Assembly (NCBI RefSeq): GCF_048403405.1
Contig: NZ_CP183129.1
Strand: one strand, 5' to 3'
Length of the DNA stretch: 64,000 bases
DNA from: Escherichia coli
Lineage (GTDB): Bacteria > Pseudomonadota > Gammaproteobacteria > Enterobacterales > Enterobacteriaceae
Part shown: in pieces, positions 1 through 64,000 of the stretch
Numbering within the stretch: position 1 is the first letter of the stretch
How the letters are laid out: each line of letters begins with the position of its first letter
The notes under the pieces: generated by a model
What the model was told of the DNA's origin: nothing
The model's database searches: none
Seen by the model: only the letters and a program-made list of their open reading frames with translations
Made by a program: the position numbers and the translations under genes

Positions 1-1556
1 CCTGCGCCCGCGTCGCCATTAACCTTTCCTCGCCGCCGAAGCAAATCTCGGCGCTGACCACTCTGAGCCACCAGCAGGAGGCGGAAATTCGCCAGCTTGA
101 GCGCGAGCTTCGCATCGGGCTGCGTACCAACACCTCACGGATGACCGAGGTGCTGGTGCAGTACGATGAAACGCTGACGGCGCTGGATGAACTGGAAGCG
201 GCCTGGCATCAGCAGCAGGCGCTGGTCCGGGAGATTATCGCGCTGCGCCAGCAGTTGCTGGGCGTGGCAGAAGACGATGCGGCGTCGTTGCCGGACGCAG
301 ATGCCGCGGAGGATACGCCGCCAGAGTCAGAGTCAGAGTCAGAGTCAGAGTCAGAGTCAGAGTCAGAGTCAGAACAGGATAATACCGGTGCCGTACCGGC
401 TGATGAGGCCGACAGAGAACAGCCGGAAGAGACCGCTGAAACAGTTTCCCCGGTACAGCGGCTGGCCCAGCTCACTGCCGAACTGGACGCCCTGCATAAC
501 GACCGGTTGCTGGTCTCCCCGCACGTCGATAAAAAACAGATTGCGGCGGTGATTGCCGAATGGACCGGCGTGCCGCTCAACCGCCTGTCGCAGAATGAAA
601 TGTCGGTCATCACCGACCTGCCGAAATTGCTGGGCGACACCATCAAAGGCCAAGACCTGGCGATTGCCAGCCTGCATAAGCATCTACTGACCGCACGCGC
701 CGACCTGCGTCTTCCGGGACGCCCGCTCGGTGCGTTCCTGCTGGCTGGCCCCAGCGGTGTGGGTAAAACCGAAACCGTCCTGCAACTGGCAGAGCTGCTC
801 TACGGCGGTCGCCAGTACCTGACCACCATCAATATGTCCGAATTCCAGGAGAAACACACCGTCTCGCGGCTGATTGGTTCGCCTCCGGGCTACGTTGGCT
901 ACGGTGAAGGCGGCGTACTGACCGAAGCGATTCGCCAGAAACCCTACTCGGTAGTACTGCTCGATGAAGTGGAAAAAGCGCACCCGGATGTGCTCAACCT
1001 GTTCTACCAGTCGTTCGATAAGGGCGAAATGGCAGACGGTGAAGGCCGCCTGATTGACTGCAAAAATATCGTCTTCTTCCTGACGTCCAACCTCGGCTAC
1101 CAGGTAATAGTCGAGCACGCCGATGACCCGGAAACCATGCAGGAAGAACTGTATCCGGTGCTGGCCGACTTCTTCAAACCTGCCCTGCTGGCGCGTATGG
1201 AAGTGGTGCCGTATCTGCCGCTGTCGAAAGAGACGCTCGCCACCATTATCGCCGGAAAACTGGCCCGTCTGGATAACGTGCTGCGCAGTCGCTTTGGTGC
1301 AGAAGTGGTCATTGAACCGGAAGTGACGGACGAAATCATGAGCCGCGTCACCCGCGCGGAAAACGGCGCGAGGATGCTGGAATCGGTCATCGATGGCGAC
1401 ATGCTACCGCCGCTCTCGCTGCTGCTGTTGCAGAAAATGGCGGCTAACACGGCGATTGCCCGGATTCGGTTGTCGGCGGTGGACGACGCATTTACGGCAG
1501 ACGTGGAAGATGCTCAGAACGACGAGTCCGTCACAAAGGATGAAACGGTTTTATGA
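1..1556 (+). CDS. clpV: T6SS AAA+ ATPase ClpV/TssH, C-terminal ~518 codons (5' end lies outside the window)
   Basis: Reading frame is open from position 3 to the TGA at 1554-1556. Translation carries the second AAA+ module (Walker A LLAGPSGVGKTE, Walker B VVLLDEVEKAHPDV) and a Clp-type C-terminal domain. Confidence 0.85.
   Translation, partial: CARVAINLSSPPKQISALTTLSHQQEAEIRQLERELRIGLRTNTSRMTEVLVQYDETLTALDELEAAWHQQQALVREIIALRQQLLGVAEDDAASLPDADAAEDTPPESESESESESESESESEQDNTGAVPADEADREQPEETAETVSPVQRLAQLTAELDALHNDRLLVSPHVDKKQIAAVIAEWTGVPLNRLSQNEMSVITDLPKLLGDTIKGQDLAIASLHKHLLTARADLRLPGRPLGAFLLAGPSGVGKTETVLQLAELLYGGRQYLTTINMSEFQEKHTVSRLIGSPPGYVGYGEGGVLTEAIRQKPYSVVLLDEVEKAHPDVLNLFYQSFDKGEMADGEGRLIDCKNIVFFLTSNLGYQVIVEHADDPETMQEELYPVLADFFKPALLARMEVVPYLPLSKETLATIIAGKLARLDNVLRSRFGAEVVIEPEVTDEIMSRVTRAENGARMLESVIDGDMLPPLSLLLLQKMAANTAIARIRLSAVDDAFTADVEDAQNDESVTKDETVL
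324..371 (+). repeat. Perfect hexanucleotide tandem repeat (GAGTCA)x8 inside clpV, encoding (Glu-Ser)8
   Basis: Eight identical GAGTCA units read directly from the sequence, in frame with clpV and followed by GAA CAG. Confidence 0.95.
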
Positions 1557-2296
1557 GCAGGTTGCGCGTTTTCCGGCAGACAGGATGGTTTATCGCGGGC
1601 CTGATGACGGGCTTACCCGCCACTGCCGCGCCCGCAGAAACATCGTCAATGGCCGGTGTGGCGGTCGCCGTCGCCACCACGACCCCGCCGGATGCGACAG
1701 CCACGTCACAGGCCATGCAGTCCTGTCGGCGGGAGTCCGCGGCGCTGGAGCGGCTTGACTGCTATGACCGCCTGCTGGCACCGCTGTCCCCGTCAGGGTT
1801 TGACGGGGCGCTGGTCAAAGCCGGTTTTGTGGGCGAGGCCTGGACCCGCGCCACAGAGCAGGAAAAACGTCGCGAGGGCAACACCACAGAACTGCTGGTG
1901 ACGCAGGTGCCGGGGGAGCGCCCGACGGTGGTGATAACCACCCCGGCTATCGGCCATGTTCCGCCGCGCCCGGTGCTGATGTTCAGTTGCGTGGACAATA
2001 TCACCCGGATGCAGGTGGCGCTGATGCACCCTCTGGATGTCCATGATATCGCCGTCACTCTGAATGCCGACAGCCGGGCATTGCGTAGCCACTGGTTTGT
2101 GCGCGAGAACGGCACCCTGCTGGAGTCCAGCCGGGGGCTGTCCGGGATTGATGAAATTAAGCAACTGTTCGGCGCAAAAACGCTGACAGTGGATACCGGC
2201 GCAGATAACGCCGCAGGAAAGCTGACCTTTAACATTGACGGGCTGGCAAGGGCGATTGCCCCCCTGCGCGTTGCCTGCCACTGGGCGGGAGAATAA
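1553..2296 (+). CDS. T6SS-associated VasI-family protein (secreted/periplasmic, N-terminal signal peptide)
   Basis: ATG at 1553 overlaps the clpV stop (ATGA). N-terminal hydrophobic signal-like segment, then an Ala/Thr/Pro-rich tract. Position between clpV and tssA matches vasI in vas-type clusters. Family assignment is from recalled architecture, not a search. Confidence 0.55.
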   Translation: MSRLRVFRQTGWFIAGLMTGLPATAAPAETSSMAGVAVAVATTTPPDATATSQAMQSCRRESAALERLDCYDRLLAPLSPSGFDGALVKAGFVGEAWTRATEQEKRREGNTTELLVTQVPGERPTVVITTPAIGHVPPRPVLMFSCVDNITRMQVALMHPLDVHDIAVTLNADSRALRSHWFVRENGTLLESSRGLSGIDEIKQLFGAKTLTVDTGADNAAGKLTFNIDGLARAIAPLRVACHWAGE

Positions 2297-2300
2297 AAAT

Positions 2301-3713
2301 ATGGCAATGGACTTACGCGATCCGAATGTCTGGATAACGCACCTGCTGGAAAACCTGCCGGAAGAAAAACTGGCATCGGCGCTGAAAGATGACAACCCGG
2401 ACTGGGAGTATATCGACGGCGAAATCGTCAAACTGGGATCTCTGGCCCACAGTCAACTGGATATCCCGGAACTCCAGCGCCGGGGGCTGGTCATTCTGGC
2501 TTCGGAGAGTAAGGACTTTCGTCTGCTGGCGCATCTGCTGAGAACCCTGCAACACGCCGGTGATCCTCATCTCGCATTGCGCCTGCTGGCGCTGTATGTG
2601 GAGCATTACTGGTCGGTGGCTGCGCCGCAGAATATGGCACATAAAAAACGCTTTGCCAGCCAGGTCATTAAACGCTTCGAAACAGGTATTGAAGGCTTTT
2701 CACAGAACGCCGCCACAGCGCAGCGCGACGCGCTGTCAGGGGAACTGGCGAAACTGGCGCAGTGCTGGCAGTCACATAACGCCCCGGAACTGGCACTGGC
2801 TACCGATGATCTTTTTGCCCTGTACCAGCGTGCGTTTAATCGTGCGGCACCGGCTCCTGCCCCCACTCCGGCGGCCTCCGATAGTTCACGACAGACCACC
2901 GCCACGTCTGAAAGCGGCGTGACGCAACCCAGTGCTCCGGCTCCCCAAATCGCCATCGACAGTCACGACGACAAAGCCTGGCGCGACACGCTGTTAAAAG
3001 TGGCGGCTATTTTATGTGAACGCCAGCCGGACTCGCCGCAGGGCTATCGCCTGCGCCGCCATGCCCTGTGGCAATCCATCACCAGTACACCCCAGGCGGA
3101 AAGCGATGGACGTACCCCATTGGCTGCGGTCTCTGCCGATATGGTGGCGGATTACCAGTCCCGGCTTGCCAGCGCGGATATGGCGCTGTGGCAGCAGGTT
3201 GAGAAAAGCGTATTGCTGGCTCCTTACTGGCTGGACGGTCACTGTCTTTCTGCACAGACGGCACTGCGTCTGGGTTACAAACAGGTGGCAGACACCATCC
3301 GCGATGAGGTCATCCGCTTCCTTGAGCGTCTGCCCCAGCTTACCGGGCTGCTGTTTAATGACCGCACACCGTTTCTCAGTGAGCAGACGAAACAATGGCT
3401 GGCAGCTTCGCCCGACGGCAAAGTTGCACCGGTTGCGCAAATCGGTGAGGAATCGCAGGCAGCCAGAGCCTGTTTTGCTGGGCAGGGTCTGGAGGCGGCG
3501 CTGCGATATCTGGACATGCTACCCGAAGGCGATCCCCGCAATCAGTTTCACCGCCAGTACCTTGCCGCACAGTTGACGGAGGAGGCGGGGCTGATACAGC
3601 TTGCGCAGCAACAGTACCGGATGTTGTTGATGATAGGGAGTCAGATGATGGTGTCTGACTGGGAGCCATCATTACTTACGCAGCTTGAACAAAAATTCAC
3701 GGCAGAACAATAA
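2301..3713 (+). CDS. tssA: T6SS protein TssA (VasJ-like, ImpA_N-type N-terminal domain)
   Basis: ATG at 2301 just after the vasI-like stop (the tracked ORF starts further upstream at 2235). About 470 aa, lying between vasI and tssM as vasJ does. Confidence 0.7.
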   Translation: MAMDLRDPNVWITHLLENLPEEKLASALKDDNPDWEYIDGEIVKLGSLAHSQLDIPELQRRGLVILASESKDFRLLAHLLRTLQHAGDPHLALRLLALYVEHYWSVAAPQNMAHKKRFASQVIKRFETGIEGFSQNAATAQRDALSGELAKLAQCWQSHNAPELALATDDLFALYQRAFNRAAPAPAPTPAASDSSRQTTATSESGVTQPSAPAPQIAIDSHDDKAWRDTLLKVAAILCERQPDSPQGYRLRRHALWQSITSTPQAESDGRTPLAAVSADMVADYQSRLASADMALWQQVEKSVLLAPYWLDGHCLSAQTALRLGYKQVADTIRDEVIRFLERLPQLTGLLFNDRTPFLSEQTKQWLAASPDGKVAPVAQIGEESQAARACFAGQGLEAALRYLDMLPEGDPRNQFHRQYLAAQLTEEAGLIQLAQQQYRMLLMIGSQMMVSDWEPSLLTQLEQKFTAEQ

Positions 3714-3731
3714 AAGAGAACAGGAGTTTTT

Positions 3732-6700
3732 GTGTTCAGATTACCAACACCCCGACTACTCAGCGGACTCAAATCAGCCCTACGCCCGGCGATGCCCCGG
3801 TTTAAAGTCTCCGCTTTCTGGCTGCTGATACTGGCGTGGATTTTTCTGCTGGTATGGATCTGGTGGAAAGGCCCGACGTGGACGCTGTATGAAGAACAGT
3901 GGCTCAAACCACTGGCGAACCGCTGGCTGGCAACGGCGGCATGGGGGATTATCGCCCTAGTGTGGCTTACCGTCCGGATGATGAAGCGCCTGCAACAGCT
4001 TGAAAAAATGCAAAAGCAGCAGCGCGAGGAGGCCATTGATCCGCTCAGTGTGGAGCTGAACGCCCAGCAGCGTTACCTTGACCGCTGGCTGCTGCGCCTG
4101 CAACGCCATCTCGACAACCGCCGTTTCCTGTGGCAGTTGCCGTGGTATATGGTCATCGGCCCGGCGGGCAGTGGCAAAACGACACTGCTGCGCGAGGGTT
4201 TTCCGTCCGACATTATTTATGCCCCGGAGGGCGCACGCGGCGCAGAACAACGCCTGTACCTCACGCCCCATGTCGGTAAACAGGCGGTGATCTTTGATAT
4301 CGACGGCACACTCTGCGCTCCCGCTGATGCGGATATCCTGCATCGCCGTCTGTGGGAACATGCCCTCGGCTGGCTGAAAGAAAAGCGCGCGCGCCAGCCG
4401 CTGAACGGGATTATTCTGACACTCGATTTACCCGATCTGCTTACCGCAGACAAACGCCGCCGCGAACATCTGTTACAGACGCTGCGCAGCCGCTTGCAGG
4501 ATATACGCCAGCATCTTCACTGCCAGTTACCGGTTTACGTGGTACTCACCCGGCTTGATTTATTGCAGGGTTTTGCCGCCCTGTTCCAGTCACTGAACAG
4601 ACAGGATCGCGATGCAATTCTAGGGGTCACGTTCACCCGCCGCGCCCATGAAAATGATGACTGGCGAACAGAGTTGAATGCTTTCTGGCAGACATGGGTG
4701 GATCGAATGAACCTAGCGTTGCCGGATCTGATGGTCGCTCAGACTCACACCCGCGCGTCTTTATTTAGTTTTTCCCGCCAGATGCAGGGAAGCCGTGAAC
4801 CACTGGTGTCACTGCTTGAGGGTCTGCTTGACGGCGAAAATATGAACGTGATGCTGCGTGGCGTCTATCTCACCTCTTCGCTTCAGCGCGGACAGATGGA
4901 TGATATTTTCACCCAGTCTGCCGCCCGCCAATACCGGCTGGGCAATAACCCACTGGCGTCCTGGCCTCTGGTGGACACCGCACCCTATTTCACCCGTAGC
5001 CTGTTCCCGCAGGCATTACTCGCAGAGCCTAATCTGGCAACAGAAAGCCGCACCTGGCTGATGCGTTCCCGTCGCCGCCTGACGGTTTTCTCTACCACAG
5101 GAGGCGTGGCGGCACTGCTGCTCATCACCGGCTGGCATCACTATTACAACGGTAACTATCAGTCCGGCATCACCGTGCTTAAGCAGGCAAAAGCCTTTAT
5201 GGATGTACCGCCTCCGCTGGGGGAAGATGATTACGGCAACCTGCAACTGCCGCTGCTGAACCCGGTACGCGATGCCACGCTGGCCTATGGCGACTGGGGC
5301 GACCGCAGCCGTCTGGCCGATATGGGACTGTACCAGGGACGGCGTATCGGGCCTTATGTGGAACAAACCTATCTGCAACTGCTGGAGCAGCGTTACCTGC
5401 CTTCGCTGTTTAACGGGCTGGTCAAAGCGATGAACGCCGCGCCGCCGGAGAGTGAGGAAAAACTCGCCGTGCTGCGTGTGATGCGAATGCTGGAGGACAA
5501 AAGCGGACGCAATAATGAGGTGGTGAAGCAGTATATGGCAAAACGCTGGAGCGAAAAATTCCACGGCCAGCGCGATATCCAGGCACAACTGATGTCCCAT
5601 CTTGACTACGCGCTGGCTCATACTGACTGGCATGCAGAGCGTCAGGCGGGCGACGGTGATGCCATCAGCCGCTGGACGCCATATGACAAGCCTGTTGCGA
5701 CAGCACAGAAAGAACTGAGCAAACTGCCTGTCTACCAGCGAGTTTACCAGAGCCTGAAAACGCGGGCGCTGGGCGTTCTTCCTGCCGACCTCAATCTGCG
5801 TGACCAGGTAGGGCCAACTTTTGACCAGGTATTTACATCTGCCGATGATAACAAACTGGTTGTTCCACAGTTTCTTACCCGTTACGGCCTGCAAAGCTAT
5901 TTTGTAAAACAGCGCGATGAACTGGTTGAACTGACGGCGATGGATTCCTGGGTACTCAACCTCACCCGCAGCGTGAAATACAGTGACGCCGACCGCGCGG
6001 AAATCCAGCGCCAGTTGACCGAGCAGTATATCAGCGACTACACCGCCACCTGGCGGGCCGGGATGGACAATCTGAATATCCGCAATTTTGAGTCCATCGG
6101 ACAACTGACCGGGGCGCTGGAGCAGGTTATCAGCGGCGACCAGCCTTTGCAGCGGGCGCTGACCGTGCTGCGTGACAACACACAGCCAGGCGTCTTTTCT
6201 GAAAAACTCTCTGCCAAAGAGCGGGATGAGACCCTGGCAGAGCCGGATTACCAGTTACTCACCCGCCTCGGGCATGAATTCGCCCCGGAAAACAGTACCC
6301 TGACAGTACAGAAAGACAAAGAAAGCACGATGCAGGCCGTATACCAGCAGCTCACCGAGTTACACCGCTACCTGCTGGCAATCCAGAACGCGCCTGTACC
6401 AGGGAAATCGGCGCTGAAAGCCGTGCAGTTAAGGCTTGATCAGAACAGCAGCGATCCAATATTCGCCACCCGCCAGATGGCAAAAACACTGCCTGCTCCG
6501 CTCAACCGCTGGGTAGGCAGGCTGGCTGACCAGGCCTGGCATGTGGTGATGGTGGAAGCCGTTCACTATATGGAAGTGGACTGGCGCGACAGCGTGGTGA
6601 AACCGTTTAACGAGCAACTGGCAAATAACTATCCGTTTAATCCACATTCTGCACAGGATGCCTCACTGGATGCCTTCGAACGATTCTTTAAACCAGATGG

Positions 6701-7256
6701 CATACTGGATACCTTCTACCAGCAGAACCTAAAGCTGTTTATCGACAATGACCTGAGTCTGGAGGATGGCGATAACAACGTCATTATTCGCGAAGATATT
6801 ATTGCGCAACTGGAAACCGCGCAGAAAATCCGTGACATATTCTTCAGCAAACAGAACGGTCTGGGAACATCCTTTGCCGTGGAAACGGTATCGCTTTCCG
6901 GCAACAAACGCCGCAGCGTACTGAACCTTGACGGTCAGTTAGTCGATTACAGCCAGGGCCGTAACTATACCGCCCATCTGGTCTGGCCTAACAATATGCG
7001 CGAAGGCAACGAAAGCAAACTGACGCTGGTTGGTGCCCGCGGCGGCGCACCGCGCAGTATCAGCTTCAGCGGGCCGTGGGCTCAGTTCCGCCTGTTCGGG
7101 GCCGGACAGCTGACCGGAGTACAGGATGGCAACTTTACCGTGCGCTTTAGTGTGGACGGTGGCGCAATGACCTACCGCGTGCATACCGACACGGAAGATA
7201 ACCCGTTCAGCGGTGGGTTATTCAGCCAGTTTGGCCTGTCAGACACACTGTACTGA
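3732..7256 (+). CDS. tssM: T6SS membrane-complex protein TssM (IcmF/VasK family)
   Basis: GTG start at 3732 preceded by AGGAG at 3722-3726. 1174 aa with N-terminal transmembrane segments and a Walker A motif (GPAGSGKTT). Confidence 0.9.
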   Translation: MFRLPTPRLLSGLKSALRPAMPRFKVSAFWLLILAWIFLLVWIWWKGPTWTLYEEQWLKPLANRWLATAAWGIIALVWLTVRMMKRLQQLEKMQKQQREEAIDPLSVELNAQQRYLDRWLLRLQRHLDNRRFLWQLPWYMVIGPAGSGKTTLLREGFPSDIIYAPEGARGAEQRLYLTPHVGKQAVIFDIDGTLCAPADADILHRRLWEHALGWLKEKRARQPLNGIILTLDLPDLLTADKRRREHLLQTLRSRLQDIRQHLHCQLPVYVVLTRLDLLQGFAALFQSLNRQDRDAILGVTFTRRAHENDDWRTELNAFWQTWVDRMNLALPDLMVAQTHTRASLFSFSRQMQGSREPLVSLLEGLLDGENMNVMLRGVYLTSSLQRGQMDDIFTQSAARQYRLGNNPLASWPLVDTAPYFTRSLFPQALLAEPNLATESRTWLMRSRRRLTVFSTTGGVAALLLITGWHHYYNGNYQSGITVLKQAKAFMDVPPPLGEDDYGNLQLPLLNPVRDATLAYGDWGDRSRLADMGLYQGRRIGPYVEQTYLQLLEQRYLPSLFNGLVKAMNAAPPESEEKLAVLRVMRMLEDKSGRNNEVVKQYMAKRWSEKFHGQRDIQAQLMSHLDYALAHTDWHAERQAGDGDAISRWTPYDKPVATAQKELSKLPVYQRVYQSLKTRALGVLPADLNLRDQVGPTFDQVFTSADDNKLVVPQFLTRYGLQSYFVKQRDELVELTAMDSWVLNLTRSVKYSDADRAEIQRQLTEQYISDYTATWRAGMDNLNIRNFESIGQLTGALEQVISGDQPLQRALTVLRDNTQPGVFSEKLSAKERDETLAEPDYQLLTRLGHEFAPENSTLTVQKDKESTMQAVYQQLTELHRYLLAIQNAPVPGKSALKAVQLRLDQNSSDPIFATRQMAKTLPAPLNRWVGRLADQAWHVVMVEAVHYMEVDWRDSVVKPFNEQLANNYPFNPHSAQDASLDAFERFFKPDGILDTFYQQNLKLFIDNDLSLEDGDNNVIIREDIIAQLETAQKIRDIFFSKQNGLGTSFAVETVSLSGNKRRSVLNLDGQLVDYSQGRNYTAHLVWPNNMREGNESKLTLVGARGGAPRSISFSGPWAQFRLFGAGQLTGVQDGNFTVRFSVDGGAMTYRVHTDTEDNPFSGGLFSQFGLSDTLY

Positions 7257-7266
7257 GGAGGCAGGG

Positions 7267-8619
7267 ATGAATAGTAACGGACTGACACAAACTATCGTTA
7301 CCGGCAGTGACCCGCGCGGGCTGCCGGAATTCAGCGCCATCCGCGAGGAAATAAACAAAGCCAGCCATCCGTCACAGCCTGAGCTGAACTGGAAACTGGT
7401 GGAGTCGCTGGCGCTGGCGATTTTTAAAGCCAACGGTGTGGATTTACACACCGCCACCTACTATACGCTTGCCCGGACACGGACACAGGGACTGGCGGGA
7501 TTCTGCGAAGGTGCGGAACTGCTGGCGGCAATGGTAAGCCACGACTGGGATAAATTCTGGCCGCAGGGCGGTCCGGCGCGTACTGAAATGCTGGACTGGT
7601 TTAACTCCCGAACCGGCAATATTCTGCGTCAGCAAATCTCCTTTGCGGAACCCGATCTGCCACTGATCTACCGCACAGAGCGGGCATTGCAGCTTATCTG
7701 CGACAAGCTTCAGCAGGTGGAGCTGAAGCGCGTTCCGCGCGTGGAGAATCTGCTCTATTTTATGCAGAACACGCGTAAGCGGCTTGAACCCCAGCCGAAG
7801 AGTAACGTTGAAAACGCCGTACAGACCACGGTTAGAACACTGATTTATGCCCCGGAAACAACGGCTTCCTCCACGCCAGAAGCGGTAGTGCCTCCCCTGC
7901 CCGACCTGCCTGAGATGAAAGTAGAAGTGCGCAGTCTGTCAGAGAATCCCCCACAGGCCAGTGTGATGAAGCAAGGCAGTACGGTAAGAGGGTTTATCAC
8001 GGGGATCGCCTGTTCAGTGGCTGTCGCCTCAGCATTGTGGTGGTGGCAGGTCTATCCGGTGCAACAGCAACTGTTACAGGTTAACGACACCGCGCAGGGC
8101 GCAGCAACGGTGTGGATGGCCTCACCTGAACTAGAAAACTATGAGCGCAGGCTACAACAGCTTCTTGGCGTCTCCCCGGTACAACCGCTGGAAACCGGGA
8201 TGCAGATGATGCGTGTTGCCGACAGTCGCTGGCCGGAAAGCCTGCAGCAGCAGCAGGCCTCGACACATTGGAATGAAGCACTCAAAACCCGCGCACAGAG
8301 TAGCCCGCAGTTGCGTGGCTGGTTGCAGACCCGTCAGGACTTACATGCTTTTGCAGATCTCGTGATGCGGCGCGAGAAAGAGGGACTAACCCTTTCCTAT
8401 ATCAAAAATGTCATCTGGCAGGCGGAGCGGGGACTGGGGCAGGAAACACCCGTTGAGTCTCTGTTGACGCAGTACCAGGATGCCCGTGCGCAGAAGCAGA
8501 ATATAGATGCGCTGGAAAAACAAATTAATGAGCGACTCGAAGGCGTGTTAATCCGCTGGCTGCTGCTGAAGAATAACGTCATGCCAGAGGCGGCAACCGG
8601 GACCACGGCCGAAAAATAA
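7267..8619 (+). CDS. VasL-like T6SS accessory protein (ImpA_N-related N-terminus, one central transmembrane helix)
   Basis: ATG at 7267 after GAGGAGG, 10 bp after the tssM stop. Predicted TM segment ITGIACSVAVASALWWW. Position after tssM corresponds to vasL. Confidence 0.6.
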   Translation: MNSNGLTQTIVTGSDPRGLPEFSAIREEINKASHPSQPELNWKLVESLALAIFKANGVDLHTATYYTLARTRTQGLAGFCEGAELLAAMVSHDWDKFWPQGGPARTEMLDWFNSRTGNILRQQISFAEPDLPLIYRTERALQLICDKLQQVELKRVPRVENLLYFMQNTRKRLEPQPKSNVENAVQTTVRTLIYAPETTASSTPEAVVPPLPDLPEMKVEVRSLSENPPQASVMKQGSTVRGFITGIACSVAVASALWWWQVYPVQQQLLQVNDTAQGAATVWMASPELENYERRLQQLLGVSPVQPLETGMQMMRVADSRWPESLQQQQASTHWNEALKTRAQSSPQLRGWLQTRQDLHAFADLVMRREKEGLTLSYIKNVIWQAERGLGQETPVESLLTQYQDARAQKQNIDALEKQINERLEGVLIRWLLLKNNVMPEAATGTTAEK

Positions 8620-8642
8620 TTATTTAATTAAAGGAGATTATC

Positions 8643-9125
8643 ATGGCAAATATGAGTTATTTATCTTTGAGTGGAGAGACACAAGGGCTGATTTCAGCAG
8701 GTTGCTCAACGCTTGATTCTGTCGGAAACAAAGCACAGCCAGAACATAAAGATCAGATCATGGTTTATGCGTTAATGCATTCCATCTCAAGAAGTCAAAA
8801 TGTCAATCATCATGAATTAATTATCACCAAACCGGTTGATAAATCCTCACCATTGCTGGCAAAAGCACTTAGTGACAATGAAAAAATGGTAACATGTGAA
8901 TTTATACTCTACCGAACCAGTAAAGCGGGTATTTACCAGCCTTATTATAAAATAAACCTGTCAAAAGCCCGAATATCAAGTATTGATTTTGTCACACCGC
9001 ATGCTGTCCTGGAAAAAGAACTGGAGCCACAGGAGAGAATTGCCTTTATTTATGAAGATATTTCCTGGGAGCATACGTTAGCCGGTACGAATGCAATGAG
9101 TAAATGGCAGGATCGTGTACAGTAA
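8643..9125 (+). CDS. hcp: Hcp-family T6SS tube protein (divergent, encoded in AT-rich DNA)
   Basis: 160 aa, AAGGAG RBS at 8631-8636. Length and motif pattern (SSPLL-KA, Y-I-L-A-I, IAF-YE-ISW) resemble Hcp. Confidence 0.75.
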   Translation: MANMSYLSLSGETQGLISAGCSTLDSVGNKAQPEHKDQIMVYALMHSISRSQNVNHHELIITKPVDKSSPLLAKALSDNEKMVTCEFILYRTSKAGIYQPYYKINLSKARISSIDFVTPHAVLEKELEPQERIAFIYEDISWEHTLAGTNAMSKWQDRVQ

Positions 9126-9168
9126 TTTACTGTAATAACATAATAAATTACTATTGCGGAGAGATATA

Positions 9169-10083
9169 ATGGCTGGTTTAAGGAATAATAACAACACACA
9201 GAATGCACAGTGGGCTGATTATGTGGGTGACATTCTTCGGGGGGCTCAACCGATAAACCAGCTAGTACCTCAGCACCCTTATCTTAACGACGTCCCACTC
9301 ATTGATGAATTAAGGCGTCAGAACACTCATCATGTTATTCTCTTGACACTTGATGTTGCAAAAAAAATACTCAGCTCAATAACATCATTTGATTACATTC
9401 ATTTTATCACTACACATCCTTCAGGTATAAAAGATACACTCGCTTGGTTAGTTAACGCGGGTAAATTAATGACTGAGTTTGATGGAAATGGGAAAATTAT
9501 ATTTAACTTTAATACCTTAAAGTATACAAAAGCAAGTTACTTTGAAATACTTGGAGAGAAATATATAAAAATTACAACATCCAGCCCCTGGCTTTTAGAA
9601 AAGCTCGGTAAATATATTTTCTCTTCACGAGCGCCTCAAGTTCTGGAACTCGCTATTGGCTGGCGAGGAGCTTTATCTGAATCAATAAAAGGAGTTAAGT
9701 TCTGTATCTGGTTTTCAGTAGCCTGGAGAACCATAGAATTTATTATGAGTTCAGAGCGAGATCTGGTTAATTTTCTTGGTGATTTTTCAATGGATGTGGC
9801 CAAAGCAGTGATTGCAGGCGGTGTTGCAACTGCTATTGGAAGCCTGGCTTCTTTTGCCTGTCTTAGTTTTGGCCTTCCAGTAATTCTTGTAGGAGGAGCA
9901 ATTTTACTTACAGGGATAGTGTGTACAGTTGTTTTAAATGAAATCGATGCTCAATACCATTTATCAGAAAAATTAAAAGATGCAATTAGAGATGGACTAA
10001 AACGGCAACAGGAACTTGATAAATGGAAAAGGGAAAACATGACTCCATTTATGTATGTTCTTAACACTTCCCCCGTGATATGA
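9169..10083 (+). CDS. Hypothetical protein; candidate Hcp-linked T6SS effector with C-terminal glycine-zipper hydrophobic helices
   Basis: ATG at 9169 with GGAG 7 nt upstream (tracked ORF begins at a TTG at 9154). AT-rich codon usage matching hcp. C-terminal segment VAKAVIAGGVATAIGSLASFACLSFGLPVILVGGAILLTGIVCTVVL. Function is inferred from context only. Confidence 0.55.
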   Translation: MAGLRNNNNTQNAQWADYVGDILRGAQPINQLVPQHPYLNDVPLIDELRRQNTHHVILLTLDVAKKILSSITSFDYIHFITTHPSGIKDTLAWLVNAGKLMTEFDGNGKIIFNFNTLKYTKASYFEILGEKYIKITTSSPWLLEKLGKYIFSSRAPQVLELAIGWRGALSESIKGVKFCIWFSVAWRTIEFIMSSERDLVNFLGDFSMDVAKAVIAGGVATAIGSLASFACLSFGLPVILVGGAILLTGIVCTVVLNEIDAQYHLSEKLKDAIRDGLKRQQELDKWKRENMTPFMYVLNTSPVI

Positions 10084-10247
10084 GGATTAACTATGCGTTT
10101 ACATGTTAAATTGAAAGAGTTTTTTTCGATGTTTTTTATAGCCATATTATTTTTCCCTGCATTCAATGCTTCTTTATTTTTTACCGGAATTAGGTGATGC
10201 TGCCAACTTACTGATTTAGTGTATGATGGTGTTTTTGAGGTGCTCCA

Positions 10248-10523
10248 GTGGCTTCTGTTTCTATCAGCTGTCCCTCCTGTTCAGCTACTGACGGGGTGGT
10301 GCGTAACGGCAAAAGCACCGCCGGACATCAGCGCTATCTCTGCTCTCACTGCCGTAAAACATGGCAACTGCAGTTCACTTACACCGCTTCTCAACCCGGT
10401 ACGCACCAGAAAATCATTGATATGGCCATGAATGGCGTTGGATGCCGGGCAACCGCCCGCATTATGGGCGTTGGCCTCAACACGATTTTCCGCCATTTAA
10501 AAAACTCAGGCCGCAGTCGGTAA
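10248..10523 (+). CDS. insA: IS1 InsA (transposition inhibitor / N-terminal part of transposase)
   Basis: 91-aa ORF beginning [43 protein letters not shown], inside IS1. Confidence 0.9.
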
Positions 10524-10945
10524 CCTCGCGCATACAGCCGGGCAGTGACGTCATCGTCTGCGCGGAAATGGACGAACAGTGGGGATACGTCGGGGCTAAA
10601 TCGCGCCAGCGCTGGCTGTTTTACGCGTATGACAGGCTCCGGAAGACGGTTGTTGCGCACGTATTCGGTGAACGCACTCTGGCCACACTGGAGCGTCTTC
10701 TAAGCCTGCTGTCGGCCTTTGAGGTCGTGGTATGGATGACGGATGGCTGGCCGCTGTATGAATCCCGCCTGAAGGGAAAGCTGCACGTAATCAGCAAGCG
10801 TTACACTCAGCGAATTGAGCGGCATAACCTGAATCTGAGACAACATCTGGCAAGGCTGGGACGGAAGTCACTGTCGTTCTCAAAATCGGTGGAGCTGCAT
10901 GACAAGGTCATCGGGCATTATCTGAACATAAAACACTATCAGTAA
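10442..10945 (+). CDS. insB: IS1 InsB reading frame (expressed as InsAB' transposase by -1 frameshifting)
   Basis: -1 frame ORF overlapping the end of insA, translation typical of IS1 InsB ([21 protein letters not shown]...). Confidence 0.88.
10496..10505 (+). promoter_or_regulatory. IS1 programmed -1 ribosomal frameshift site TTTAAAAAAC
   Basis: A6C motif lies in the insA/insB overlap; the IS1 frameshift mechanism is established knowledge. Confidence 0.8.
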
Positions 10946-11484
10946 GTTGGAGTCATTACCCGGAATTAAACCTCTATATTCAATAATAAAAGGCTCCACG
11001 GAAATATTTTATGATTGGAGAATGTTGATTCTATGCTTCGGTTTCATATCGTTTTCCTTGTTAAATATTCATGTAATTTTACTAACAATAATAAAATCAT
11101 TCTTAATAAAAAAAACAAAGGTAATCAATTTCGCCACAGACATAACAATACAGCTAACTCTTATATTTTTACTAATAGCTATCGTAATAGCACCTTTAAT
11201 AGCTCCTTTTGTCACAGGATATGTCAATGCTAATTGTCACCCCTGCGGTAATAACACGGGGATTTTCCCAGGAGCAATCTATATTAAAAATGGCATAAAA
11301 TGTAATAATGAACATATTTCTCGCAAGGAAGATTAAGCAGTTAAATAATTAAATATTCTAAAACAAACAGTTTTTAACGCCGGATTCCATGTCCTTTCTT
11401 GCACTGTCTTTGTCAGGAACAATTTCTTATGCAAAGAATTTTGTATTATTGCCGCCAGAAATTCCTGGCGGCAGATATAATTTA

Positions 11485-12270
11485 TTATTGATAGCGGTTA
11501 ACCAAATCTTTTACCATCGCTTTATAGGTCTTTTGCTTAAGTTGTATGATTTGCTGCTCTGTCATATCAGTCGTACTGGCTTCATTCTTGCCGGGAAATG
11601 GTGGAAGCACTTTATATTCATAATTCACCGGCGACCAGGCAGCCCACTCACCTGTAGCTACATCCACCAGCGTGAATCGCACCAGATAGCGCAGTGAGAT
11701 TGTGTTAGTCAGTTTTTCATTTTTATAATCGGACCATACTGTTGATTTCAGTGCAGTGTCATATTTTCCTGTCTGCAACGTATCCTGGTAAACAATAATC
11801 GCTTTCTGATGGCCTTTTGCCGCCACAAAACGTAATGCCTGCATCCAGTTCATATTTTCAGCACTGGCAACATCCTCGTTCTCATTTTTATCTTTGTTTT
11901 TGTTACAAGTCAGAGGCTTTTGTCTGTCCGGGATACCAGAGAATGTGGAAACAGTATAATATTTTCGCATCTCCTCCTGCATAATGGTTTCCGGTGCGCG
12001 ACTGCCAGACTGGACAAGTATTACGGGAGAATTGAGAGGCACACGAAACTCATCTCCTTCAAGCGCAGCCTGAATATCCTCCTCGGATACAGCCAGAGTG
12101 GTTTCATTACCGAATAAATCTTTGTCTGTCAGTTGCGGGGGAATGTTTTTATTAATATTACTTTGTGTAACTTGAACTTTTTTCTTTTTTTCATCAATAG
12201 AAGATTGAGAGGCACATCCTGCAAGCAGCGAGAATAATACACATATGCAACAAACCTTTTTTGAATTCAT
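11485..12270 (-). CDS. yafT: Lipoprotein YafT
   Basis: 261 aa with lipobox LLAGC after a signal peptide; lies next to aspV as yafT does in K-12. Confidence 0.8.
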
Positions 12271-12536
12271 AATCGGACACTCCCTCGCCTGTCATAATGA
12301 TTAGAATATTTAGCACTGATAACGGACTCTAATTATATACCCCACTTAAATAATAACAAACAAAATCAACATGAAATATACATTCATTTAATCAATATAA
12401 AATTATTCACTAAAAATATATTTAAGTTGAATGGTTCGATATCATTATTGAATTTTAATAAATGAGACAACAAGCGAGAGTTACGCACTTACGCCAGAGT
12501 AAAATCATTGAACAGAGAAATATCGTGATTTAAATG

Positions 12537-12569
12537 CAAAAAAACCGCAAAATTAAAAATTTTGCGGTT
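12537..12569 (-). terminator. Rho-independent terminator downstream of aspV
   Basis: Palindrome AACCGCAAAATT/AATTTTGCGGTT followed on the minus strand by a T-run. Confidence 0.6.
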
Positions 12570-12596
12570 CTCTGAACTCATTTTCATGAGTGAATT

Positions 12597-12673
12597 TGGC
12601 GGAACGGACGGGACTCGAACCCGCGACCCCCTGCGTGACAGGCAGGTATTCTAACCGACTGAACTACCGCTCC
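12597..12673 (-). tRNA. aspV: tRNA-Asp (GTC)
   Basis: Reverse complement reads GGAGCGGTAGTTCAGTCGGTTAGAATACCTGCCTGTCACGCAGGGGGTCGCGGGTTCGAGTCCCGTCCGTTCCGCCA. Confidence 0.97.
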
Positions 12674-12696
12674 GCGTTGTGTTCCGTTGGGAACGA

Positions 12697-12731
12697 GGCG
12701 AATATTACGGATTGCCTCACCCTTCGTCAAC
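12697..12731 (-). promoter_or_regulatory. Putative aspV promoter (TTGACG, 17-nt spacer, TAATAT)
   Basis: On the minus strand, -35 at 12725-12730 and -10 at 12703-12708, followed by a GC-rich discriminator before the tRNA 5' end. Confidence 0.5.
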
Positions 12732-12805
12732 GGTTTTTCTCATCTTTTGAATCGTTTGCTGCAAAAATCGCCCAAGTCGCTATTTTTAGCGCCTTTTACA
12801 GGTAT

Positions 12806-13537
12806 TTATGCCCGCCAGAGGCAGCTTCCGCCCTTTTTCTGCACCAGATCGAGACGGGCTTCATGTGCCGCAAGCTCTTCATCTGTCGCAAAAACAACGC
12901 GTAACTTACTTGCCTGACGCACAATGCGCTGAATTGTTGTTTCACCTTGTTGCTGTTGTGTCTCTCCTTCCATCGCAAAAGCCATCGACGTTTGACCACC
13001 AGTCATCGCCAGATAAACTTCCGCAAGGATCTGGGCATCGAGTAATGCCCCGTGCAACGTTCGTTTACTGTTATCTATTTCGTAGCGGGCACATAACGCA
13101 TCGAGGCTGTTGCGCTTACCGGGAAACATTCTCCTCGCCACCGCAAGGCTATCGGTGACCTTACAGAAGGTATTGGTCTTCGGAATATCGCGCTTAAGCA
13201 ACGAAAACTCGTAGTCCATAAAGCCGATATCGAACGCTGCGTTATGGATCACCAACTCCGCGCCGCGAATATAGTCCATGAACTCATCGGCTACTTCGGC
13301 AAACGTGGGCTTATCGAGCAAAAATTCATCGGCAATACCATGTACGCCAAAGGCTTCCGGATCCACCAGCCGATCGGGTTTGAGATAAACATGGAAGTTA
13401 TTGCCCGTCAGGCGACGGTTCACCACTTCAACGGCACCAATCTCAATGATCTTGTGGCCTTCATAGTGCGCGCCAATCTGGTTCATACCGGTGGTTTCGG
13501 TATCGAGAACGATCTGGCGTGTAATTGCAGTGCTCAT
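12806..13537 (-). CDS. dnaQ: DNA polymerase III epsilon subunit (3'-5' proofreading exonuclease)
   Basis: Translation [20 protein letters not shown]...GGSCLWRA, 243 aa. Confidence 0.97.
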
Positions 13538-13601
13538 AGCGGTCATTTATGTCAGACTTATCGTTTTACAGTTCGATTCAATTACAGGAAGTCTACCAGA
13601 G

Positions 13602-14069
13602 ATGCTTAAACAGGTAGAAATTTTCACCGATGGTTCGTGTCTGGGTAATCCAGGACCTGGGGGTTACGGCGCTATTTTACGCTATCGCGGACGCGAGAAA
13701 ACCTTTAGCGCAGGCTACACCCGCACCACCAACAACCGTATGGAGTTGATGGCCGCTATTGTCGCGCTGGAGGCGTTAAAAGAACATTGCGAAGTCATTT
13801 TGAGTACCGACAGCCAGTATGTCCGCCAGGGTATCACCCAGTGGATCCATAACTGGAAAAAACGTGGCTGGAAAACCGCAGACAAAAAACCAGTAAAAAA
13901 TGTCGATCTCTGGCAACGTCTTGATGCTGCGCTGGGGCAGCATCAAATCAAATGGGAATGGGTTAAAGGCCATGCCGGTCATCCAGAAAACGAACGTTGC
14001 GATGAACTGGCTCGTGCCGCAGCGATGAATCCCACACTGGAAGATACGGGCTATCAAGTCGAAGTTTAA
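13602..14069 (+). CDS. rnhA: Ribonuclease HI
   Basis: Translation [23 protein letters not shown]...TGYQVEV, 155 aa; divergent from dnaQ. Confidence 0.97.
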
Positions 14070-14791
14070 GCCTGTGGTTTACGACATTGCCGGGTGGCTC
14101 CAACCGCCTGGCGAATTCGTGGCTTGTTTTTACTCTGTTTCATCGGATTTAGCGTTAAAGGAATAGTCCGTTTCCGGGCGACAATAAGTTGTAAGCAACC
14201 AAGCGCAGGAATATGCGCATTCAATAGTTTTCCACCGTGTTTGTTCCACGGGAGAACGTGGAAACGGCTGGCGTGTAGCACTTCAAAATTCAACAAAGAG
14301 AGCCAGTCCAGCTGCCGCATCAGAGTAAACATCCGGCTATTATAGGGCGAGGTTTTGCGCAATACCGGCACAAGTTTTCGTAATCCCATTAAACTGATGG
14401 GATTGAAGCCACTAATCACCAGCCAGCCATCATCAATCAATACCCGATCGGCTTCACGCAATAAACGATGCGGATCGGTGCACCATGGCAATGTATGTGC
14501 CAGTAGACAAACATCAACGGATTTATCGGCAAAAGGAAGATGAAGTGGGTCCGCCTGCACCTGGACGGGCAGTCCTTGCGCAGAAACATTCACTTGATGA
14601 GAAACCGCGCACGCTTCGCAATTGATTTCTGCGCTTAAATTGCCAATCTTAAGCAGATGAAAACCATACATTTTAGTGAACCACGGGTTGAGCTGGCGCT
14701 CCAGCGCCTTGCGATAAAGCTCTCCCCAGGGCAAATCGCCCCAGCAATCAGGAGCCACGACAGTTTGAGGGACTCTTGCCGGTTTCATCAC
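14066..14791 (-). CDS. yafS: SAM-dependent methyltransferase YafS
   Basis: ~240-aa ORF at the position of yafS; first codon may be one Met downstream. Confidence 0.8.
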
Positions 14792-14818
14792 AACCTTCCG
14801 TTTCGCACTGAGAGGTAA

Positions 14819-15577
<759 letters not shown>

Positions 15578-15648
15578 TAAAACTTTCTTGTCATCGGCTC
15601 CGTTCGCCGTTATGATCGGTCGTCTTTTAAGCAACTATTGACACACAC

Positions 15649-17007
15649 ATGAAGGCAAAAGCGATATTACTCGCCTCTGTCCTGCTCGTGGGTTGCCAGA
15701 GTACCGGCAACGTTCAACAGCACGCACAGAGCCTTTCTGCAGCTGGTCAAGGGGAAGCAGCAAAGTTTACAAGTCAGGCACGATGGATGGACGATGGGAC
15801 GTCTATCGCGCCAGATGGTGACTTGTGGGCTTTCATTGGCGACGAGCTAAAGATGGGAATTCCGGAAAATGACCGGATTCGCGAACAGAAACAGAAATAT
15901 TTACGCAATAAGAGCTATCTCCACGATGTAACTTTACGGGCAGAGCCGTATATGTACTGGATAGCCGGGCAAGTTAAAAAACGTAACATGCCTATGGAAC
16001 TGGTACTACTACCCATAGTGGAGAGCGCTTTTGATCCTCACGCAACGTCTGGCGCCAATGCCGCAGGCATCTGGCAGATCATTCCGAGCACGGGGCGCAA
16101 TTATGGTTTGAAACAGACCCGCAATTATGACGCGCGTCGCGATGTTGTTGCTTCAACAACTGCCGCGCTGAACATGATGCAGCGTCTGAACAAAATGTTT
16201 GACGGCGACTGGCTTCTGACCGTAGCGGCTTATAACAGCGGCGAAGGTCGGGTCATGAAGGCAATTAAAACGAACAAAGCGCGTGGGAAATCCACGGACT
16301 TCTGGTCGTTACCGTTGCCGCAAGAAACGAAGCAGTACGTGCCTAAAATGCTGGCATTGAGTGATATTCTCAAAAACAGCAAGCGTTATGGCGTACGTCT
16401 GCCAACGACCGATGAAAGCCGTGCTCTGGCGCGTGTGCACCTGAGCAGCCCGGTTGAAATGGCGAAGGTTGCAGATATGGCGGGGATTTCCGTCAGCAAG
16501 CTGAAGACATTCAACGCTGGCGTGAAAGGCTCCACGCTGGGCGCAAGTGGTCCGCAGTACGTGATGGTGCCAAAGAAGCATGCAGATCAACTGCGTGAAT
16601 CTCTGGCTTCGGGCGAAATTGCTGCTGTACAGTCGACGCTGGTTGCCGACAATACGCCGCTTAACAGCCGTGTTTACACCGTACGCTCTGGCGACACGCT
16701 TTCAAGCATCGCTTCACGTCTCGGCGTAAGCACCAAAGATTTGCAGCAGTGGAACAAACTGCGCGGCTCTAAGCTGAAACCAGGCCAAAGTCTGACGATT
16801 GGCGCAGGTAGTAGCGCACAGCGGTTGGCAAACAACAGCGATAGCATTACTTATCGTGTGCGCAAAGGCGATTCGCTTTCAAGCATTGCTAAACGCCACG
16901 GCGTGAACATCAAAGATGTGATGCGCTGGAACAGCGATACTGCGAATCTGCAACCAGGCGATAAGCTGACGTTGTTTGTGAAAAACAACAACATGCCAGA
17001 TTCCTGA
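15649..17007 (+). CDS. mltD: Membrane-bound lytic murein transglycosylase D
   Basis: 452 aa, lipoprotein signal (LLVGC), transglycosylase domain and C-terminal LysM repeats. Confidence 0.93.
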   Translation: MKAKAILLASVLLVGCQSTGNVQQHAQSLSAAGQGEAAKFTSQARWMDDGTSIAPDGDLWAFIGDELKMGIPENDRIREQKQKYLRNKSYLHDVTLRAEPYMYWIAGQVKKRNMPMELVLLPIVESAFDPHATSGANAAGIWQIIPSTGRNYGLKQTRNYDARRDVVASTTAALNMMQRLNKMFDGDWLLTVAAYNSGEGRVMKAIKTNKARGKSTDFWSLPLPQETKQYVPKMLALSDILKNSKRYGVRLPTTDESRALARVHLSSPVEMAKVADMAGISVSKLKTFNAGVKGSTLGASGPQYVMVPKKHADQLRESLASGEIAAVQSTLVADNTPLNSRVYTVRSGDTLSSIASRLGVSTKDLQQWNKLRGSKLKPGQSLTIGAGSSAQRLANNSDSITYRVRKGDSLSSIAKRHGVNIKDVMRWNSDTANLQPGDKLTLFVKNNNMPDS

Positions 17008-17024
17008 CAAACCAGATAATGAAA

Positions 17025-17053
17025 GGCACCGATTCCCCCGGTGCCATTTTTTA
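17025..17053 (+). terminator. Rho-independent terminator after mltD
   Basis: Hairpin GGCACCGATTCCCCCGGTGCC followed by ATTTTTTATTT. Confidence 0.65.
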
Positions 17054-17054
17054 T

Positions 17055-17825
17055 TTATGCTGCTTTATGTGCTTCTACCATGATGATATCACTGGTGAAA
17101 GAGCCATCATTCTGCAAGGCAAAATACGTTTTCACCTCTGTCGATGCGCTCTGTTGGTAAATGCGAATAGCGTCTACTAACGCTTCTGGCGTACGCATTC
17201 TCGCGACCCATGAAGAAAATTCCAGCGGTAACTTATCTGTAATTAAATTATCAACTATCAGATTGGCTTCATTGATTAACGTCAACCACTCACCGCTGGC
17301 GTAGTTTCGTACGTGAGAGGTATCGCGTAATGCTTCTACCGTCTGTAACCAGATGTCGCGCACTGGATGACCCGGAGACATTACGTCCATCACAATCAGC
17401 CTACCGCCGGGTTTCAATACCCGATTCACTTCACGCAGTGCTGCACCAACATCATGCCAGTGATGGGCAGAATAACGGCTGATAACAATATCAAATGCGT
17501 TATCGGCAAATGGCAGACTTTCGACATAACCCTGGCGGGTGGTGATATTTTTCAGTTGCCGGGCTTCGGCAGCTTGTGCCACGACATCCAGCATGTGGGC
17601 AGATAAGTCATACGCCACCACCGCGCTCACGTTCTGCGCAGCGACAAAGCTGGCATGCCCTGCTCCGCAGCCCATATCAAGTACACTTGCATCAGGATAA
17701 TCAGCCAGACGCACCGCCAGGCGCTGTAAATCCCGTCCGGATGCATGTACGGTACTAGTCAGATATTCGCTAGCTTGAGAGCTAAACTGCTTTTCTACGT
17801 GGTCATGGTGGGATTGTGTTGTCAT
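17055..17825 (-). CDS. yafE: SAM-dependent methyltransferase (UbiE/COQ5-like) YafE
   Basis: Methyltransferase motif LDMGCGAGH; true start may be internal to the tracked ORF. Confidence 0.7.
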   Translation of the reverse strand: MTTQSHHDHVEKQFSSQASEYLTSTVHASGRDLQRLAVRLADYPDASVLDMGCGAGHASFVAAQNVSAVVAYDLSAHMLDVVAQAAEARQLKNITTRQGYVESLPFADNAFDIVISRYSAHHWHDVGAALREVNRVLKPGGRLIVMDVMSPGHPVRDIWLQTVEALRDTSHVRNYASGEWLTLINEANLIVDNLITDKLPLEFSSWVARMRTPEALVDAIRIYQQSASTEVKTYFALQNDGSFTSDIIMVEAHKAA

Positions 17826-17902
17826 TGCGCTGTCCTTTTGTTGTTTGAGTATAAAAGGGCAGCGCCAAACGTTGGTCTGCCCTGTGGCAGACCTGACATA
17901 CC

Positions 17903-18754
<852 letters not shown>

Positions 18755-18943
18755 CTACTGTTATAGGGATTTTAGCTCACTCTTTCAACGAGCAATTGTA
18801 TATTGTTATGTAAGCAAGTGCTTACACCGGTCAGAATTTTGCTCATTATCGAGAACATTAAATCGGATGACATATCACGCATCCTGATGGTTTAATGACA
18901 AATAAATTCAAAATATCTCTTCTATTTTGCAATAGGAGCAAAA

Positions 18944-19858
18944 ATGAAAGCCACGTCGGAAGAACTCGCCATTTTTGTTTCGGTCGTCGAAAGCGGCAGC
19001 TTTAGCCGGGCAGCGGAACAATTAGGGCAAGCAAACTCAGCGGTAAGCCGGGCGGTGAAAAAGCTGGAGATGAAACTTGGCGTTAGCCTGCTTAATCGGA
19101 CCACGCGACAACTTAGCCTGACGGAAGAAGGCGAGCGTTATTTTCGTCGCGTACAGTCAATTTTGCAGGAGATGGCAGCGGCAGAATCAGAAATTATGGA
19201 GACGCGTAATACACCGCGTGGACTGTTACGGATCGATGCCGCAACTCCAGTGGTGCTGCACTTTCTGATGCCGTTGATTAAGCCTTTTCGTGAACGCTAT
19301 CCGGAAGTCACTTTATCACTAGTCTCCTCCGAAACGATTATTAATTTGATCGAAAGAAAAGTGGATGTCGCGATACGCGCCGGTACGTTAACGGATTCCA
19401 GCTTACGTGCCAGGCCGTTATTTAACAGTTATCGAAAAATTATAGCCTCCCCCGATTATATTTCCCGCTATGGGAAGCCAGAAACGATCAACGATTTAAA
19501 GCAACATGTTTGCCTGGGATTCACTGAACCCGCTTCCCTCAATACCTGGCCGATAGCCTGTAGCGATGGACAATTACATGAGGTGAAGTACGGTTTGTCA
19601 TCCAATAGTGGGGAAACACTGAAACAGCTTTGCCTGAGTGGCAACGGGATTGCGTGTTTGTCCGACTACATGATCGACAGAGAAATCGCTCGCGGAGAAT
19701 TGGTGGAGTTAATGGCAGATAAAGTGTTGCCAGTGGAAATGCCATTCAGTGCAGTCTATTACAGCGACCGTGCGGTAAGTACGCGCATCCGGGCTTTTAT
19801 CGATTTCCTTAGCGAGCATGTAAAAACAGCTCCCGGAGGAGCTGTCAGAGAGGCTTAA
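18944..19858 (+). CDS. yafC: LysR-family transcriptional regulator YafC
   Basis: 304 aa with N-terminal helix-turn-helix ([23 protein letters not shown]). Confidence 0.88.
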
Positions 19859-20658
19859 TCCCATTCAGGAGCCAGACCTTCCGGGCTAACCAGGCGGTCG
19901 TTGCAATCCAGTGCGGCGATCGCTTTTTTATCTTCGGCATCAAGCTGTAAATTTTGTGCCTTAAGATTACTCTCCAGGTTTTCACGTTTAGTAGAAGAAG
20001 GAATTACGGAGCAACCTTCCCCCATAGCCCACGCCAGAATCACTTGAGCCGGAGTCGCATTGTGTTTAGTTGCGATACGAGCAATAACCTCATCTTTCAG
20101 GGCCTTCCCATAAGCCAGCGTCATATAGGAAGTAATATGGATGCCGTGCTGTTTAGCCCAAGCGACCACTTTACGGTTTTGCAGATAAGGAGAGAGTTCA
20201 ATCTGGTTAGTAGCGATGTTTTCAGCGCCAACAGCAGCAATCGCTTTTTCCATCAATGGGATCGTGAAGTTGGAAATACCGATCTCACGCGTCAGCCCTT
20301 GTTTTTTCGCTTCCAGCAGCGCCTGCATAAACTCTTCAACAGAGACTTCATCGTTTGGTGACGGCCAGTGGATTAGCGTCAGATCTACATAATCGGTACG
20401 CAATTTTTGCAGGCTTTCTTTCAGGCTTGGGATCAATTTAGCTTTGTTGAGATTTTCAATCCAGATTTTAGTGGTGATGTAGAGTTCATGACGCGGCACG
20501 CCACTTTCTGCAATCGCCTGACCTACTGCGGCTTCGTTATCATAGATTTGTGCGGTATCAATTGCGCGATAACCAAGTTCTAGCGCCGTTTTCACAGATG
20601 AAATAACAACGTCGTCTTTCAGACGGAAAGTACCTAAACCAAATGCAGGGATAGCCAT
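19855..20658 (-). CDS. dkgB: 2,5-diketo-D-gluconate reductase B (aldo-keto reductase)
   Basis: 267 aa aldo-keto reductase fold; stop codon overlaps the yafC stop. Confidence 0.9.
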
Positions 20659-20780
20659 AATATGCCTCTTTTAATGCTATTTTCGTTAACTGAGGTGATT
20701 ATGGGCTTTAGAATGTTGCGGAAAAAGGGCGTAAAACGCAGAGGATTTTTGCGATTTAAGCAATAATAGAAATATAGACG

Positions 20781-20808
20781 AAAAAAAACCTCGAGCGTTA
20801 ACTCGAGG
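20781..20808 (-). terminator. Rho-independent terminator at the end of the rrnH operon
   Basis: Hairpin CCTCGAGCGTTAACTCGAGG followed on the minus strand by T8. Confidence 0.7.
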
Positions 20809-20820
20809 CTTCTTAATAAG

Positions 20821-20897
20821 TGGCGGAACGGACGGGACTCGAACCCGCGACCCCCTGCGTGACAGGCAGGTATTCTAACCGACTGAACTACCGCTCC
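20821..20897 (-). tRNA. aspU: tRNA-Asp (GTC), distal tRNA of rrnH
   Basis: Same sequence as aspV, located just downstream of the 5S gene. Confidence 0.97.
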
Positions 20898-20949
20898 ACC
20901 GAATTCTTTTACAACCACCGGTTTTATGACCGGCTTACTGCTTAATTTG

Positions 20950-21069
20950 ATGCCTGGCAGTTCCCTACTCTCGCATGGGGAGACCCCACACTACCATCGG
21001 CGCTACGGCGTTTCACTTCTGAGTTCGGCATGGGGTCAGGTGGGACCACCGCGCTAAGGCCGCCAGGCA
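20950..21069 (-). rRNA. rrfH: 5S ribosomal RNA
   Basis: Reverse complement matches E. coli 5S rRNA (TGCCTGGCGGCC...GGGAACTGCCAGGCAT). Confidence 0.95.
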
Positions 21070-21163
21070 AATTCTGTTTTATTAACCCGCTTACCGCCGG
21101 TTAATTTAATCTGTATCAGGCTGAAAATCTTTCTCTCATCCGCCAAAACATCTTCGGCGTTGT

Positions 21164-24065
<2,902 letters not shown>

Positions 24066-24248
24066 TCACAACCCGAAGATGTTTCTTTCGATTCATCATC
24101 GTGTTGCGAAAATTTGAGAGACTCACGAACAACTTTCGTTGTTCAGTGTTTCAATTTTCAGCTTGATCCAGATTTTTAAAGAGCAAAACTTCGCAGTGAA
24201 CCTTTGCAGGTACACTCTGAAGTATTTTTTATTTAATCACTACAGAGA

Positions 24249-24324
24249 TGGTGGAGCTATGCGGGATCGAACCGCAGACCTCCTGCGTGCAAAGCAGGCG
24301 CTCTCCCAGCTGAGCTATAGCCCC
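24249..24324 (-). tRNA. alaV: tRNA-Ala (TGC), spacer tRNA
   Basis: Reverse complement reads GGGGCTATAGCTCAGCTGGGAGAGCGCCTGCTTTGCACGCAGGAGGTCTGCGGTTCGATCCCGCATAGCTCCACCA. Confidence 0.97.
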
Positions 24325-24366
24325 ATAACATGTAGTTAAAACCTCTTCAAATTTGCGGTGCAAATT

Positions 24367-24443
<77 letters not shown>

Positions 24444-24511
24444 GTAGAGGTTTTACTGCTCATTTTCATCAGACAATCTGTGTGAGCACTGCAAAGCACA
24501 GTTCTTTAAGG

Positions 24512-26053
<1,542 letters not shown>

Positions 26054-26229
26054 AAAAGTTTGATGCTCAAAGAATTAAACTTCGTAATGAATTACGTGTT
26101 CACTCTTGAGACTTGGTATTCATTTTTCGTCTTGCGACGTTAAGAATCCGTATCTTCGAGTGCCCACACAGATTGTCTGATAAATTGTTAAAGAGCAGTT
26201 GCGACGCGGCTTTCAGCTCACTGTCGCGA

Positions 26230-26266
26230 GGTGGCGTATATTACGCTTTCCTCTTTCAGAGTCAAC
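26230..26266 (-). promoter_or_regulatory. rrnH P2 promoter (TTGACT, 16-nt spacer, TAATAT)
   Basis: On the minus strand, -35 at 26260-26265 and -10 at 26238-26243. Confidence 0.7.
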
Positions 26267-26339
26267 CCTGAATTTCAGGATTTTTCTCTTCAACCGAACC
26301 AGCTGTTTGTGTGAAGTGATTCACATCCGCCGTGTCGAT

Positions 26340-26376
26340 GGAGGCGCATTATAGGGAGTCGGCTCAGGAAGACAAG
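26340..26376 (-). promoter_or_regulatory. rrnH P1 promoter (TTGTCT, 16-nt spacer, TATAAT) with AT-rich upstream region
   Basis: Minus strand reads CTTGTCTTCCTGAGCCGACTCCCTATAATGCGCCTCC; AT-rich sequence at 26377-26418 fits an UP element. Confidence 0.7.
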
Positions 26377-26418
26377 CGGAAAAATGCATTTTTATTTCAA
26401 CCGCTCATCTTTTAATCA

Positions 26419-26991
26419 TTACGCCGGTTTTTGCTGCTTTTTTATCGCTTGCGGCAGGTCTGCCAGGCTATTTAACACCCAATCCGCCGCGTTTTCAGCT
26501 TCAGGCGTAACAGGTTTACCCGTACGCACCAGCACTTTTGTTCCCACGTTCGCCGCAGCCGCTGCCTGCATATCTTCTAATTTATCGCCCACCATATAAG
26601 AAGCGGCCATATCAATATGCAAATAATCGCGTGCCGATAAAAGCATCCCCGGATGTGGTTTGCGGCAGTCGCAGACCTGGCGAAACTCTTCAACACTACC
26701 CTGCGGATGATGCGGGCAATAATAGATACCATCCAGATCGACATCGCGGTCCGCCAGCGACCAGTCCATCCACTCGGTCAGCGTTTCAAACTGTGCTTCA
26801 GTAAATTTACCGCGAGCAATGCCAGACTGGTTGGTTACTACCACCAGCGCAAAGCCCATTTTTTTTAGCTCGCGCATGGCGTCAATAACACCGTCGATAA
26901 ATTCAAAGTTGTCGATCTCATGGACATAGCCGTGATCGACATTAATGGTGCCATCACGGTCAAGAAAAATTGCGGGTACGCTCTTCGCCAC
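26419..26991 (-). CDS. gmhB: D-glycero-beta-D-manno-heptose-1,7-bisphosphate 7-phosphatase
   Basis: 190 aa HAD-family phosphatase with DxDGT-type motif (FLDRDGTIN). Confidence 0.92.
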
Positions 26992-27080
26992 CTTTTATAG
27001 CTCCTTAATAAGGCATGTGACGCTAGTATCGCATGTTTCGACCAGCAAGAAAGTGCTCTTCGCATAAACCTGATTGATTT

Positions 27081-27104
27081 AGACGTCTGGATGCCTTAAC
27101 ATCC
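27081..27104 (+). promoter_or_regulatory. Tandem MetJ boxes upstream of metN
   Basis: AGACGTCT followed by GGATGCCT and TAACATCC, about 75 bp upstream of the metN ATG. Confidence 0.5.
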
Positions 27105-27178
27105 ATTTCATTGACGGCGTTGCCCGTTCCAGGCATTCGAAATGCCACGACTAACTTAATGACGATAATAAATAATCA

Positions 27179-28210
27179 ATGATAAAACTTTCGAATATCA
27201 CCAAAGTGTTCCACCAGGGCACCCGCACCATCCAGGCGTTGAACAACGTCAGCCTGCATGTGCCAGCTGGACAAATTTATGGCGTTATCGGTGCCTCAGG
27301 CGCGGGTAAGAGTACGCTTATACGTTGTGTAAACCTGCTGGAGCGCCCAACCGAGGGTAGCGTGCTGGTCGATGGCCAAGAACTGACCACGCTGTCAGAA
27401 TCCGAGTTGACCAAAGCTCGCCGCCAGATTGGTATGATTTTCCAGCATTTTAACCTGCTCTCTTCGCGTACTGTTTTTGGCAACGTGGCTCTGCCGCTGG
27501 AGCTGGACAACACACCGAAAGATGAGATCAAACGTCGCGTGACGGAATTGCTGTCATTGGTTGGTCTTGGCGATAAACATGATAGCTACCCGTCGAATCT
27601 TTCCGGTGGGCAGAAACAGCGTGTGGCGATTGCCCGTGCGTTAGCCAGCAATCCCAAAGTATTGCTGTGTGATGAGGCCACCAGCGCGCTGGATCCGGCA
27701 ACGACACGTTCTATTCTCGAACTGCTGAAAGACATCAACCGCCGTCTGGGTTTGACGATTCTGTTGATCACCCACGAAATGGACGTTGTGAAGCGTATTT
27801 GTGATTGCGTGGCGGTCATCAGCAATGGCGAACTGATCGAGCAGGACACGGTAAGTGAAGTGTTCTCGCATCCGAAAACGCCGCTGGCGCAGAAGTTTAT
27901 TCAGTCGACCTTGCATCTGGATATCCCGGAAGATTACCAGGAACGTCTGCAAGCGGAGCCATTCACTGACTGCGTGCCGATGTTACGTCTGGAGTTTACC
28001 GGTCAATCGGTCGATGCCCCACTGCTTTCTGAAACCGCACGTCGTTTCAACGTCAACAACAACATTATTAGCGCGCAGATGGATTACGCCGGTGGCGTTA
28101 AGTTCGGCATCATGCTGACTGAAATGCACGGCACACAACAAGATACGCAAGCCGCCATTGCCTGGCTGCAGGAACACCATGTAAAAGTAGAGGTACTGGG
28201 TTATGTCTGA
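27179..28210 (+). CDS. metN: Methionine ABC transporter ATP-binding protein
   Basis: 343 aa with Walker [10 protein letters not shown] and ABC signature LSGGQKQR. Confidence 0.95.
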
Positions 28211-28856
28211 GCCGATGATGTGGCTGCTGGTTCGTGGCGTATGGGAAACGCTGGCAATGACCTTCGTATCCGGTTTTTTTGGATTTGTGATTGGTCTGCC
28301 GGTTGGCGTCCTGCTTTATGTCACGCGTCCGGGGCAAATTATTGCTAACGCGAAGCTGTATCGTACCGTTTCTGCGATTGTGAACATTTTCCGTTCCATC
28401 CCGTTCATTATCTTGCTGGTATGGATGATTCCGTTTACCCGCGTTATTGTTGGTACATCGATTGGTTTGCAGGCAGCGATTGTTCCGTTAACCGTTGGTG
28501 CAGCACCGTTTATTGCCCGTATGGTCGAGAACGCTCTGCTGGAGATCCCAACCGGGCTAATTGAAGCTTCCCGCGCAATGGGTGCCACACCGATGCAGAT
28601 CGTCCGTAAAGTGCTGTTGCCAGAAGCACTGCCGGGTCTGGTGAATGCTGCGACTATCACCCTGATTACCCTGGTCGGTTATTCCGCGATGGGTGGTGCA
28701 GTCGGTGCCGGTGGTTTAGGTCAGATTGGCTATCAGTATGGCTACATCGGCTACAACGCGACGGTGATGAATACGGTACTGGTATTGCTGGTCATTCTGG
28801 TTTATTTAATTCAGTTCGCAGGCGACCGCATCGTCCGGGCTGTCACTCGCAAGTAA
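28203..28856 (+). CDS. metI: Methionine ABC transporter permease
   Basis: 217-aa polytopic membrane protein overlapping the metN stop. Confidence 0.95.
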
Positions 28857-28895
28857 CGTTCAACACAACATAAATAATTGAAGAAGGAATAAGGT

Positions 28896-29711
28896 ATGGC
28901 GTTCAAATTCAAAACCTTTGCGGCAGTGGGAGCCCTGATTGGATCACTGGCACTGGTAGGCTGCGGTCAGGATGAAAAAGATCCAAACCACATTAAAGTC
29001 GGCGTGATTGTTGGTGCCGAACAGCAGGTTGCAGAAGTCGCGCAGAAAGTTGCGAAAGACAAATATGGCCTGGACGTTGAGCTGGTAACCTTCAACGACT
29101 ATGTTCTGCCAAACGAAGCATTGAGCAAAGGCGATATCGACGCCAACGCCTTCCAGCATAAACCGTACCTTGATCAGCAACTGAAAGATCGTGGCTACAA
29201 ACTGGTCGCAGTAGGCAACACTTTTGTTTATCCGATTGCAGGTTACTCCAAGAAAATCAAATCACTGGATGAACTGCAGGATGGTTCGCAGGTTGCCGTG
29301 CCAAACGACCCAACTAACCTTGGTCGTTCACTGCTGCTGCTGCAAAAAGTGGGCTTGATCAAACTGAAAGATGGCGTTGGCCTGCTGCCGACCGTTCTTG
29401 ATGTTGTTGAGAACCCCAAAAATCTGAAAATTGTTGAGCTGGAAGCACCGCAGCTGCCGCGTTCTCTGGACGACGCGCAAATCGCTCTGGCAGTTATCAA
29501 TACCACCTATGCCAGCCAGATTGGCCTGACTCCGGCGAAAGACGGTATCTTTGTCGAAGATAAAGAGTCCCCGTACGTAAACCTGATCGTAACGCGTGAA
29601 GATAACAAAGACGCCGAGAACGTGAAGAAATTCGTCCAGGCTTATCAGTCTGACGAAGTTTACGAAGCAGCAAACAAAGTGTTTAACGGCGGCGCTGTTA
29701 AAGGCTGGTAA
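28896..29711 (+). CDS. metQ: Methionine ABC transporter substrate-binding lipoprotein
   Basis: 271 aa with lipobox LVGC; third gene of the operon. Confidence 0.95.
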   Translation: MAFKFKTFAAVGALIGSLALVGCGQDEKDPNHIKVGVIVGAEQQVAEVAQKVAKDKYGLDVELVTFNDYVLPNEALSKGDIDANAFQHKPYLDQQLKDRGYKLVAVGNTFVYPIAGYSKKIKSLDELQDGSQVAVPNDPTNLGRSLLLLQKVGLIKLKDGVGLLPTVLDVVENPKNLKIVELEAPQLPRSLDDAQIALAVINTTYASQIGLTPAKDGIFVEDKESPYVNLIVTREDNKDAENVKKFVQAYQSDEVYEAANKVFNGGAVKGW

Positions 29712-29748
29712 TTTTTAGGCTGTTTCCACAATTTGTAATATCATTCAG

Positions 29749-29775
29749 GACGGGCGCTTGCCCGTCTTGTCATTT
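29749..29775 (+). terminator. Rho-independent terminator after metQ
   Basis: Hairpin GACGGGCGCTTGCCCGTC followed by TTGTCATTT. Confidence 0.65.
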
Positions 29776-29828
29776 CTACAAGCTCCTGATTCAATATTGA
29801 CGTTTTGATCATACATTGAGGAAATACT

Positions 29829-30233
29829 ATGCGTGCTTTACCGATCTGTTTAGTAGCACTCATGCTAAGCGGCTGTTCCATGTTAAGCAGATCCCCTGTC
29901 GAACCCGTTCAAAGCACTGCACCCCAGCCGAAAGCGGAGCCTGCAAAACCGAAAGCGCCGCGCGCCACGCCGGTCCGAATTTATACCAATGCAGAAGAAT
30001 TAGTCGGCAAACCGTTCCGCGATCTCGGTGAAGTCAGTGGCGACTCTTGCCAGGCCTCTAATCAGGACTCTCCGCCGAGCATTCCAACCGCGCGTAAGCG
30101 GATGCAAATCAACGCCTCGAAAATGAAAGCCAATGCGGTATTACTGCATAGCTGCGAAGTCACCAGCGGTACGCCAGGCTGCTATCGTCAGGCTGTATGT
30201 ATCGGTTCTGCGCTTAACATTACGGCGAAATGA
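29829..30233 (+). CDS. rcsF: Outer-membrane lipoprotein RcsF (Rcs phosphorelay sensor)
   Basis: 134 aa with lipobox LSGC and conserved C-terminal cysteines. Confidence 0.92.
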   Translation: MRALPICLVALMLSGCSMLSRSPVEPVQSTAPQPKAEPAKPKAPRATPVRIYTNAEELVGKPFRDLGEVSGDSCQASNQDSPPSIPTARKRMQINASKMKANAVLLHSCEVTSGTPGCYRQAVCIGSALNITAK

Positions 30234-30937
30234 GCAGTTTCCAGTTCGAGCAAATAGGCGTTATTCGCTCGCCCTATAAAGAAAAATTCGCCGTTCCGCG
30301 CCAGCCAGGTCTGGTAAAAAGCGCCAACGGCGAACTGCATCTCATTGCTCCCTACAACCAGGCCGACGCCGTTCGCGGCCTGGAAGCGTTCAGCCATTTA
30401 TGGATCCTTTTCGTCTTTCATCAAACGATGGAAGGCGGCTGGCGTCCGACTGTGCGTCCACCGCGCCTCGGCGGTAATACCAGAATGGGTGTTTTCGCTA
30501 CGCGCTCCACTTTCCGCCCTAACCCGATTGGTATGTCGCTGGTAGAGCTGAAAGAGGTTGTTTGCCATAAAGACAGCGTGATTCTGAAGCTCGGCAGTCT
30601 GGATCTGGTAGATGGGACGCCGGTGGTGGATATCAAACCGTATCTCCCCTTTGCCGAATCGCTTCCCGATGCCAGTGCCAGCTATGCGCAAAGTGCGCCA
30701 GCTGCAGAGATGGCGGTGAGTTTTACCGCAGAGGTCGAAAAGCAGCTTTTGACGCTGGAGAAGCGTTATCCGCAGTTAACGCTGTTTATCCGCGAAGTAC
30801 TGGCGCAGGACCCGCGCCCGGCCTATCGTAAAGGTGAGGAAACGGGCAAAACCTATGCCGTCTGGCTGCATGATTTTAACGTTCGCTGGCGCGTCACCGA
30901 CGCAGGTTTTGAAGTCTTTGCGCTGGAACCGCGTTAA
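30230..30937 (+). CDS. tsaA: tRNA (adenine37-N6)-methyltransferase TsaA (YaeB)
   Basis: 235 aa, overlaps the rcsF stop by 4 bp. Confidence 0.9.
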   Translation: MSSFQFEQIGVIRSPYKEKFAVPRQPGLVKSANGELHLIAPYNQADAVRGLEAFSHLWILFVFHQTMEGGWRPTVRPPRLGGNTRMGVFATRSTFRPNPIGMSLVELKEVVCHKDSVILKLGSLDLVDGTPVVDIKPYLPFAESLPDASASYAQSAPAAEMAVSFTAEVEKQLLTLEKRYPQLTLFIREVLAQDPRPAYRKGEETGKTYAVWLHDFNVRWRVTDAGFEVFALEPR

Positions 30938-31047
30938 ATTCACGCCCTTCTCTTTTGACATTTCTTTTGCACTGGTAAACTAAATCACTTTTTTTGTCCC
31001 AGGCTCACCTTGAGCCTGTTCTACCTTCCAACTGGAACCGTAACAAC

Positions 31048-32766
31048 ATGCGTACTAGCCAATACCTGCTCTCCACTCTCAAGGAGACACCTGCCGACGC
31101 CGAGGTGATCAGCCATCAGCTGATGCTGCGCGCCGGGATGATCCGCAAGCTGGCCTCCGGGTTATATACCTGGCTGCCGACCGGCGTGCGCGTTCTGAAA
31201 AAAGTCGAAAACATCGTGCGTGAAGAGATGAACAACGCCGGTGCGATCGAGGTGTCGATGCCGGTGGTTCAGCCAGCCGATTTGTGGCAAGAGAGTGGTC
31301 GTTGGGAACAGTACGGTCCGGAACTGCTGCGTTTTGTTGACCGTGGCGAGCGTCCGTTCGTACTCGGCCCAACTCATGAAGAAGTTATTACAGACCTGAT
31401 TCGTAACGAGCTGAGCTCTTACAAACAGCTGCCGCTGAACTTCTATCAGATCCAGACCAAGTTCCGCGACGAAGTGCGTCCGCGTTTCGGCGTCATGCGT
31501 TCCCGCGAATTCCTGATGAAAGATGCTTACTCTTTCCATACTTCTCAGGAATCCCTGCAGGAAACCTACGATGCAATGTATGCGGCCTACAGCAAAATCT
31601 TCAGCCGCATGGGGCTGGATTTCCGCGCCGTACAGGCCGACACCGGTTCTATCGGCGGTAGCGCCTCTCACGAATTCCAGGTGCTGGCGCAGAGCGGTGA
31701 AGACGATGTGGTCTTCTCCGACACCTCTGACTATGCAGCGAACATTGAGCTGGCAGAAGCTATCGCGCCGAAAGAACCGCGCGCTGCTGCTACCCAGGAA
31801 ATGACGCTGGTTGATACGCCGAACGCGAAGACCATCGCGGAACTGGTTGAACAGTTCAATCTGCCGATTGAGAAAACGGTTAAGACTCTGCTGGTTAAAG
31901 CGGTTGAAGGCAGTAGCTTCCCGCTGGTTGCGCTGCTGGTGCGCGGTGACCACGAGCTGAACGAAGTTAAAGCAGAAAAACTGCCGCAGGTTGCAAGCCC
32001 GCTGACTTTCGCGACCGAAGAAGAAATTCGTGCCGTGGTTAAAGCCGGTCCGGGTTCACTGGGTCCGGTAAACATGCCGATTCCGGTGGTGATTGACCGT
32101 ACCGTTGCAGCGATGAGTGATTTCGCTGCTGGTGCTAACATCGATGGTAAACACTACTTCGGTATCAACTGGGATCGCGATGTCGCTACCCCGGAAATTG
32201 CTGATATCCGTAACGTGGTGGCGGGCGATCCAAGCCCGGATGGCCAGGGTACACTGCTGATCAAACGTGGTATCGAAGTTGGTCACATCTTCCAGCTGGG
32301 TACCAAGTACTCCGAAGCACTGAAAGCCTCCGTACAGGGTGAAGATGGCCGTAATCAAATCCTGACGATGGGTTGCTACGGTATCGGAGTAACGCGTGTA
32401 GTAGCTGCGGCGATTGAGCAGAACTACGACGAACGCGGCATCGTATGGCCTGACGCTATCGCGCCGTTCCAGGTGGCGATTCTGCCGATGAACATGCACA
32501 AATCCTTCCGCGTACAGGAGCTTGCTGAGAAACTGTACAGCGAACTGCGCGCGCAGGGTATCGAAGTGCTGCTGGATGACCGCAAAGAGCGTCCGGGCGT
32601 GATGTTTGCTGATATGGAACTGATCGGTATTCCGCACACTATTGTGCTGGGCGACCGTAACCTCGACAACGACGATATCGAATATAAATATCGTCGTAAC
32701 GGCGAGAAACAGTTAATTAAGACTGGTGACATCGTCGATTATCTGGTGAAACAGATTAAAGGCTGA
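31048..32766 (+). CDS. proS: Prolyl-tRNA synthetase
   Basis: 572 aa from [20 protein letters not shown] (the tracked ORF extends 18 codons further upstream). Confidence 0.96.
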
Positions 32767-32775
32767 TGCCAGAAA

Positions 32776-32802
32776 GGGTCCTGAATTTCAGGGCCCTTTT
32801 TT
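32776..32802 (+). terminator. Rho-independent terminator after proS
   Basis: Hairpin GGGTCCTGAATTTCAGGGCCC followed by TTTTTT. Confidence 0.75.
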
Positions 32803-32818
32803 ACATGGATTGTATAAA

Positions 32819-33643
32819 ATGGATAAACCAAAGGCGCATTGCTGCCTGCTTCTCCCCTGCTTTCTTTTCCTTTCGGCCTGTACCGTAGATATCAGCCAGC
32901 CAGACTCATCAGCCACAGCGGTAGATGCCGGGGCGAAAACATGGGCAGTCCAATTCCAGCATCAAAGCTCTTTCACCGAACAATCAATAAAAGAAATAAC
33001 GGAACCTGATCTCAAACCCGGCGATTTGCTGTTCTCCTCAAGCCTTGGGGTAACCTCATTTGGAATCCGCGTCTTCAGCACTTCCTCTGTGAGTCACGTT
33101 GCAATCTATCTGGGTGAAAATAACGTTGCAGAAGCGACAGGCGCTGGCGTCCAGATTGTTTCCCTCAAAAAAGCGATGAAGCATAGCGATAAGCTTTTCG
33201 TCTTACGAGTCCCGGATCTTACCCCGCAACAAGCCACAGAAATCACCGCGTTCGCCAACAAAATTAAAGATAGCGGTTATAACTATCGCGGCATTGTCGA
33301 ATTTATTCCCTTTATGGTGACTCGCCAGATGTGCTCACTGAATCCGTTCTCCGAGGATTTTCGTCAACAGTGCGTCAGCGGCCTGGCGAAAGCGCAGTTA
33401 AGCAGTGTGGGCGAAGGAGACAAAAAGTCGTGGTTTTGTTCGGAGTTTGTCACTGATGCATTTGCCAAAGCCGGGCATCCGCTTACCCTGGCGCAGTCGG
33501 GCTGGATTAGTCCTGCCGACCTGATGCATATGCGTACTGGTGATGTCTCTGCGTTTAAGCCAGAAACGCAGTTACAGTATGTTGGGCACCTGAAGCCAGG
33601 GATTTATATCAAGGCGGGTCGCTTTGTTGGGCTGACTCAGTGA
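32819..33643 (+). CDS. yaeF: NlpC/P60-family lipoprotein YaeF
   Basis: ~274 aa with signal peptide and lipobox (LSAC). Confidence 0.85.
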   Translation: MDKPKAHCCLLLPCFLFLSACTVDISQPDSSATAVDAGAKTWAVQFQHQSSFTEQSIKEITEPDLKPGDLLFSSSLGVTSFGIRVFSTSSVSHVAIYLGENNVAEATGAGVQIVSLKKAMKHSDKLFVLRVPDLTPQQATEITAFANKIKDSGYNYRGIVEFIPFMVTRQMCSLNPFSEDFRQQCVSGLAKAQLSSVGEGDKKSWFCSEFVTDAFAKAGHPLTLAQSGWISPADLMHMRTGDVSAFKPETQLQYVGHLKPGIYIKAGRFVGLTQ

Positions 33644-33645
33644 TG

Positions 33646-33669
33646 AAAGCCGGAGAATGCTCCGGCTTT
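33646..33669. terminator. Bidirectional hairpin terminator between convergent yaeF and nlpE
   Basis: Perfect palindrome AAAGCCGGAG-AATG-CTCCGGCTTT. Confidence 0.7.
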
Positions 33670-33672
33670 CAA

Positions 33673-34383
33673 TTACTGCCCCAAACTACTGCAATCCTGG
33701 TTTGGGTAAAATTTCCCTGCCGTATCGGGTGCTAATACTTTGGTTGGCGCACCGGTATCCGGATTAGCCTCAAGCGTAAAGTGACCTTCTACTGACAGTA
33801 ACATCGGTTTTTCACTATGACCGCGCGCAGTCAGGTAGCCACGCTCCAGCTCTGCGTTATTCGCTACCATGAAACGTTTTCCGGTCGCGCAATCAGTGAA
33901 GGTCGCCGCATCAGCCATATAAAAATACATGCCCCGCAGGGTCATCGGCGTCATGGGTAAACTGGATTGCGCCGGTTCCAGCGTATAGTTGAACTGCGAT
34001 TCAATCGGATTACCTTCACGATCGAGCATCTCCAGCGCATCTCCTTTCGCCCGATAATATGACTTTTCACCTTTGCTGTCGGTTAATACCAGCTTGTCAG
34101 CGGTTCGCGCCCATGTACCGTAGGAAGCGAAAGAGGAAGGCTCTTCACGCGCACCAAGATAGCGCTCATTCATCACCCAGGTTCCGTCTTTTTCGAGGAA
34201 CAGAGAGGTTTCGATCCCTTCGCAATCAGCACACGGCAGCACGCCGCGCCAACTTTGCGGCATCGGTTTCAGTTCGGCAGCCTGCGCCGGAGAAAGCGTG
34301 TCGACTTCGGCCCGATTATTACATCCCATCAGAGTAAAGAGGCTGATTACAGCCATCGCTGTCACTATCGCTTTTTTCACCAT
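33673..34383 (-). CDS. nlpE: Envelope stress sensor lipoprotein NlpE (CutF)
   Basis: 236 aa with lipobox LMGC and CxxC motif. Confidence 0.92.
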   Translation of the reverse strand: MVKKAIVTAMAVISLFTLMGCNNRAEVDTLSPAQAAELKPMPQSWRGVLPCADCEGIETSLFLEKDGTWVMNERYLGAREEPSSFASYGTWARTADKLVLTDSKGEKSYYRAKGDALEMLDREGNPIESQFNYTLEPAQSSLPMTPMTLRGMYFYMADAATFTDCATGKRFMVANNAELERGYLTARGHSEKPMLLSVEGHFTLEANPDTGAPTKVLAPDTAGKFYPNQDCSSLGQ

Positions 34384-34396
34384 CCATTCCTTCTTT

Positions 34397-34819
34397 TTAT
34401 TCCCGACCGCTGCGCACTTTGCCGCGCATCGCCTTCACGCTTGATTTTTGTGCTTTCGATGCCAGCCTGCGCTCTTTTGATGCGCGGGTGGGCCGCGTGG
34501 GTCGTCGGGCTTTTTGTTCTGTTGTTAAATCTTTAATCACTGCCACCAGCCGGGCCAGCGCCGCTTCGCGGTTGAGCTCCTGATTGCGGTATTCCTGTGC
34601 CTTAATGACAATCACGCCATCACTGCTGATCAAATGATGGCTGGCGGCGAGCAGACGCTCTTTGTAATACTCTGGCAGGCTGGACGCCCGAATGTCAAAA
34701 CGCAGATGAATAGCCGTTGAGGTCTTATTAACATGCTGCCCGCCCGCGCCCTGCGCACGAATGGCGGTGATCTCAAGCTCACCATCGGGGATAGCAACAT
34801 GTCGGGAAATCACAATCAT
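34397..34819 (-). CDS. arfB: Peptidyl-tRNA hydrolase ArfB (YaeJ), ribosome rescue factor
   Basis: 140 aa with GGQ motif ([10 protein letters not shown]) and basic C-terminal tail. Confidence 0.93.
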
Positions 34820-35361
34820 GAAGGTTGTTGCCAGACGGTTAAGTTCACTTCCAGATTATTCTTATCATCCGATAACCAGATCACGCCATCCTGAATCGTT
34901 GCCTGCAGCGTCATGGTACGATCGGCAAAGGCGCTCACTTTCGCCAGCTGCTCGTCGTCCAGATACCAGACGGAAAGATTGGCAAACTGCGCACATTTGC
35001 TCTGATTTTGCTGCCACCAGATTTGCGCCGCCCGACTATTATAGGTAAACAGCGCCACTTCTGCGGCCTGGGTGCAGGCTTTCTTAATTCGTCGCTCATC
35101 CGGCAGCCCCAGCTCAATCCACAAATCAATGCCCAAATGATCGTTACGCCGCCACGCTTCCGGCTCATCATCGGCACACAAACCACGGGTAAATTGCAGA
35201 CGTTCATCAGCATATTTCAGCCACGCCAGCAGGCGCAGCATCATACGCTCCTGGGTTTCTGAAGGATGGCGCGCCAGCGTCAGAGAGGCATCGAGAAACT
35301 GGTTGCGGTCGAGATCGGCCACATTAACCGTCGCTTTATAAATTGTCGCTTTAAGCGCCAT
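34816..35361 (-). CDS. yaeQ: YaeQ family protein
   Basis: 181-aa ORF at the position of yaeQ. Confidence 0.85.
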
Positions 35362-35526
35362 AAGAAAACTCCTTTCGAATCAGGAGGCCATTGTAACGGA
35401 ATACGTGCAGTTGCGGCGCTGATATTGCAGAAATGAGTGTGGTATAGTCACCTTGCGAAACAGAGTTTATCTTCGTAGGCTTAGACTTGCATCCACGGTT
35501 AAGTCAGAGTGCTGACAGGAGGGCAT

Positions 35527-35727
35527 GTGGAAAAATATTGTGAGTTAATACGCAAGCGGTACGCGGAAATCGCCAGCGGAGACTTAGGATACGTTCCGGA
35601 CGCGCTGGGCTGCGTTTTGAAAGTGCTGAATGAAATGGCTGCCGACGACGCCCTTTCTGAGGCTGTCAGGGAAAAAGCAGCATACGCTGCGGCAAACTTA
35701 CTGGTGAGCGATTATGTCAATGAATGA
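35527..35727 (+). CDS. yaeP: YaeP (UPF0253) small protein
   Basis: 66 aa from a GTG start ([19 protein letters not shown]...); the tracked ORF begins 6 codons earlier at 35509. Confidence 0.7.
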
Positions 35728-35974
35728 TACGTATCAACCAATCAATTGTGATGATTACGATAATCTTGAGCTCGCCTGCCAGCATCATTTAATGCTGACA
35801 CTCGAGCTGAAAGATGGCGAAAAATTGCAGGCGAAGGCCAGCGATTTAGTCTCCCGCAAAAATGTGGAGTATCTGGTCGTCGAGGCCGCTGGTGCAACCC
35901 GCGAGCTGCGTCTGGATAAAATTACCAGCTTTAGCCACCCGGAAATCGGTACGGTGGTGGTGAGCGAGTCCTGA
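35714..35974 (+). CDS. rof: Rho-binding antiterminator Rof (YaeO)
   Basis: 86 aa, [25 protein letters not shown]... Confidence 0.9.
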
Positions 35975-36022
35975 TTGACTTTCGCCGGATGCGACGTTTG
36001 AAGCGTTTTATCCGGCTTTCAC

Positions 36023-37320
36023 TTAACTAAGCGTTTTCTGCCAGACAAAACTGACGCCATTCTCACCTTCAGCCACACCTTCTTGCGTCACAAATACCCC
36101 TGCCGCCGCAATCAACGTTTCGCCATAAAACAGCAGTGGCGTGGTGTCACGTAGCCACGGCGGCACACCCAGCTCTTGCCAGATTTTCTTCAGCTTACGT
36201 CCGCCGTTGCGCCCGATAATATGCAGCAATCCTGGCGCTTTGAAACGCACGCTGACCGCTTCGTCTGCACGCGGAGGGCGAATATCGCCTCCCGCAGTAA
36301 GCTGTACACTTCCCAGTCCCGCCGGTAATTCCAGCGGTTGTAGCCACGTCTGCCACGGCACAATGGTTTCGCTTTGCCCGGCAACGGATTTAATCCACCA
36401 CAGTTGCGACTGATAGCGGCGGATTTCAAACGCGCCCAGACGTAAACAGGGGGAAGCATCTTCCCGCGCCAGCGCCACTTCCTGCCAGATCCGCACCAGC
36501 GCGTCGCGGGAAGGCATCGGTGCATTCTGCCCTGCCAGCCAGCGGCGGATAATTGCCGCGCGACGGGCATCACTCATCGCCAGCATTGGCGCAATCTGCA
36601 GCGTCCCCTGCGGCGTTTGGCAGTGCGCTAAATCATCTGCCAGCAATTCATCCAGCAGGCTCTCTTGTTCAGCACAAAGTGCGGCGCTGCGGGCCGTTGC
36701 GTCGGCAAAATGCGGCCAACGCTGCTGCAATAACGGCACTACGCGCAGGCGCAGAAAGTTACGATCGTATGAGTCGTCCTGATTACTTTCGTCTTCAATC
36801 CAGCGTAAACCATGCGCCAATGCCCACTGCTCCAGTTCCCCCGCGTGCGGGCGAGCAACGGGCGGATAAGCCGTGTTCCGGCAAACTCCGAAACTTCCGC
36901 CATAGCCGAAAGCCCGGCAGGGCCGCTACCGCGTTTTAGCGCCAGCAGAAAGGTTTCACATTGATCGTCGAGATGTTGCGCGGTGACCAGCACTTCGCCG
37001 GGCAATAGGGTACGGGCAAATGCCTGATAACGCGCCTGCCGCGCCTGGGCCTCAATCCCCAGCCCCTCTTGCGCAAGTTGTACGCGTTCGACCACCAGCG
37101 GCACCTGCCACTGTTGGCAGATGTTCTCGCAATGCCTAACCCAGGCATCGGCATTGGCACTTAAACCGTGATGCACATGGATAGCGCGTAGAGTGACGCC
37201 CGGATTTTCCGTCCGCCACTGCACCAACTGATGCAGCAAAACGGTGGAGTCAAGCCCGCCGCTAAAGGCCACCAGAATCTGGCGTGAGGTGAGAAGTTGT
37301 CTATTGAGCGTGAGTGTCAT
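36023..37320 (-). pseudogene. tilS: tRNA(Ile)-lysidine synthetase TilS, reading frame broken by an apparent 1-bp deletion in a homopolymer (C5 on plus strand at 36838-36842)
   Basis: The N-terminal half (36739-37320, with the SGGLDS PP-loop) and C-terminal half (36023-36820) are in different frames. One extra G in the minus-strand run would join ...LLARTRG to [17 protein letters not shown]... Confidence 0.8.
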
Positions 37321-37384
37321 GATGGTGCGATTTTACAGTAGCAATGCCCGGCACGTTACCGGGCAAATGCGGCGATGACAAGCC

Positions 37385-37774
37385 TTACTGCTCATACAGT
37401 TCCAACGGCAGCCCGTCCGGATCGTTAAAGAACGTGAAGCGTTTTTGCGTGTATGGATCGACACGGATGGCTTCACACTTCACGTTATGGCTTTCAAGGT
37501 GCGCCACTGCCGCATCGATATCATCAACGCTAAAAGCCAGATGACGCAGGCCGCAAGCTTCCGGTCGGCTGGGGCGCTCCGGCGGGAACGGAAATGAGAA
37601 AAGCTCAATCACATATTGCCCATTAAGCGCCAAATCCCCTTTCCACGAGTCGCGCGCTTCGCGATAGACTTCGCTTTGCAGCGTGAAACCAAGAATATCG
37701 CAGTAAAACGCTTTGCTCACCGCATAATCCGTCGCAATAATCGCAATATGGTGAACCTGTTTTAAACCCAGCAT
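37385..37774 (-). CDS. yaeR: Glyoxalase/VOC-family protein YaeR
   Basis: 129 aa from MLGLKQVHHIAIIATDY (the tracked ORF has a 9-codon upstream extension). Confidence 0.85.
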   Translation of the reverse strand: MLGLKQVHHIAIIATDYAVSKAFYCDILGFTLQSEVYREARDSWKGDLALNGQYVIELFSFPFPPERPSRPEACGLRHLAFSVDDIDAAVAHLESHNVKCEAIRVDPYTQKRFTFFNDPDGLPLELYEQ

Positions 37775-37830
37775 AACGTCTCCTTTATTTGTTAACAGCA
37801 CGTTACTCGCCCGGAAGCCGCTCTGGCAAG

Positions 37831-39972
37831 TTATCCCGCCATTTTTAGGACTCGTACGCGGTAAACGCCGTCTTCGTCCTGTTTCGCGCCGTGAATATCC
37901 GTTTCAAAACCGGGGTAATGTTGCCCTACGGAACAAAGCATCAGTAGAAAATCGAGTACTGTGCGGCTCTCTTTGGTCAGCATTTCTCCTGGCATCAGCA
38001 GCGGTACGCCCGGTGGATAAGGCAGGATCATATTTGCCGACACCCTACCAACCAGTTGTTCCAGCGCAATGGTTTCTACTTCGCCTTTAATCTGCCTCTG
38101 CCATGCCTGATGTGGCGTCATGATCATCTCCGGCAAGGTATCGAATGCCCGCAACATCAAACCGGGAAGATCGTGTTTACGAATCAGCTTATGGATCCCT
38201 TGCGCCAGATCCTGAATGCGCATATTGCGGTAGAAATCGGGATCTTCTGCATAGAGATCGGGTAGCATATTTTTGATCCGCAGGTTGAGATCGTAAGAGC
38301 GCTTAAATTCCGTCAACCCACGCAATAATCCCATTGCTTTGGTTTTATCGATTCCAATACTAAAGAGAAACAGCAGGTTATAAGGACCGGTTTTCTCTAC
38401 TACGATCCCTCGTTCGTCGAGGAATTTTGCTACCAGCGCCGCCGGGATCCCCTCCTCGCTCATATTGCCCTGCTCGTCCATCCCCGGTGTCAAAATAGTG
38501 ACTTTAACCGGATCGAGAAACATATGATCGGCATCCGCATCGTTAAAGCCGTGCCACTGTTCGCCAGGCGCAACGGGCCAGCATTCGGCTTCATCCACCT
38601 GCGGCGGTTGCCAGATATCGAAAAACCAACCGTCAGACTCTTCCCGCAGCCGCTGGACCTCTTTGCGAAAATGCAGCGCCCGCTCCACCGAACGGTTAAT
38701 CAGCCGTTTGCCCGGATTACCACGCAGCATCGCCGCCGCCGTCTCAACCGAAGCAACAATGGGATAACTGGGCGAGGTGGTGGTATGCATCATAAAGGCT
38801 TCGTTAAACGCCTCTTCGTCATACTCGCCTTTAATGTGGATCAGCGAAGCCTGCGATAACGCCGCCAGCATTTTGTGGGTCGACTGCGTTTCGAAGATCA
38901 CTTTTCCCGCAACACGCTCGCCGCTCATACCACTTTTACCCTGGTAGATCGGATGAAAATGGGTGTACGGCACCCAGGCAGAATCGAAGTGAATCGACGG
39001 GACATCCAGCGTCTGTTTGATCCAGTCGGTGTTGTAGAGCAAGCCATCATAGGTGGAGTTGGTGATCACCGCATGAACCGGCCATTGAGCTTGCGTGGTA
39101 GCAGCGACTTTCTCTTCGATGCTGTCGCGAGTAAATTCACGGCGCGGGATCCCACCAAGAATCCCCAACGCATTACGCGTCGGTTTCAGCCAGACTGGCA
39201 CTACATCGTTCATCATCAACAGATGCGCCAGCGATTTATGACAATTGCGGTCGATCAACAGCGTACTGCCGGACGGCGCGGCGTACATACCCACAATTTT
39301 GTTAGACGTCGATGTTCCGTTGGTAACGATATAACTCTGTTCCGCGCCAAAAGTCCGCGCGATGTACTCTTCCGCTTCCAGGTGTGGCCCGGTGTGGTCG
39401 AGCAACGAACCAAGCTCGGTAACCGAAATAGAGACATCAGCCTTAAGAGTATTCCCGCCGAAAAAATCATAAAACAGACAGCCAACCGGGCTTTTTTGAT
39501 ATGCGGTGCCGCCCATATGACCCGGCGTACAAAAGGTGTACTTCCGCTCTTTGACGTAGGTAAACAAGGCTTTCGTGAACGGCGGTGTAATGTTATCAAG
39601 ATATTCGTCGGTGTACTGACGCATACGAATGGCGATATCTTCTGCCTGCCCCAGCGCATATTCAAAAAACCAGAGCGCCATCCGCATATCCTGCACGCTG
39701 ACATCCATCGTCGAGTGGGTGTTGATGAAGGCATAAAGCGGGAGATATTCATTAAGCTGATTGATATCGCTACATAAATCGAGACTGTACTCATCCCAGT
39801 CAAAAATCACGCCGCAAATTCGAGGGTTATGTTCAATAAATTTCAGCAAATCAACGCTGTTTTGTGGCCAGATAATCTGAAAGCCTTGCGCCACCAGCGC
39901 CGACTCCAGTTCTTTGATGGGCTCATCTTTATAAAAGACGCCATGCGGTCCCATAATGGCAATGATGTTCAT
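37831..39972 (-). CDS. ldcC: Lysine decarboxylase, constitutive
   Basis: 713-aa PLP-dependent decarboxylase (Orn/Lys/Arg family); located next to accA. Confidence 0.93.
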   Translation of the reverse strand: MNIIAIMGPHGVFYKDEPIKELESALVAQGFQIIWPQNSVDLLKFIEHNPRICGVIFDWDEYSLDLCSDINQLNEYLPLYAFINTHSTMDVSVQDMRMALWFFEYALGQAEDIAIRMRQYTDEYLDNITPPFTKALFTYVKERKYTFCTPGHMGGTAYQKSPVGCLFYDFFGGNTLKADVSISVTELGSLLDHTGPHLEAEEYIARTFGAEQSYIVTNGTSTSNKIVGMYAAPSGSTLLIDRNCHKSLAHLLMMNDVVPVWLKPTRNALGILGGIPRREFTRDSIEEKVAATTQAQWPVHAVITNSTYDGLLYNTDWIKQTLDVPSIHFDSAWVPYTHFHPIYQGKSGMSGERVAGKVIFETQSTHKMLAALSQASLIHIKGEYDEEAFNEAFMMHTTTSPSYPIVASVETAAAMLRGNPGKRLINRSVERALHFRKEVQRLREESDGWFFDIWQPPQVDEAECWPVAPGEQWHGFNDADADHMFLDPVKVTILTPGMDEQGNMSEEGIPAALVAKFLDERGIVVEKTGPYNLLFLFSIGIDKTKAMGLLRGLTEFKRSYDLNLRIKNMLPDLYAEDPDFYRNMRIQDLAQGIHKLIRKHDLPGLMLRAFDTLPEMIMTPHQAWQRQIKGEVETIALEQLVGRVSANMILPYPPGVPLLMPGEMLTKESRTVLDFLLMLCSVGQHYPGFETDIHGAKQDEDGVYRVRVLKMAG

Positions 39973-40027
39973 GTGTTCCTCCTGGAAAATCCTTCCTTAA
40001 TCATAGCCTGCTCAAACCGTGGCGATA

Positions 40028-40062
40028 AAAAAGGGCCACCGAAGTGACCCTTTTCAGAACAT
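40028..40062 (-). terminator. Putative rho-independent terminator after accA
   Basis: Minus strand reads GGGTCACTTCGGTGGCCC followed by TTTTTT. Confidence 0.55.
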
Positions 40063-40069
40063 TTGCGAA

Positions 40070-41029
40070 TTACGCGTAACCGTAGCTCATCAGGCGCTGA
40101 TAACGACGATTTTTTAAATCTTCAGTGCTTAACACGTCGAGATCGGCCAGATCCGCCAGCAGCTGCGCTTTCAGAGACGCCGCCATCGCTTCCGGGTTAC
40201 GGTGAGCACCACCCAGCGGTTCCGGGATGATGGAGTCGATCAGTTTCAGCTCTTTCAGACGCGGAGCGATGATACCCATCGCTTCAGCCGCCAGCGGCGC
40301 TTTGTCGGCGCTCTTCCACAGAATGGACGCACAACCTTCCGGCGAGATAACGGAATAGGTGCTGTATTGCAGCATATTCACTTTATCGCCCACGCCAATC
40401 GCCAGCGCACCGCCAGAACCACCTTCACCGATAACCGTACAAACTACCGGTACGCTAAGGCGAGACATTTCACGCAGGTTGCGTGCAATGGCTTCAGACT
40501 GACCGCGCTCTTCTGCGCCCACGCCCGGATAAGCCCCCGGGGTGTCGATAAAGGTGATGATTGGCATCTTAAAGCGTTCAGCCATTTGCATCAGACGCAG
40601 TGCTTTGCGGTAACCTTCTGGCGCTGGCATACCAAAGTTACGGCGAATTTTTTCTTTGGTTTCACGACCTTTTTGATGACCAATGATCATCACCGGACGA
40701 CCATCGAGACGGGCGATACCACCGACGATAGCTTTATCGTCTGCATACGCGCGGTCGCCAGCCAGTTCGTCAAATTCATCAAATGCCAGGCGAACGTAAT
40801 CCAGGGTATAAGGACGCTGTGGATGGCGTGCCAGTTGCGCAATCTGCCATGCACCGAGATCGGCGAAGATTTTACGTGTCAGTTCTACGCTTTTTTCACG
40901 CAGACGATGCACTTCTTCATCGATGTTAATATCCAGTTTCTCATCCTGACGGCTAACCGCAGTCAGAGAATCGATTTTCGCTTCCAGCTCTGCAATCGGC
41001 TGTTCAAAATCAAGGAAATTCAGACTCAT
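40070..41029 (-). CDS. accA: Acetyl-CoA carboxylase carboxyltransferase alpha subunit
   Basis: 319 aa, [22 protein letters not shown]... Confidence 0.96.
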
Positions 41030-41041
41030 AGTATTCCTGTA

Positions 41042-44000
41042 TTAGTCAAACTCCAGTTCCACCTGCTCCGAACCAATGAGGCCACGGAGATCGTTTAATA
41101 AACGATCGCTCGGAGAGACACGCCACGTCGCGCCAAAACGCAACCGCGCGCGTGCATCCGCCCTCTGATAGTAGAGATGTACTGGAATTGTCCCAGAGCG
41201 GTGGGGTTCCAGAGACTGACGGAGTCGGTTTAAAAGCTGGTCATCAATTTGCCTGTCCGTCAGCGAGATAGCAAGCCCGCGAGCATATTTTTCCCGGGCT
41301 TCGTCAATATCCATCACTTCGCGAGCGGTCATTTTAAGCCCACCGCTGAAGTCATCAAAGCTGACCTGTCCGCTGACGATAAGTATGCGGTCTTTTTCCA
41401 GCAATTGCTGGTATTTATCCAGGGCGTCAGTAAACAACATCACTTCCAGCCGCCCGGAACGGTCATCCAGCGTGCAGATACCGATACGATTGCCGCGCTT
41501 GGTGACCATAACCCGCGCGGCAACAACGAGCCCCGCAGCCGTGATGACTTTACCACGTTCTGTCGGGTGCATGTCTTTCAGCCTTACGCCTCCGACATAA
41601 CGCTCAATCTCTTTTAAATACTGATTGATAGGGTGTCCCGTCAGGTACAGACCTAACGTTTCACGTTCCCCATCTAATACCACCTGCTCCGGCCACGGTT
41701 GGCAGCTGGCGTAGGATTGTTCAATTTGTTCCGGCTCTTCGGCCAGCACACCGAACATATCGGCCTGACCGATAGCTTCCGCTTTCGCGTGTTGATCTGC
41801 CGCTTTTAACGCATCGCCCAGCGAGTTCATCAGCGCCGCGCGGTGTGGCCCAAGACGGTCAAACGCCCCGGACATGATCAGTTTTTCCAGCACCCGCCGG
41901 TTTAACTTTTTGGTGTCGGTTCGGGCGCAGAGATCAAACAGTTCGCGGAAGTAGCCGCCTTTATTACGGGCTTCGATGATGGCCTCAATCGGACCTTCAC
42001 CGACCCCTTTGATCGCGCCAATACCATACACGATTTCGCCGTCGTCGTTGACGTGGAAATGGTAAAGACCGGAGTTTATATCTGGTGGCAGGATTTTCAG
42101 CCCCATCCGCCAGCACTCATCCACCAGGCCCACCACCTTCTCGGTGTTGTCCATATCGGCGGTCATTACCGCCGCCATAAACTCCGCCGGATAGTGCGCT
42201 TTCAGCCATAACGTTTGATATGACACCAAAGCATAGGCCGCAGAGTGCGATTTGTTAAATCCGTAACCAGCGAATTTTTCCACCAGGTCGAAGATTTTCA
42301 TCGCCAGTTCAGCGTTGATTCCGTTCTTTTCTGCACCTTCAGCAAATACAGAACGCTGCTTAGCCATCTCTTCCGGCTTTTTCTTACCCATCGCACGACG
42401 CAGCATATCCGCGCCACCGAGGGTATAACCAGAAAGCACCTGGGCAATCTGCATGACCTGTTCCTGATACAGGATGATGCCGTAGGTTGGCTCCAGTACC
42501 GGTTTCAGGCTTTCATGCTGCCACTGCACGTCCGGATAGGAGATCTCTTCGCGACCATGTTTACGGTCGATAAAGTTATCCACCATCCCTGACTGCAACG
42601 GACCAGGGCGGAACAGTGCCACCAGTGCGATCATATCTTCGAAGCAGTCAGGTTGCAGACGCTTGATCAGGTCTTTCATGCCGCGCGATTCAAGCTGGAA
42701 TACCGCCGTGGTTTCCGAGCGTTGCAGCATATCGAAGCTTTTCTTATCATCCAGCGGGATCGCGGCGATATCCAGAGGCGGCTCGCCATTCTTCGCCCGC
42801 CGCTTGTTGATCATCTCCAGCGCCCAGTTGATGATGGTGAGCGTACGCAAACCGAGGAAGTCGAACTTCACCAGCCCGGCGTATTCAACGTCGCTTTTAT
42901 CAAACTGGGTGACCGGATGTTTGCCCTCTTCATCGCAATAAAGCGGCGCAAAATCAGTAATTTTGGTCGGCGCGATAACCACCCCACCGGCGTGCTTACC
43001 GGCGTTACGGGTGACCCCTTCCAGTTTGCGCGCCATGTCGATCAGCGCCTTAACTTCTTCATCCGCTTCGTAGATTTCCGGCAGCTGCGGCTCGGCTTCA
43101 AACGCTTTTGCCAGCGTCATCCCCGGATCGGGCGGGATCAGTTTCGAGATACGATCGACAAAGCCGTACGGATGCCCCAGAACGCGGCCTACGTCGCGGA
43201 TCACCGCTTTCGCCGCCATCGTACCGAAGGTGATAATCTGCGATACCGCATCACGACCGTACATGTCTGCCACGTGTTCGATAACCTGATCGCGTTTCTC
43301 CATACAGAAGTCAACGTCAAAGTCAGGCATGGAGACACGTTCCGGGTTAAGGAAACGTTCGAACAGCAGGTCAAATTCCAGCGGATCGAGATCGGTGATT
43401 TTTAACGCGTAGGCCACCAGTGACCCTGCACCAGAACCACGGCCTGGCCCTACCGGTACACCGTTATCTTTCGACCACTGGATAAATTCCATAACGATGA
43501 GGAAGTAACCCGGGAAGCCCATCTGGTTGATAACCTGAAGTTCAGTATCCAGACGTTCGTCATACTCCGGGCGGCGCTTAACACGTTCTTCCTCGTCAGG
43601 GAATAAAAATGCCAGACGCTCTTCCAGGCCCTCTTTTGCACGCTTGACCAGATAATCTTCGGTACTCATGTCCCCGGTCGGGAATTGCGGCAAGAAGTAT
43701 TCACCCAGACGCACGGTTACGTTACAACGTTTGGCTATCTCAACGGTGTTGGCAAGGGCTTCGGGAATGTCGGCAAAAAGCTCGCACATCTCCTCTTCGC
43801 TACGCATATATTGCTGCGGCGAATAGTTACGCGGGCGTTTAGGATCGTCGAGGGTAAAGCCGTCGTGGATCGCGACGCGGATTTCGTGTGCGTCAAAGTC
43901 GCTGCTGTCGATAAAGCGCACGTCGTTGGTCGCCACGACGGGCAAACCGCGCGCTTCCGCCAGTTCCACCGCAGCGTGCAGATAGCTTTCTTCGTCCGGC

Positions 44001-44524
44001 CTTCCGGTGCGGATCAGCTCGAGAAAATAGCGATCCGGGAAGTGTTCTTCATAAAACGCGACACACTCATCTACCAGCGCGCTGTTACCACGCAAAAGAC
44101 TGCGTCCGACGTCGCCCATGCGCCCGCCGGAAAGGAGGATCAGCCCTTCGTTTAATTCGATAAGCCAGTCGCGATCGATGATCGGCCCGGCAGCACCGTA
44201 CCCGCGCTGATACGCTTTTGAGATCAGCAACGTCAGATTCTGATAGCCGGTATTGTTCGCCGCCAGCACCGTCAGGTGGGTTAACTCATCACCCAGCAGG
44301 TCGCACTGGACATTAAAATCTGCCCCGACGATAGGCTTAATCCCTGCGCCATGTCCCGCTCCGTAGAACTTCACCAGACCGCAAAGGTTGGTGAAATCGG
44401 TGATCGCCAGTGCTGGCATCCCTAACGCCGCCGCCTTTTTTACCAGCGGCGCGGTTTTGGCCAGGCCATCGATCATCGAGTAGTCGCTGTGCACCCGCAG
44501 GTGTACGAAACGTGGTTCAGACAT
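41042..44524 (-). CDS. dnaE: DNA polymerase III alpha subunit
   Basis: 1160 aa, [23 protein letters not shown]... (PHP domain N-terminus). Confidence 0.97.
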
Positions 44525-44560
44525 CTTCAGATTCCGGTTTACTTAATCTCGACACAAGAA

Positions 44561-45157
44561 TCAGGACGCAAGTCCCAGTGCGCGTTTGACAGGCCCAAAG
44601 CTGCGCCGATGGTGTTCGGTCGCGCCGTGTTCAGCCAGTTTTTCCAGATGAAAAGCGGTTGGATACCCTTTGTGTTGGGCAAAACCATATTGCGGGAAAA
44701 CAATATCCAGCGCCGCCATTTCGGCGTCGCGCGTCACTTTCGCCAGGATAGACGCAGCACTGATTTCTGGTACGCGGCTATCGCCTTTCACCACTGCCAT
44801 CGAAGGCATCGGTAATTTCGGGCAGCGGTTACCATCAATCAACACATATTCCGGCGCAATATGCAGCCCAGCGACGGCACGCTGCATCGCCAGCATGGTC
44901 GCATGTAAAATATTCAGTTCGTCGATTTCGTGAGGTTCCGCTCGGCCCAGACTCCAGCTCAACGCTTTCTCTTTGATCTCTTCACAGAGCGCCAGACGGC
45001 GTTTTTCGCTCAGCTTTTTGGAATCATTCAGCCCGGCAATCGGGCGCGACGGGTCAAGGATCACCGCAGCGGTGACGACCGCGCCAACTAACGGCCCGCG
45101 TCCGACTTCATCCACACCCGCAACCAGCTGCGTGTGCGGATAAACAAATTCGATCAT
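44561..45157 (-). CDS. rnhB: Ribonuclease HII
   Basis: 198 aa, [28 protein letters not shown]... Confidence 0.95.
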
Positions 45158-46302
45158 TGTGCTAACTCCAGAACGGCTTGTGCCGCCTGCTCATCGGCAT
45201 TGCAGCGGATCTGCTGATGCAGTTCACGGAAGGTGTCGTGCATCGCGTGGCTGGTTTTCCCGTTCGCCAACAGCGGTAACAGCGCCGCAGCCAGTTTTTG
45301 CGGCTCACACTCTTCCTGCAATAACTCTTTGACTAACTCTCTGCCCGCCAGCAAATTGGGTAGAGAGACATAATCAGTTTTCACCAGTCGCTTCGCCAGC
45401 CAGAAGGTAAAAGGCTTCATGCGATATCCCACTACCATCGGGCATTTCGCCAGCATGCACTCCAGTGCTGCCGTCCCCGACGCCAGTAGTGCCGCATCAC
45501 TGGCGACCATCGCCTCACGGCCCATCCCATCCAGCATATGAACCGACAGGTCTGGCGCAACTTCAGCTTTGATGCGTTCAAACTGCTCGCGGCGTTTGGC
45601 ATTCACCAGCGGCACCACGATTTCGAGATCCGGATATGTCTGGCGCAAAAGCTGGGCCGTTTTCAGAAAATCGGCGCTAAGCATTTCGACTTCCGCACCA
45701 CGGCTGCCCGGCAACAATGCCAGACAGTGGGCATCGTGAGGGATCCCCAGCACATCACGGGCACCATTTTTATCTGGATCTAATGGCATGGCATCAGCCA
45801 TGGTATGACCGATAAAGCGGCACGGTACGTTGTATTTGTCATAAAACGCTTTTTCGAAAGGCAGAAATGCGAGCACCAGATCGGTGGCTCTGCCTATTTT
45901 GAAAACGCGTTTCTGTCGCCACGCCCAGACGGATGGACTGACGTAATGAATGGTTTTGATACCCTGCTTTTTGAGGTTACCTTCAAGAGTAATATTGAAG
46001 TCAGGCGCATCAATACCGACAAAAACATCTGGCTTCAGTTCGCCAAAACGCTTTGTCAGATCGGCACGAATATGCAGTAAGCGACGCAGACGCCCGAGCA
46101 CTTCAACAATGCCCATCACCGCCAGTTCTTCCATTTCGTACCAGGCTTCGCAGCCTTCAGCCTGCATTCGTGGCCCGGCAACACCAACAAAGCGGGCGTT
46201 GGGCACACGTTCTTTCAGAGCGCGGATTAAACCGGCCCCCAGGATATCGCCGGAGGTTTCTCCGGCGACCAGGGCAATCGTTAATGGACGCTGTTCAGTC
46301 AT
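45154..46302 (-). CDS. lpxB: Lipid-A-disaccharide synthase
   Basis: 382-aa ORF overlapping the rnhB start. Confidence 0.95.
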
Positions 46303-47090
46303 TAACGAATCAGACCGCGCGTTGAGCGTGCAAAGAAATCGGTAAAGGCTTTCACTTCCGGATATGTTTCCGCCAGTTCAGCAATTTCCGGTTTCACTTC
46401 ATCGAGCGTTTTACCGCTACGATAAATCAGCTTATACGCATTGCGGATAGCGGTAATCGCCTCACGGCTGAATCCGCGGCGCTTCAGCCCTTCGATATTG
46501 ACACCGAACGGCGTTGCATGGTTACCCTGCGCAATGACATAAGGAGGGACGTCCTGCGCCACACCGGAGCAGCCGCCAACCATCACATGCGCACCAATGA
46601 TGCAGAACTGATGGACTGCGGTCATGCCGCCGATGATCGCGAAGTCGTCAACCGATACGTGACCCGCCAGCGTTGCGTTGTTGGCGAGAATACAGCGGTT
46701 ACCTACCGTACAATCGTGCGCAATATGCGCGTTGATCATCAGTAAGTTGTCGCTGCCCACCTTCGTCAATCCACCGCCCTGGACTGTGCCACGATGAATG
46801 GTGACGCTTTCGCGAATGCGGTTACGATCGCCGATTTCCACGCGGGTCGGTTCGCCAGCATATTTCAGATCCTGGTTAACTTCGCCGATGGAGGCGAACT
46901 GATAAATCTCATTATCGCGGCCAATTTTAGTATGACCATTCACGACAACGTGAGATTTCAGTACGGTACCCTCACCAATTTCGACATGGGGTCCAACGAT
47001 ACAAAAAGGACCAATGTGAGCGTTCGCGCCAATCGACGCGCCCTCTTCCACAATGGCGGTTGGATGCACAAAGGCGGATTTATCAATCAC
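46302..47090 (-). CDS. lpxA: UDP-N-acetylglucosamine acyltransferase
   Basis: 262 aa with left-handed beta-helix hexapeptide repeats. Confidence 0.95.
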
Positions 47091-47093
47091 GTA

Positions 47094-47549
47094 TCAGGCC
47101 TCCCGGCTACGAGCACACATCATCGTTGCTTCGCAAACTACTTTACCGTCGACCAGAGCAACCCCTTTAAAACGGGTCAGGCCGCGGCGCGTTTTTTCGA
47201 AAGTGACTTCCATGATCATTTGATCGCCAGGCACGACCGGGCGCTTGAAGCGCGCTTCGTCAATACCAGCGAAGTAGTACAGCTCACCCGGTTCCAGTTT
47301 TCCTACGCTTTTAAACGCCAGAATACCTGTTGCCTGTGCCATTGCTTCCAGAATCAGCACTCCCGGGAAAATCGGTTTTCCAGGGAAATGGCCCTGGAAG
47401 AATGGCTCATTGACAGAGACATTTTTTACTGCGCGCAGAAAACGACCTTCTTCAAAATCCAGCACGCGATCCACCAGTAAGAACGGGAAACGGTGCGGCA
47501 GAAGTTCTAAAATCTCTTCAATCTGCAGAGTATGAGTGTTAGTAGTCAA
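47094..47549 (-). CDS. fabZ: 3-hydroxyacyl-ACP dehydratase FabZ
   Basis: 151 aa from a TTG start at 47549 ([23 protein letters not shown]...); the tracked ORF is extended upstream. Confidence 0.9.
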
Positions 47550-47653
47550 GATACTCTTCCTGTCAAAATATAAGAAACGACAATAATAACACGGCCTGCC
47601 GCAATCGTAAGAATGAGACAGGCCGTAAAGTTTGGCGAACAAAAGATGGAACG

Positions 47654-48679
47654 TTAGTCTTGTTGATTAACCTTGCGCTCAAGCGATTTCAGACGCTTGC
47701 TCATGTCATCAATGTTCATCACCAGTGCAGCGGTTTTGCGCCAGACTTTGTTGGGTTGCAGCGGAATGCCTGAGGAATAGACGCCTGGTTCAGTGATGGG
47801 ACGCATCACCATACCCATGCCCGTAACCGTCACTTTGTCGCATATTTCCATATGCCCGTTGATTACGCTGGCTCCGCCGATCATGCAGTAACGACCAATT
47901 TTCAGGCTGCCCGCCATAATGACGCCACCGGCAACCGCCGTATTGTCGCCAATCACGACGTTATGTGCAATCTGGCACTGGTTATCAATGATCACGCCAT
48001 TGCCAATAACAGTGTCATCCAGCGCGCCGCGATCGATGGTTGTGCAGGCACCGATCTCCACGCGATCGCCAATAATTACGCGACCAATCTGTGGGATCTT
48101 CACCCAGTTACCACGATCGTTGGCATAACCAAAGCCGTCTGCGCCTACCACTGTTCCGGACTGGATCAGGCAATTCTGACCGATCTGGATCTCATGGTAA
48201 ATGGTTACGTTCGCCCAAAGACGCGAACCTGCACCGATTTTGCTGTTTTTACCTACGAAGCAACCGGCACCGATAATCACGTTATCGCCCAGTTCAACGC
48301 CGGACTCAATCACCGCGTTAGCGCCAATCGATACGTTGTTACCCAGCTTCGCCGTCGCGTCGATCACCGCACTGGGTGCAATGTTCTGCGCAGGCTGCGG
48401 CGTGGTATCTAAAATTTGCGCCATGCGCGCGTAAGTCAGGTAGGGATTCTTCACTACCAGTGCGGCACTTTTCGCGAAAGGAAGATCGTCCTGGGTCATG
48501 ACAACCGCGGACGCCTGGCACAAGCCTAAATGCTCACGGTATTTTGGGTTAACCATGAACGTGATGTGACCTGTTTGTGCAGATTGCATGGACGCAACGC
48601 CGGTGATGACGATATCGCCATCACCGTGTAGTTCTGCATCCAACTGCTGCGCTAAATCAGCCAGTCGAATTGAAGGCAT
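47654..48679 (-). CDS. lpxD: UDP-3-O-(3-hydroxymyristoyl)glucosamine N-acyltransferase
   Basis: 341 aa with hexapeptide repeats. Confidence 0.95.
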
Positions 48680-48682
48680 TAC

Positions 48683-64000: not shown

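Follow-up and report, generated by a model that had tools for sequence, protein, structure and literature searches.

yafT as the terminal gene of a vas-like T6SS island at aspV in Escherichia coli, preceded by AT-rich DNA with a predicted promoter

The stretch of Escherichia coli DNA analysed here (64,000 nucleotides, hereafter the window) opened with the distal part of a T6SS core, and the features from there to dnaQ are shown in Table 1. The T6SS was of the vas-like type (i1), with tssH, tssA, tssM, and hcp present together with vasI and vasL in the conserved order. The window matched strains MS 69-1 and TUM14771 at 99.9-100% identity, and the full tssB-tssM set was present in the near-identical MS 69-1. 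Between the T6SS core and yafT, the hcp, yafU-like, and ykfM genes occupied a variable cargo slot, which elsewhere contained three small ORFs (O157), was empty (E10), or contained DUF4225 (a metagenomic relative). The GC content was 57.7% in the T6SS core, 36.3% in the proximal module (hcp, cargo, yafT, and leader), and 51.5% in the backbone. The island is eroded in E. coli by IS1, IS3, and ISAs1. The hairpin in the gap between the convergent ykfM and yafT genes is, judging from its sequence, probably a bidirectional terminator common to both.

Table 1. Positions of the features between the start of the window and dnaQ
Feature	Position	Strand	Details
T6SS core, distal part: clpV/tssH 3' end, vasI, tssA, tssM, vasL	1-8619	+	ORFs, Pfam/NCBIfam, MS 69-1 annotation
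Terminal hcp	8643-9125	+	Pfam T6SS_HCP, TIGR03344
yafU-like 309-aa membrane protein	9154-10083	+	ORF
ykfM, membrane protein, 155 aa when intact	10094-11336	+	Interrupted by IS1; aligned to uninterrupted MS 69-1
IS1 in ykfM	10193-10960		8-bp target duplication CGGAATTA; InsA/InsB ORFs
G+C-rich hairpin in ykfM/yafT gap	11449-11474	.	10-bp stem, 7 G-C pairs; 10 nt past the yafT stop
yafT, 261-aa lipoprotein (predicted)	11485-12270	-	Pfam PF25851 'YafT'; terminal tRNA-proximal island gene
AT-rich intergenic DNA upstream of yafT	12271-12537	-	28.6% GC; putative target of xenogeneic (H-NS-type) silencing
Shine-Dalgarno GAGGGAG	12280-12286	-	9 nt ahead of the yafT ATG; read from sequence
Predicted yafT sigma-70 promoter	12332-12359	-	10/12 consensus match
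Predicted -10 TATAAT	12332-12337	-	16-nt spacer to -35
Predicted -35 TTGTTA	12354-12359	-	16-nt spacer to -10
Upstream motif ATGAATGTA (family consensus ATGAATATA)	12379-12387	-	50 nt upstream of the yafT -10
aspV intrinsic terminator AACCGCAAAAUU/AAUUUUGCGGUU and U-tract	~12538-12573	-	Hairpin and covariation
aspV trailer, small hairpin CUCAUGAAAAUGAG	12576-12591	-	Precedes the terminator
aspV, tRNA-Asp(GUC)	12597-12673	-	ARAGORN; Rfam tRNA, 67.7 bits
dnaQ	12806-13546	-	Directly upstream of aspV

The aspV gene is conserved backbone and anchors the variable region; across three site types (yafT-type, empty, and other T6SS), similarity to the window ended a few nucleotides beyond the aspV 3' end. 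The trailer and terminator (12538-12591) demonstrated an MFE of -22.9 kcal/mol (z = -5.3 versus shuffles), and RNAalifold on 7 Escherichia sequences showed 4 stem pairs with compensatory double changes and no main-stem pair broken. The hairpin with its U-tract is an intrinsic (Rho-independent) terminator by these features, compensatory changes included. It differed from CCCGAATCAGTAATGATTCGGG, the aspV terminator of empty-site and T6SS-1-type strains, and this native terminator was absent from the far island end of yafT-type genomes, the position expected for attR. The Rfam scan of positions 10900-12900 returned the tRNA alone and no other accepted family; a snoRNA match in the same interval was below the Rfam threshold and was dismissed. 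A 32-codon ORF spanning the terminator was also rejected, as its frame was broken by indels in O157 and E10.

The interval of 326 bp between yafT and aspV (12271-12596) contained 28.8% GC against a window mean of 51.6% and was the most AT-rich stretch of the window, an AT content as high being reached by only 0.14% of 326-nt windows across the 64 kb. An earlier note on this DNA had placed about 325 bp of AT-rich sequence between yafT and the tRNA terminator; the AT-richness was borne out and the extent was not, since the terminator lies inside the 326 bp and leaves about 267 bp of AT-rich DNA from there to yafT. The same sequence had been described as a long AT-rich leader, of which the AT-rich part stands and the transcribed leader does not: the predicted promoter lies about 55-60 nt from the yafT ATG, so most of the AT-rich DNA would be upstream regulatory or spacer DNA. 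In E. coli, the yafT leader occurred as two allele classes, with ~94-100% and ~82% identity to the window. Its GC content was 24-32% in Escherichia, Pseudocitrobacter, and Trabulsiella only and 43-48% in the other genera, thus the control region of yafT does not inherently need to be AT-rich. In other strains, the spacer was the start point of IS1 insertions and IS1-mediated deletions. A Fur box (AATAATGATATCGAA) considered in the spacer agreed with ~10/19 consensus positions by eye and was dropped.

The predicted yafT promoter agrees with sigma-70 promoters in its hexamers, in a spacing within 16-18 nt, and in its kept position, and would give a 5' UTR of ~55 nt. The -10 hexamer was invariant among Escherichia, and of 24 related loci in other genera, 21 had a perfect TATAAT at 30-61 nt ahead of the ATG. 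The block ACAGGCGAGGGAGTGTCC at the Shine-Dalgarno was invariant or nearly so in Escherichia. Allowing no more than 1 mismatch, the upstream motif ATGAATATA occurred in 13 of the 23 loci, where it lay either 40-42 or 50-51 nt away from the -10; composition-preserving shuffles yielded 1.2 loci on average and never more than 6, the motif having been set post hoc and the sequences being related. The motif (ATGAATGTA in the window) is a possible regulator site. The promoter, within the ~267-bp spacer, would drive yafT, which converges on the end of the T6SS operon.

It could be argued that the AT-rich stretch is decayed junk or spacer, such as an eroded integrase gene, that has no regulatory role and leaves yafT constitutive or unexpressed. 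The poor conservation of the spacer within Escherichia outside the -10 region, the Shine-Dalgarno block, the terminator, and a few other short stretches speaks for this, as do the lack of any possible alignment between genera apart from the -10 hexamer, a spacer length ranging from ~220 to 1100 bp, and the disruption of the 32-codon ORF in other strains. The perfect TATAAT at a kept distance together with the phased upstream motif argues instead for a maintained promoter, and YafT was under strong purifying selection (75% mean column identity across genera), so yafT must be expressed in some condition. In K-12, experiments moreover showed that the silencing resides in the DNA of the locus (PMC4191405), and the absence of a regulatory role is considered improbable.

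Comparison of complete E. coli genomes (n = 5426) showed the yafT leader adjoining aspV in 4136, an empty junction with yafV and aspV 98 bp apart and no yafT in 757, and other contents at the aspV site in ~530, among the alternatives being a different T6SS and a 100-kb PAI (CFT073). The tssM gene of the vas-like T6SS was found in at least 3010 of the 5426 genomes, and more than 1000 genomes with the yafT leader are therefore K-12-like remnants. In other genera of the Enterobacteriaceae, 30 loci with a yafT homologue were found; the T6SS beside them was the same vas-like ClpV-VasI-TssA-TssM-VasL-Hcp system and, among the 29 loci analysed, converged with yafT in at least 21; a tRNA (tRNA-Asp, -Ser, -Phe, or -Asn) lay within ~1.1 kb upstream of yafT on the same strand in 11 loci. 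The yafT gene is island DNA and not core genome, because empty-site strains lack it and other genera have it beside the same T6SS at different tRNA loci. Presence or absence within the species, the tRNA 326 bp away, and a base composition differing from the backbone were all found, as is typical of an island. The earlier proposal of an aspV-adjacent T6SS island with yafT at its proximal end was thus upheld by the comparison with K-12 and other strains, in which yafT fell inside the island content, and yafT was not universal backbone.

A core position of yafT, with the T6SS island inserted between yafT and yafV and the boundary in the ykfM/yafT gap, has nevertheless been assumed in print, the IMT5155 genome paper having GI-16 inserted between two genes that it counts as E. 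coli core, yafT and ramA-1 (PMC4232414). The retention of yafT in more than 1000 genomes without the T6SS core, K-12 included, and its strand opposite to the T6SS with its own predicted promoter would agree with that assignment. It was largely refuted by the clean 98-bp yafV-aspV junction from which yafT is entirely missing, by the absence of yafT from strains with other inserts at aspV, and by the loci of other genera, where yafT lies beside the same T6SS at tRNA-Ser, tRNA-Phe, tRNA-Asn, and non-tRNA sites. K-12 also retains ykfM and a yafU fragment, which makes its present state a deletion remnant of the island. A core origin of yafT is accordingly regarded as very unlikely.

Annotation and tblastn with integrase queries showed no integrase in the window or in the 32.9-kb island of MS 69-1, where only transposases (IS1 and ISAs1) were present, and tblastn with K-12 IntF and a Superficieibacter integrase fragment showed no remnant in the window or at any Escherichia locus. 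Repeats of the tRNA-Asp 3' end were searched for with a 24-mer allowing at most 3 mismatches, with longest exact words, and with 17-, 24-, and 30-mers; none was above chance in the window and the whole MS 69-1 island, and the longest exact match in the 32.9 kb was 10 nt, which is also the most frequent value in shuffled sequence. The tRNA-proximal end of the island is therefore without an integrase and the island without att direct repeats from the tRNA 3' end, and the earlier statement that no integrase lies beside aspV was correct over this wider search as well.

The earlier reading of an old island that has lost its integration module stands as far as these absences go; the past loss would have to be read from traces in relatives. 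In Superficieibacter, a truncated P4-type integrase with an Arm-DNA-binding domain (Pfam E = 9e-13) was located between tRNA-Asp and a yafT-like gene of 48% identity. Homologues of yafT were found at tRNA-Ser(GGA) in Citrobacter, Yokenella, Enterobacter, and Phytobacter, and repeats of the tRNA-Ser 3' end preceded yafT in four genera, the tRNA-Ser loci having 2-3 tandem 183-bp units that each start with it. Since every Escherichia locus examined was free of integrase and att traces, a lost module rests on these distant relatives. The Superficieibacter remnant could also belong to an unrelated decayed element. A candidate integrase remnant between tRNA-Asn and yafT in Atlantibacter was rejected, being a marginal tblastn match (E = 0.078) that Pfam gave no confirmation for. 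The native aspV terminator was kept in Pseudocitrobacter and in T6SS-1-type E. coli, so those insertions lie downstream of the tRNA, unlike classical integration at the tRNA 3' end; in E. coli ETEC1738 (T6SS-1), the insert started ~50 bp after the tRNA.

A different account holds that the island never had its own integrase here and that aspV-yafV is a recombination hotspot, which receives alternative cassettes (two unrelated T6SSs, a PAI, or nothing) through homologous recombination between core genes on either side, tRNA adjacency being a property of the hotspot. At least three mutually exclusive contents occurred within the same flanks, and the 3' codons of yafV differed between island-bearing and empty strains, which places the breakpoints inside core genes. 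Alleles were deeply divergent (yafT leader ~82% and tssM ~77% identical to the window), the O157 yafT was mosaic at its 3' end, att repeats were lacking in the island, and Blondel et al. likewise reported SPI-20 at aspV without direct repeats (PMC2907695). One yafT-T6SS unit found at four tRNA species in a constant orientation is, on the other side, difficult to explain unless a tRNA-targeting integrase acted at some point, and relatives carry integrase and att traces (this study; PMC2907695). As a description of how the locus behaves today the hotspot account fits well, and it leaves room for an origin through an integrase; that no integrase was ever involved here is possible and the less probable account.

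On the preferred reading, the island was originally delivered, most likely, by a tRNA-targeting tyrosine (P4-type) integrase situated between the tRNA and yafT, and the integrase and att repeats would later have been erased in Escherichia. The locus would now be a fixed hotspot between aspV and yafV, whose alternative contents would be swapped by homologous recombination and trimmed by IS1-, IS3-, and ISAs1-mediated deletions.

The interval 12271-12596 is AT-rich, horizontally acquired DNA by its 28.8% GC and by the island status seen in the comparison. Published results on other strains support an H-NS-type silencing of the yafT region. In K-12, yafT is situated within a tsEPOD by which an inserted lac reporter is silenced, and the reporter is de-repressed when the tsEPOD is replaced (PMC4191405); transcriptional propensity at K-12 yafT was low in every medium tested (PMC9561378), and the T6SS genes at aspV in EHEC were up ~60-fold in an hns mutant (PMC5363993). 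The tsEPOD papers explicitly leave the bound protein unnamed (PMC4191405, PMC9561378), and H-NS is put forward here as the likely silencer. The high-affinity H-NS consensus (TCGATAAATT, at most 2 mismatches) had no match in the yafT leader. The low-GC proximal module (hcp, cargo, yafT, and leader; 36% GC) would be coated by H-NS-type nucleoid proteins, and in laboratory conditions this coating would silence both the T6SS and a yafT promoter that is good in itself. Low GC and horizontal acquisition are shared with other H-NS- or tsEPOD-silenced DNA, the K-12 locus and the EHEC T6SS being silenced (PMC4191405, PMC5363993).

Taken together, the region is probably best described as the aspV-proximal end of a vas-like (subtype i1) T6SS island, consisting of the terminator, ~267 bp of 29%-GC DNA with a predicted sigma-70 promoter, and yafT as the last gene, for which an integrase-mediated origin and silencing are proposed. 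The island has been named T6SS2, EHEC O-island 7 (OI-7), LF82/ExPEC PAI I-aspV, APEC/ExPEC GI-16, and AGI-1 in the literature (PMC5363993, PMC2941450, PMC4232414). The window copy shared the dnaQ-aspV ... yafV site, the order tssBC-EFG-tagH-tssJKL-clpV-vasI-tssA-tssM-vasL-hcp followed by yafT, and the far end with Rhs/VgrG and ISAs1, and nothing essential differed; IS1 in ykfM and the yafU/ykfM cargo in place of the O157 cassette were its differences. The literature treats yafT as a cluster member or a core flank, whereas the comparison here puts it in the island.

Salmonella SPI-19 at the tRNA-Ser gene serX belongs to the same T6SS lineage as OI-7 and is homologous in architecture and tRNA-proximal (PMC2907695), and yafT homologues occur in Salmonella serovars. 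SPI-19 keeps a scar with 15 nt of the serX 3' end (PMC2907695); no repeat comparable to this scar or to the 183-bp units of the tRNA-Ser loci was present in the E. coli island at aspV. Salmonella SPI-6 and SPI-20 and the Sci-1-like T6SS-1 of E. coli share the aspV hotspot, a T6SS cargo, and the absence of an integrase by the tRNA, but represent unrelated T6SS lineages without yafT.

YafT of the window was 94% identical to K-12 YafT and showed a signal peptide and a lipobox (LLAG-C, agreeing with L-[AS]-[GA]-C) whose Cys was invariant in 20 homologues, as predicted for a bacterial lipoprotein. The residue at +2 sets lipoprotein sorting under the Lol rule, and the Ala at this position of YafT suggests sorting to the outer membrane. 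Pfam/NCBIfam searches of YafT, YkfM, and YafU returned no family, PF25851 being seen in precomputed annotations only. The structural model of YafT (mean pLDDT 62, moderate) may resemble outer-membrane lipoproteins of the LptE/PelC/LpoB/CsgG type, with which YafT shares only 8-15% sequence identity, and it differed from these in a long helix added at the C-terminus and a disordered loop inside the chain. Distant members of the YafT family had contexts too short or not linked to a T6SS, and the T6SS link is therefore claimed for the enterobacterial subfamily only. It is tentatively suggested, and held as rather doubtful, that YafT may have an LptE/PelC-like fold and serve the enterobacterial vas-like T6SS as its own accessory lipoprotein in the outer membrane, where it might, for instance, help or gate transport across that membrane. 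On this view yafT would have stayed at the island tip next to the tRNA while the island integrated independently at tRNAs four times or more, and its conserved promoter (the perfect -10 and the helically phased ATGAATATA) may answer a regulator countering H-NS silencing.

The junction is real and ordinary: the aspV T6SS island, the absence of an integrase and direct repeats, the H-NS repression, and the silent yafT chromatin have all been published, and the observation as first made matters little, being known biology. Modest additions to it are yafT as a conserved terminal gene of the vas-like T6SS, a predicted yafT promoter conserved across genera, and a putative LptE/PelC-like fold for YafT. 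For annotation, yafT belongs to the island, though some genome papers assume that it is core. Members of the uncharacterised family PF25851 (YafT) show a tight and widespread link to a single T6SS lineage, and their putative fold would be typical of channel-associated lipoproteins of the outer membrane, which makes yafT a cheap knockout candidate in T6SS2-positive E. coli, and the conserved promoter and motif may be used to seek the signal that activates a normally silent T6SS.

The window was E. coli chromosome, reversed relative to K-12, with a backbone running from the rrnH operon (marked by aspU and tRNA-Ala/Ile) through dkgB to mltD, gloB, yafS, rnhA, dnaQ and aspV. To the left of aspV lay yafT, whose product (lipobox LLAG/C) was 94% identical to K-12 YafT, followed by ykfM, a gene for a 309-aa yafU-like membrane protein, and the terminal hcp; farther left, a vas-like T6SS was represented by its distal part (vasL, tssM, tssA, vasI and the 3' end of clpV). 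The ykfM gene, starting at 10094, was split by an IS1 flanked by the 8-bp target duplication CGGAATTA (10185-10192 and 10961-10968), and the 129-aa ORF at 10947-11336 was only its 3' part. E. coli TUM14771 (NZ_CP128875.1) matched the window at 100% identity over the yafT leader and over 2 kb of tssM. The 326-bp spacer between yafT and aspV had a GC content of 28.8%, within the lowest 0.14% among 326-nt stretches of the 64 kb, and the junction of yafT, AT-rich DNA and aspV described in the earlier note was thus real.

Features of the yafT-aspV junction and of the loci compared with it
Feature	Coordinates	Strand	Remark
aspU	20821-20897		second tRNA-Asp
dnaQ	12806-13546	minus	
aspV	12597-12673	minus	tRNA-Asp(GUC)
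Spacer/leader	12271-12596		
Small hairpin	12576-12591		directly after tRNA
aspV terminator	about 12538-12573		strong, intrinsic
32-codon ORF	12489-12587	minus	probably no gene
Motif ATGAATGTA	12379-12387		window copy of ATGAATATA
yafT sigma-70 promoter match	12359-12332		TTGTTA-16-TATAAT, about 55-60 nt upstream of ATG
yafT	11485-12270	minus	261-aa lipoprotein
G+C-rich hairpin	11449-11474		3' of yafT, between convergent ykfM and yafT
IS1	10193-10960		complete, 768 bp, inside ykfM
Cargo slot, window	8643-11336		yafU-like 309-aa protein and YkfM
Cargo slot, O157	L006:7029-8377		three small ORFs, one LprI/DUF1311-like
Cargo slot, strain E10	L008:8541-8881		nothing
Cargo slot, metagenomic relative	L045:1056-2145		DUF4225 and 108-aa ORF
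O157-type yafT	L006:8855-9655		
183-bp units, Citrobacter werkmanii	L019:9157-9580		tandem
183-bp units, Phytobacter	L024:6911-7301		tandem
183-bp units, Yokenella	L014:8950-9156		tandem
183-bp units, Enterobacter asburiae	L021:9571-9832		tandem

The complete island was obtained from E. coli MS 69-1, which was 99.9% identical to the window. Its 32.9 kb followed the order yafV, ISAs1 remnants, Rhs, VgrG, Hcp, tssB to tssM-vasL-hcp, yafU, ykfM, yafT and aspV, and contained no integrase. A census of 5426 complete E. coli genomes showed the yafT leader adjoining aspV in 4136, in two allele classes (identity about 94-100% and about 82%), and tssM of the vas-like T6SS in at least 3010. An empty junction, with yafV and aspV 98 bp apart and a different "native" terminator, was found in 757 genomes (e.g., ST131, AVS0662), while more than 1000 carried K-12-like deletion remnants, K-12 itself retaining yafT, ykfM and a yafU fragment. 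IS1-mediated deletions began in the AT-rich spacer in two strains; in strains other than that of the window, IS1 copies at this AT-rich end had removed yafT and the entire island. ETEC1738, like some other E. coli, had an unrelated Sci-1-like T6SS (TagK/TagJ/TssEFG/ImpA type) abutting aspV, and CFT073 had a 100-kb PAI there. The latter (PAI-CFT073-aspV; L043, L044) ended at aspV with DUF4942/CbtA/antirestriction genes, shared with the T6SS island an ISAs1 remnant beside yafV, and had an integrase annotated at neither end; these features suggest that it replaced a former T6SS island. All site states shared one left edge, where similarity to the window ended a few nt beyond the tRNA 3' end. Therefore, yafT is accessory DNA and the island/backbone boundary lies at aspV, as the earlier note had proposed. 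Genome comparison did not bear out a published description that sets the island between yafT and ramA-1 as core-genome genes (PMC4232414).

The interval between hcp and yafT was a variable cargo slot, and its contents may represent Hcp-linked effector/immunity cassettes. O157-type YafT was 85% identical overall, with complete divergence over the last ~45 residues, and DNA similarity to about 1000 genomes ended at the same point (window about 11485-11616), so that a recombination breakpoint lies inside yafT. This breakpoint coincided with a different cargo cassette.

Homologues of YafT, with identities of 65-96% and a column identity averaging 75% in a set of 20 sequences, were found in E. albertii, E. 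fergusonii, E. whittamii, Citrobacter, Salmonella, Enterobacter, Lelliottia, Pseudocitrobacter, Buttiauxella, Hafnia, Trabulsiella, Phytobacter, Yokenella and Atlantibacter. Of the 29 loci analysed, at least 21 had yafT converging with this end of the T6SS (ClpV-VasI-TssA-TssM-VasL-Hcp), and in 11 loci a same-strand tRNA gene lay within about 1.1 kb upstream: tRNA-Asp (Escherichia, Pseudocitrobacter, Superficieibacter), tRNA-Ser(GGA) (Yokenella, C. werkmanii, E. asburiae, Phytobacter), tRNA-Phe (Lelliottia, Trabulsiella) or tRNA-Asn (Atlantibacter). This arrangement agrees with Salmonella SPI-19, which is homologous to EHEC OI-7 and is a T6SS island beside tRNA-Ser (serX) retaining a scar with 15 nt from the 3' end of the tRNA (PMC2907695). 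Given this synteny and tRNA adjacency across genera, yafT is the conserved terminal gene of this vas-like T6SS lineage on its tRNA-proximal side.

No repeat of the tRNA-Asp 3' end was present in the window or the complete island (24-mers, up to 3 mismatches); the longest exact word, 10 nt, equalled the most frequent length in shuffled sequence. A native aspV terminator displaced to the far end of the island was not found, and tblastn with integrase queries gave no match in any Escherichia locus examined. Traces occurred in relatives only. In Superficieibacter electus, tRNA-Asp and a yafT-like gene flanked a truncated integrase of the P4 type (Arm-DNA-binding domain, Pfam E = 9.4e-13), and Atlantibacter had a degenerate integrase look-alike between tRNA-Asn and yafT, with a tblastn E of 0.078 and no confirmation from Pfam. 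The tRNA-Ser(GGA) loci contained two or three tandem ~183-bp units, each opening with the last ~20 nt of the tRNA and its terminator; these are att-like scars, and they were absent at E. coli aspV. The most economical reading is the one offered earlier, an old island that lost its integration module: the ancestral order would be tRNA-int-yafT-T6SS, with integrase and att sites erased in Escherichia. A pure recombination hotspot at the aspV site of E. coli is a less probable but credible alternative; it accounts well for the shared flanks and divergent alleles but leaves one unit with four tRNA species unexplained. Under the ancestral-integration reading, the locus would now be reshaped by IS-mediated deletions and by homologous recombination in its conserved flanks.

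The small hairpin and the aspV terminator folded with an MFE of -22.9 kcal/mol (z = -5.3), and four double compensatory changes kept the terminator stem paired across Escherichia species. The earlier note had placed ~325 bp of AT-rich DNA between yafT and this terminator; the length and composition held, but the terminator lies inside the stretch and about 267 bp remain. The native terminator of empty-site strains was also kept in ETEC1738 (L040:5830-7084, compared with L004 and L039), and Pseudocitrobacter had a native-type homologue in front of yafT; yafT-type Escherichia thus carry a terminator version of their own, distinct or diverged, with a 17-nt extra hairpin. The 32-codon ORF started in the tRNA trailer hairpin and crossed the terminator; it was intact in the window and K-12 and frame-shifted by changes in U-tract length in O157 and E10 types, and is thus unlikely to be a gene. 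The yafT -10 hexamer was invariant within Escherichia, and a perfect TATAAT preceded the start of yafT by 30-61 nt in 21 of 24 related loci of other genera, with the rest of the spacer not alignable between genera. In 13 of 23 loci the motif ATGAATATA stood at a distance of 40-42 or 50-51 nt from the -10, against a mean of 1.2 and a maximum of 6 loci in composition-preserving shuffles. It is a lead only, having been defined post hoc on related sequences, and no known regulator could be matched to it. Its two spacings differed by one helical turn (equivalents in loci L010-L035), and the window copy formed part of an inverted repeat, ATGAA-N7-TTCAT.

GC content was 36% in the proximal module (from hcp to the leader, without the IS1), 58% in the T6SS core and 51.5% in the backbone. 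In K-12 the yafT locus is among four tsEPODs that silenced an inserted lac promoter, and its replacement led to de-repression, the authors naming no bound protein (PMC4191405); transcriptional propensity at this site was low in every medium tested (PMC9561378), and EHEC aspV T6SS genes rose about 60-fold in an hns mutant (PMC5363993). By analogy with these data, H-NS-type silencing of the yafT-aspV region appears well supported. No high-affinity H-NS motif was found in the yafT leader, and in many other genera the leader was not AT-rich (43-48% GC). A genomic SELEX peak of the RpoS holoenzyme has been reported in the 3' part of K-12 yafT (K-12 coordinate 238050, about window 11550; PMC5493296).

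YafT matched no family in local Pfam or NCBIfam copies and was PF25851 "YafT" in precomputed annotation. The family was small (205 representatives at E <= 1e-3 among 1.84 billion), and its distant members showed no visible T6SS link. The AlphaFold2 model, with a mean pLDDT of 62 and 70-90 in the core, was disordered at residues 1-61 and 115-140; it had an alpha/beta core, putatively of LptE/PelC-like fold, and a long C-terminal helix. Together with strong conservation and T6SS synteny, the model suggests that YafT may have an accessory role in the vas-like T6SS.

Overall, the earlier interpretation was essentially right, and the locus it describes is already well documented: OI-7, PAI I-aspV, T6SS2, aspV as a T6SS hotspot that lacks direct repeats, repression by H-NS and the tsEPOD at yafT. 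Only the assignment of yafT to the island, as the conserved gene at its end, the putative LptE/PelC-like fold and the conserved promoter architecture are mildly new.

Follow-up and report, generated by a model that had tools for sequence, protein, structure and literature searches.

The closest described system to the locus analysed here is the dnaQ-rnh region of Escherichia coli K-12. The paper of Maki, Horiuchi and Sekiguchi from 1983 (PNAS 80:7137) names in its title the "overlap of the promoter regions", and that of Nomura, Aiba and Ishihama from 1985 (J Biol Chem 260:7122) has "convergent overlapping dnaQ-rnh genes" in its title. The 64-bp overlapping-promoter region is therefore already known, from the literature since 1983-85 as well as from RegulonDB, and a sequence-only reading of the DNA studied here, which had called the arrangement a known one, was right in this respect.

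Transcription start sites of both genes are available from several published maps. For dnaQ, Cappable-seq of K-12 located starts on the plus strand of the chromosome at positions 236021 (score 405), 235991 (24), 235937 (21) and 236046 (5). Kim et al. (2012) placed the K-12 dnaQ start at 236021 as well, with 122 reads and a 46-nt leader, and found in Klebsiella pneumoniae a leader of likewise 46 nt with a near-identical promoter sequence; the rnhA signal in their data comprised only 2 reads, 670 nt upstream. SMRT-Cappable-seq of K-12 gave dnaQ starts at 235991 and 236020 and an rnhA start at 236040 on the reverse strand. Expressed as distances to the ATG, the RegulonDB starts lie at 133 and 50 nt for dnaQ and at 39 nt for rnhA, and those obtained by Cappable-seq of EHEC at 213, 130, 46 and 18 nt for dnaQ and at 38 nt for rnhA (Table S5, PMC10469882).

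The gene pair studied here is located in the window, i.e. the whole stretch of 64,000 nucleotides of E. coli DNA that was analysed. Strain TUM14771 shares a 1.7-kb stretch around the gap between the two genes at 100% identity, and in most of 5,426 complete E. coli genomes this stretch is matched at 95-99%. The pair consists of the following elements:

12806 to 13537, minus strand: dnaQ coding sequence, DNA polymerase III epsilon, 243 aa (open reading frame, RefSeq annotation, NCBIfam, PDB alignment)
13538 to 13601, between the divergent genes: gap of 64 bp separating the dnaQ and rnhA start codons (open reading frames, RefSeq, comparison with K-12)
13602 to 14069, plus strand: rnhA coding sequence, RNase HI, 155 aa (open reading frame, RefSeq annotation, NCBIfam)

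In a profile search the dnaQ product matched the NCBIfam equivalog NF004316 with 393 bits (cut-off 196); it also matches the equivalog TIGR01406 and aligns end to end, over all 243 residues, with PDB chain 5fku_D, which identifies the left gene of the pair as that of DNA polymerase III epsilon (DEDDh exonuclease). The rnhA start is an internal ATG at 13602 within a longer GTG-initiated ORF, and its product was recognized as RNase HI by the equivalog NF001236 (265 bits, cut-off 160). Thus, both gene identities proposed in the sequence-only reading, a proofreading exonuclease and RNase HI, are borne out by their equivalogs and by RefSeq, and the separation of 64 bp that it gave for the divergent start codons is exact, as the RefSeq annotations of TUM14771 and of K-12 MG1655 contain an identical gap.

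Only one base of the gap differs from K-12, namely w13560 (A here, G in K-12), a position that precedes the rnhA start by 3-4 nt and falls inside the dnaQ leader; A is the common base there in Citrobacter, Enterobacter and Klebsiella. An 81-bp stretch across the gap is present as a single copy with at least 95% identity in 5424 of the 5426 complete E. coli genomes. Five divergent gene pairs occur in the surrounding 50 kb, with gaps of 33, 64, 165, 187 and 240 bp; the dnaQ/rnhA gap is short, yet it is not the shortest locally.

All start sites were transferred to the window from the published 5'-end maps of K-12, EHEC and Klebsiella, the K-12 coordinate (k) being related to the window coordinate (w) by k = 249604 - w; the local sequence is 99% identical to K-12. 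This yielded the following positions:

13563 to 13564, plus strand: rnhA transcription start (SMRT-Cappable-seq 236040; RegulonDB 39 nt, EHEC 38 nt)
13583, minus strand: main dnaQ start, P2 (K-12 236021 in Cappable-seq and Kim et al. 2012; EHEC 46 nt)
13613, minus strand, in rnhA codon 4: additional dnaQ start (K-12 235991 in Cappable-seq, score 24, and SMRT-Cappable-seq)
about 13667 to 13670, minus strand, in rnhA codon 22-23: distal dnaQ start, the classical P1 (K-12 235937, score 21; EHEC 130 nt, RegulonDB 133 nt)
about 13555 to 13558, minus strand: weak dnaQ start (5'-end maps)

The P2 start (236021) is the dominant plus-strand 5' end in two independent K-12 datasets; the rnhA start is supported by fewer datasets than the dnaQ start. 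The rnhA start is situated 19-20 bp to the left of the P2 start, and the 5' ends of the two mRNAs overlap by approximately 20 nt. Hence, on 5' ends transferred from K-12, EHEC and Klebsiella, the transcripts overlap in the manner expected of face-to-face promoters. The comparison with published promoter maps suggested in the sequence-only reading, for which we used the genome-wide 5'-end data and the RegulonDB distances, thus points to promoters that do overlap and that face each other.

Inspection of the DNA upstream of these 5' ends revealed candidate promoter elements on both strands, together with the rnhA ribosome-binding region:

13550 to 13558, plus strand: TGTCAGACT, proposed extended -10 element of the rnhA promoter, in the dnaQ 5' UTR, invariant in 80 of 80 species
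13598 to 13590, minus strand: TGGTAGACT, proposed extended -10 element of dnaQ P2, in the rnhA 5' UTR, within a block invariant in 80 of 80 species
13559 to 13585, no strand: variable spacer of about 26-27 bp between the -10 elements, containing the overlap of both 5' ends
13587 to 13592, plus strand: rnhA Shine-Dalgarno region AGGAAG, 9 nt before the ATG, invariant
13625 to 13620, minus strand: GAAAAT, putative -10-like hexamer for the 13613 start, in rnhA codons 4-8
13679 to 13674, minus strand: TAAAAT (5/6 match), putative -10-like hexamer for the distal P1, in rnhA codons 22-26

The putative rnhA core belongs to the leader of dnaQ and precedes the ATG of that gene by 8-20 nt. Its hexamer, CAGACT, is preceded by TGt and is located about 4-6 nt upstream of the mapped rnhA start. 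An alternative rnhA hexamer, TATGTC, is mutated in 4 species. The hexamer proposed for dnaQ P2, TAGACT, is preceded by TGg, and its last T is placed exactly 7 nt upstream of 13583. TGGTAGACT overlaps the rnhA Shine-Dalgarno region, for which a modest pairing energy with the 3' end of 16S rRNA is predicted (-4.4 kcal/mol). Both promoters show the invariant pattern of a TG followed, after one base, by a hexamer whose second base is A and whose sixth is T; the rnhA hexamer agrees with TATAAT in only 3 of 6 bases, and its distance from the mapped start is short. We infer all the -10 hexamers from the sequence combined with the mapped 5' ends, and both main promoters would accordingly be of the sigma-70 type, with an extended -10 element and without a recognisable -35.

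A two-hexamer consensus promoter scan of positions 13200-13900 returned no promoter, because neither of the two has a convincing -35. As the scan demands this element, we did not count the empty result against the promoters. TTGCAG (13526-31) was considered as a -35 of rnhA and discarded: it is separated from CAGACT by 21 bp and varies among genera (TTCCAG, TAGCAG, TTGCTG). A search of the gap by eye for LexA and DnaA boxes found no CTGT-N8-ACAG and no TTATCCACA-like site, the only candidates being in the variable spacer. A hairpin of the rnhA leader pairing the Shine-Dalgarno sequence with codons 4-8 (-10.4 kcal/mol) was also dismissed, since it was no better than chance (z = 0.55; 140 of 200 shuffles were as good); this region is invariant, so no covariation signal is possible. 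The motif TGNYAGACTT, which was defined post hoc and is illustrative only, occurs 3 times in the 64-kb window versus 0.69 expected, two of the occurrences being the facing pair. Taken with the starts inside rnhA, the functional control region reaches from about 13526 to about 13680 and extends into both coding sequences.

Based on these observations, we consider it highly probable that the locus represents the dnaQ/rnhA region already described for E. coli, with two overlapping promoters that face each other across the gap. The rnhA core in the dnaQ leader would fire rightward from 13563/13564, and the P2 core, lying on top of the rnhA ribosome-binding region, would fire leftward from 13583, so that the two start sites would have passed each other by some 20 bp. 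The upstream half of each promoter would then lie within the first codons of the opposite gene, and weaker dnaQ transcription would begin inside rnhA, at 13613 and about 13667. The footprint of a promoter-bound RNA polymerase is roughly -55 to +20. A polymerase at the rnhA promoter would thus be expected to cover approximately 13509-13584, and one at dnaQ P2 approximately 13563-13638. The downstream DNA required by the two has 20 bp in common, and the open complexes should therefore exclude each other; judging from the footprints, only one main promoter at a time would carry an open complex, and elongating polymerases would traverse the opposing promoter.

The mRNA 5' ends of the two genes are complementary over 20 nt in the case of P2 and over about 50 and 104 nt in the case of the 13613 and distal starts, respectively. 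A perfect duplex (-26 kcal/mol) is predicted for the 20-nt overlap, and the longer complementary stretches span the rnhA Shine-Dalgarno sequence and ATG. With such a geometry, expression of the proofreading subunit and of RNase HI might be reciprocally coupled. The pair is absent from the 16 divergent E. coli excludons reported in the ExcludonFinder survey (PMC12288877), excludons being adjacent genes with transcripts that overlap.

The conservation of the region was followed in 80 Enterobacteriaceae loci, one genome per species, with DnaQ at least 86% identical. In this 80-species scan rnhA was divergent from dnaQ at every locus with enough flanking sequence. The gap measures 62-66 bp in 68 of the 80 species (64 bp in 44 of them) and 51-53 bp in the other 12. 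Two blocks of the alignment are invariant in 80/80 species, the first being TGTCAGACT (13550-58) and the second AGGAAGTCTACCAGA (13586-13600), and both 9-mers, including their TG dinucleotides, are therefore unchanged throughout the sample. The spacer takes every indel and has a mean column identity of 0.71, versus 1.00 in the flanking cores. The cores are 29-33 bp apart in 68 species; in the other 12, where 10-14 bp are missing, they are 19-20 bp apart, and the predicted overlap of the 5' ends still amounts to about 8 nt, compared with about 20 nt in the longer class. Conservation of third codon positions in the two genes is distributed as follows:

rnhA codons 3-9: at least 0.93
rnhA codon 10: 0.78
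rnhA codons 11-24: 0.38-0.76 (0.38-0.56 in codons 18-24)
rnhA codons 25-28, over the putative P1 -10: 0.79-0.90
dnaQ codons 1-5: at least 0.96
dnaQ codons 6-11: mostly 0.5-0.76

Such near-frozen synonymous sites are what one expects if the first codons of each gene double as the promoter of the opposing one, as the proposed layout would have it. Part of the third-position conservation may also stem from constraints that act on 5' coding regions in general. Similarly, the rnhA ribosome-binding site could be partly responsible for the invariance of 13586-13601, and the translation initiation of dnaQ, a gene devoid of a Shine-Dalgarno sequence, for that of 13538-13558.

These considerations lead to the best surviving of the rival explanations, in which the invariant blocks are kept mainly for translation or as regulator sites, and not as -10 elements. 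The second block does contain AGGAAG, and the sequence upstream of the dnaQ ATG may matter for ribosome loading because there is no Shine-Dalgarno sequence to serve it; moreover, the cores form an inverted repeat, AGACTT / AAGTCT, which could in principle constitute paired half-sites of a regulator. On the other hand, each core stands at the right distance from a mapped 5' end and has an invariant TG at -15/-14, and in 12 species the core-to-core spacing differs by 10-14 bp from that of the others, which is unlike a single dimeric site. We therefore regard this explanation as improbable in its exclusive form, and it is likely that the blocks are under dual constraint, as promoter and for translation.

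A second alternative concerns the position of the dnaQ start, as another ATG precedes the accepted one in the same frame:

13544 to 13546, minus strand: ATG in the dnaQ frame, located 9 nt before the accepted start codon, alternative start of a 246-aa product

If this were the true start, epsilon would comprise 246 aa and the gap would be 55 bp. The ATG at 13546 is present in 79 of 80 species, always in frame, the 246-aa form is called by many automatic gene callers, and in a Pluralibacter MAG (L080) the accepted ATG is replaced by ATT. In Phytobacter massiliensis (L081), however, the upstream ATG is lost through a 1-bp deletion and the accepted one is kept; in addition, the 243-aa DnaQ is used in curated RefSeq, in the K-12 annotation and in all solved structures. 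The conservation of the upstream ATG can be explained by its location just upstream of the rnhA -10 core, and the three extra codons change at second positions (ACC to AAC, GCT to GTT or GAT), which does not resemble purifying selection on a peptide. A longer epsilon is thus quite unlikely. It may be added that L080 and L081 are natural variants bearing on the choice of the dnaQ start codon. The sequence-only reading had named mis-assigned start codons and a larger intergenic region as grounds for its own refutation; the upstream ATG would make the gap smaller, not larger.

No Shine-Dalgarno sequence was found before either dnaQ ATG (13538-13566, minus strand) by 16S pairing energies, which were +0.7 and -1.0 kcal/mol at the two ATGs compared with a random mean of -2.2 kcal/mol. 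Translation initiation of dnaQ is therefore either independent of a Shine-Dalgarno sequence or weak.

The weakest rival, back-to-back promoters confined to the 64-bp gap with only their -35 regions in common, can be drawn from the fact that this layout is the commonest for short divergent gaps, such as the present one, and from the -35-like hexamer TTGCAG at 13526-31, but it is very hard to reconcile with an rnhA start (13563/13564) to the left of that of dnaQ (13583) and an overlap of about 20 nt, with further dnaQ starts inside rnhA and with the wording "convergent overlapping" of the 1985 title. Nor are the 5' ends likely to be processing products, given that the methods applied enrich for triphosphorylated 5' ends. 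In consequence, the statement of the sequence-only reading that the promoters must overlap holds as far as the overlap itself is concerned, which the mapped 5' ends support, and fails for the back-to-back pair within 64 bp that it implied.

Both genes of the facing pair adjoin closely packed neighbours:

12597 to 12673, minus strand: tRNA-Asp gene aspV, 132 bp downstream of dnaQ (ARAGORN)
14066 to 14788, minus strand: yafS methyltransferase gene, convergent with rnhA (open reading frame, RefSeq annotation)

In one long-read dataset, SMRT-Cappable-seq, an operon b0215|b0216 begins at the P2 start and aspV is co-transcribed with dnaQ. The tRNA gene also has a start of its own, at K-12 position 236910. 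At the other end, the stop codons of rnhA (plus strand) and yafS (minus strand) overlap in the palindrome TTAA (14066-14069), and there is therefore no room for a terminator between the convergent genes. SMRT-Cappable-seq detected an rnhA|gloB transcript running antisense through yafS, and yafS-rnhA is a listed convergent excludon (PMC12288877).

The divergent gap between yafS and gloB is even shorter, at 33 bp (14789-14821). The published yafS start precedes the ATG of this gene by 31 nt and is 3 bp away from the start codon of gloB, and the published gloB start of Klebsiella lies 165 nt upstream, inside yafS; this looks like another pair of overlapping promoters. Elsewhere in the window, rnhB (RNase HII) directly precedes dnaE (Pol III alpha) within the lpx cluster (41053-45168, minus strand). 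Both RNase H genes are thus found in the window, each adjoining a gene for a Pol III core subunit. Two further observations concern more remote parts of the window: the identical RefSeq genome has arfB (34407-34829) annotated as a pseudogene containing an internal stop, which is either a real defect or an annotation artefact, and a type VI secretion cluster (tssH, vasI, tssA, tssM, a VasL-domain gene and hcp; positions 1 to about 10340, plus strand) lies beyond yafT and ykfM.

To place the enteric arrangement in a wider context, more distant loci were sampled through 50%-identity representatives and then through eleven distant DnaQ relatives (48-60% identity). They display three arrangements:

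Ca. Dasytiphilus stammeri, an Enterobacterales endosymbiont (L086): rnhA divergent from dnaQ, gap of 29 bp
metagenome contig L092: rnhA divergent from dnaQ, gap of 70 bp, with the full mltD-gloB-methyltransferase-rnhA-dnaQ neighbourhood
eight contigs from seven proteins (L085, L087-L089, L091, L093-L095): rnhA co-directional with the methyltransferase gene and dnaQ
two loci (L084 and L090): rnhA not adjacent to dnaQ

The co-directional set includes Paraburkholderia (L093, Betaproteobacteria), Cellvibrionaceae (L087/L088) and metagenome contigs. Its rnhA/dnaQ junctions range from a 4-bp overlap to 167 bp, rnhA often overlaps its neighbours by 4 bp, and the clusters are flanked by mltD and/or gloB where the contig reaches far enough. 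Three single proteins of 396-516 aa (P0133, P0257, P0258) combine an N-terminal RNase H domain with a C-terminal DnaQ-type exonuclease domain. A search for the enteric -10 cores in L086 and L092, the two distant loci with divergent genes, did not find them; within the loci sampled, the proposed cores are specific to Enterobacteriaceae. Judging from these gene orders, the rnhA-dnaQ linkage is ancient.

The sole difference between the enteric and the outgroup layout is the orientation of rnhA, which is likewise the only gene turned around in Ca. Dasytiphilus and in contig L092. We lean slightly towards the view that the enteric layout arose by inversion of rnhA alone in an ancestral co-directional cluster of a yafS-type methyltransferase gene, rnhA and dnaQ, the polarity being drawn from a small sample with a single betaproteobacterial outgroup. 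If true, such an inversion would account for the close packing at either end of rnhA (the 4-bp stop overlap with yafS and the 64 bp to dnaQ). It would also mean that new promoters were built inside the leaders and first codons of neighbouring genes, and that co-expression gave way to possible mutual exclusion.

What is added here to the known region are the two 9-bp cores invariant in 80 species, the nearly unchanging synonymous sites at the start of either coding sequence, and an evolutionary reading in which rnhA alone was inverted and the five-gene neighbourhood otherwise stayed conserved. This last point does not amount to a discovery. The locus would nevertheless be a clean natural example of two housekeeping replication genes with promoters within each other's leaders and first codons. 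It also carries a lesson for annotation, as promoters can sit wholly outside the intergenic gap, and consensus scans requiring a -35 miss promoters of this kind.

In comparison with the K-12 dnaQ-rnh region (Maki et al. 1983; Nomura et al. 1985), the locus is the same one, with the same 64-bp gap and with start sites transferred from there; nothing substantial differs, the single change within the gap being the A instead of G at w13560. The resemblance to face-to-face promoter pairs and divergent excludons consists in starts that have passed each other and in 5' ends complementary over 20 to about 104 nt, and the likeness to such interference pairs is one of geometry and of a predicted duplex. 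The co-directional methyltransferase-rnhA-dnaQ clusters of other Proteobacteria share the neighbourhood and the tight rnhA-dnaQ linkage. In these clusters, however, as in the RNase H-DnaQ fusions, rnhA is read together with dnaQ, and face-to-face promoters are unneeded.

Follow-up and report, generated by a model that had tools for sequence, protein, structure and literature searches.

A 4-base tail-to-tail overlap of yafC and dkgB in Escherichia coli and the dkgB terminator hairpin inside yafC

The yafC/dkgB locus

The genes yafC and dkgB converge in the stretch of Escherichia coli DNA analysed here (64,000 nucleotides of contig NZ_CP183129.1, hereafter the window), and their coding sequences overlap by 4 bases, two of which are common to both stop codons (Table 1). 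The junction reads ...gag gct TAA tcc cat..., with t19855, t19856, a19857 and a19858: the stop TAA of yafC occupies 19856-19858, and that of dkgB is the reverse complement of 19855-19857. Both products match Pfam families above the curated cut-offs, HTH_1 and LysR_substrate for YafC and Aldo_ket_red for DkgB. The LysR_substrate match stops at residue 293 of YafC, and residues 294-304 (19823-19855) form a non-conserved tail. The C-terminus of DkgB is kept across genera, down to the last residue. YafC is a DNA-binding factor validated by ChIP-exo, with no defined role (PMC6237786).

Table 1. Features at the yafC/dkgB junction, in coordinates of the window.
Feature	Position	Strand	Description	Source
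yafC coding sequence	18944-19858	+	304 aa, LysR-type regulator	ORF list, Pfam, RefSeq
dkgB coding sequence	19855-20658	-	267 aa, aldo-keto reductase	ORF list, Pfam, RefSeq
TTAA common to both stops	19855-19858			Sequence, ORFs, RefSeq annotation
dkgB intrinsic terminator	19846-19822	-	Stem 19846-19838/19833-19825, loop UCCG 19837-19834, U-run 19826-19822	Folding, conservation
In vivo dkgB mRNA 3' terminus	19816-19824, dominant 19819	-		PMC10687069 (published table, reads not re-analysed)
Candidate yafC terminator	19892-19934	+	14-bp stem 19892-19905/19912-19925, loop 19906-19911, T-run 19924-19929 then ATCTT	

The same 4-base overlap is present in the RefSeq annotation of K-12 (dkgB at 229167-229970, yafC at 229967-230881) and in that of the closest strain, TUM14771, whose 1.8-kb yafC/dkgB region is 100% identical to the window. 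This region was found in 5,424 of 5,426 complete E. coli genomes, where it is annotated as yafC and dkgB throughout, and the 131 nt of the junction are at least 99% identical in 4,722 of 5,418 genomes. The window does not differ from K-12 at any of the 180 nt around the junction, and published K-12 data can thus be applied to it; we converted positions with K-12 coordinate = 249825 - window position.

These data agree exactly with the original prediction of shared stop-codon bases, in coordinates as in gene names, whether one considers the sequence, the ORF list, or the RefSeq annotations of K-12 and TUM14771. That prediction named a true stop lying further upstream in either gene as the finding that would overturn it, and in neither frame does a stop codon precede 19855-19858. 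We therefore reject the idea that the overlap is an annotation artefact in which one of the ORFs truly ends upstream. The variation of the YafC tail between genera past residue 293, outside the Pfam domain, could be read in its favour, but both frames are open up to the shared stops, DkgB is conserved through its final residue, and the ORF ends are identical in six out of six Escherichia species-level genomes, one of them with TTAG instead of TTAA. Such an artefact is barely conceivable.

Comparison with TUM14771 also touched on other parts of the window. The gene arfB (34397-34819, minus strand) carries a RefSeq pseudogene flag ('internal stop') in that strain, and the flag is not borne out by the sequence of the window, where arfB is an intact ORF of 140 aa with the GGQ motif. 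The first part of the window (~1-11300, mapped approximately from the TUM14771 annotation) contains a type VI secretion cluster (tssH, vasI, tssA, tssM, a gene encoding a VasL-domain protein, and Hcp) beside a tRNA-Asp gene, which looks like a strain-variable island.

Frequency of such overlaps

Two convergent stop codons can overlap only on the tetramers TTAA, CTAA, TTAG, and CTAG, which give the distribution of convergent overlap lengths its known peak or step at length 4 (Lillo and Krakauer 2007, PMC2174442). The stops meet on TTAA in the window and on TTAG in one of the other Escherichia genomes (L006). Like the members of this class, yafC and dkgB are two genuine opposite-strand genes with a TTAA in which each reads TAA, and nothing essential sets them apart from it. 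The authors of the same study counted 58 convergent overlaps in E. coli, 21 of which have rho-independent terminators within the coding sequence of the partner. Close to the locus, two of the six convergent pairs in the annotated 50 kb overlap by 4 bases, the other pair being rnhA/yafS. The overlap of yafC and dkgB is thus real, yet not unusual. What this pair adds to the published class is a terminator that predates the overlap and that is read in two frames among genera (see below).

In the rnhA/yafS pair, rnhA (plus strand) and yafS (minus strand) have a TTAA in common at 14066-14069, which is the same kind of overlap. A plus-strand hairpin of -24 kcal/mol with a weak U-rich tail (14080-14121) follows the stop of rnhA within yafS. 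This pair, as yafS-rnhA, is likewise in the published list of excludons discussed below.

The dkgB terminator

When folded in the sense of dkgB, the minus strand forms a hairpin past the dkgB stop, GACAGCUCC-UCCG-GGAGCUGUU, followed by the U-run UUUUU. Its stem of 9 bp has a folding energy of -16.2 kcal/mol (z -4.66), and none of 200 shuffled sequences was as stable. The hairpin begins 8-9 nt after the dkgB stop and falls within codons 294-301 of yafC (K-T-A-P-G-G-A-V); only 0.7% of the synonymous recodings of the yafC tail are as stable. It was identified by folding and by our own scan, which uses different rules from the consensus terminator scan; the latter gave the plus-strand hairpin described further below and not this one. 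A search with Rfam gave no match at the junction at E-values up to 1, its only matches being the 5S rRNA and the tRNA-Asp upstream of dkgB.

Published transcript ends of K-12 coincide with this hairpin. The TRS study (Nat Commun 2023, PMC10687069) reports a 'Primary' 3' terminus of dkgB at K-12 230001-230009, with 230006 as the dominant position; its Supplementary Data 3 and 4 print the same hairpin and give a 3' UTR length of 37 nt, with sparse coverage of dkgB by reads (about 0.1 read starts per nt). Neither dkgB nor yafC occurs among the rows examined from the 3'-end tables of Adams et al. 2021 eLife and of TERMITe 2025. Once placed on the window, the terminus lies 39 nt inside yafC, beyond the region of the shared stop, and the mature RNAs of the two genes overlap by at least 40 nt (19819-19858), or by ~115 nt if the plus-strand terminator works. 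The position of this end could partly reflect exonucleases trimming the RNA back to the hairpin; it shows that some termination, or such trimming, still happens.

By its sequence, its structure, and the published 3' ends, the dkgB hairpin is a canonical intrinsic (Rho-independent) terminator: it has the GC-rich stem, the 4-nt loop, and the U-run; the 3' ends are just past the stem; and compensatory changes conserve the structure (see below). Unlike canonical terminators, it sits inside the coding sequence of a gene on the opposite strand. The original prediction had the two transcripts overlapping at their 3' ends with no terminator between the genes. The overlap is borne out, both by the dkgB end inside yafC and by the presence of the pair among published convergent excludons. 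It is also right that there is no intergenic DNA, but a dkgB terminator with an in vivo 3' end is present in the last codons of yafC. The unterminated transcription that was implied is accordingly not supported for dkgB, given a canonical intrinsic terminator 8-9 nt past its stop and a 'Primary' 3' terminus at this very place.

Other transcript ends are on record around dkgB. The dkgB row in Supplementary Data 4 of PMC10687069 includes two start sites, attributed to Thomason et al. 2015, at K-12 229902 and 229863, i.e., at positions 19923 and 19962 of the window on the minus strand, inside the 3' end of dkgB. RNAs starting there would be ~105-145 nt long, end at the dkgB terminator, and be antisense to the 3' end of yafC; inspection by eye revealed no canonical -35/-10 pair upstream of these starts. 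The same study has an abundant 'Internal' 3' end (count column 1868) at K-12 229171-229184, with dominant position 229177 (~20648 on the minus strand of the window), which falls within the dkgB ORF, only ~10 nt from its start. This end may mark a 5' attenuation site, or stem from read-through or processing of the upstream rrnH-aspU transcript. On the minus strand, directly past the genes of tRNA-Asp (20824-20897) and 5S rRNA (20952-21067), a hairpin at 20785-20812 (-16.5 kcal/mol) resembles a terminator and has a long U-run. It is presumably the terminator of the rrnH operon, located ~125 nt before dkgB begins. The promoter scan found no sigma-70-like promoter for dkgB between this hairpin and the start of the gene.

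Evolution of the junction in Enterobacteriaceae

We searched for YafC in one genome per species and obtained 80 loci, from Escherichia, Citrobacter, Enterobacter, Leclercia, Lelliottia, Klebsiella, Kluyvera, Kosakonia, Trabulsiella, Cedecea, and other genera. The convergent layout of yafC and dkgB is general among these loci, and the distance between the two stops varies. It amounts to -4 in each of the six Escherichia species-level genomes, as in the window, and also, with different sequences, in two Citrobacter sp. genomes (L046 and L047) and in Kluyvera cryocrescens (L070). In most other genomes it ranges from +6 to +40, and in a few from +46 to +124.

The hairpin, of the form ACAGCUCC-NNNN-GGAGCUGU and followed by a U-run, was found in most of the genera compared. 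Among 42 distinct sequences from ~15 genera, eight stem pairs are paired in 99.7% of the cases, a value that none of 500 shuffles reached and that compares with 34-65% in controls slid along the alignment. Three pairs are altered on both sides, including a change of U-A into C-G in five sequences. The peptide encoded by this segment is not constant: the hairpin is translated as K-T-A-P-x-G-A-V in Escherichia, Citrobacter, and Enterobacter, and in another frame as K-Q-L-P-K-E-L-stop in Leclercia, Silvania, Yokenella, and Klebsiella. The loop of the hairpin contains the yafC stop in one genome (L073). In Trabulsiella and Kosakonia, yafC ends earlier and a different hairpin fills the spacer of 33-39 nt. 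Since the hairpin is read in two frames of yafC across genera, it is the RNA structure that is conserved, and not the tail of YafC. The point at which the yafC ORF ends has drifted along the hairpin, and the YafC tail is essentially terminator sequence that is translated.

Relative to Citrobacter, whose YafC is of the same length (304 aa) and whose spacer measures 20-29 nt, the junction of Escherichia is ~24 nt shorter. The distance from the dkgB stop to the hairpin differs likewise, with 8-9 nt in Escherichia versus 26-45 nt in Citrobacter and Enterobacter. Escherichia has lost the stop of yafC itself, so that the A following the TTA of dkgB completes a new TAA. Judging from these sequences, the 4-base overlap is mainly a trait of Escherichia that arose by the loss of ~24 nt, an event for which two alignments of the Escherichia junction to the spacers of Citrobacter and Enterobacter are equally possible.

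Termination of yafC transcripts

Convergent genes may be served by a single hairpin. Bidirectional intrinsic terminators reportedly occur at many convergent pairs of E. coli, as seen by Ju and colleagues with SEnd-seq in 2019. The yafC/dkgB junction resembles them in that the spacer is very short or absent and that a palindromic hairpin sits between the gene ends or within them. Its stem, a perfect inverted repeat, folds equally well on both strands, and Trabulsiella and Kosakonia have one hairpin in the intergenic spacer. On the plus strand, however, the hairpin is followed by CAGAGAGGCUUAAUCCC, which contains no U-run. The U-run is thus one-sided, and the hairpin can serve dkgB but not yafC, for which there is a separate candidate hairpin. 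Furthermore, the hairpin lies within the translated ORF of yafC, where ribosomes would unfold the stem; PMC4824070 describes the repression of terminators situated towards the end of a coding region. We rejected a terminator shared by both genes on account of the missing plus-strand U-run, and regard it as very improbable. In the absence of this U-run, transcription of yafC would continue past the shared stop into antisense dkgB.

A candidate for its end begins 34 nt past the yafC stop, within codons 242-256 of dkgB (Table 1). The terminator scan with folding gave this plus-strand hairpin an energy of -21.1 kcal/mol (z -3.41), followed by UUUUUUAUCUU, and the rules of our own scan gave -19.9 kcal/mol. 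With the latter, the window contains hairpins with a U-rich tail at -19.9 kcal/mol or below at a density of 0.007 per 100 nt of each strand. Synonymous recoding of the dkgB codons speaks only mildly for the site: 1.5% of the recodings equal it, and 26% retain a hairpin at least as stable as -12 kcal/mol. As many recodings keep a hairpin, the conserved peptide accounts for part of its stability. We found no covariation in this stem among 65 sequences, since its pairing (81%) is the same as that of shuffled sequences (164 of 500). Seven of the 14 pairs depart from pairing only by unpaired cells, many substitutions disrupt the stem, and more distant genera no longer have the U-run. Because covariation is lacking, we do not claim 19892-19934 as a proven terminator, and we give about even chances to its ending yafC transcripts.

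The other way in which yafC transcripts might end is by Rho, acting on the untranslated RNA past the stop, or they might run far into antisense dkgB. Untranslated RNA is the usual substrate of Rho, and the RNA past the yafC stop is of this kind. Besides the missing covariation, this possibility is consistent with the 3'-end tables, since no 3' end of yafC was found among the rows examined from Adams et al. 2021 eLife, TERMITe 2025, and PMC10687069. The ratio of C to G is modestly above 1 (1.2-1.6) at +100 to +240, but this signal is weak and non-diagnostic. Against it, the hairpin at 19892-19934 is strong whichever scan is used and precedes six U, and its distance of 34 nt to the stop is favourable; hairpins as good are rare in the window and among the recodings. 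We consider termination by Rho, or extended transcription of antisense dkgB, a serious possibility, with a probability somewhat short of even.

Overlap and regulation

Interference or antisense regulation between yafC and dkgB, which the original prediction raised as something that the overlap could allow, is a possibility. In one such reading, the overlap would be a convergent excludon selected for regulation, in which transcription of one gene represses the other through collisions of RNA polymerases or cleavage of the 3' duplex by RNase III, making the expression of the LysR regulator and of the reductase mutually exclusive. ExcludonFinder places dkgB-yafC in Table 1 of its publication, among 165 convergent excludons of MG1655 whose transcripts overlap in 50% or more of 58 RNA-seq samples (Sanmartin et al., NAR 2025, PMC12288877). 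Terminators are predicted inside the transcription unit of the neighbour in 146 of these 165, and the dkgB terminator is in this respect like most of them. The conservation of the convergent layout and of the embedded terminator across Enterobacteriaceae, together with the near-identity of the junction within E. coli, also speaks for selection.

Yet the list is built on coverage overlap only, which pairs with overlapping coding sequences show almost automatically, and being listed is therefore no demonstration of regulation. In comparison with convergent excludons in general, the reciprocal repression or RNase III processing that defines them remains putative for dkgB-yafC: a literature search for pair-specific data on expression anticorrelation, double-stranded RNA, or RNase III found none, nor did we find a published link between YafC and dkgB. 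Moreover, the RNA duplex possibly spans only 40 nt, dkgB is covered by few reads, and the 4-base overlap is specific to the lineage, its relatives managing without it. We thus regard an overlap selected for regulation as unlikely.

Discussion

We are quite confident that the overlap of yafC and dkgB is an ordinary 4-base tail-to-tail overlap that results from the loss of spacer in the Escherichia lineage, and that the conserved element at this place is the Rho-independent terminator of dkgB and not the TTAA. RNA polymerase on the minus strand would pass the dkgB stop, form the hairpin 8-9 nt further on, and release the RNA around 19819. This would leave a 3' UTR of about 36 nt, all of it complementary to the yafC message over its last 12 codons. 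Because the ORF of yafC crosses the DNA of the hairpin, residues 294-304 of YafC would then essentially be a translated terminator appended to the LysR domain. The overlap, the hairpins, the published dkgB 3' end, the conservation and covariation of the dkgB hairpin, and the lineage-specific loss of spacer are direct observations; the end point of yafC transcripts and any regulatory consequence are inferred. Transcription of yafC would probably end at the candidate hairpin in dkgB, otherwise by Rho or further downstream.

The loss of spacer may have had a cost for termination. In a reporter system described in PMC4824070, with tR2 placed 8 to 59 bp from a stop codon, the terminator lost almost all activity when near the stop, through repression by the terminating ribosome, and its efficiency was maximal beyond about 30 nt. 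Since tR2 is repressed at a distance such as the 8-9 nt of dkgB, the efficiency of the dkgB terminator in vivo may, by analogy, be low. One could imagine from this a translation-gated antisense switch, specific to Escherichia, between the reductase and the adjoining LysR regulator. The dkgB stop having been brought 8-9 nt from the hairpin, the terminating ribosome would cover the 5' arm of the stem, and termination would depend on how closely translation of dkgB is coupled to its transcription. If dkgB mRNA were well translated, its transcription would extend into antisense yafC and reduce the expression of yafC; uncoupled transcripts would stop at 19819. Such a switch is a long shot by our own estimate.

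Much of this was already known: the overlap is in the reference annotation, its class has been in the literature since 2007, the excludon list includes the pair, and the 3' end of dkgB has been mapped. The finding has little importance beyond the yafC/dkgB locus. It does illustrate that the absence of intergenic space is not the absence of a terminator, because the latter can persist in the reading frame of the neighbour, whose C-terminal tail can be mere translated terminator. There are practical consequences for the study of these genes. Tagging the C-terminus of yafC or deleting the gene, as in strains for ChIP-exo and in knockout strains, alters the stop or the terminator of dkgB, and deleting dkgB takes away the likely, if still candidate, terminator of yafC. 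Since such changes in one gene affect the end of the other, the phenotype of either mutant may involve the neighbouring gene.

What the first reader, a model, noticed from the sequence alone, without database searches (positions are those of the whole stretch)
21051..21060. Possible single-base variant in helix I of the 5S rRNA gene
The 5S gene reads GGCCTTAGCGCGG near its 5' end where I recall the canonical E. coli sequence as GGCCGTAGCGCGG (position 21057 on the plus strand). This could be a known rrfH allele, natural heterogeneity among operons, or a sequencing error; it is reported with low confidence because the reference is from memory.
Basis: partly seen in the sequence, partly recalled or inferred. 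Interest (0 to 1): 0.15.

Follow-up and report, generated by a model that had tools for sequence, protein, structure and literature searches.

The report
Common U13 allele of 5S rRNA
The single-base difference from the K-12 5S ribosomal RNA is real, but it is an ordinary natural allele (U instead of G at an unpaired position) that is in fact the most common 5S version among sequenced E. coli genomes.

Summary
The 5S rRNA gene of the rrnH operon (minus strand, mature RNA 21069 down to 20950) has U at RNA position 13 (window 21057), where all eight 5S genes of E. coli K-12 MG1655, rrfH included, have G. It is the only difference from K-12 rrfH in 120 nt.

It is not an error or a rarity. Six independent complete E. 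coli assemblies are 100% identical over the 401 bases around it. In one of them (MS 69-1), six of eight 5S genes carry U13. Across 5,426 complete E. coli genomes, the U13 form occurs about 18,700 times in 4,164 genomes (77%). The K-12-like C12-G13 form occurs about 14,200 times in 4,291 genomes. O157:H7 and 55989 carry U13 at rrfH; a B strain and CFT073 carry it at rrfD.

It is unpaired in the Rfam consensus structure. In K-12, G13 is one of the two most glyoxal-reactive guanines in vivo.

The best reading is a tolerated polymorphism at an exposed, unpaired nucleotide, probably spread among operons by gene conversion. Already known in kind; low interest.

The parts
20950..21069 (-). 5S rRNA gene of the rrnH operon (mature 120-nt RNA, U1 = 21069, U120 = 20950)
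   Evidence: Rfam RF00001 at 20952-21067, 93.2 bits, model 1-120. 119 of 120 nt identical to K-12 rrfH.
21057..21057 (-). RNA position 13: U here, G in all eight K-12 copies; unpaired, in loop A
   Evidence: Marked as junction in the Rfam structure line. On that structure the computed energy is -23.5 kcal/mol for any base at position 13.
21070..21163 (-). 23S-5S spacer (5' part of the 5S precursor), a non-K-12 allele
   Evidence: Alignment with all K-12 operons. Folds like the K-12 spacer.
21081..21105 (-). Spacer hairpin AUUAACCGGCGGUAAGCGGGUUAAU, whose stem differs on both sides from the K-12 hairpin AUCAGAACGCAGAAGCGGUCUGAU
   Evidence: This spacer type is found in 734 of 5,426 genomes, 215 of them exact.
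20821..20897 (-). tRNA-Asp (GUC), the distal tRNA of rrnH (aspU)
   Evidence: ARAGORN. Identical to K-12 aspU in the alignment. dkgB follows it in MS 69-1 and K-12.
21164..24065 (-). 23S rRNA gene of the same operon
   Evidence: Rfam RF02541, 2877 bits. Differs from K-12 rrlH at 18 alignment columns.
24249..24443 (-). Spacer tRNA-Ala (UGC) and tRNA-Ile (GAU), the ileV-alaV arrangement of rrnH
   Evidence: ARAGORN. Same order as in K-12 rrnH.
24512..26053 (-). 16S rRNA gene with the rrsH-type helix-33 variants
   Evidence: Rfam RF00177. Matches K-12 rrsH and differs from rrsB at the nine positions 1002-1038.

Best explanation
This is a normal, functional 5S rRNA gene (rrfH) carrying the U13 allele, a widespread natural polymorphism of E. 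coli 5S rRNA. Established knowledge of E. coli rRNA maturation says the gene is transcribed as the last rRNA of the rrnH precursor, released by RNase III and RNase E processing, and built into the central protuberance of the 50S subunit. Nucleotide 13 sits in loop A, the three-way junction where helices I, II and V meet. There it is unpaired and its Watson-Crick face is exposed, so G and U are both tolerated. The allele is shared by most 5S copies in this strain's lineage, most likely because gene conversion between rrn operons spreads it (concerted evolution). Shown here: the base, its position in the junction, its presence in independent assemblies, and its frequency. Inferred: functional neutrality and spread by gene conversion.
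For: The gene is full length and scores 93.2 bits against RF00001. G13 to U is the only difference from K-12 rrfH.

Six complete assemblies are 100% identical over the 401 nt around it, and they match the neighbouring 20.8 kb at 99.9-100% identity over 96% of its length.

In MS 69-1, rrfH, C, A, B, E and G have U13. rrfD has G13, and rrfF has A12-G13.

A 30-nt query that can only seed on the exact allele finds C12-U13 at 18,695 places in 4,164 of 5,426 genomes (median 5 per genome). It finds C12-G13 at 14,162 places in 4,291 genomes. There are about 43,300 5S places in all.

U13 occurs at rrfH in O157:H7 PV15-279 and 55989, and at rrfD in a B strain and in CFT073.

Position 13 is marked as junction in the Rfam consensus structure. 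On that structure the energy is the same (-23.5 kcal/mol) for G, U, A or C. G13 is one of the two most glyoxal-reactive guanines of MG1655 5S rRNA in vivo and is placed in loop A (PMC5733565).
Against: No functional data on U13 versus G13 were found or generated, so neutrality is inferred from frequency and structure only.

No per-locus tabulation across all genomes was possible, so the role of gene conversion rests on one fully examined genome and four spot checks.

Among GTDB species representatives, an exact 62-nt match including U13 was found in only three genomes. The allele therefore looks largely confined to E. coli, and its age is unknown.
Confidence: 0.95

Rival explanations
1. Sequencing or assembly error in a repeated rRNA operon, for example a collapsed or mis-polished base.
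For: rRNA operons are repeats and prone to polishing errors. No reads were available to check.
Against: The same base lies in the same locus, with identical flanks, in six independent complete assemblies. It is also at rrfH of O157:H7 and 55989 and in about 18,700 5S copies overall.
Confidence: 0.01
2. Functionally specialised 5S rRNA: U13-bearing ribosomes differ in activity or regulation from G13-bearing ones, by analogy with the rrsH 16S variant of the same operon.
For: The same operon carries the rrsH-type helix-33 16S variants, which one study links to stress-response phenotypes (PMC6312700). Most genomes keep both U13 and G13 copies.
Against: U13 is not tied to rrnH. It sits in six of eight copies in MS 69-1 and at rrfD in B and CFT073 strains. 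K-12 does without it entirely. The position is unpaired and energetically indifferent in the consensus structure. No paper reporting a phenotype was found.
Confidence: 0.03
3. Degenerating or non-functional 5S copy.
For: None beyond the single difference from K-12.
Against: Full-length match to the 5S model, with no other change from K-12 rrfH. The gene sits in an intact operon with intact 16S, 23S and tRNAs. The allele is the commonest in the species.
Confidence: 0.01

Closest known systems
E. coli K-12 MG1655 rrfH (b0205)
   Same: Same locus and operon layout (16S, tRNA-Ile, tRNA-Ala, 23S, 5S, tRNA-Asp, then dkgB). 119 of 120 nt identical. The 5S-aspU spacer and aspU are identical.
   Different: G13 in K-12, U13 here. 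The 23S-5S spacer hairpin has a different sequence.
5S genes of E. coli MS 69-1 (NZ_CP146675.1) and five other complete genomes (TUM14771, GN02461, 4621, TUM1226, OX030728)
   Same: 100% identical over the 401 nt spanning the 23S end, spacer, 5S and aspU. In MS 69-1, U13 is in six of eight copies.
   Different: Nothing in the region compared. These genomes cover only 96% of window 1-20800.
Known 5S microheterogeneity of E. coli
   Same: K-12 operons differ at four 5S positions (PMC6312700). Here these were found to be positions 3, 12, 92 and 117. Position 12, next to the one in question, varies C/A, so loop A is the usual place for such variation. From memory, not verified here: Brownlee, Sanger and Barrell (1967-68) reported a G/U mixture at position 13 in 5S RNA of strain MRE600.
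   Different: U13 itself is absent from K-12. The MRE600 record was not in the collection, and the 1960s papers are not in the searchable library.

Membership tests
Bacterial 5S rRNA (Rfam RF00001) | Score above the curated gathering threshold over the full model | tested here: met
   93.2 bits against a threshold of 38, model positions 1-120, not truncated.
Bacterial 5S rRNA (Rfam RF00001) | Three-way junction architecture: helix I closing loop A, with the helix II-III and helix IV-V arms | tested here: met
   The sequence aligns to the consensus structure with few non-standard pairs. Helix I pairs nt 3-10 with 110-117 and is intact.
Bacterial 5S rRNA (Rfam RF00001) | Location at the 3' end of an rrn operon, downstream of 23S | tested here: met
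   16S, two tRNAs, 23S and 5S are in order on the minus strand, 94 nt after 23S.
Bacterial 5S rRNA (Rfam RF00001) | Incorporation into 50S subunits with L5, L18 and L25 | not testable with these tools
   Needs RNA from ribosomes of this strain.
rrnH operon of E. coli | Ile/Ala spacer tRNAs, distal tRNA-Asp, dkgB downstream | tested here: met
   tRNA-Ile, tRNA-Ala and tRNA-Asp found. Flanks align to K-12 rrnH. dkgB is annotated next to the identical locus in MS 69-1.
rrnH operon of E. coli | rrsH-type helix-33 variants in the 16S gene | tested here: met
   The window matches K-12 rrsH and differs from rrsB at the nine positions 1002-1038.
C12-U13 allele of E. coli 5S rRNA | Exact identity to the allele found in other E. 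coli genomes | tested here: met
   The first 60 nt are exact in 4,115 of 5,463 records. The first 30 nt are exact at 18,695 places. The whole 120 nt equal MS 69-1 rrfH, C, A, B and E, O157:H7 and 55989 rrfH, and B-strain and CFT073 rrfD.

The most novel reading that the evidence does not exclude
E. coli keeps two 5S rRNA species (U13 and G13) side by side in most genomes because ribosomes carrying them differ functionally through loop A contacts in the central protuberance. On this reading the U13/G13 copy ratio would be a selected trait rather than drift plus gene conversion.
Probability: 0.03. Interest if true: 0.4.

Novelty: already known. Interest (0 to 1): 0.04.

Why it matters
It matters little biologically: this is an ordinary allele of a well-known gene. 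The practical lesson is that the K-12 5S sequence is not a species-wide canon. U13 is the most frequent 5S form in complete E. coli genomes, so a difference from K-12 at this position should not be flagged as an error or a mutation in annotation, variant calling or ribosome model building.

Tried and rejected
Thermodynamic folding of the 120-nt RNA with G13, U13 or A12 reproduces only helix I of the accepted 5S structure. It was therefore not used as evidence. The energy of the Rfam consensus structure was evaluated instead.

Literature searches for the historical G/U13 report and for any phenotype of position 13 found no statement about U13. The MRE600 genome paper does not discuss 5S genes, and the MRE600 chromosome accession I tried is not in the collection. 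The link to the 1960s MRE600 data therefore rests on memory.

A scan of one genome per species for the exact 62-nt stretch with U13 found only three records: Escherichia sp. MOD1-EC7003, a Plautia stali symbiont and Trabulsiella odontotermitis. This is uninformative about ancestry, because an exact match was required and many draft genomes lack 5S genes.

A locus-specific population count (U13 at rrfH only) could not be made. The identity bands of the search tool cannot separate one mismatch in a query long enough to reach the unique flank.

Full report
**What is at the coordinates.** Rfam places a full-length 5S rRNA on the minus strand at 20952-21067 (93.2 bits, gathering score 38). It is preceded by 23S (21164-24065), tRNA-Ala, tRNA-Ile and 16S (24512-26053), and followed by tRNA-Asp (20821-20897). 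This is the layout of rrnH, and the flanks align to K-12 rrnH-aspU. The identical locus in strain MS 69-1 is followed by dkgB. Read in the RNA sense, the gene begins TGCCTGGCGGCCTTAGCGCGG.

**Comparison with K-12.** I fetched all eight 5S genes of MG1655 and aligned them. All have G13.
- rrfH, G, D and C read CCGTA at positions 11-15; rrfA, B, E and F read CAGTA.
- rrfA also has C92T, and rrfF has C3T and G117A.
- That makes four variable positions, which agrees with the number given by Kurylo et al. (PMC6312700).

The window's gene differs from K-12 rrfH by G13 to T only.

**Error or allele?** A 401-nt query (23S end to aspU) is 100% identical in six complete E. coli assemblies. The same genomes match the neighbouring 20.8 kb at 99.9-100% identity over 96% of its length. 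I located all seven rrn operons of one of them, MS 69-1, by synteny and extracted the eight 5S genes.
- rrfH, C, A, B, E and G carry U13 (rrfG also has C35T).
- rrfD has G13.
- rrfF has the K-12 rrfF sequence.

U13 is therefore the majority 5S species in this lineage.

**Frequency in the species.** The first 60 nt with U13 are matched exactly in 4,115 of 5,463 records. The C12-G13 version is exact in 4,291 records and the A12-G13 version in 1,414. To count copies, I used 30-nt queries that megablast can seed only on an exact allele.
- C12-U13 gives 18,695 places in 4,164 of 5,426 genomes, median 5 per genome.
- C12-G13 gives 14,162 places in 4,291 genomes, median 3.
- There are about 43,300 5S places in total.

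U13 is thus the commonest single 5S form, at roughly 43% of copies. Spot checks show U13 at rrfH (5S, tRNA-Asp, dkgB) in O157:H7 PV15-279 and in 55989. They also show it at rrfD (5S, tRNA-Thr, 5S) in a B-derived strain and in CFT073. Outside E. coli, an exact 62-nt match including U13 was found in only three species representatives.

**Structural context.** The Rfam structure line pairs RNA nt 3-11 with 109-117 (C11/A109 is non-standard) and marks nt 12-15 as multiloop junction. Published tables place C11, C12 and A15 in loop A and G10 in helix I (PMC1976436). In vivo glyoxal probing of MG1655 finds G13, 'located in Loop A', among the two most reactive guanines (PMC5733565). The position is therefore unpaired and exposed, not part of helix I. 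On the consensus structure the computed energy is -23.5 kcal/mol whichever base is at position 13. Free MFE folding does not recover the accepted 5S fold and was not used.

**Explanation.** This is a functional rrfH gene with a tolerated substitution at an exposed junction nucleotide. The same base appears in six of eight copies of one genome and at different rrn loci in different phylogroups. That pattern is what gene conversion among rrn operons would produce, but this step is inferred, not shown. Rivals:
- Sequencing error is excluded by reproducibility across assemblies.
- A decaying gene is excluded by the single change and the intact operon.
- Specialised ribosomes cannot be excluded but have no support. 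U13 is not specific to rrnH, K-12 lacks it altogether, and no phenotype was found in the literature searched.

**Relation to what is known.** Microheterogeneity of E. coli 5S rRNA is long established. From memory, a G/U mixture at position 13 was described for strain MRE600 in the original 5S sequencing work of Brownlee, Sanger and Barrell. I could not verify this with the tools. The allele is annotated simply as 'rrf: 5S ribosomal RNA' in thousands of RefSeq genomes.

**Verdict.** The finding is already known in kind and of low interest.

Noticed in passing
window 21081-21105 (-), within the 23S-5S spacer 21070-21163: The spacer hairpin just upstream of the 5S 5' end reads AUUAACCGGCGGUAAGCGGGUUAAU. 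All seven K-12 operons have AUCAGAACGCAGAAGCGGUCUGAU. Both fold into a hairpin at the same place, so the stem has changed on both sides. This spacer type occurs in 734 of 5,426 genomes, 215 of them exact. In MS 69-1 it is in rrnH, with a 2-nt variant in rrnA and rrnE; CFT073 rrnD has a related form. It explains why only 28 records matched the 401-nt query at 99% or better.
   Followed up: partly
window 24512-26053 (-), 16S rRNA: The 16S gene carries the nine helix-33 variants (positions 1002-1038) that distinguish K-12 rrsH from rrsB. It lacks the K-12 rrsH difference at position 1120. It has two further changes, A80C and T89G, found in neither K-12 copy. The rrsH variants are the ones discussed by Kurylo et al. 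2018 (PMC6312700).
   Followed up: partly
window 21164-24065 (-), 23S rRNA: The 23S gene is 2,902 nt against 2,904 in K-12. It differs from K-12 rrlH at 18 alignment columns, clustered around positions 541-552, 1171-1230 and 2205-2211. The clusters look like helix-level allele swaps.
   Followed up: no
window 1-20800, including tRNA-Asp at 12597-12673 (-): There is a second tRNA-Asp (the aspV position), and genes annotated in matching genomes as type VI secretion components (tssM, tssH, tssA, VasL-domain protein) plus mltD. The closest genomes are 99.9-100% identical but cover only 96% of this stretch in 2-3 pieces, so about 0.8 kb of the window is absent from them.
   Followed up: no
window 24073-24181 (-), 58856-58965 (-), 59804-59890 (-): Rfam matches to StyR-44 (inside the 16S-23S spacer, just upstream of 23S), CssrA and t44 RNA. 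All are above their gathering scores, and none was examined further.
   Followed up: no
L015 10808-10923 (MS 69-1 rrfG) and L015 11051-12399: MS 69-1 rrfG carries an extra C35T change in addition to U13. An IS3-family transposase is annotated immediately downstream of that 5S gene, between rrnG and kgtP.
   Followed up: no
L017 (E. coli 55989 rrnH end): In 55989 the gap between 5S and tRNA-Asp is 193 nt, against 54 nt in the window, in MS 69-1 and in O157:H7. This suggests an insertion in that spacer.
   Followed up: no

What the first reader, a model, noticed from the sequence alone, without database searches (positions are those of the whole stretch)
36023..37320. Essential gene tilS appears frameshifted in a homopolymer run
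The PP-loop N-terminal half and the C-terminal half of TilS lie in different frames, separated by a 5-nt C-run on the plus strand (36838-36842); one additional base would restore a continuous ~432-aa protein. TilS is essential in E. coli, so this is most likely a homopolymer sequencing or assembly error. If real, it would imply frameshift rescue by slippage or a split functional protein.
Basis: partly seen in the sequence, partly recalled or inferred. Interest (0 to 1): 0.55.

Follow-up and report, generated by a model that had tools for sequence, protein, structure and literature searches.

The report
tilS frameshift: homopolymer assembly error
The essential E. coli gene tilS looks broken here only because one C is missing from a run of six, and controls show this is almost certainly an ordinary sequencing or assembly miscount rather than biology.

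Summary
tilS (36023-37320, minus strand) is split into a 193-aa and a 265-aa ORF at a C5 run (36838-36842). Restoring one C gives a 432-aa TilS identical to that of the nearest complete genomes.

- Across 64 kb the window differs from strain MS 69-1 only by an IS1 insertion, one SNP and this missing C.
- The same C5 recurs in at least four unrelated E. coli backgrounds. Several of those assemblies also carry homopolymer frameshifts in other essential genes (dnaE, ispU).
- C5 contigs are mostly short and fragmentary: 4 of 33 blocks reach 50 kb, against 520 of 645 for the intact allele (p = 4e-16).
- A control deletion I made in silico in the C6 run of rseP, also essential, is just as common: 9 of 5,424 complete genomes against 3 of 2,679 for tilS, and 28 against 33 blocks of public assemblies.
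- The break lies inside the PP-loop catalytic domain. There is no slippery heptamer and no stimulatory RNA structure, and relatives do not conserve the frameshift.

One doubt remains. A sister sample, ERR15516431, carries C5 on a clean 74-kb contig, and its sequencing platform is unknown. Raw reads would settle it. Artefact about 0.9.

The parts
36023..37320 (-). tilS (tRNA-Ile lysidine-34 synthetase) gene. It is 1298 nt here and 1299 nt in all close relatives.
   Evidence: 99.9 % identity to annotated tilS in six complete genomes, with one gap as the only difference; after repair the protein matches PDB 1NI5 (E. coli MesJ/TilS) at E = 1e-282.
36838..36842 (.). C5 homopolymer (G5 on the coding strand, codons CGG GGG AAC). 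It is C6 in the closest genomes and in about 2,676 complete E. coli genomes that share the same 81-mer context. This is the site of the apparent 1-nt deletion.
36739..37320 (-). 5' ORF of 193 aa. Residues 1-161 are authentic TilS, including the SGGLDS PP-loop. The last 32 residues are out of frame, ending at a stop codon.
   Evidence: gene callers report exactly this product on other C5 contigs, with Pfam PF01171.
36023..36837 (-). 3' part of tilS in the other frame, encoding authentic residues 162-432: the rest of the PP-loop domain, the TilS substrate-binding domain and TilS_C. The mechanical ORF runs 36023-36820 from a TTG.
   Evidence: for domains: PF01171 at 14-191, PF09179 at 241-308, PF11734 at 356-427.

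Best explanation
The organism's tilS is intact, and the window's C5 run is an undercall of a true C6 run. The error would have arisen during base-calling, consensus or polishing of the long-read or hybrid assembly this window comes from. The window must come from such an assembly because it runs uninterrupted through an rRNA operon and an IS1 copy. Shown here: the deletion sits in a homopolymer and is the only 1-nt indel against a near-identical genome. The same miscount occurs repeatedly and independently in other assemblies, at the rate seen for any comparable C6 run. Inferred: the reads behind this particular assembly would support six C, or be ambiguous, on inspection.
For: 1. Over about 63 kb of aligned sequence the window differs from MS 69-1 (CP146675.1) only by an IS1 insertion, one SNP and this single-base gap. 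All six nearest complete genomes have C6 and an intact tilS.
2. C5 is found in at least four genetic backgrounds. These are the window-like one (L009/L018, L020, L012, L014), a strain-7/2-like one (L006-L008, L010, L011, L013, L015), the 98232/B1.H1 one (L016, L017, L025) and a mosaic (L019). It therefore arose many times independently.
3. Many carriers are visibly error-laden. L008, L012 and L014 have further deletions in G5, T6 and A6 runs of tilS and ldcC. B1.H1.18 has tilS, dnaE (C4 to C3) and ispU (C7 to C6) all annotated as frameshifted. B1.H1.1 has tilS and ispU frameshifted.
That points to a platform effect rather than descent.
5. Contig-length classes differ sharply. Only 4 of 33 C5 blocks reach 50 kb, against 520 of 645 for the intact allele (Fisher p = 4e-16). 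The 50-200 kb class, which holds 494 of 645 intact-allele blocks, holds 1 of 33 C5 blocks.
6. Control: a C6 to C5 deletion that I made in silico in essential rseP occurs in 9 of 5,424 complete genomes, against 3 of 2,679 for tilS (p = 0.76). Its invented 437-aa product is on record in 28 blocks, against 33 for tilS. It also occurs in SRR15989093, which carries the tilS C5 too. Control genome E2865 has rseP and ispU frameshifted.
7. Biology argues against a real loss. The break is inside the PP-loop domain. Essential genes in the window use AUA codons: 3 in dnaE, 4 in rseP, 1 in bamA and 1 in lpxB. No alternative AUA decoder is present in the window. tilS is described as essential, and the published B. 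subtilis tilS deletion decodes AUA without the canonical tRNA-Ile2 (PMC3919564, PMC10128029; abstracts listed).
Against: The window is otherwise very clean, with no other 1-nt indel in 64 kb, so it is not from a generally noisy assembly. A second, non-identical sample of the same clone also carries C5. This is ERR15516431, with one SNP at window 30291 over 20.4 kb, and its contig is 73.9 kb long and otherwise error-free. That contig falls in the length class that dominates among intact-allele contigs. If that run is Illumina data, C5 would be real in the clone. I could not determine the platform or see any reads.
Confidence: 0.9

Rival explanations
1. The 1-nt deletion is real, and cells survive on leaky rescue. 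During translation of CGG GGG AAC, the P-site tRNA-Gly slips back one base on the G run. The next codon read is then GAA, which yields a protein identical to wild-type TilS at a low level that suffices for this low-demand tRNA-modifying enzyme.
For: A -1 P-site slip on G|GGG would restore the exact wild-type sequence ...RTRG-ELEQW.... The sister sample ERR15516431 carries C5 on a long clean contig. The window has no other indel errors.
Against: The site is not an X XXY YYZ heptamer, because tRNA-Asn on AAC cannot re-pair on GAA. There is no stable downstream structure (z = +1.64; 192 of 200 shuffles fold at least as well). A G5 run is too short for efficient transcriptional slippage (established knowledge, not tested here). 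Only 3 of about 2,679 complete genomes with this context have C5, and each of the three is annotated as a frameshifted pseudogene. The invented rseP control is equally frequent. C5 is associated with fragmentary contigs.
Confidence: 0.05
2. The deletion is real and tilS is a true pseudogene. AUA decoding would be maintained by something outside this window, such as a second tilS copy or a suppressor tRNA-Ile with a UAU anticodon, as in the B. subtilis tilS deletion strain or in Mycoplasma mobile.
For: Published precedents exist for life without TilS (PMC3919564, PMC3575796; abstracts listed). The rest of the genome is not visible to me.
Against: No such decoder is in the window. The nearest genomes, essentially identical over 64 kb, keep an intact tilS. 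The recurrence across at least four backgrounds, the contig-class skew and the rseP control all point to artefact. There is no further decay in the gene: it has zero substitutions against the intact allele.
Confidence: 0.02
3. The deletion is real, and the two fragments (1-161 plus tail, and roughly 168-432 or the 238-aa product) assemble non-covalently into an active split TilS.
For: Both fragments remain open ORFs, and the downstream one has possible TTG or GTG starts.
Against: The cut lies at residue 161 of a PP-loop domain that spans residues 14-191, so it falls inside the catalytic domain and not in a linker. The possible downstream starts leave residues 162 to about 167, or 162 to about 194, unencoded. 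A split tilS is not conserved in any lineage.
Confidence: 0.01

Closest known systems
Homopolymer-length indel errors in long-read or older pyrosequencing-type bacterial assemblies, which create false 'frameshifted' pseudogenes
   Same: This is a single-base undercall in a C/G run, and it splits a conserved gene whose sequence is otherwise 100 % identical to the intact allele. The identical event is seen in other assemblies alongside frameshifts in dnaE, ispU and rseP. The problem of gene-fragmenting errors in long-read assemblies is documented, for example in PMC12007338 (title only, listed).
   Different: The window is otherwise clean, with one such event in 64 kb. It would be a residual, context-specific error rather than general noise.
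E. coli TilS / MesJ (PDB 1NI5; WP_000176559.1)
   Same: After one C is restored the product is 100 % identical to WP_000176559.1. It has the PF01171, PF09179 and PF11734 domains.
   Different: As written in the window, the reading frame is interrupted after Gly161.
Programmed -1 ribosomal frameshifting (the E. coli dnaX type)
   Same: A -1 shift would be the direction needed to restore the frame, and a G run is present.
   Different: There is no X XXY YYZ heptamer and no downstream stem-loop, and the frameshifted arrangement is not conserved.
Rescue of real frameshifts by polymerase slippage at long poly(A) tracts in endosymbionts (Buchnera, Blochmannia)
   Same: The concept is the same: a homopolymer frameshift in a needed gene that is tolerated through slippage.
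   Different: Those cases involve A/T tracts of about 9 or more bases in reduced genomes, and the frameshifts are evolutionarily retained (from my own knowledge, not tested here). This is a G5 run in a free-living E. coli whose relatives are intact.

Membership tests
TilS (tRNA-Ile lysidine synthetase) | N-terminal PP-loop ATP-pyrophosphatase motif SGGxDS | tested here: met
   SGGLDS at residues 20-25 of the 5' ORF. PF01171 at E = 9e-64.
TilS (tRNA-Ile lysidine synthetase) | Domain architecture of PP-loop, TilS substrate-binding domain and TilS_C | tested here: met
PDB 1NI5 at E = 1e-282.
TilS (tRNA-Ile lysidine synthetase) | Single continuous ORF of about 432 codons | tested here: not met
   The frame is broken after codon 161 at the C5 run. 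It is continuous in all six nearest genomes.
Assembly or sequencing homopolymer artefact | The indel lies within a homopolymer and is the only single-base indel against a near-identical reference | tested here: met
Assembly or sequencing homopolymer artefact | The same miscount recurs independently in unrelated strains and co-occurs with other homopolymer frameshifts in essential genes | tested here: met
Assembly or sequencing homopolymer artefact | Frequency no higher than at a comparable control homopolymer | tested here: met
   tilS 3 of 2,679 against rseP 9 of 5,424 complete genomes, p = 0.76. 33 against 28 blocks of public assemblies.
Assembly or sequencing homopolymer artefact | Raw reads contradict or fail to support the assembled run length | not testable with these tools
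   I had no access to reads or to the platform metadata of the source assembly or of ERR15516431.
Programmed -1 ribosomal frameshift site | Slippery heptamer X XXY YYZ in the zero frame | tested here: not met
   The zero-frame codons are CGG GGG AAC. Only the P-site tRNA could re-pair.
Programmed -1 ribosomal frameshift site | Downstream stimulatory RNA structure | tested here: not met
   MFE -17.2 kcal/mol against a shuffle mean of -21.8, z = +1.64.
Programmed -1 ribosomal frameshift site | Frameshifted arrangement conserved among relatives | tested here: not met
   3 complete genomes with C5 against about 2,676 with C6 in the same 81-mer context.

The most novel reading that the evidence does not exclude
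The C5 run is real in this clone, meaning the window strain and its sister sample ERR15516431. Under this reading a natural E. coli isolate lives with a frameshifted essential tilS. It would make just enough wild-type TilS through unprogrammed -1 P-site slippage of tRNA-Gly on the G run, or it would carry an unseen bypass for AUA decoding.
Probability: 0.07. Interest if true: 0.55.

Novelty: not a real feature. Interest (0 to 1): 0.06.

Why it matters
As an artefact it matters only for quality control. The tilS annotation of this assembly should be repaired or flagged, and the locus should not be read as gene loss. The work also gives a reusable test for apparent frameshifts in essential genes: make the same deletion in silico in a comparable homopolymer of another essential gene and check whether that invented product is equally common in public assemblies. 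If the frameshift were real, it would show that E. coli can tolerate a drastic reduction or bypass of lysidine synthesis. That would be of real interest for translation biology and for TilS as an antibiotic target.

Tried and rejected
1. dnaQ mutator idea. The only SNP against MS 69-1 lies in dnaQ codon 173, which briefly suggested a proofreading mutator that generates frameshifts. I rejected this. The window carries the common Glu173 allele, with the exact 81-mer in 514 complete genomes, and the Asp173 variant is private to MS 69-1.
2. Identifying the source assembly. I looked up the IS1-truncated YkfM product (34 aa), and it is not on record. The window-background C5 products are found only on three Logan contigs, none of which is the window itself.
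3. Programmed frameshifting. There is no heptamer, no downstream structure and no conservation.
4. An alternative AUA decoder in the window. Only tRNA-Ile(GAU), tRNA-Ala and two tRNA-Asp are present.
5. The platform of ERR15516431. I could only argue from contig length and cleanliness, which is inconclusive.

Full report
**Observation**

The flagged interval is the E. coli tilS gene on the minus strand. The ORF listing and a straight translation show two ORFs:
- A 193-aa ORF at 36739-37320. It begins MTLTLNRQ and contains the PP-loop motif SGGLDS.
- A 265-aa ORF at 36023-36820 in another frame, carrying the C-terminal TilS sequence.

The two frames meet at a run of exactly five C at 36838-36842. 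A megablast of 35950-37400 against 5,426 complete E. coli genomes found the locus in 5,424 of them. Six matched at 99.9 % over 1452 nt against the 1451 nt of the query. Base-by-base alignment shows a single difference from those genomes, which is one extra C in the run. In them tilS is a continuous 1299-nt gene encoding the 432-aa WP_000176559.1. The frame breaks after Gly161.

**Context**

I fetched the corresponding 72 kb of strain MS 69-1 and aligned the whole window to it. The two sequences differ in only three ways:
- A 768-bp IS1 with an 8-bp target duplication inserted into ykfM at window 10193-10960.
- One SNP at 13019, in dnaQ codon 173.
- The missing C in tilS.

The window runs uninterrupted through an rRNA operon and the IS1, so it must come from a long-read or hybrid assembly. 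The dnaQ difference is not a mutator lead. The window has the common Glu173 allele (514 genomes share the exact 81-mer), and Asp173 is private to MS 69-1.

**Is C5 unique to this sequence?**

It is not. The exact 193-aa truncated product is on record in 33 blocks of the public assembly collection. Aligning ten of those contigs to the window, then three more and three complete genomes, shows C5 in at least four genetic backgrounds:
- **The window's own background:** L009/L018 from ERR15516431, L020 from SRR19165786, and L012 and L014.
- **A strain-7/2-like background:** about 40 SNPs per 6.6 kb relative to the window. Strain 7/2 itself has C6 (L003), as do the other complete genomes listed at 98.8 % identity.
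- **The 98232 / B1.H1 background:** 98.8 % identical to the window.
- **A mosaic:** L019.

The event is therefore recurrent and not inherited from one ancestor.

**Quality of the assemblies that carry C5**

- L008, L012 and L014 carry further single-base deletions in G5, T6 and A6 runs of tilS and ldcC. L008 also has a substitution at a CCTGG site.
- Complete genome B1.H1.18 has tilS, dnaE (C4 to C3) and ispU (C7 to C6) all annotated as frameshifted within 40 kb, plus a 21-nt deletion in 23S rRNA.
- B1.H1.1 has tilS and ispU frameshifted.
Descent cannot explain that, but a platform effect can.
- In the window's own background the intact allele is on record in 645 blocks, while the C5-specific downstream product is on three contigs.
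- The contig-length classes differ sharply. 520 of 645 intact-allele blocks reach 50 kb, and 494 of them fall in the 50-200 kb class. Only 4 of 33 C5 blocks reach 50 kb, and 85 % are under 20 kb (Fisher p = 4e-16). A real allele should be spread across data types in the same way as its intact counterpart.

**Negative control**

The only other C6 or G6 run inside a core protein-coding gene of the window is in rseP, which is also essential (51893-51898). I deleted one C there in silico.
- The resulting 81-mer is present at 100 % identity in 9 of 5,424 complete genomes. For tilS the figure is 3 of about 2,679 with the same context. The rates do not differ (p = 0.76).
- In control genome E2865, rseP and the neighbouring ispU are both annotated as frameshifted.
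- The invented 437-aa RseP product is on record in SRR15989093, the same run that shows the tilS C5.
- With the common RseP allele, the invented product is on record in 28 blocks, all on contigs shorter than 20 kb. The tilS figure is 33 blocks.

A frameshift that I made up is as common in public assemblies as the one under study. So the tilS C5 sits at the background rate of homopolymer miscounts.

**Biological plausibility of a real frameshift**

- The break at residue 161/162 lies inside the PP-loop catalytic domain (PF01171, residues 14-191), not in a linker. The repaired protein matches E. coli MesJ/TilS, PDB 1NI5, at E = 1e-282.
- Essential genes in the window itself use AUA codons: 3 in dnaE, 4 in rseP, 1 in bamA and 1 in lpxB.
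- The window holds no alternative AUA decoder. Its only tRNA-Ile has the anticodon GAU.
- The literature describes tilS as essential. The published B. subtilis tilS deletion strain decodes AUA without the canonical tRNA-Ile2 (PMC3919564, PMC10128029; abstracts listed).
- A -1 slip of the P-site tRNA-Gly on G|GGG would regenerate the exact wild-type protein, because the codons are CGG GGG AAC and the next codon read would become GAA. However, this is not an X XXY YYZ heptamer, and there is no downstream stimulatory structure (z = +1.64). The arrangement is also not conserved.
- The gene has zero substitutions relative to the intact allele, so there is no sign of pseudogene decay.

**Residual doubt**

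The window is otherwise clean. A second, non-identical sample of the same clone (ERR15516431, one SNP at window 30291 over 20.4 kb) also carries C5, on a 73.9-kb and otherwise perfect contig. If that run is Illumina data from a pure culture, the deletion would be real in this clone. If it is modern nanopore data from the same study, a shared context-specific miscount explains it. I could not determine the platform, and the window's source assembly could not be identified.

**Verdict**

This is a homopolymer undercall artefact in an otherwise ordinary, intact tilS, with probability about 0.9. The remaining probability covers a real deletion with leaky slippage rescue (about 0.05), a real pseudogene with a bypass elsewhere in the genome (about 0.02), or a functional split enzyme (about 0.01). 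Inspecting the reads or Sanger-sequencing the locus would settle the matter.

Noticed in passing
window 10193-10960: A complete 768-bp IS1 with an 8-bp target-site duplication (CGGAATTA) is inserted after codon 33 of ykfM. It is absent from the otherwise near-identical strain MS 69-1, so it is a recent and genuine transposition.
   Followed up: partly
window 13019 (dnaQ codon 173): This is the only SNP against MS 69-1 in 64 kb. The window has GAA (Glu), the common allele found as an exact 81-mer in 514 complete genomes. MS 69-1 has a private GAT (Asp) in the proofreading subunit of DNA polymerase III.
   Followed up: yes
L016 about 37358 / L017, L025 and L024 (ispU): A C7 run in the essential gene ispU (uppS) is annotated as frameshifted in three separate 'complete' RefSeq genomes: B1.H1.18, B1.H1.1 and E2865. 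It is another recurrent homopolymer miscount hotspot.
   Followed up: partly
L017 (B1.H1.18), corresponding to window 23753-23773: There is a 21-nt deletion inside the 23S rRNA gene relative to strain 98232 and the window. It is probably an assembly error in a collapsed rRNA repeat.
   Followed up: no
L001 1448-1870 (TUM14771 arfB): arfB, the alternative ribosome-rescue factor, is annotated as a pseudogene with an internal stop in strain TUM14771. It is intact in MS 69-1.
   Followed up: no
L019 (SRR27089208), window 33350-38685: This contig is a mosaic. It is identical to the window between about 35411 and 36899 but about 1.5-2 % divergent on both sides. That implies a recombination breakpoint inside tilS near the frameshift site.
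   Followed up: no
L007 (SRR28764850), window 38387-38388 and 39077-39080 (ldcC): Clustered multi-base substitutions occur at ACCGG contexts. They may be methylation-related base-calling errors rather than real variants.
   Followed up: no
window 1 to about 10100: By synteny with the MS 69-1 annotation, this stretch holds a type VI secretion cluster (tssH, vasI, tssA, tssM, a VasL-domain gene, Hcp) directly upstream of the IS1-disrupted ykfM.
   Followed up: no
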